A DNA stretch of 64,000 nucleotides from assembly GCF_054482525.1 (NCBI RefSeq), contig NZ_CM137006.1; one strand, given 5' to 3'. This document shows positions 1 through 64,000 of this stretch, piece by piece; position 1 is the stretch's first letter; each line of letters starts with the position of its first letter. The notes beneath the pieces are model-generated. The model did not search any database, was not told where the DNA came from, and worked only from the letters and a program-made list of their open reading frames with translations. A program made the position numbers and the translations under genes.

Positions 1-9741: not shown

Positions 9742-11430
9742 ATGGCACAAGTCATTAATACCAACAGCCTCTCGCTGATCACTCAAAATAATATCAACAA
9801 GAACCAGTCTGCGCTGTCGAGTTCTATCGAGCGTCTGTCTTCTGGCTTGCGTATTAACAGCGCGAAGGATGACGCCGCAGGTCAGGCGATTGCTAACCGT
9901 TTTACTTCTAACATTAAAGGCCTGACTCAGGCTGCACGTAACGCCAACGACGGTATTTCTGTTGCACAGACCACTGAAGGCGCGCTGTCCGAAATCAACA
10001 ACAACTTACAGCGTGTGCGTGAACTGACCGTTCAGGCAACCACCGGTACCAACTCCCAGTCTGACCTGGACTCTATCCAGGACGAAATTAAATCCCGTCT
10101 GGACGAAATTGATCGCGTATCCGGTCAGACCCAGTTCAACGGCGTGAACGTGCTGGCAAAAGACGGTTCCATGAAAATTCAGGTTGGCGCGAACGATGGC
10201 CAGACCATCACTATCGACCTGAAGAAGATTGACTCTTCTACCTTGAACCTGACAGGTTTTAACGTTAACGGTTCTGGTTCTGTGGCGAATACTGCAGCAA
10301 CTAAAGCTGATTTAACCGCTGCTCAACTCTCTGCACCGGGTGCAGCAGACGCAAATGGTACAGTTACTTATACTGTCAGTGCTGGTTATAAAGAATCCAC
10401 TGCTGCAGATGTTATTGCTAGCATCAAAGACGGCAGTGCTCCGACTTCTGCAATTACTGCAACCATTAATAATGGCTTCGGTGATTCCAGTGCGCTGACT
10501 TCCAATGACTATACTTATGACCCAGCAAAAGGCGACTTCACTTACGACGTAGCTTCAAGCGCCAATAATACTGCTGCCCAGGTTCAGTCCTTCCTGACGC
10601 CGAAAGCAGGTGATACCGCAAATCTGAAAGTAACCGTTGGTACGACATCGGTTGATGTCGTTCTGGCCAGTGATGGTAAGATTACAGCAAAAGATGGTTC
10701 TGCATTATATATCGACAGTACAGGTAACCTGACTCAGAACAGTGCTGGCTTGACCTCTGCTAAACTGGCTACTCTGACTGGCCTTCAGGGCTCTGGTGTT
10801 GCTTCAACCATCACTACTGAAGATGGCACTAATATTGATATTGCTGCTAACGGTAATATTGGTCTGACCGGTGTTCGTATCAGTGCTGATTCTCTGCAGT
10901 CAGCGACTAAATCTACGGGCTTTACTGTTGGTACTGGCGCTACAGGTCTGACCGTAGGTACTGATGGTAAAGTGACTATCGGCGGGACTACTGCTCAGTC
11001 CTACACCAGCAAAGATGGTTCCCTGACTACTGATAACACCACTAAACTGTATCTGCAGAAAGATGGCTCTGTAACCAACGGTTCAGGTAAAGCGGTCTAT
11101 GTAGAAGCGGATGGTGATTTCACTACCGACGCTGCAACCAAAGCCGCAACCACCACCGATCCGCTGAAAGCCCTGGATGAGGCAATCAGCCAGATCGATA
11201 AGTTCCGTTCATCCCTGGGTGCTATCCAGAACCGTCTGGATTCCGCGGTCACCAACCTGAACAACACCACTACCAACCTGTCTGAAGCGCAGTCCCGTAT
11301 TCAGGACGCCGACTATGCGACCGAAGTGTCCAACATGTCGAAAGCGCAGATCATTCAGCAGGCCGGTAACTCCGTGCTGGCAAAAGCCAACCAGGTACCG
11401 CAACAGGTTCTGTCTCTGCTGCAGGGCTAA
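9742..11430 (+). CDS. fliC: Flagellin (H antigen), 562 aa, with non-K-12 central variable domain
   Basis: Conserved N-terminus MAQVINTNSLSLITQNNINKNQSALSSSIERLSSGLRINSAKDDAAGQAIANRF and C-terminus ...QVPQQVLSLLQG; central region Thr/Ser/Gly/Ala-rich. Confidence 0.95.
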   Translation: MAQVINTNSLSLITQNNINKNQSALSSSIERLSSGLRINSAKDDAAGQAIANRFTSNIKGLTQAARNANDGISVAQTTEGALSEINNNLQRVRELTVQATTGTNSQSDLDSIQDEIKSRLDEIDRVSGQTQFNGVNVLAKDGSMKIQVGANDGQTITIDLKKIDSSTLNLTGFNVNGSGSVANTAATKADLTAAQLSAPGAADANGTVTYTVSAGYKESTAADVIASIKDGSAPTSAITATINNGFGDSSALTSNDYTYDPAKGDFTYDVASSANNTAAQVQSFLTPKAGDTANLKVTVGTTSVDVVLASDGKITAKDGSALYIDSTGNLTQNSAGLTSAKLATLTGLQGSGVASTITTEDGTNIDIAANGNIGLTGVRISADSLQSATKSTGFTVGTGATGLTVGTDGKVTIGGTTAQSYTSKDGSLTTDNTTKLYLQKDGSVTNGSGKAVYVEADGDFTTDAATKAATTTDPLKALDEAISQIDKFRSSLGAIQNRLDSAVTNLNNTTTNLSEAQSRIQDADYATEVSNMSKAQIIQQAGNSVLAKANQVPQQVLSLLQG

Positions 11431-11473
11431 TCGTCCTAACCTGATTAACTGAGACTGATGGCAACGCCAAATT

Positions 11474-11573
<100 letters not shown>

Positions 11574-11603
11574 ACATGAAGCGTAATTTGTCAGCAACGT
11601 GAT

Positions 11604-11627
11604 CCCCCGCCACCGGCGGGGTTTTTT
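11604..11627 (+). terminator. Rho-independent terminator downstream of fliC
   Basis: cccccgccaccggcgggg hairpin followed by tttttt. Confidence 0.8.
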
Positions 11628-11698
11628 CTGTCCGCAATTTACCGGTAACCCCCAAATAACCCCTCATTTCACCCACTAATCGTCCGATTAAAAACCCT

Positions 11699-11725
11699 GC
11701 AGAAACGGATAATCATGCCGATAAC
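11699..11725 (+). promoter_or_regulatory. Putative sigma28-dependent promoter element for fliA (autoregulatory)
   Basis: Exact GCCGATAA -10 element at 11718..11725, ~25 nt upstream of fliA start; -35 match weak. Confidence 0.5.
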
Positions 11726-11749
11726 TCATATAACGCAGGGCTGTTTATC

Positions 11750-12469
11750 GTGAATTCACTCTATACCGCTGAAGGTGTAATGGATAAACACTCGCTGTGG
11801 CAGCGTTATGTCCCGCTGGTGCGTCACGAAGCATTGCGCCTGCAGGTTCGACTGCCCGCGAGCGTGGAACTTGACGATCTGCTACAGGCGGGCGGCATTG
11901 GGTTACTTAATGCCGTCGAACGCTATGACGCCCTACAAGGAACGGCATTTACAACTTACGCAGTGCAGCGTATCCGTGGCGCTATGCTGGATGAACTTCG
12001 CAGCCGTGACTGGGTGCCGCGCAGCGTGCGACGCAACGCGCGTGAAGTGGCACAGGCAATAGGGCAACTGGAGCAGGAACTTGGCCGCAACGCCACGGAA
12101 ACTGAGGTAGCGGAACGTTTAGGGATCGATATTGCCGACTATCGCCAAATGTTGCTCGACACCAATAACAGCCAGCTCTTCTCCTACGATGAGTGGCGCG
12201 AAGAGCACGGCGATAGCATCGAACTGGTTACTGATGATCATCAGCGAGAAAACCCGCTACAACAACTGCTGGACAGTAATCTGCGCCAGCGGGTGATGGA
12301 AGCCATCGAAACGTTGCCGGAGCGCGAAAAACTGGTATTAACCCTCTATTACCAGGAAGAGCTGAATCTCAAAGAGATTGGCGCGGTGCTGGAGGTCGGG
12401 GAATCGCGGGTCAGTCAGTTACACAGCCAGGCCATTAAACGGTTACGCACTAAACTGGGTAAGTTATAA
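11750..12469 (+). CDS. fliA: Flagellar sigma factor sigma28 FliA
   Basis: 239-aa ORF (GTG start) VNSLYTAEGVMDKHSLWQRY..., sigma70 family regions 2-4. Confidence 0.95.
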   Translation: MNSLYTAEGVMDKHSLWQRYVPLVRHEALRLQVRLPASVELDDLLQAGGIGLLNAVERYDALQGTAFTTYAVQRIRGAMLDELRSRDWVPRSVRRNAREVAQAIGQLEQELGRNATETEVAERLGIDIADYRQMLLDTNNSQLFSYDEWREEHGDSIELVTDDHQRENPLQQLLDSNLRQRVMEAIETLPEREKLVLTLYYQEELNLKEIGAVLEVGESRVSQLHSQAIKRLRTKLGKL

Positions 12470-12514
12470 CGTCAGTAAATGCCGCACTTTAATTTTGACT
12501 ACCAGGAGTTCTTA

Positions 12515-13066
12515 ATGATGGTGCAGCACCTGAAAAGACGGCCATTAAGCCGCTATCTTAAAGACTTTAAACACAGCCAGACCCATTGCGCGCATTGCCG
12601 TAAATTACTCGACCGCATTACCCTCGTTCGCGACGGCAAAATAGTGAATAAAATCGAGATTTCCCGCCTGGACATGCTGCTTGATGAAAATGGCTGGCAA
12701 ACGGAACAAAAATCATGGGCGGCATTGTGCCGATTTTGCGGTGATTTACATTGCAAAACGCAGAGTGATTTTTTCGATATTATCGGCTTTAAGCAATTTC
12801 TTTTTGAGCAAACTGAAATGAGCCCAGGTACGGTGCGTGAATATGTCGTTCGTCTGCGCCGTTTGGGGAATCATCTACACGAGCAAAATATTTCCCTCGA
12901 TCAGCTGCAGGGTGGTTTCCTTGATGAAATCCTCGCCCCGTGGCTGCCCACCACCAGCACCAACAATTACCGCATCGCATTACGGAAGTATCAACACTAT
13001 CAGCGTCAAACGTGTACCGGACTTGTGCAGAAATCCTCCAGCCTGCCTGCTTCTGATATATATTAA
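12515..13066 (+). CDS. fliZ: Regulator FliZ
   Basis: MMVQHLKRRPLSRYLKDFKHSQTHCAHC..., 183 aa from internal start of ORF 12479..13066. Confidence 0.9.
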   Translation: MMVQHLKRRPLSRYLKDFKHSQTHCAHCRKLLDRITLVRDGKIVNKIEISRLDMLLDENGWQTEQKSWAALCRFCGDLHCKTQSDFFDIIGFKQFLFEQTEMSPGTVREYVVRLRRLGNHLHEQNISLDQLQGGFLDEILAPWLPTTSTNNYRIALRKYQHYQRQTCTGLVQKSSSLPASDIY

Positions 13067-13153
13067 ATAAGAATAAGATGTAGCGGAGTTGTTTTTGTGT
13101 TTACAAACAATGGCTCTACACTGCAAACAGACATAACAACATTCGGGGTGAAT

Positions 13154-15045
<1,892 letters not shown>

Positions 15046-15059
15046 CTCCGGAAACGCTC

Positions 15060-15728
15060 ATGCAAGAAAGTATACAACTGGTTATTGATTCCTTGCCGTT
15101 CCTGCTGAAAGGGGCTGGGTATACGCTGCAACTCAGTATCGGCGGCATGTTTTTTGGCTTACTGCTAGGGTTTGTTCTCGCGCTGATGCGCCTGTCGCCA
15201 ATCTGGCCCGTGCGCTGGCTGGCGCGTTTTTATATCTCTATTTTTCGTGGTACGCCACTCATCGCCCAACTGTTTATGATCTATTACGGCTTGCCGCAGT
15301 TTGGCATCGAACTAGATCCCATTCCGTCAGCAATGATTGGTCTGTCGCTAAACACTGCCGCCTATGCTGCCGAAACGCTGCGCGCCGCCATTTCTTCTAT
15401 TGATAAAGGTCAGTGGGAAGCTGCTGCCAGTATTGGTATGACGCCATGGCAGACCATGCGTCGCGCGATTTTGCCACAGGCGGCGCGGGTGGCGTTGCCG
15501 CCGCTGTCGAACAGCTTTATCAGCCTGGTAAAAGATACGTCGCTGGCCGCGACAATCCAGGTGCCGGAGCTGTTTCGTCAGGCGCAGTTGATTACCTCAC
15601 GCACGCTGGAGGTGTTCACCATGTACCTGGCGGCTTCGCTCATCTACTGGATCATGGCGACAGTGTTATCGACGTTGCAGAACCATTTTGAGAATCAACT
15701 TAATCGCCAGGAGAGAGAACCAAAATGA
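15060..15728 (+). CDS. tcyL: Cystine ABC transporter permease TcyL (YecS)
   Basis: 222-aa membrane ORF, synteny dcyD-tcyL-tcyN. Confidence 0.9.
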   Translation: MQESIQLVIDSLPFLLKGAGYTLQLSIGGMFFGLLLGFVLALMRLSPIWPVRWLARFYISIFRGTPLIAQLFMIYYGLPQFGIELDPIPSAMIGLSLNTAAYAAETLRAAISSIDKGQWEAAASIGMTPWQTMRRAILPQAARVALPPLSNSFISLVKDTSLAATIQVPELFRQAQLITSRTLEVFTMYLAASLIYWIMATVLSTLQNHFENQLNRQEREPK

Positions 15729-16477
15729 GTGCCATTGAAGTTAAGAACCTGGTGAAAAAATTCCACGGTCAGACGGTGCTGCACGGTATCGACCTTGAGG
15801 TGAAGCCTGGCGAAGTAGTGGCAATTATCGGTCCAAGTGGTTCCGGCAAAACCACGTTGCTACGCAGCATAAATCTGCTGGAACAACCGGAAGCGGGAAC
15901 CATCACCGTTGGCGAAATCACCATTGATACTGCACGTTCATTAAGTCAGCAAAAATCGCTGATTCGCCAGTTGCGTCAGCACGTCGGGTTTGTCTTCCAG
16001 AACTTTAATTTGTTTCCGCATCGTACGGTGCTGGAAAACATTATTGAAGGGCCGGTGATCGTCAAAGGCGAACCGAAAGAAGAGGCCACGGCGCGCGCTC
16101 GCGAGCTGTTGGCGAAAGTTGGGCTGGCAGGTAAAGAAACCAGCTATCCACGTCGTTTGTCTGGCGGTCAACAGCAGCGTGTCGCGATTGCGCGAGCGCT
16201 GGCAATGCGTCCTGAGGTGATTTTGTTTGACGAGCCAACGTCGGCGCTGGATCCAGAGCTGGTGGGCGAAGTCCTGAACACCATCCGTCAGCTGGCGCAG
16301 GAAAAGCGCACGATGGTGATTGTGACGCACGAAATGAGCTTTGCCCGGGATGTTGCGGACCGGGCGATCTTTATGGACCAGGGGCGGATAGTCGAGCAGG
16401 GGGCCGCAAAAGCGTTATTTGCCGATCCTCAGCAGCCTCGCACCCGCCAGTTCCTCGAGAAGTTTCTGCTGCAATAA
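15725..16477 (+). CDS. tcyN: Cystine ABC transporter ATP-binding protein TcyN (YecC)
   Basis: Walker A GPSGSGKTT, ABC signature LSGGQQQRV; 4-nt overlap with tcyL. Confidence 0.92.
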   Translation: MSAIEVKNLVKKFHGQTVLHGIDLEVKPGEVVAIIGPSGSGKTTLLRSINLLEQPEAGTITVGEITIDTARSLSQQKSLIRQLRQHVGFVFQNFNLFPHRTVLENIIEGPVIVKGEPKEEATARARELLAKVGLAGKETSYPRRLSGGQQQRVAIARALAMRPEVILFDEPTSALDPELVGEVLNTIRQLAQEKRTMVIVTHEMSFARDVADRAIFMDQGRIVEQGAAKALFADPQQPRTRQFLEKFLLQ

Positions 16478-16706
16478 TAAGAAAAAATCAGCCCCGACGA
16501 TTCACTTGTCGGGGCGGGACGCCATTTCAAGCGTAATAAAAGTGCTTAACAAATCAGCATAACTCATTAATAACATAAGAGAATGCGATGGCTTGCAAAA
16601 GTAATTCATTGCCTGAATAATATAAATTATATATAAATCTTATTTATGTGATAGTTTGAATTATCATTATAAATGATACTCACTCTCAGGGGCGTTGCGG
16701 TTTACT

Positions 16707-17429
16707 ATGCAGGATACGGATTTTTTCAGCTGGCGTCGCACGATGCTGTTGCGTTTTCAGAGGATGGAGGCCGCAGAAGAGGTCTACCATGAAATAGAGC
16801 TTCAGGCTCAGCAGCTGGAGTACGATTACTATTCGTTATGTGTTCGCCACCCAGTACCATTCACGCGACCTAAAGTGGCTTTCTACACCAATTACCCTGA
16901 GTCGTGGGTTAGTTATTATCAGGCAAAAAATTTTCTCGCAATTGATCCGGTGCTGAACCCTGAAAACTTTAGTCAGGGCCATTTAATGTGGAATGATGAC
17001 TTATTCAGCGAAGCACAGCCGTTATGGGAAGCTGCGCGCGCACATGGTTTACGCCGCGGTGTCACTCAGTATTTAATGCTGCCAAATCGGGCGCTGGGCT
17101 TTTTGTCCTTTTCCCGTTGCAGCACGCGCGAAATACCCATTCTTAGTGATGAACTGCAATTAAAAATGCAGTTACTGGTGCGCGAAAGTCTGATGGCTCT
17201 GATGCGTTTAAATGATGAAATAGTGATGACGCCAGAGATGAATTTCAGCAAGCGCGAAAAAGAAATTCTGAAATGGACGGCGGAAGGGAAGACATCAGCA
17301 GAGATAGCGATGATTTTGTCAATCTCTGAGAATACGGTCAATTTCCATCAGAAAAACATGCAGAAAAAAATCAATGCACCAAATAAGACCCAGGTGGCCT
17401 GTTACGCGGCCGCTACCGGCTTAATTTGA
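16707..17429 (+). CDS. sdiA: LuxR-family orphan quorum-sensing regulator SdiA
   Basis: MQDTDFFSWRRTMLLRFQRMEAAEEVYHEIELQAQQLEYDYYSLC..., 240 aa. Confidence 0.92.
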   Translation: MQDTDFFSWRRTMLLRFQRMEAAEEVYHEIELQAQQLEYDYYSLCVRHPVPFTRPKVAFYTNYPESWVSYYQAKNFLAIDPVLNPENFSQGHLMWNDDLFSEAQPLWEAARAHGLRRGVTQYLMLPNRALGFLSFSRCSTREIPILSDELQLKMQLLVRESLMALMRLNDEIVMTPEMNFSKREKEILKWTAEGKTSAEIAMILSISENTVNFHQKNMQKKINAPNKTQVACYAAATGLI

Positions 17430-17455
17430 TCGCTTTTCTTTCTGCGTGCCAGATG

Positions 17456-17492
17456 CAAAAACCGGCTGAAAGGCACGCTCTCAGCCGGTTTT
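17456..17492. terminator. Bidirectional intrinsic terminator between sdiA and yecF
   Basis: aaaaaccggctgaaaggcacgctctcagccggtttt palindrome flanked by A/T runs. Confidence 0.75.
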
Positions 17493-17495
17493 ATA

Positions 17496-17720
17496 TTACT
17501 GACGGTAGGCTTGTTTAATTTGCTTAACCGTTTTGGAAAATACTGCAGCCTGGGTTTCGTCTTCGATCAGCGCAAGCTGTTTTTCCATCTTTAACATCAC
17601 GCGGCCCGCGTCAGCTTGTCCCATCGCCTGCAGCATCAGCGTCAGCATCGCTTTCAGGCAGGAGACTTCATTTGCCAGTTCTTGATTATTCTCGGCAGTA
17701 GAAAAATCAGGCGTACTCAT
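17496..17720 (-). CDS. yecF: Small protein YecF (DUF2594)
   Basis: 74-aa ORF, convergent with sdiA, conserved position. Confidence 0.8.
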
Positions 17721-18178
17721 TTATTTTCCTCGTCATGTTGCAATGAAAATTTGCGGTGAAAAATGTTAAGGCGGCGGAGTATACCATAAGCTTTGCTAAA
17801 AATAGCAGTGGTTGTTTTTTGAGCGTGACAGCGGCAGTGCTATAAAATACGTTAATATAATGACCAATAAATATTTTTATCATGAATGTTTTTTGCCCGT
17901 ATTGTTCGGGTTAATTAATGTTACATATTCAGCGGGCTGATTTTCATTTTTGCTGAATAAAGTCAATTTTTGTCACATTTCATCGCAGGGCTTACTGTGA
18001 AACGATCCCGGAAGCCGTTGGTGACGGGCGTGACCATAACTGTGGACAATCGAATTGACAAAAACGAGAGAAAAATCGAATACCCACCATTTTTAACGTT
18101 TCAAAGTTGCAATAAAAACCGCTAATATACGAATGACTAACTATCAGTAGCGTTATCCCTATTTCTGGAGATATTCCT

Positions 18179-18835
18179 TTGATCAACGTTCTACTTGTTG
18201 ATGACCACGAACTGGTGCGCGCAGGGATACGACGCATTCTGGAAGATATAAAGGGTATAAAAGTCGTCGGTGAGGCATCGTGCGGTGAAGACGCCGTTAA
18301 ATGGTGCCGGGCAAATGCCGTTGACGTGGTGCTAATGGACATGAGTATGCCGGGCATTGGCGGTCTTGAGGCGACGCGTAAAATCGCGCGTTCCACAGCT
18401 GATGTCAAAATCATCATGCTTACCGTCCATACAGAAAACCCTTTACCAGCGAAAGTCATGCAGGCCGGTGCTGCGGGCTACCTCAGCAAAGGCGCGGCTC
18501 CGCAGGAAGTCGTGAGTGCGATCCGTTCTGTCTATTCAGGGCAGCGTTACATTGCTTCTGACATCGCTCAACAAATGGCGTTAAGCCAGATCGAACCAGA
18601 AAAAACAGAAAGCCCATTTGCCAGTTTGTCTGAACGTGAATTGCAGATTATGCTGATGATCACCAAGGGCCAGAAGGTCAATGAGATCTCAGAACAGCTC
18701 AATCTCAGTCCGAAAACGGTGAACAGCTACCGCTATCGTATGTTCAGTAAACTAAACATTCATGGCGATGTTGAGCTGACTCACCTGGCAATTCGCCATG
18801 GTCTGTGTAATGCGGAGACATTATCAAGTCAGTGA
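18179..18835 (+). CDS. uvrY: Response regulator UvrY (BarA/UvrY two-component system)
   Basis: TTG start; [33 protein letters not shown]..., REC + LuxR HTH; 218 aa. Confidence 0.93.
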
Positions 18836-20664
18836 GTGATCAGTTTGACGCAAAAGCGTTTTTAAAAACCGTAACCAGCCAGCCAGGCGTTTATCGCATG
18901 TACGATGCTGGTGGTACGGTTATCTATGTCGGCAAAGCGAAAGACCTGAAAAAACGGCTTTCCAGCTATTTCCGTAGCAACCTCGCTTCGCGCAAAACCG
19001 AAGCGCTGGTCGCCCAGATCCAGCAAATTGATGTCACGGTTACTCATACAGAAACCGAAGCGCTGTTGCTGGAACACAACTACATCAAACTCTATCAGCC
19101 GCGTTACAACGTTTTGCTACGCGATGATAAATCTTATCCTTTTATCTTCCTGAGTGGCGATACCCACCCGCGTCTGGCGATGCATCGTGGTGCGAAGCAT
19201 GCCAAAGGTGAATATTTCGGCCCGTTCCCGAATGGCTATGCCGTACGTGAAACACTGGCGCTACTGCAAAAGATATTCCCCATTCGCCAGTGCGAAAATA
19301 GTGTTTATCGCAATCGCTCGCGTCCGTGTCTGCAATATCAGATAGGGCGCTGTCTGGGACCGTGCGTTGAAGGACTGGTGAGTGAAGAAGAATACGCTCA
19401 GCAGGTCGAGTATGTGCGCCTGTTTTTGTCTGGCAAAGATGATCAGGTGCTTACGCAACTCATTAGCCGTATGGAAACTGCCAGCCAGAATCTGGAGTTT
19501 GAAGACGCGGCACGTATTCGCGACCAAATTCAGGCGGTGCGACGCGTCACCGAAAAACAGTTTGTGTCCAATACCGGCGACGACCTTGACGTTATTGGTG
19601 TGGCGTTCGATGCGGGCATGGCTTGTGTCCACGTATTGTTCATTCGTCAGGGTAAAGTGCTCGGCAGCCGCAGCTATTTCCCGAAAGTGCCTGGCGGTAC
19701 GGAACTGAGCGAGGTGGTGGAAACCTTCGTAGGTCAGTTCTATTTACAAGGCAGCCAGATGCGCACCTTACCGGGTGAGATCCTGCTCGATTTTAATCTT
19801 AGCGATAAAACGCTGCTCGCCGATTCCCTTTCAGAACTGGCGGGACGCAAGATTAATGTTCAAACCAAACCTCGCGGCGATCGGGCGCGTTATCTGAAAC
19901 TTGCGCGCACCAATGCGGCGACGGCCTTAACCAGCAAACTTTCGCAGCAATCTACCGTTCACCAGCGACTGACCGCGCTTGCCAGCGTGTTGAAATTACC
20001 GGAAGTGAAGCGGATGGAGTGCTTTGACATCAGCCATACCATGGGTGAACAAACCGTCGCTTCCTGTGTGGTGTTTGATGCTAACGGCCCGCTGCGTGCG
20101 GAGTATCGGCGCTATAACATTACTGGCATTACGCCGGGCGATGATTATGCGGCGATGAATCAGGTGCTGCGTCGCCGTTATGGTAAAGCCATCGACGACA
20201 GTAAGATCCCGGATGTGATCCTTATCGACGGCGGCAAAGGCCAGCTTGCCCAGGCGAAAAATGTCTTCGCCGAACTGGATGTCTCATGGGATAAAAATCA
20301 TCCGCTGCTACTTGGCGTTGCCAAAGGTGCAGATAGGAAGGCAGGGTTGGAAACGCTGTTCTTTGAGCCGGAAGGCGAGGGATTCAGTTTGCCGCCAGAT
20401 TCTCCCGCGCTGCATGTTATCCAACATATTCGCGACGAATCACACGATCACGCGATTGGTGGGCACCGTAAAAAACGGGCGAAGGTCAAAAATACCAGTT
20501 CCCTGGAAACCATTGAAGGCGTCGGGCCAAAACGTCGGCAAATGTTGTTGAAATATATGGGCGGTTTGCAAGGTTTACGTAACGCCAGCGTCGAGGAAAT
20601 TGCAAAAGTGCCGGGTATTTCGCAAGGTCTGGCAGAAAAGATCTTCTGGTCGTTGAAACATTGA
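18832..20664 (+). CDS. uvrC: Excinuclease ABC subunit C
   Basis: GTG start overlapping uvrY stop; [42 protein letters not shown] (GIY-YIG); 610 aa. Confidence 0.95.
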
Positions 20665-20720
20665 TGTCTCTGTAGCAACATAGGGGTAATCTTACTGACA
20701 ACAGATAGTTACCCGTCATT

Positions 20721-21269
20721 ATGCAATTTAATATCCCTACGTTGCTTACACTGTTCCGTGTCATCCTTATCCCATTCTTTGTATTGGTCTTTTATCTGCC
20801 TGTCACCTGGTCGCCGTTTGCCGCCGCGCTCATTTTCTGCGTCGCGGCGGTGACTGACTGGTTCGATGGTTTTCTGGCACGCCGCTGGAACCAGAGTACC
20901 CGGTTTGGTGCTTTCCTTGACCCTGTGGCAGATAAAGTTCTCGTGGCTATCGCCATGGTGCTGGTAACCGAGCATTATCACAGCTGGTGGGTGACCTTAC
21001 CGGCGGCAACGATGATCGCCCGTGAAATTATTATTTCTGCGCTACGCGAATGGATGGCGGAGTTGGGTAAACGCAGTAGCGTGGCTGTCTCCTGGATTGG
21101 GAAAGTGAAAACCACTGCCCAGATGGTGGCGCTGGCCTGGCTGCTGTGGCGTCCGAACATTTGGGTTGAGTACGCCGGTATTGCACTATTCTTTGTGGCT
21201 GCGGTATTGACTCTGTGGTCAATGTTGCAATATTTGAGCGCTGCGCGTGCAGATTTGCTTGATCAGTGA
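20721..21269 (+). CDS. pgsA: CDP-diacylglycerol--glycerol-3-phosphate 3-phosphatidyltransferase
   Basis: 182-aa [28 protein letters not shown]..., CDP-alcohol phosphatidyltransferase motif. Confidence 0.93.
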
Positions 21270-21420
21270 TCGTTTCGGCGCAATTTTCAGCAAACGATCA
21301 AAAGTGGTGAAAAATATCGTTGACTCATCGCGCCAGGTAAGTAGAATGCAACGCATCGAACGGCGGCACTGATTGCCAGACGATAATAAAATCAAGTGAT
21401 TAACTGATTGCTTGATGAAT

Positions 21421-21496
<76 letters not shown>

Positions 21497-21550
21497 GTTT
21501 AAAAGACATCGGCGTCAAGCGGATGTCTGGCTGAAAGGCCTGAAGAATTT

Positions 21551-21624
21551 GGCGCGTTAACAAAGCGGTTATGTAGCGGATTGCAAATCCGTCTAGTCCG
21601 GTTCGACTCCGGAACGCGCCTCCA
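21551..21624 (+). tRNA. cysT: tRNA-Cys (anticodon GCA)
   Basis: ggcgcgttaacaaagcggttatgtagcggattGCAaatccg...ggaacgcgcctcca. Confidence 0.95.
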
Positions 21625-21636
21625 CTTTCTTCCCGA

Positions 21637-21723
21637 GCCCGGATGGTGGAATCGGTAGACACAAGGGATTTAAAATCCCTCGGCGTTCGCGCTGTGCGGG
21701 TTCAAGTCCCGCTCCGGGTACCA
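21637..21723 (+). tRNA. leuZ: tRNA-Leu (anticodon UAA), long variable arm
   Basis: gcccggatggtggaatcggtagacacaagggattTAAaatccctcggcgttcgcgctgtgcgggttcaagtcccgctccgggtacca. Confidence 0.95.
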
Positions 21724-21765
21724 TGGGAAAGATAAGAATAAAATCAAAGCAATAAGCAGTGTCGT

Positions 21766-21790
21766 GAAACCACCTTCGGGTGGTTTTTTT
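21766..21790 (+). terminator. Rho-independent terminator of tRNA operon
   Basis: gaaaccaccttcgggtggtttttttg. Confidence 0.85.
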
Positions 21791-21918
21791 GTGCCTGCAA
21801 CTTGTCGTTACACCCTCCTTAATTTTTAATCACCGGCAAAGCCACTCAAAAAGTATCTCTGATACGGACCGGCATGTAAGATAGGTGCTGGCGAGTTGAG
21901 ATCCACAAGGAAAAGCGT

Positions 21919-22584
21919 ATGAAAACGGGACCGTTAAACGAAAGTGAGTTGGAATGGCTGGACGATATTCTGACCAAATACAACACTGACCACGCCATCC
22001 TTGATGTGGCGGAGCTGGACGGTTTATTGACGGCGGTGTTGAGTTCTCCGCAAGAGATTGAACCGGCACAGTGGCTGGTTGCCGTGTGGGGTGGGGCTGA
22101 CTATGTGCCGCACTGGGCGTCAGAGAAAGAGATGACACGCTTTATGAACCTGGCTTTTCAACATATGGCCGATACCGCAGAGCGTCTGAACGAATTCCCG
22201 GAGCAGTTTGAGCCGTTATTCGGCTTGCGAGAAGTCGATGGCAGCGAGCTGACGATTGTTGAGGAGTGGTGCTTTGGCTATATGCGGGGCGTGGCACTTT
22301 CTGACTGGTCAACGTTGCCCGATTCGTTAAAACCAGCGCTGGATGCGATTGCGCTGCACGGTACTGAGGAAAACTTCGAGCGGGTAGAGAAGATGTCGCC
22401 AGAAGCGTTTGAAGAGAGCGTAGATGCCATTCGACTGGCGGCGCTTGATTTACATGCATACTGGATGGCGCATCCGCAGGAAAAAGCTGTTCAGCAACCG
22501 ATCAAAGCAGAAGAGAAACCGGGGCGTAATGATCCTTGCCCGTGCGGTAGTGGTAAGAAATTTAAGCAGTGCTGCCTGCATTAA
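21919..22584 (+). CDS. yecA: UPF0149/SEC-C motif protein YecA
   Basis: 221-aa ORF ending in SEC-C metal-binding motif [13 protein letters not shown]. Confidence 0.9.
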
Positions 22585-22645
22585 GAGATCAAATTGGGTG
22601 TCAGCGTTAATTCTGGCACCCAATAAGGAATTTGAGGCTATCTGA

Positions 22646-40073: not shown

Positions 40074-41735
40074 ATGATTAACCGTATCCGCGTAGTCACG
40101 CTGTTGGTAATGGTGCTGGGGGTATTCGCACTGTTACCGCTTATTTCCGGCAGTCTGTTTTTTTCTTCCCTTCACCATAGCCAGAAGAGCTTTGTGGTTT
40201 CCAATCAATTACGGGAACAGCAGGGCGAGCTGACGTCAACCTGGGATTTAATGCTGCAAACGCGCATTAACCTGAGTCGTTCAGCGGTACGGATGATGAT
40301 GGATTCCTCAAATCAACAAAGTAACGCCAAAGTTGAATTACTCGATAGCGCCAGGAAAACATTGGCCCAGGCAGCGACGCATTATAAAAAATTCAAAAGC
40401 ATGGCACCGTTACCTGAAATGGTCGCTACCAGTCGTAATATTGATGAAAAATATAAAAACTATCACACAGCGTTAACTGAACTGATTGATTATCTTGATT
40501 ATGGCAATACTGGAGCTTATTTCGCTCAGCCAACCCAGGGAATGCAAAATGCAATGGGCGAAGCGTTTGCTCAGTACGCCCTCAGCAGTGAAAAACTGTA
40601 TCGCGATATCGTCACTGACAACGCAGATGATTACCGATTTGCCCAGTGGCAACTGGCGGTTATCGCGCTGGTGGTGGTATTGATTCTGCTGGTGGCGTGG
40701 TACGGCATTCGCCGTATGTTGCTTACACCGCTGGCAAAAATTATTGCTCACATTCGCGAAATCGCCAGTGGTAACCTGGCGAATACCCTGACCATTGACG
40801 GGCGCAGTGAAATGGGCGACCTGGCGCAGAGCGTTTCACATATGCAACGCTCTTTGACTGACACCGTCACTCATGTGCGTGAAGGTTCAGATGCCATCTA
40901 TGCCGGTACCCGTGAAATTGCGGCGGGCAACACCGATCTTTCCTCCCGTACTGAACAGCAGGCATCTGCGCTGGAAGAAACTGCCGCCAGCATGGAGCAG
41001 CTCACCGCGACAGTGAAGCAAAACGCCGATAACGCCCGCCAGGCCTCGCAACTGGCGCAAAGTGCCTCCGATACTGCCCAGCATGGCGGAAAAGTAGTGG
41101 ATGGTGTAGTGAAAACGATGCATGAGATCGCCGATAGTTCGAAGAAAATTGCCGACATTATCAGCGTTATCGATGGTATTGCCTTCCAGACTAATATCCT
41201 CGCGTTGAATGCCGCTGTTGAAGCCGCGCGTGCGGGTGAACAGGGCCGTGGTTTTGCCGTGGTGGCGGGCGAAGTGCGTAATCTTGCCAGTCGCAGCGCC
41301 CAGGCGGCAAAAGAGATCAAAGCCCTCATTGAAGACTCCGTCTCGCGCGTTGATACCGGTTCGGTGCTGGTCGAAAGCGCCGGGGAAACAATGAACAATA
41401 TCGTCAATGCTGTCACTCGCGTGACTGACATTATGGGCGAGATTGCATCGGCATCGGATGAACAGAGCCGTGGCATCGATCAAGTCGCATTGGCGGTTTC
41501 GGAAATGGATCGCGTCACGCAACAGAACGCATCGCTGGTGCAGGAATCAGCTGCCGCCGCAGCTGCGCTGGAAGAACAGGCCAGTCGTTTAACGCAAGCG
41601 GTTTCCGCGTTCCGTCTGGCAGCCAGCCCACTCACCAATAAACCGCAAACACCATCCCGTCCTGCCAGTGAGCAACCACCGGCACAGCCACGACTGCGAA
41701 TTACTGAACAAGATCCAAACTGGGAAACATTTTGA
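40074..41735 (+). CDS. tar: Methyl-accepting chemotaxis protein II (aspartate/maltose receptor) Tar
   Basis: [21 protein letters not shown]..., HAMP + MCP signalling domain, C-terminal NWETF pentapeptide; 553 aa. Confidence 0.95.
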
Positions 41736-41780
41736 CGAGTATCTACTAACGCGGTCATTGCCGCCTGATGGGGAGCGTTG

Positions 41781-43382
41781 ATGTTTAATCGTATTCGAAT
41801 TTCGACCACGCTGTTTTTAATTTTGATTCTCTGCGGGATCTTGCAGATTGGCAGTAACGGCATGTCTTTTTGGGCATTTCGCGACGATTTGCAACGACTG
41901 AATCAGGTCGAGCAGAGCAATCAGCAACGTGCGGCATTAGCGCAAACTCGGGCGGTAATGTTACAGGCCAGTACCGCGCTGAACAAAGCGGGCACTCTGA
42001 CGGCGCTTAGCTATCCGGCGGATGACATTAAAACGTTGATGACGACGGCGCGCGCCAGTCTGACGCAATCCACCACGCTGTTTAAAAGTTTTATGGCGAT
42101 GACTGCGGGCAACGAGCACGTCAGGGCCTTTCAAAAAGAGACGGAGAAAAGTTTTGCCCGCTGGCACAACGATCTCGAACATCAGGCGACCTGGCTTGAA
42201 AGTAATCAACTTTCGGATTTCCTCACTGCGCCGGTGCAGGAATCACAGAATGCGTTTGACGTTAACTTTGAGGCCTGGCAGCTGGAGATCAACCATGTGC
42301 TGGAAACTGCCAGTGCGCAAAGCCAGCGTAACTATCACATTTCGGCGCTGGTGTTTATCAGCATGATTATTGTTGCAGCGCTCTACATCAGCAGTGCGCT
42401 GTGGTGGACGCGCAAGATGATTGTTCAACCACTGGCCATCATCGGTAGCCATTTTGACAGCATTGCTGCGGGTAATCTGGCGCGTCCGATTGCGGTGTAT
42501 GGTCGCAATGAGATCACCGCCATTTTTGCCAGTCTGAAAACCATGCAGCAGGCTTTGCGTGGGACGGTAAGTGATGTGCGTAAGGGAAGCCAGGAGATGC
42601 ACATTGGTATCGCGGAGATTGTCGCAGGCAATAACGATCTCTCAAGTCGTACCGAACAGCAGGCGGCATCGCTGGCACAAACGGCCGCCAGTATGGAGCA
42701 ATTAACCGCCACGGTAGGGCAAAACGCCGATAACGCGCGCCAGGCGTCGGAACTGGCAAAAAATGCCGCGACAACGGCGCAGGCGGGCGGTGTTCAGGTC
42801 AGTACCATGACTCACACCATGCAGGAGATCGCCACCAGCTCGCAAAAAATTGGCGACATTATCAGCGTTATCGACGGCATTGCTTTCCAGACCAATATTC
42901 TGGCCCTGAATGCGGCAGTGGAAGCGGCTCGCGCCGGAGAGCAGGGGCGTGGTTTTGCGGTAGTGGCAGGTGAAGTGCGCAATCTTGCCAGCCGTAGCGC
43001 GCAGGCAGCAAAAGAGATCAAAGGGCTGATCGAAGAGTCAGTCAATCGTGTCCAGCAGGGTTCGAAACTGGTGAATAACGCCGCCGCGACCATGACTGAT
43101 ATTGTCAGTTCGGTGACCCGCGTGAACGACATTATGGGAGAAATTGCTTCGGCCTCGGAAGAACAACGGCGGGGGATTGAGCAGGTTGCGCAGGTTGTCA
43201 GCCAGATGGATCAGGTGACACAGCAGAACGCCTCCCTGGTAGAAGAAGCGGCGGTGGCAACGGAACAACTGGCGAATCAGGCCGACCATCTTTCTTCGCG
43301 CGTGGCGGTATTTACCCTTGAAGAACATGAAGTAGCACGACATGAGTCGGCGCAGTTACAAATTGCGCCAGTGGTATCCTGA
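41781..43382 (+). CDS. tap: Methyl-accepting chemotaxis protein IV (dipeptide/pyrimidine receptor) Tap
   Basis: MFNRIRISTTLFLILILCGILQIG..., MCP domain paralogous to Tar, no NWETF; 533 aa. Confidence 0.95.
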   Translation: MFNRIRISTTLFLILILCGILQIGSNGMSFWAFRDDLQRLNQVEQSNQQRAALAQTRAVMLQASTALNKAGTLTALSYPADDIKTLMTTARASLTQSTTLFKSFMAMTAGNEHVRAFQKETEKSFARWHNDLEHQATWLESNQLSDFLTAPVQESQNAFDVNFEAWQLEINHVLETASAQSQRNYHISALVFISMIIVAALYISSALWWTRKMIVQPLAIIGSHFDSIAAGNLARPIAVYGRNEITAIFASLKTMQQALRGTVSDVRKGSQEMHIGIAEIVAGNNDLSSRTEQQAASLAQTAASMEQLTATVGQNADNARQASELAKNAATTAQAGGVQVSTMTHTMQEIATSSQKIGDIISVIDGIAFQTNILALNAAVEAARAGEQGRGFAVVAGEVRNLASRSAQAAKEIKGLIEESVNRVQQGSKLVNNAAATMTDIVSSVTRVNDIMGEIASASEEQRRGIEQVAQVVSQMDQVTQQNASLVEEAAVATEQLANQADHLSSRVAVFTLEEHEVARHESAQLQIAPVVS

Positions 43383-43400
43383 AGTGATTGAGAAGGCGCT

Positions 43401-44261
43401 ATGACTTCATCTCTGCCCTGTGGGCAAACGTCTTTATTGTTACAGATGACCGAGCGCCTGGCGCTTTCCGACGCGCATTTTCGGCGGATAAGTCAATTGA
43501 TCTATCAACGAGCCGGGATCGTTCTGGCTGACCATAAACGCGACATGGTTTACAACCGACTGGTTCGTCGTTTGCGTTCGCTGGGACTGACGGATTTCGG
43601 CCATTACTTGAACTTGCTGGAATCTAACCAGCACAGCGGTGAGTGGCAGGCGTTTATCAATTCGCTGACCACGAATCTGACGGCATTTTTCCGTGAGGCG
43701 CATCATTTTCCTCTGCTCGCGGATCACGCACGTCGCCGTTCTGGCGAGTATCGCGTATGGAGCGCGGCGGCTTCGACCGGCGAAGAGCCGTACAGCATTG
43801 CGATGACGCTGGCTGACACATTGGGCACCGTGCCCGGACGCTGGAAAGTGTTTGCCAGTGATATCGACACCGAAGTGCTGGAAAAAGCCAGAAGCGGTAT
43901 TTATCGCCATGAAGAGTTGAAAAACCTGACGCCGCAGCAACTGCAACGGTATTTCATGCGAGGGACGGGACCGCATGAAGGGCTGGTACGCGTGCGTCAG
44001 GAGCTGGCGAACTATGTTGATTTTGCCCCGCTGAATTTACTGGCGAAACAGTACACCGTGCCGGGGCCGTTTGATGCGATCTTCTGTCGTAACGTCATGA
44101 TCTACTTCGATCAAACTACCCAGCAGGAGATTTTGCGCCGCTTTGTTCCGCTCCTTAAACCCGACGGATTGCTGTTTGCGGGTCACTCTGAAAACTTTAG
44201 CCACCTTGAGCGCCGCTTCACGCTGCGTGGTCAGACGGTGTATGCGCTAAGTAAGGATTAA
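43401..44261 (+). CDS. cheR: Chemotaxis methyltransferase CheR
   Basis: 286-aa [57 protein letters not shown]... Confidence 0.95.
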
Positions 44262-44263
44262 CG

Positions 44264-45717
<1,454 letters not shown>

Positions 45718-45727
45718 GGATGCGACT

Positions 45728-46372
45728 ATGATGCAACCATCAATCAAACCTGCTGACGAGCATTCAGCTGGCGATATCATTGCGCGCATCGGCAGCCTGA
45801 CGCGTATGCTGCGCGACAGTTTGCGGGAACTGGGACTGGATCAGGCCATTGCGGAAGCGGCGGAAGCCATCCCCGATGCGCGCGATCGTTTGTACTATGT
45901 TGTGCAGATGACCGCCCAGGCTGCGGAGCGGGCGCTGAACAGTGTTGAGGCGTCACAACCGCATCAGGATCAAATGGAGAAATCAGCAAAAGCGTTAACC
46001 CAACGTTGGGATGACTGGTTTGCCGATCCGATTGATCTTGCCGACGCCCGTGAATTGGTAACAGACACGCGGCAATTTCTGGCAGATGTACCCGCGCATA
46101 CCAGCTTTACAAACGCGCAACTGCTGGAAATCATGATGGCGCAGGATTTTCAGGATCTCACCGGACAGGTTATTAAGCGGATGATGGATGTCATTCAGGA
46201 GATCGAACGCCAGTTGTTGATGGTGCTGTTGGAAAACATCCCGGAACAGGAGTCGCGTCCAAAACGTGAAAACCAGAGTTTGCTTAATGGACCTCAGGTC
46301 GATACCAGCAAAGCCGGTGTGGTAGCCAGTCAGGATCAGGTGGACGATTTGTTGGATAGTCTTGGATTTTGA
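45728..46372 (+). CDS. cheZ: CheY-P phosphatase CheZ
   Basis: [39 protein letters not shown]...; 214 aa from internal start of ORF 45698..46372. Confidence 0.93.
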
Positions 46373-46378
46373 TTTGTA

Positions 46379-46445
46379 TTGCCTGATGTGGCGTGACTAC
46401 GTCATATCAGGCGGTCGGATAACGCGATGACGCCGCATCCGACAA
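46379..46445. repeat. REP-like palindromic element downstream of cheZ
   Basis: gcctgatgtggcgtgactacgtcatatcaggcggtcggataacgcgatgacgccgcatccgaca. Confidence 0.6.
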
Positions 46446-46573
46446 ACGCATACTATGCTTGATGTGTGGCAGCAAAAGCCCTAAATCCCGCCTGTTTTGC
46501 CCCTTACTCAAACCATTGAACGCTTTGCGCTCTGGCATCATTTACGCTTAATACTCTTTCCAGGATTGGCGAC

Positions 46574-47722
46574 GTGTCTGACGAGAGCGACGACAAAACA
46601 GAAGCCCCCACACCTCACCGACTAGAAAAAGCGCGGGAAGAGGGGCAAATCCCGCGTTCCCGTGAACTGACTTCACTGCTGATTTTGCTGGTGGGCGTTA
46701 GTGTTATCTGGTTTGGCGGTGTGTCGCTGGCCCGTCGATTGTCGGGCATGCTCTCCGCGGGATTGCATTTTGATCACAGCATCATCAATGACCCGAATCT
46801 GATCCTCGGGCAAATTATTCTGCTGATCAGAGAAGCCATGCTGGCGCTGCTGCCGCTGATTAGCGGTGTGGTGCTGGTGGCGCTTATTTCTCCGGTGATG
46901 CTGGGAGGGCTGGTATTTAGCGGCAAATCCTTGCAGCCGAAGTTTTCCAAACTCAACCCGCTACCGGGCATTAAACGGATGTTCTCGGCACAGACTGGCG
47001 CGGAGTTGCTTAAGGCAATTTTGAAAACCATCCTGGTTGGCAGCGTGACGGGGTTTTTTCTCTGGCATCACTGGCCGCAGATGATGCGCTTAATGGCCGA
47101 GTCTCCGATTACCGCCATGGGTAATGCGATGGATCTGGTAGGGCTATGCGCGCTGCTGGTGGTGCTTGGTGTCATTCCAATGGTGGGATTTGACGTCTTT
47201 TTCCAAATCTTCAGCCACCTGAAAAAGCTGCGAATGTCGCGGCAGGATATTCGTGATGAGTTCAAACAAAGCGAAGGCGACCCTCATGTTAAAGGGCGGA
47301 TCCGTCAGATGCAGCGAGCTGCTGCACGGCGTCGGATGATGGCCGATGTGCCGAAAGCGGATGTCATTGTCAATAACCCGACCCACTATTCGGTAGCGTT
47401 GCAGTATGACGAAAACAAAATGAGCGCACCGAAAGTGGTCGCTAAAGGTGCAGGACTGGTCGCGCTGCGCATTCGTGAAATTGGCGCTGAAAATAACGTC
47501 CCGACGCTTGAAGCGCCGCCGCTGGCGCGTGCGCTGTATCGACATGCGGAGATCGGTCAACAAATCCCGGGTCAACTGTACGCCGCGGTGGCGGAAGTGC
47601 TGGCCTGGGTCTGGCAACTGAAACGCTGGCGTCTGGCCGGTGGACAGCGCCCTGTACAACCTACTCATCTTCCGGTGCCGGAAGCCCTGGATTTTATTAA
47701 CGAGAAACCGACCCATGAGTAA
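46574..47722 (+). CDS. flhB: Flagellar export apparatus protein FlhB
   Basis: GTG start; MSDESDDKTEAPTPHRLEKAREEGQIPRSRELTSLLILLVG..., NPTH autocleavage motif; 382 aa. Confidence 0.95.
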   Translation: MSDESDDKTEAPTPHRLEKAREEGQIPRSRELTSLLILLVGVSVIWFGGVSLARRLSGMLSAGLHFDHSIINDPNLILGQIILLIREAMLALLPLISGVVLVALISPVMLGGLVFSGKSLQPKFSKLNPLPGIKRMFSAQTGAELLKAILKTILVGSVTGFFLWHHWPQMMRLMAESPITAMGNAMDLVGLCALLVVLGVIPMVGFDVFFQIFSHLKKLRMSRQDIRDEFKQSEGDPHVKGRIRQMQRAAARRRMMADVPKADVIVNNPTHYSVALQYDENKMSAPKVVAKGAGLVALRIREIGAENNVPTLEAPPLARALYRHAEIGQQIPGQLYAAVAEVLAWVWQLKRWRLAGGQRPVQPTHLPVPEALDFINEKPTHE

Positions 47723-49793
47723 TCTGGCCGCGATGCTGCGCCTGCCCGCAAACCTGAAATCGACACAATGGCAGATCCTTGCCGGACCGATTTTGATCCT
47801 GCTGATCTTGTCGATGATGGTGCTGCCACTGCCCGCATTCATACTCGACCTGCTGTTTACCTTCAATATTGCCTTGTCGATCATGGTGTTGCTGGTGGCG
47901 ATGTTTACCCAGCGCACGCTTGAGTTTGCTGCGTTTCCGACGATTCTGTTGTTTACCACGTTGTTGCGTCTGGCACTTAATGTGGCTTCAACCCGTATCA
48001 TTTTGATGGAAGGGCATACCGGCGCGGCGGCGGCTGGAAAGGTGGTCGAAGCGTTCGGTCACTTCCTCGTTGGTGGCAATTTCGCTATCGGTATCGTGGT
48101 GTTTGTCATTCTCGTGATCATCAACTTTATGGTCATTACCAAAGGTGCCGGGCGTATCGCAGAAGTAGGTGCGCGCTTTGTTCTCGATGGTATGCCGGGT
48201 AAGCAGATGGCGATTGACGCCGACCTTAACGCCGGATTGATTGGTGAAGATGAGGCGAAAAAACGCCGCTCCGAAGTGACTCAGGAAGCCGACTTTTACG
48301 GCTCAATGGACGGGGCAAGTAAATTTGTTCGTGGTGATGCCATCGCCGGGATCCTCATCATGGTCATTAACGTTGTCGGCGGGTTGCTGGTCGGTGTGCT
48401 GCAACATGGCATGAGCATGGGACACGCGGCGGAAAGTTATACGCTATTGACCATTGGCGACGGTCTGGTGGCACAAATTCCGGCGCTGGTGATTTCTACC
48501 GCCGCCGGGGTCATCGTTACGCGTGTCAGCACCGATCAGGATGTTGGCGAGCAGATGGTGAATCAGCTTTTCAGTAACCCAAGCGTTATGTTGTTAAGCG
48601 CCGCCGTGCTCGGTTTACTCGGCCTGGTACCTGGAATGCCGAACCTGGTATTTTTGCTGTTCACTGCCGGATTGCTGGGGCTGGCCTGGTGGATCCGCGG
48701 ACGCGAACAAAAAGCGCCTGCCGAACCAAAACCGGTAAAAATGGCAGAGAATAATGCCGTTGTCGAAGCGACGTGGAACGATGTACAACTGGAAGATTCT
48801 CTGGGAATGGAAGTGGGTTATCGCCTGATCCCGATGGTCGATTTCCAGCAGGATGGTGAGTTGCTGGGCCGTATACGCAGTATTCGCAAGAAATTTGCCC
48901 AGGAGATGGGGTTTCTGCCGCCGGTGGTGCACATTCGCGACAATATGGATCTGCAACCTGCCCGCTATCGCATTTTGATGAAAGGCGTGGAGATAGGCAG
49001 TGGTGATGCTTATCCGGGGCGTTGGTTGGCGATTAACCCTGGTACCGCTGCCGGGACGTTACCTGGTGAGGCGACCGTCGATCCGGCATTTGGCCTGAAT
49101 GCTATCTGGATTGAAAGTGCGCTTAAAGAACAGGCGCAGATTCAGGGGTACACCGTGGTTGAGGCCAGCACGGTGGTGGCAACGCATCTTAACCACCTCA
49201 TTAGCCAGCATGCCGCAGAGCTGTTTGGTCGTCAGGAGGCGCAACAGTTGCTGGATCGCGTCGCCCAGGAGATGCCAAAGCTGACGGAAGATCTCGTTCC
49301 TGGCGTCGTCACGCTCACCACACTGCATAAAGTGCTGCAAAATCTGCTCGATGAAAAAGTGCCGATTCGCGATATGCGCACCATTCTCGAAACGCTGGCG
49401 GAACATGCGCCCATTCAGAGCGATCCACATGAATTAACCGCCGTCGTGCGCGTGGCGTTGGGACGGGCGATTACCCAGCAGTGGTTTCCTGGCAAAGATG
49501 AAGTCCATGTTATTGGCCTTGATACGCCGCTGGAACGTTTGTTACTACAGGCGTTGCAGGGTGGGGGCGGACTGGAGCCAGGGCTGGCGGATCGTTTGCT
49601 GGCGCAAACTCAGGAAGCGCTATCCCGTCAGGAGATGTTGGGTGCGCCGCCAGTATTGTTGGTGAACCACGCGCTGCGACCATTATTGTCTCGTTTCCTG
49701 CGCCGCAGCTTGCCGCAGTTAGTGGTGCTGTCGAATCTGGAACTATCTGATAACCGACATATCCGCATGACGGCGACAATTGGCGGTAAATGA
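47715..49793 (+). CDS. flhA: Flagellar export apparatus protein FlhA
   Basis: MSNLAAMLRLPANLKSTQWQILAGPILILLILSMMVLPLPAF...; 692 aa from internal start; overlaps flhB 3' end by 8 nt. Confidence 0.95.
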   Translation: MSNLAAMLRLPANLKSTQWQILAGPILILLILSMMVLPLPAFILDLLFTFNIALSIMVLLVAMFTQRTLEFAAFPTILLFTTLLRLALNVASTRIILMEGHTGAAAAGKVVEAFGHFLVGGNFAIGIVVFVILVIINFMVITKGAGRIAEVGARFVLDGMPGKQMAIDADLNAGLIGEDEAKKRRSEVTQEADFYGSMDGASKFVRGDAIAGILIMVINVVGGLLVGVLQHGMSMGHAAESYTLLTIGDGLVAQIPALVISTAAGVIVTRVSTDQDVGEQMVNQLFSNPSVMLLSAAVLGLLGLVPGMPNLVFLLFTAGLLGLAWWIRGREQKAPAEPKPVKMAENNAVVEATWNDVQLEDSLGMEVGYRLIPMVDFQQDGELLGRIRSIRKKFAQEMGFLPPVVHIRDNMDLQPARYRILMKGVEIGSGDAYPGRWLAINPGTAAGTLPGEATVDPAFGLNAIWIESALKEQAQIQGYTVVEASTVVATHLNHLISQHAAELFGRQEAQQLLDRVAQEMPKLTEDLVPGVVTLTTLHKVLQNLLDEKVPIRDMRTILETLAEHAPIQSDPHELTAVVRVALGRAITQQWFPGKDEVHVIGLDTPLERLLLQALQGGGGLEPGLADRLLAQTQEALSRQEMLGAPPVLLVNHALRPLLSRFLRRSLPQLVVLSNLELSDNRHIRMTATIGGK

Positions 49794-50185
49794 TGAGAAC
49801 CTTATTAGCAATATTATTGTTTCCGCTGCTGGTGCAAGCCGCCGGGGAGGGGATGTGGCAGGCGAGTAGTGTGGGCGTTACGCTGAATCACCGTGGTGAG
49901 TCGATGTCGTCAGCGCCTCTTTCTACGCGACAACCTGCTGCAGGATTGATGACGCTGGTGGCGTGGCGTTATCAGCTTATCGGCCCGACACCTGCAGGAC
50001 TGCGGGTTCGCTTGTGTTCACAATCTCGTTGTGTCGAATTAGAAGGGCAGAGTGGAAACACCGTGGCCTTTTCCGGTATACCGGCGATAGAACCGTTGCG
50101 ATTTATCTGGGAAGTGCCTGGCGGTGGGCGGTTAATTCCGCCGCTAAAGGTACAACGGAATGAAGTGATTGTGAATTATCGTTAA
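49793..50185 (+). CDS. flhE: Flagellar protein FlhE
   Basis: MRTLLAILLFPLLVQAAGEG signal peptide; 130 aa; start overlaps flhA stop. Confidence 0.9.
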   Translation: MRTLLAILLFPLLVQAAGEGMWQASSVGVTLNHRGESMSSAPLSTRQPAAGLMTLVAWRYQLIGPTPAGLRVRLCSQSRCVELEGQSGNTVAFSGIPAIEPLRFIWEVPGGGRLIPPLKVQRNEVIVNYR

Positions 50186-50189
50186 TGAT

Positions 50190-50226
50190 AAAAAAGCCGA
50201 TGTCTGCCATGACATCGGCTTTTGCC
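50190..50226. terminator. Bidirectional intrinsic terminator shared by flhE and argS (convergent)
   Basis: aaaaaagccgatgtctgccatgacatcggcttttgcc. Confidence 0.8.
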
Positions 50227-50237
50227 GTATAACGCGA

Positions 50238-51971
50238 TTACATACGCTCTACTGTCTCAATACCCAGCGTATCCAGACCCAGTTTCAGCGTCTTCGCCGT
50301 CAGTTGTGCCAGTTTCAGACGGCTGTTACGCACTTCTTCGTTTTCTGCGCTGAGGATCGGGCAGTGCTCGTAGAAGCCAGAGAACAGACCAGCCAGATCG
50401 TACAGGTAAGCACACATCACATGCGGTGTGCCTTCACGGGCAACCACGGTGAGGGTTTCTTCAAACTGCAGCAGGCGAGCTGCCAGTTGCGCTTCACGAT
50501 CTTCACGGATGATTACCGGAGCTGCAGCCAGTTGCTCTTCGTTAATTTCTGCTTTACGGAACACGGACAATACACGCGTGTAAGCATACTGCATGTATGG
50601 CGCGGTATTACCCTCAAACGCCAGCATGTTGTCCCAGTCGAAGATGTAGTCGGTAGTGCGGTTTTTGGAGAGATCCGCATATTTCACCGCACCAATACCA
50701 ACCGCGTTAGCCAGTTTTTCCAGCTCGTCAGCTGGCATGTCCGGGTTTTTCTCTGCCACCAGACGGCGTGCGCGTTCCAGGGCTTCATCCAGCAGATCGG
50801 CCAGTTTCACTGTACCGCCCGCGCGGGTTTTGAACGGTTTGCCGTCTTTACCCAGCATCATGCCGAACATGTGGTGTTCCAGCGGTACGGATTCCGGTAC
50901 ATAGCCTGCTTTGCGGACGATCGCCCACGCCTGCATCAGGTGTTGATGCTGACGGGAGTCGATGTAATACAGCACGCGATCGGCATGCAGTGTTTCATAA
51001 CGATATTTCGCACAGGCGATATCAGTGGTGGTGTAGAGATAGCCACCATCTTTCTTCTGAATGATCACGCCCATCGGTTCGCCTTCCTTGTTTTTGAACT
51101 CATCAAGGAATACGACGGTCGCGCCTTCGCTTTCTACTGCGAGACCTTTGGCTTTGAGATCTGCCACGATACCCGGCAGCATCGGGTTATAGAGGCTTTC
51201 GCCCATCACGTCATCACGGGTCAGCGTCACGTTGAGACGATCGTAGGTGATCTGGTTCTGCGTCATGGTGATGTCGACCAGTTTGCGCCACATCTCGCGG
51301 AAATATTCGTCACCGCTTTGCAGTTTTACCACGTAGTTACGTGCACGCTCGGCAAACTCTTCATCTTCATCGTAATGCTTTTTCGCATCGCGGTAGAAAC
51401 CTTCAAGGTCAGCCAGCTCCATTTCACCGGCGTTTTCCTGCTGCTGCTTTTCCAGCCATGCAATCAGCATACCGAACTGAGTGCCCCAGTCGCCGACGTG
51501 GTTTGCGCGAATCACTTTGTGACCGAGGAACTCCAGAGTACGAACTGCTGCGTCACCAATAATGGTAGAGCGCAGGTGACCAACGTGCATCTCTTTCGCC
51601 ACGTTTGGTGCAGAGTAGTCAACCACAATGGTCTGTTTTTCTGGCGTAGCAACACCGAGACGATCGGACGCCAGCGCCTGCTGAACATGTTCAGCCAGGA
51701 ATGCCGGATCAAGGAAAATGTTGATAAAGCCAGGACCCGCGATCTCAACTTTGCTGGCGATACCGTTAAGATCCAGATGAGTCAGCACCTGCTCTGCTAA
51801 TTGTCGCGGTGCCATACCCAGTTTTTTAGCAACTGCCATCATGCCGTTAGCCTGATAGTCGCCGAACTGAACTTTTGCTGACTGACGAACCTGCGGTTCG
51901 CAATCCGCAGGCGCGCCTGCCGCAATCATGGCCTGACGGACTTTTTCTGAGAGAAGAGCCTGAATATTCAC
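50238..51971 (-). CDS. argS: Arginine--tRNA ligase
   Basis: 577-aa [48 protein letters not shown]..., class I HIGH-type motif ([12 protein letters not shown]). Confidence 0.97.
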
Positions 51972-52186
51972 CGGAATACCTTACATTGATGAAGCGAGCA
52001 AAAATTGCCCGCACCAGTTAAAGAAATTAGGGCGGGAGTATACTGCAAATGGCTGTTTTCGTCAGCAACGTGCGCGTGGCGTATTGCCGTTTTCACTATT
52101 GCATCAGAAGCGGCGTGAAATCAGCGGTTGGTTGGCGCAGGGCAACAGGGTAAATTAACGCTTTTACTGAAAGACGAAGAGTGATT

Positions 52187-52753
52187 ATGGCGAACTGGCA
52201 ATCTATCGACGAGCTGCAGGATATTGCATCGGATTTACCGCGATTTACCCACGCATTAGATGAACTTTCCCGCCGTCTGGGGTTGGATATCACTCCGCTG
52301 ACTGCCGATCACATTTCTTTGCGTTGCCATCAAAACGCCACTGCTGAGCGCTGGCGTCGCGGGTTTGAACAGTGCGGCGAGCTTTTGTCAGAAAATATGA
52401 TCAATGGCAGGCCGATTTGTCTGTTTAAATTGCATGAACCGGTACAGGTTGCGCACTGGCAGTTTTCCATTGTGGAGCTACCGTGGCCCGGGGAAAAACG
52501 TTACCCGCACGAAGGTTGGGAACATATTGAAATCGTTCTGCCGGGTGATCCAGAAACGCTGAATGCCCGTGCGCTGGCATTGCTTTCTGATGAAGGACTC
52601 AGCCTGCCGGGGATCTCAGTTAAAACCAGTTCGCCAAAAGGTGAGCATGAGCGATTACCGAATCCGACGCTGGCGGTCACCGATGGCAAAACGACCATTA
52701 AATTTCATCCGTGGTCCATTGAAGAGATCGTTGCCAGCGAGCAGTCGGCGTAA
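52187..52753 (+). CDS. yecM: Protein YecM (VOC-fold)
   Basis: MANWQSIDELQDIASDLPRFTHALDELSRRLGLD...; 188 aa. Confidence 0.88.
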   Translation: MANWQSIDELQDIASDLPRFTHALDELSRRLGLDITPLTADHISLRCHQNATAERWRRGFEQCGELLSENMINGRPICLFKLHEPVQVAHWQFSIVELPWPGEKRYPHEGWEHIEIVLPGDPETLNARALALLSDEGLSLPGISVKTSSPKGEHERLPNPTLAVTDGKTTIKFHPWSIEEIVASEQSA

Positions 52754-52757
52754 TTGA

Positions 52758-53513
<756 letters not shown>

Positions 53514-53556
53514 TTTTTACCGTTGCATCATGTCGCCCAATATGATGCTTGCTCGT

Positions 53557-53594
53557 ACCAGGCCCCTGCAATTTCAACAGGGGCCTTTTTTTAT
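53557..53594 (+). terminator. Rho-independent terminator after cutC
   Basis: accaggcccctgcaatttcaacaggggcctttttttat. Confidence 0.8.

Positions 53595-64000: not shown

What the first reader, a model, noticed from the sequence alone, without database searches (positions are those of the whole stretch)
10267..11152. Flagellin with a strain-specific central hypervariable domain (562 aa, not the K-12 type)
The N- and C-terminal D0/D1 regions are canonical, but the central roughly 300 residues (Thr/Ser/Gly/Ala-rich, with TVTYTVSAGYKESTAADVIASIKDGSAPTSA and repeated TVGT/GTTS motifs) differ in length and sequence from remembered K-12 H48 flagellin (498 aa). This region determines H serotype and is a target of immune and phage selection, so it marks the strain as non-K-12.
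Basis: partly seen in the sequence, partly recalled or inferred. Interest (0 to 1): 0.3.

Follow-up and report, generated by a model that had tools for sequence, protein, structure and literature searches.

The report
Known H15 flagellin variable region
This is the variable middle part of an ordinary E. coli flagellin gene of the long-known H15 serotype, identical to an already annotated protein in public genomes, so it is a correct but routine observation.

Summary
ORF 9742..11430 (+) encodes a 562-aa flagellin between fliD and fliA, and 10267-11152 is its hypervariable region (HVR, residues 176-470). K-12 FliC is 498 aa. The two proteins are 94-95% identical in the terminal parts and 22% identical in the HVR.

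The allele is known. The first 25 kb of the window is 100% identical to the E. coli PCN033 chromosome. The protein is RefSeq WP_000079748.1, which is also annotated in an O7:H15 strain. The HVR DNA is 100% identical in O166:H15 strains. It differs by 4 nt (1 aa) from strain 2022H047, whose outbreak isolates agglutinated with H15 antiserum. The HVR is serotype-specific, not strain-specific: 50 of 5426 complete genomes carry it.

Further results:
- The H15-specific core is roughly residues 181-420. The 3' end of the HVR is 90-100% nt-identical to H20-type alleles.
- HVR GC3 is 0.35, against 0.59 and 0.71 in the terminal parts.
- Against 2022H047 the HVR differs by 0.45%, while the conserved ends differ by 1.9% and 4.7%. 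This fits cassette-like recombination.
- The HVR is homologous to EPEC H6 flagellin. A confident AlphaFold model matches only sheath-forming flagellins (H6, H7, Azotobacter). The D4 dimer motif GNLTxN is conserved.

Verdict: already known, low interest.

The parts
9742..11430 (+). fliC, H15 flagellin, 562 aa plus stop (RefSeq WP_000079748.1)
   Evidence: ORF. Pfam Flagellin_N/FliC/Flagellin_C. Annotated CDS in PCN033 and in the O7:H15 strain ST70 with the same protein accession.
9742..10266 (+). Conserved N-terminal D0/D1 part (residues 1-175)
   Evidence: 94-100% aa identity to nine other E. coli flagellins, including K-12. Helical in the model. GC3 0.59.
10267..11152 (+). Hypervariable region (residues 176-470), the finding itself; predicted outer domains D2-D3-D4
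   Evidence: 22% identity to K-12 and 57-65% to H20, H28, H31 and I2-type alleles. 100% nt identity in O7:H15 and O166:H15 genomes. GC3 0.35. The HVR-only model (pLDDT 90) matches the H6, H7 and Azotobacter outer domains.
10282..11001 (+). H15-specific core of the HVR (residues ~181-420)
   Evidence: Nucleotide identity to the nearest other alleles falls to 0.40-0.85 in this stretch. The stretches on either side are 0.90-1.00 identical to H20-type alleles.
10657..10749 (+). Most conserved HVR segment, VLASDGKITAKDGSALYIDSTGNLTQNSAGL (residues 306-336), containing N329 and N333, which correspond to the D4 dimer-interface asparagines of H7
   Evidence: Invariant columns V306, G312, L322, G328, L330, T331, G336 in the 21-sequence alignment. 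The motif is aligned to H6 LYMDATGNLTKNNAG. The interface is described in PMC8931119.
11002..11152 (+). 3' end of the HVR shared with H20-type alleles (mosaic segment)
   Evidence: 90-100% nt identity to ATCC 8739, MIN6 (H20) and JNE151685. Megablast partial hits of 95.5-96% over query 733-886 in 56 genomes.
11153..11430 (+). Conserved C-terminal D1/D0 part (residues 471-562) and stop codon
   Evidence: 95-98% aa identity to the other alleles. Pfam Flagellin_C. GC3 0.71.
9639..9665 (+). Sigma-28 (FliA) type promoter, TAAAGGTT-N11-GACGATAA, upstream of fliC
   Evidence: Read directly from the sequence. The match to the sigma-28 consensus TAAAGTTT-N11-GCCGATAA is from my own knowledge and was not tested.
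11431..11749 (+). fliC 3' UTR and fliC-fliA intergenic region (fliX sRNA region in K-12), with terminator hairpin 11605-11621
   Evidence: 98% identical to the K-12 region in which fliX is annotated. Terminator-like hairpin followed by a T run.

Best explanation
The region is the hypervariable central part of fliC. The gene encodes the filament subunit (flagellin) of the peritrichous flagellum, in its known H15 antigenic form. The conserved N- and C-terminal parts form the D0/D1 coiled-coil core of the filament. Residues about 176-470 fold into surface-exposed outer domains that carry the H15 epitopes. The window comes from, or is indistinguishable from, porcine ExPEC strain PCN033 (O11, phylogroup D), which would therefore be O11:H15. 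By inference, the H15 outer region has the three-domain D2-D3-D4 architecture of the outer-domain-sheath flagellins H6 and H7, and probably dimerises through the conserved D4 GNLTxN site. The allele spreads between lineages by homologous recombination within and around fliC, so the HVR behaves as a cassette. The identity, serotype assignment, conservation pattern and composition break are shown. The fold class, the sheath formation and the recombination history are inferred.
For: Locus and gene. The ORF lies between fliD and fliA, as in K-12, and has the flagellin Pfam domains.

Identity. Window 1-25000 is 100% identical to PCN033. The protein accession WP_000079748.1 is shared with the O7:H15 strain ST70.

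Serotype. The HVR DNA is 100% identical in three O166:H15 genomes and one O7:H15 genome. Strain 2022H047 differs by 4 nt and 1 aa (P261S) in the HVR. It was chosen to represent 41 outbreak isolates that typed Hg15 by PCR and agglutinated with SSI H15 antiserum (PMC12175500).

Not K-12. K-12 FliC is 498 aa, with 22% identity in the HVR.

Expression. PCN033 is flagellated and motile by electron microscopy and swarming assay (PMC4578781).

Fold.
- The HVR alone hits EPEC H6 flagellin in the PDB (E=1.3e-16) across all 293 aligned residues.
- The HVR-only AlphaFold model has pLDDT 90.1 and pTM 0.78.
- It matches only 9N59, 7SN4 and 7SN7 at E<=1e-3, with a TM-score of 0.64 to H6.
- These are sheath-forming flagellins with D2, D3 and D4 domains (PMC8931119).
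- The D4 interface motif is the most conserved HVR segment.

Mosaicism.
- HVR GC3 is 0.353, against 0.593 expected from the codon preferences of the terminal parts.
- Against 2022H047 the HVR differs by 0.45%, while the N and C parts differ by 1.9% and 4.7%.
- The 3' HVR segment is 90-100% identical to H20-type alleles.
Against: - I could not align the window to the H15 type-strain sequence (E39a, AY249999.1, cited in PMC4753304), because it is not in the collections. The serotype call rests on named and serotyped strains, not on the reference.
- PCN033's own H antigen is not reported; the paper gives only O11. PCN033 also carries a Flag-2 lateral flagellar cluster, so the observed flagella are not proven to be FliC filaments.
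- Sheath formation is inferred from a monomer model and a sequence motif. Global superposition of the full-length model on H6 and H7 is poor (TM-score 0.33-0.38), as expected for flexible multidomain chains. No filament structure of H15 exists.
- Low GC3 in the HVR is shared by all the alleles examined (mid-region GC 0.43-0.48). It could reflect relaxed or different codon selection rather than foreign origin.
Confidence: 0.95

Rival explanations
1. The allele is a serologically distinct, unnamed H type that merely resembles H15. An isoform whose few substitutions change the antigen would be mistyped by sequence.
For: Isoform variation exists within the H15 form. One group of 24 genomes is 98.4% identical, with 8 amino-acid changes in the HVR. 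A Logan assembly holds an HVR only 81% identical (P0001). Two H15 field strains behaved differently from the H15 reference strain in a PCR assay (PMC4753304).
Against: The window's HVR differs by one residue from strain 2022H047. That strain was picked to represent outbreak isolates that all agglutinated with H15 antiserum. The HVR is identical at the DNA level to strains named O166:H15 and O7:H15.
Confidence: 0.03
2. The gene is a silent or secondary flagellin, and the strain's H antigen is specified elsewhere, for example by a flk, fll or flm-type locus or by the Flag-2 lateral system.
For: Some E. coli H antigens are encoded outside fliC (own knowledge, and the non-fliC flagellin clusters in PMC7018530). 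PCN033 carries a Flag-2 cluster.
Against: The ORF is intact and sits at the canonical fliC locus. It has a sigma-28-type promoter, a conserved 3' UTR and a terminator. In the window, fliA, fliD, fliS, fliT, flhDC, the mot and che genes and flhBAE are annotated as full-length CDSs without pseudogene flags. The strain is motile. Only this 64-kb window was examined for a second flagellin; it holds no other one.
Confidence: 0.02

Closest known systems
E. coli H15 flagellin (fliC-H15; type strain E39a, GenBank AY249999.1; RefSeq WP_000079748.1)
   Same: The protein is identical to WP_000079748.1 as annotated in PCN033 and in the O7:H15 strain ST70. The HVR DNA is identical in O166:H15 strains and one residue different from strain 2022H047 of the H15-antiserum-positive O45:H15 outbreak.
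   Different: Nothing detectable. The type-strain sequence itself could not be retrieved for a direct alignment.
EPEC O127:H6 flagellin (PDB 7SN7/7SQJ) and EHEC O157:H7 flagellin (PDB 7SN4): outer-domain-sheath flagellins
   Same: The alignment is full-length and includes the HVR (E=1.3e-16 for the HVR alone). The predicted outer-domain fold matches (TM-score 0.64 to H6, 0.54 to H7). The D4 dimer motif is conserved: H15 LYIDSTGNLTQNSAG against H6 LYMDATGNLTKNNAG.
   Different: Structure-based identity in the outer domains is only about 25-30%, so this is a different antigen. Whether H15 forms dimers as H7 does, tetramers with a seam as H6 does, or no sheath at all is untested.
E. coli K-12 H48 flagellin (b1923, 498 aa; PDB 8CXM core)
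   Same: Same locus and same neighbours. The D0/D1 parts are 94-95% identical and the fliC-fliA intergenic region is 98% identical.
   Different: The K-12 HVR is 64 residues shorter and 22% identical, which means no meaningful alignment.
E. coli H20-type, H28, H31 and I2-type flagellins
   Same: The HVRs are alignable throughout at 57-65% aa identity. The H20-type alleles share a near-identical 3' HVR segment and N-terminal part with H15.
   Different: They are 555-580 aa long. Residues about 181-420 have diverged to 40-85% nt identity in 60-nt windows. They are distinct H antigens.

Membership tests
Bacterial flagellin (FliC/FljB family) | N-terminal and C-terminal helical flagellin domains (Pfam PF00669, PF00700) | tested here: met
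   PF00669 E=4.6e-46 (residues 5-140) and PF00700 E=4.8e-32 (475-560), both far above the gathering cut-offs.
Bacterial flagellin (FliC/FljB family) | Position at the fliC locus, divergent from fliDST and upstream of fliAZ | tested here: met
   The gene order fliT-fliS-fliD <- -> fliC-fliA-fliZ-tcyJ is the same as in K-12.
Bacterial flagellin (FliC/FljB family) | Assembles into a functional filament | not testable with these tools
   Indirect only: PCN033 is flagellated and motile (PMC4578781).
E. coli H15 HVR form | HVR sequence near-identical to that of strains carrying the H15 antigen | tested here: met
   100% nt identity to O7:H15 and O166:H15 genomes. There are 4 nt and 1 aa differences from strain 2022H047, which represents outbreak isolates that agglutinated with H15 antiserum.
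E. coli H15 HVR form | Match to the H15 type-strain fliC (E39a, AY249999.1) | not tested
   The reference sequence is not in the searchable collections. Only its accession was found.
E. coli H15 HVR form | Agglutination of this strain with H15 antiserum | not testable with these tools
   The PCN033 paper reports only serogroup O11.
Outer-domain-sheath (ODS) flagellins (H1/H6/H7, Achromobacter, Azotobacter) | Three outer domains (D2, D3, D4) with the H6/H7 fold, unlike Salmonella D2/D3 | tested here: met
   The HVR-only AF2 model (pLDDT 90.1) has PDB matches at E<=1e-3 only to 9N59, 7SN4 and 7SN7, with TM-scores of 0.54-0.64. No Salmonella flagellin is among the significant hits. This rests on a prediction, not a solved structure.
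Outer-domain-sheath (ODS) flagellins (H1/H6/H7, Achromobacter, Azotobacter) | Conserved D4 dimer-interface sequence with two asparagines (H7 N319, N323) | tested here: met
   H15 has TGNLTQN with N329 and N333. G328, L330 and T331 are invariant and N329 is at least 90% conserved across 21 related flagellins. The interface is defined in PMC8931119. I did not align H7 residue by residue; the correspondence is made through H6.
Outer-domain-sheath (ODS) flagellins (H1/H6/H7, Achromobacter, Azotobacter) | Outer domains dimerise in the filament to form a sheath | not testable with these tools
   Needs cryo-EM or negative-stain imaging of H15 filaments.

The most novel reading that the evidence does not exclude
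H15 filaments carry an outer-domain sheath like those of H6 and H7, built through the conserved D4 GNLTxN interface. If so, sheath formation would be a property of a whole group of related E. coli H types (H15, H20, H28, H31 and others) and of Kluyvera and Atlantibacter flagellins, not only of the three studied so far, with effects on tumbling and on motility in mucus. The symmetry (dimer, tetramer or seam) could differ from both solved cases.
Probability: 0.6. Interest if true: 0.3.

Novelty: already known. Interest (0 to 1): 0.08.

Why it matters
The finding assigns the window's strain the in-silico H type H15, which makes PCN033 O11:H15, and confirms that it is not K-12. This is useful for typing and nothing more. 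H-antigen hypervariability, its role in serotyping and immune or phage selection, and recombination at fliC are textbook material (for example PMC7018530). The only mildly forward-looking point is the prediction that H15 belongs to the sheath-forming flagellin class, which could be checked by electron microscopy.

Tried and rejected
- Wang et al. 2003 (PMC154406), wanted for the H15 reference length and grouping, is not held.
- The first two Python runs failed because all loci are stored in a single FASTA file.
- The word-indexed protein search with the HVR returned mostly partial or odd proteins. It did not return the exact protein, because only 8000 candidates were scored. It was used only to show that related HVRs exist in Kluyvera, Atlantibacter, Shigella and Enterobacter, and to deepen the alignment.
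- The full-length AF2 model had a poor D0/D1 core (pLDDT 45-75) and low global TM-scores to H6 and H7 (0.33-0.38). I re-predicted the HVR alone.
- A long internal duplication in the HVR was tested and is only marginal (2 of 100 shuffles reach the score). I do not claim it.
- Rfam has no family hit in the fliC region at gathering threshold. The fliX sRNA region was therefore compared directly with K-12.
- The sigma-70 promoter scan found nothing meaningful, as expected for a sigma-28-dependent gene.
- I considered whether low GC3 proves foreign origin and rejected that as proof, because all the E. coli alleles examined share the lower mid-region GC.

Full report
**Observation**

The window has an intact ORF at 9742..11430 on the + strand that encodes 562 aa. 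It lies between fliD-fliS-fliT (minus strand) and fliA-fliZ-tcyJ-dcyD (plus strand). This is the K-12 arrangement in reverse orientation. Pfam finds Flagellin_N (5-140, E=4.6e-46), the enterobacterial FliC middle domain (349-466, E=2.8e-34) and Flagellin_C (475-560, E=4.8e-32).

The quoted peptide is present, and the region is 54% Thr, Ala, Gly and Ser. BLASTP of the two proteins gives 56% identity overall. By region, identity is 94% in residues 1-175, 22% in 176-470 and 95% in 471-562.

There are minor corrections. TVGT occurs three times, GTTS once, and the most over-represented short motif is KDGS, five times against a shuffle mean of 0.02. A longer internal repeat is only marginal.

**What it is**

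Window 1-25000 is 100% identical over its full length to the chromosome of E. coli PCN033, NZ_CP006632.1. There the gene is annotated as 'FliC/FljB family flagellin', WP_000079748.1. The same accession is annotated in E. coli O7:H15 strain ST70.

Megablast of the 886-nt HVR against 5426 complete E. coli genomes gave these results:
- 50 genomes carry it at full length.
- 26 of them are at least 99% identical, including three strains named O166:H15 and one named O7:H15.
- 24 are 98.4% identical.
- 56 further genomes match at 95.5-96% only over the last ~150 nt, and one more has a weak 80% hit over the last 100 nt.

The experimental anchor is strain 2022H047, whose HVR differs from the window by 4 nt and one residue, P261S. 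It is one of seven strains sequenced to represent the 41 isolates of the O45:H15 outbreak. All 41 typed Hg15 by H-genotyping PCR and agglutinated with H15 antiserum (PMC12175500). The allele is therefore H15.

The published description of PCN033 gives only serogroup O11. It also shows that the strain is flagellated and motile (PMC4578781), so the strain is O11:H15 by sequence. I could not retrieve the H15 type-strain sequence (E39a, AY249999.1; accession seen in PMC4753304) for a direct alignment.

**Relatives of the variable region**

A sensitive blastn of the HVR finds related but clearly different HVRs in 287 genomes. I extracted representatives and aligned them:
- ATCC 8739 and MIN6 (named H20), 572-573 aa
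- JNE151685, 576 aa
- strain I2, 579 aa
- O145:H28 RM12581, 580 aa
- strain 536, 555 aa (H31 from my own knowledge; the record names no serotype)

Their HVRs are 57-65% identical in amino acids to H15, against 22% for K-12 H48. H15 therefore belongs to a group of alignable HVR forms, which agrees with the clustering described by Hu and Reeves (PMC7018530).

In 60-nt windows, the N-terminal part up to residue about 180 is 92-100% identical to the H20-type alleles. Residues 421-480 (window 11002-11181) are 90-100% identical to them. Residues 181-420 are only 40-75% identical to them, and 40-85% to any of the other alleles. The truly H15-specific core is thus about 10282-11001.

GC is 0.497, 0.477 and 0.562 in the N part, HVR and C part. 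The contrast lies at third codon positions, where GC3 is 0.589, 0.353 and 0.707. If the HVR used the codon preferences of the terminal parts for its own amino acids, its GC3 would be 0.593. The shift is therefore a real codon-usage difference (ACT over ACC, AAT over AAC, GAT over GAC) and not an effect of amino-acid composition. All the other alleles examined also have a lower mid-region GC (0.43-0.48). This is a general property of E. coli fliC and not something special to H15.

Against 2022H047, the HVR differs by 0.45%, while the conserved N and C parts of the same gene differ by 1.9% and 4.7%. Against the 98.4% group, the eight non-synonymous changes in the HVR outnumber the five synonymous ones, whereas the N part has four synonymous changes and no non-synonymous ones. 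These patterns fit exchange of the HVR as a cassette between lineages, with breakpoints in or beyond the conserved ends, and diversifying change within the form. That is the established picture, and I did not run a formal recombination test.

**How it most likely works**

The following rests on established knowledge of flagellin. The terminal parts form the D0/D1 coiled-coil core of the filament, and their sequence is nearly invariant here, including LQRVRELTVQ in D1. The centre is displayed on the filament surface and carries the H epitopes.

New here is the likely fold class of the H15 centre. Searched alone against PDB sequences, the HVR matches only the EPEC O127:H6 flagellin, over all 293 aligned residues (E=1.3e-16). 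The full protein's best PDB matches are H6 (7SQJ, 7SN7) and H7 (7SN4).

A full-length AlphaFold model had confident outer domains but a poor core, and low global TM-scores. I therefore modelled residues 172-472 alone, which gave pLDDT 90.1 and pTM 0.78. Foldseek against the PDB then gave only four chains, from three entries, at E<=1e-3:
- Azotobacter vinelandii 9N59, TM-score 0.58
- EHEC H7 7SN4, two chains, TM-score 0.54
- EPEC H6 7SN7, TM-score 0.64, rmsd 5.9 Å, 30% identity

No Salmonella flagellin was significant. The E. coli and Achromobacter structures define the 'outer-domain sheath' flagellins. These have three outer domains, D2-D4, whose folds are unrelated to Salmonella D2/D3, and they dimerise through a conserved D4 site. 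Mutating N319 and N323 at that site in H7 disrupts the sheath and reduces motility (PMC8931119).

In H15 the corresponding segment is DGKITAKDGSALYIDSTGNLTQNSAG, with N329 and N333. It is the best-conserved stretch of the whole HVR across 21 related flagellins from E. coli, Kluyvera, Atlantibacter and metagenomes. I infer, with moderate confidence, that H15 filaments are sheathed. This has not been shown.

**Expression signals**

- A sigma-28-type promoter, TAAAGGTT-N11-GACGATAA, lies at 9639-9665. It was read, and the consensus is from my own knowledge.
- The 319-nt fliC-fliA intergenic region is 98% identical to that of K-12, where the fliX sRNA is annotated.
- It ends in a GC-rich hairpin with a T run at 11605-11621.

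**Comparison with what is known, and verdict**

The protein is an already catalogued RefSeq entry of a serotype defined decades ago. The phenomenon, conserved ends and a hypervariable centre that defines the H antigen, is textbook. 'Strain-specific' should read 'serotype-specific', because 0.9% of complete E. coli genomes, across several O groups, share this HVR. The finding is correct and ordinary. Novelty is 'already known' and interest is low. The only forward-looking element is the untested prediction that H15, and probably its H20, H28 and H31 relatives, belong to the sheath-forming class.

Noticed in passing
window 668-808 (-) and 992-2131 (+): Between fliE and yedL there is an integrase fragment, annotated as a pseudogene. 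Next to it is an intact 379-aa protein with DUF5503 (E=8e-52) plus a weak leucine-rich repeat hit. From memory, K-12 has a pseudogene (yedN) at this position.
   Followed up: partly
window 53285-53592 (+) and 39949-40026 (-): Rfam finds the MicL sRNA (368 bits, full length), lying within the 3' part of cutC. It also finds the C0465 RNA (91 bits).
   Followed up: no
window 11431-11749: The fliC 3' UTR and fliC-fliA spacer is 98% identical to K-12, where the 195-nt fliX sRNA is annotated. The sRNA region stays conserved even though the adjacent coding HVR is completely replaced.
   Followed up: partly
P0001 (Logan assembly, partial protein of 372 aa): This flagellin fragment has an HVR only 81% identical to H15 over 95% of the query. 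It is closer than any other named H type examined, and it is absent from the 5426 complete genomes. It may be a diverged H15-like form.
   Followed up: no
P0003, P0012, P0013, P0021: HVRs alignable over their full length with H15 occur in Kluyvera cryocrescens (57% identity) and Atlantibacter hermannii (36-39%). This HVR family, with its conserved GNLT(Q/K)N segment, therefore extends beyond Escherichia.
   Followed up: partly
window 33787-34567 (between uspC and flhD): PCN033's annotation lists no feature, and so no insertion sequence, in the 781-bp flhDC upstream spacer. This differs from the IS-carrying spacer that I recall for motile K-12 MG1655 stocks. The rest of the window is core flagellar and chemotaxis DNA: flhDC, motAB, cheAW, tar, tap, cheRBYZ and flhBAE.
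   Followed up: no
window 9742-11430 compared with L010 (2022H047) and L009 (EC21Z-144): Within fliC, the 'conserved' C-terminal 278 nt is the most divergent part between H15 strains (3.6-4.7%). The HVR is the least divergent part in one comparison (0.45%). This is the reverse of the between-serotype pattern and points to recombination breakpoints near the HVR/C-terminal junction.
   Followed up: partly

Follow-up and report, generated by a model that had tools for sequence, protein, structure and literature searches.

The tandem chemoreceptor genes tar and tap of Escherichia coli have been studied as a model system since the early 1980s, and their paralogy, the signalling segment conserved between their products and the uneven occurrence of the C-terminal pentapeptide NWETF are textbook knowledge. 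Among the closest described systems is the tar-tap pair of the 'meche' operon of E. coli K-12, in which genes of 1662 and 1602 nt are separated by a 45-nt spacer. Loss of Tap in phylogroup B2 or uropathogenic E. coli was reportedly described by Lane et al. in 2006 and by Borziak et al. in 2013. Moreover, Tar-Tap hybrids are known from the laboratory, and those of Slocum, Halden and Parkinson, from 1987, are said to have been spontaneous tar-tap recombinants. Laboratory hybrids of this kind combine an N-terminal Tar with a C-terminal Tap part across the conserved cytoplasmic region and thus have the architecture of the natural fusions presented below, but they were obtained or constructed in laboratory strains of K-12, whereas the natural fusions come from frog and pig isolates. 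For chimeric chemoreceptors PMC2229510 refers to both the 1987 paper ('Hybrid Escherichia coli sensory transducers...', J Bacteriol 169:2938) and that of Weerasuriya et al. (1998).

The window analysed here is a 64,000-nt stretch of contig NZ_CM137006.1, whose plus strand carries motB, cheA, cheW, tar, tap, cheR, cheB, cheY, cheZ and flhB between 36.5 and 47.7 kb. Over positions 40074-43382 it matches E. coli PCN033 (NZ_CP006632.1) with 100% and K-12 MG1655 with 98.2% DNA identity. The features of the tar-tap region are as follows.

40016..40042, plus strand: predicted promoter of the sigma-28 (FliA) type for tar-tap-cheRBYZ, TAAAGTTT-N11-GCCGATAA, a consensus match with zero mismatches
40074..41735, plus strand: tar, aspartate/maltose chemoreceptor (MCP II), 553 aa, C-terminus ...QDPNWETF (ORF, translation, Pfam, PCN033 annotation)
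41718..41732, plus strand: codons of the NWETF pentapeptide (CheR/CheB tether) of Tar, directly before the stop that ends the translation after ...QDPNWETF
41736..41780, plus strand: tar-tap spacer, 45 nt, with a GGGGAG ribosome-binding site read from the sequence
41781..43382, plus strand: tap, dipeptide chemoreceptor (MCP IV), 533 aa, C-terminus ...QIAPVVS, without NWETF (ORF, translation, Pfam, PCN033 annotation)

The original prediction had named these genes as the tandem paralogues tar and tap, in agreement with both Pfam and the RefSeq annotation of PCN033, which lists them as 'tar: methyl-accepting chemotaxis protein II' and 'tap: methyl-accepting chemotaxis protein IV' with the same gene boundaries. 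Both proteins contain the TarH (Tar 139 bits, Tap 143 bits), HAMP (46 and 38 bits) and MCPsignal (PF00015; 211 and 189 bits, with a cut-off of 34.6) domains, all scoring far above cut-off, which places them in the transmembrane four-helix-bundle class of methyl-accepting chemotaxis proteins. Near-identity to the annotated genes and conserved synteny, cheW-tar-tap-cheR, identify them as the orthologues of E. coli Tar (MCP II) and Tap (MCP IV). They are intact and separate in the window and show no fusion.

Tar and tap are the first two genes of the canonical E. coli tar-tap-cheR-cheB-cheY-cheZ operon and would be co-transcribed from the predicted sigma-28 promoter. The tar ATG follows the consensus match at a distance of 32 nt, and the cheW terminator hairpin (39955-39981) closely precedes the match. 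The pattern TAAAGTTT-N11-GCCGATAA is the class 3 flagellar promoter consensus; when up to three mismatches are allowed, there are 5 matches in the window against 0.64 expected. As judged from this promoter, the operon probably belongs to the class 3 flagellar (sigma-28) operons. A terminator scan of the plus strand found none in the tar-tap spacer.

On the basis of its C-terminal sequence Tar is assigned to the pentapeptide receptors and Tap, which ends in APVVS, is not. The same division exists among the other K-12 receptors, Tsr having and Trg lacking NWETF. That Tar but not Tap carries the pentapeptide had been put forward in the original prediction as a known functional asymmetry, and both the translations and the literature on NWETF as the CheR/CheB tether bear this out (PMC4692393, PMC7390727). 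The K-12 pair has the same genes in the same order, with the same lengths, spacer, domain architecture and NWETF asymmetry, and only allelic differences separate it from the pair in the window. Thus, the tar-tap pair of the window is canonical, intact and already known. What the present analysis adds to known biology is small, namely natural tar::tap fusion alleles.

We then compared the two genes with each other. A string of 56 amino acids is common to residues 361-416 of Tar and residues 359-414 of Tap and constitutes the maximal identical run. The following direct repeats connect the genes.

41154..41321, plus strand: tar copy of the 56-codon segment (hairpin-tip 'highly conserved domain'), 56/56 aa and 141/168 nt identical to the tap copy
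42855..43022, plus strand: tap copy of the 56-codon segment, partner of 41154..41321
41153..41173, plus strand (partner 42854-42874): longest exact tar/tap block, 21 nt (24 nt in K-12), crossover site of the ET474/PEC389 fusion
41018..41035, plus strand (partner 42719-42736): second-longest exact block, 18 nt, crossover site of the ETEC4088 fusion
41307..41322, plus strand (partner 43008-43023): third exact block, 16 nt
40905..41414, plus strand: diverged direct repeat, tar arm, consisting of D2 (40905-41089, 74%) and D1 (41115-41414, 76%)
42606..43115, plus strand: diverged direct repeat, tap arm, at a spacing of 1701 from the tar arm

The shared 56-aa segment had been correctly described in the original prediction, as had its DNA, which opens with an identical run, here of 21 nt, followed by mainly synonymous differences. 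All of the 27 differing nucleotides are synonymous, 26 being third positions and one a TTG/CTG first position. The positions given for the segment were off by 1-4 nt, the true register being +1701. Calling the DNA of the two genes near-identical, however, was an overstatement: identity is 84% over the 168-nt segment, it drops to 76% and 74% over the extended repeats of 300 and 185 nt, and the longest exact block, 21 nt, barely exceeds the length of about 20 nt on which the prediction had been made to depend. In K-12, nucleotide 1101 of tar has the base found in tap, which is what extends this block from 21 to 24 nt. A 13-nt match between tar and tap that is out of register is also present.

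The exact blocks are short (16-21 nt), and a match of 13 nt occurs outside the register as well, as might be expected of chance matches that have no mechanistic consequence. Against such an origin, the longest exact match between tar and codon-shuffled versions of tap is 11.1 nt on average and 15 nt at most, compared to the observed 21, 18 and 16 nt, and the three longest matches all lie in the +1701 register. The in-register exact matches therefore exceed chance. Moreover, the crossovers of two independent natural fusions, described below, fall exactly within the two longest blocks. Codon shuffling and crossover mapping thus refute a chance origin, to which we assign a practically negligible probability.

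Besides unequal recombination, the original prediction had named gene conversion as a process for which the repeats could be substrates. Ongoing conversion between the adjacent genes would keep the DNA of the signalling segment identical, and tar and tap do lie in tandem, with the same orientation and a common register. We determined pS for individual segments by the Nei-Gojobori method and used K-12 tar, tap, tsr and trg as an unlinked-paralogue control. In the window, the 56-codon block of tar and tap has a dN of 0 and a pS of 0.65 (dS ~1.5), which is no lower than the pS of the flanking cytoplasmic segments (0.60-0.82). For K-12 the values are as follows.

tar-tap (tandem): pS of the 56-codon block 0.57, cytoplasmic DNA identity 0.689, longest exact run 24 nt
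tar-tsr (unlinked): pS of the 56-codon block 0.59, cytoplasmic DNA identity 0.765, longest exact run 28 nt
tar-trg (unlinked): pS of the 56-codon block 0.60, cytoplasmic DNA identity 0.680, longest exact run 22 nt

The same hairpin-tip segment is conserved in tsr and trg, with 54/56 and 48/56 amino acids shared with Tar, DNA identities of 0.82 and 0.79 and comparable pS. Both genes are unlinked to tar, so that recombination with it would rearrange the chromosome and not produce a simple fusion. Concerted evolution should be visible as a pS well below that of the unlinked pairs or as long identical tracts. Neither was found for tar and tap, whose pS of 0.57-0.65 compares with 0.59-0.60 and whose longest exact tract is 21-24 nt, and the unlinked pairs match them in pS and equal or exceed them in the length of exact runs. 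The tandem layout therefore adds nothing detectable. In fact, the cytoplasmic DNA of tar is closer to that of tsr than to that of tap, and hence the tandem layout has left no homogenisation signal.

Synonymous identity within the block is nevertheless slightly above what independent codon draws predict, with 29 codons shared where 21.4 +/- 3.5 would be expected (P ~0.025) and 141 nucleotides shared instead of 129.8 (P ~0.006). We do not read this excess as conversion because the unlinked tar-tsr pair of K-12 shows it at the same level (138/168 nt identical). It is attributed to residual shared ancestry or site-specific codon preference rather than to conversion specific to the tandem, although a contribution of ancient micro-conversion is conceivable. 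The tap-state base at nucleotide 1101 of K-12 tar could likewise stem from micro-conversion or from plain mutation. With 27 synonymous differences in 168 nt and no exact tract beyond 21-24 nt, concerted evolution is largely refuted and in our view very unlikely; the segment-wise pS values and the comparison with unlinked tsr and trg led us to reject gene conversion. Tandem layout by itself does not homogenise paralogues.

Instead, we propose that purifying selection at the protein level holds the 56 residues constant, the hairpin-tip segment being the signalling part in contact with CheA, CheW and neighbouring receptors. The similarity between the DNA of tar and tap would then be the remainder left after near-saturated synonymous divergence, and not the outcome of recent homogenisation.

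Recombination between the genes was searched for in 5426 complete E. coli genomes with a split query, in which a tar-specific piece from 5' of the homologous region was combined with a tap-specific piece from 3' of it, the region itself being omitted. A single joined place results only where ~1.7 kb between the two pieces is absent, and the search is thus independent of the junction. It recovered a tar::tap fusion in exactly three of the genomes.

ET474: frog faeces, China
PEC389: pig, Korea
ETEC4088: pig, Belgium

Each of them has a single 1608-nt gene between cheW and cheR, annotated simply as 'tar'. When compared to K-12-like parents, the ET474 allele fits one crossover within tar nucleotides 1080-1103, the 24-nt block, at 801 of the 803 diagnostic sites, and the ETEC4088 allele fits one crossover within nucleotides 945-962, the 18-nt block, at 802 of them. 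ET474 does not differ from PEC389 over 6608 nt; the three genomes therefore represent at least two independent fusion events. In each case exactly 1701 bp is deleted in frame, with the junction inside an exact identity block of 18-24 nt. The fused gene keeps the sensing, transmembrane and HAMP parts of Tar, gains the hairpin and C-terminus of Tap and lacks NWETF, and Tap itself is gone. The reciprocal product, a tap::tar duplication, was detected in none of the genomes in the junction search.

Repeat collapse is a common assembly error, and the fact that all three records annotate the gene simply as tar would also fit fusions that exist only in the assemblies. Yet with 74-76% identity and no exact stretch beyond 24 nt, the repeats are too dissimilar for a complete-genome assembly to have merged them. 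There are, in addition, two different junctions, each in frame and each explained by a single crossover at nearly all diagnostic sites. Furthermore, proteins exactly matching the two fusions occur on 71 and 28 contigs, drawn from several independent sources (NCBI, Logan and ENA), which argues against assembly artefacts. We consider such an origin extremely improbable. The repeats are thus substrates of unequal recombination, as the original prediction had it, with junctions in the 24-nt and the 18-nt block in only three genomes that go back to two events.

Starting from the observed gene identities, divergence pattern, natural fusions and crossover positions, we suggest that crossovers can occasionally take place at the exact blocks, which measure 16-24 nt and all lie 1701 nt from their partners. 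Either a RecA-mediated homeologous exchange nucleated there or slippage between short direct repeats without RecA could be responsible. RecA-dependent exchange is efficient from a minimum of ~23-27 bp, a value that Shen and Huang reportedly arrived at in 1986 for the minimal efficient processing segment. Because the crossover blocks are at or below this length, the choice between the two pathways is uncertain. The same shortness, together with flanks that are only ~75% identical, accounts for the rarity of the fusions. Identity blocks of 18-24 nt are nevertheless sufficient to direct rare rearrangements between paralogues of ~75% identity. Taken as a whole, the explanation in which selection keeps the segment identical, the remaining DNA similarity is left over from divergence and the blocks act as rare crossover points is in all likelihood correct.

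The 1701-bp deletion would produce an in-frame receptor that combines the sensing, transmembrane and HAMP parts of Tar with the signalling and adaptation C-terminus of Tap. Such a receptor would be expected to have the ligand specificity of Tar and to depend for its adaptation on the NWETF of Tsr, supplied in trans. The hybrids of Slocum et al. from 1987 are, by report, in line with this phenotype. It is further suggested by published work on low-abundance receptors and on the pentapeptide as a tether (PMC4692393, PMC7390727).

It is conceivable that the tar::tap alleles are not neutral or harmful accidents but a selected receptor variant, with retuned aspartate/maltose sensing and lost dipeptide taxis in certain animal-associated lineages, that recurs via the easily reached 18-24-nt blocks, but we regard this as unlikely. 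It concerns related genomes (3 of the 5426 complete genomes, and 99 contigs) and not the window.

The locus is affected by other lesions as well. A deletion of 1374 bp inside tap is found in 1059 of the 5426 genomes. It lies between two 8-nt repeats, whose positions in the window are as follows.

41900-41907 and 43274-43281: GAATCAGG repeats, 8 nt, the ends of the 1374-bp tap deletion

The deletion matches the loss of Tap that has been reported for phylogroup B2 and uropathogenic E. coli (PMC12623472, PMC3559539). Like the tar::tap fusions, this loss is a natural inactivation at the same locus, but it is confined to tap, leaves tar intact and does not involve recombination between the two genes. 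In the strain of the window tap is intact. Breakage of the locus in nature is thereby quantified, comprising a common tap deletion, rare 1701-bp fusions at the two longest blocks and a 222-nt deletion in tar. The last of these is a natural in-frame lesion inside tar, located at an imperfect 14-nt repeat.

Of the 5426 complete genomes of E. coli, 1059 have a deletion of 1374 bp within tap; E2348/69 is one of them. The two sides of the deletion meet at a direct repeat of 8 nt:

41900-41907 and 43274-43281, inside tap (about 4326-4340 in comparison locus L001): direct repeat GAATCAGG, junction of the tap deletion

In these genomes tar is intact and the leftover tap is annotated as a pseudogene, in agreement with the published loss of Tap from B2/UPEC strains. 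The strain of the window has an intact tap.

A second deletion, of 222 nt and in-frame, is found within tar in strains 472, 673 and PI24. In strain 472 its junction falls between imperfect repeats:

about 41233-41251 and 41455-41473, inside tar (also in comparison locus L012): GAACAG(G/A)GCCGTGG, encoding EQGRG and EQSRG

The product, a Tar of 479 aa annotated merely as 'Tar ligand binding domain-containing protein', lacks the 74 residues directly past the hairpin tip. Judged from this missing segment, the shortened Tar of all three strains is probably a dead receptor.

Two of the tar::tap fusion isolates, ET474 from a frog in China and PEC389 from a Korean pig, are identical across 6.6 kb. 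In PEC389 flhDC, motAB, cheAW, cheRBYZ and flhBAE are otherwise intact, and several proteins around this locus (otsA, flhB and the fusion itself) carry consecutive lineage-specific WP accessions.

Between the segments of tar (41154-41321) and tap (42855-43022) that encode the identical 56 residues, synonymous identity modestly exceeds the prediction from independent codon draws (P about 0.006-0.03). An equal excess is seen in the unlinked tar-tsr pair. The likely sources are a codon preference that is site-specific, or unsaturated ancestry, in the region coding for the hairpin tip.

The window contains further near-consensus matches to the sigma-28 promoter, each with 1-2 mismatches:

9520-9546, minus strand: predicted sigma-28 promoter
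9639-9665, plus strand: predicted sigma-28 promoter
35430-35456, plus strand: predicted sigma-28 promoter

One of the three lies upstream of motA. The two near 9.5 kb form a divergent pair, which, going by the K-12 map order, we take to be the fliC/fliD region.
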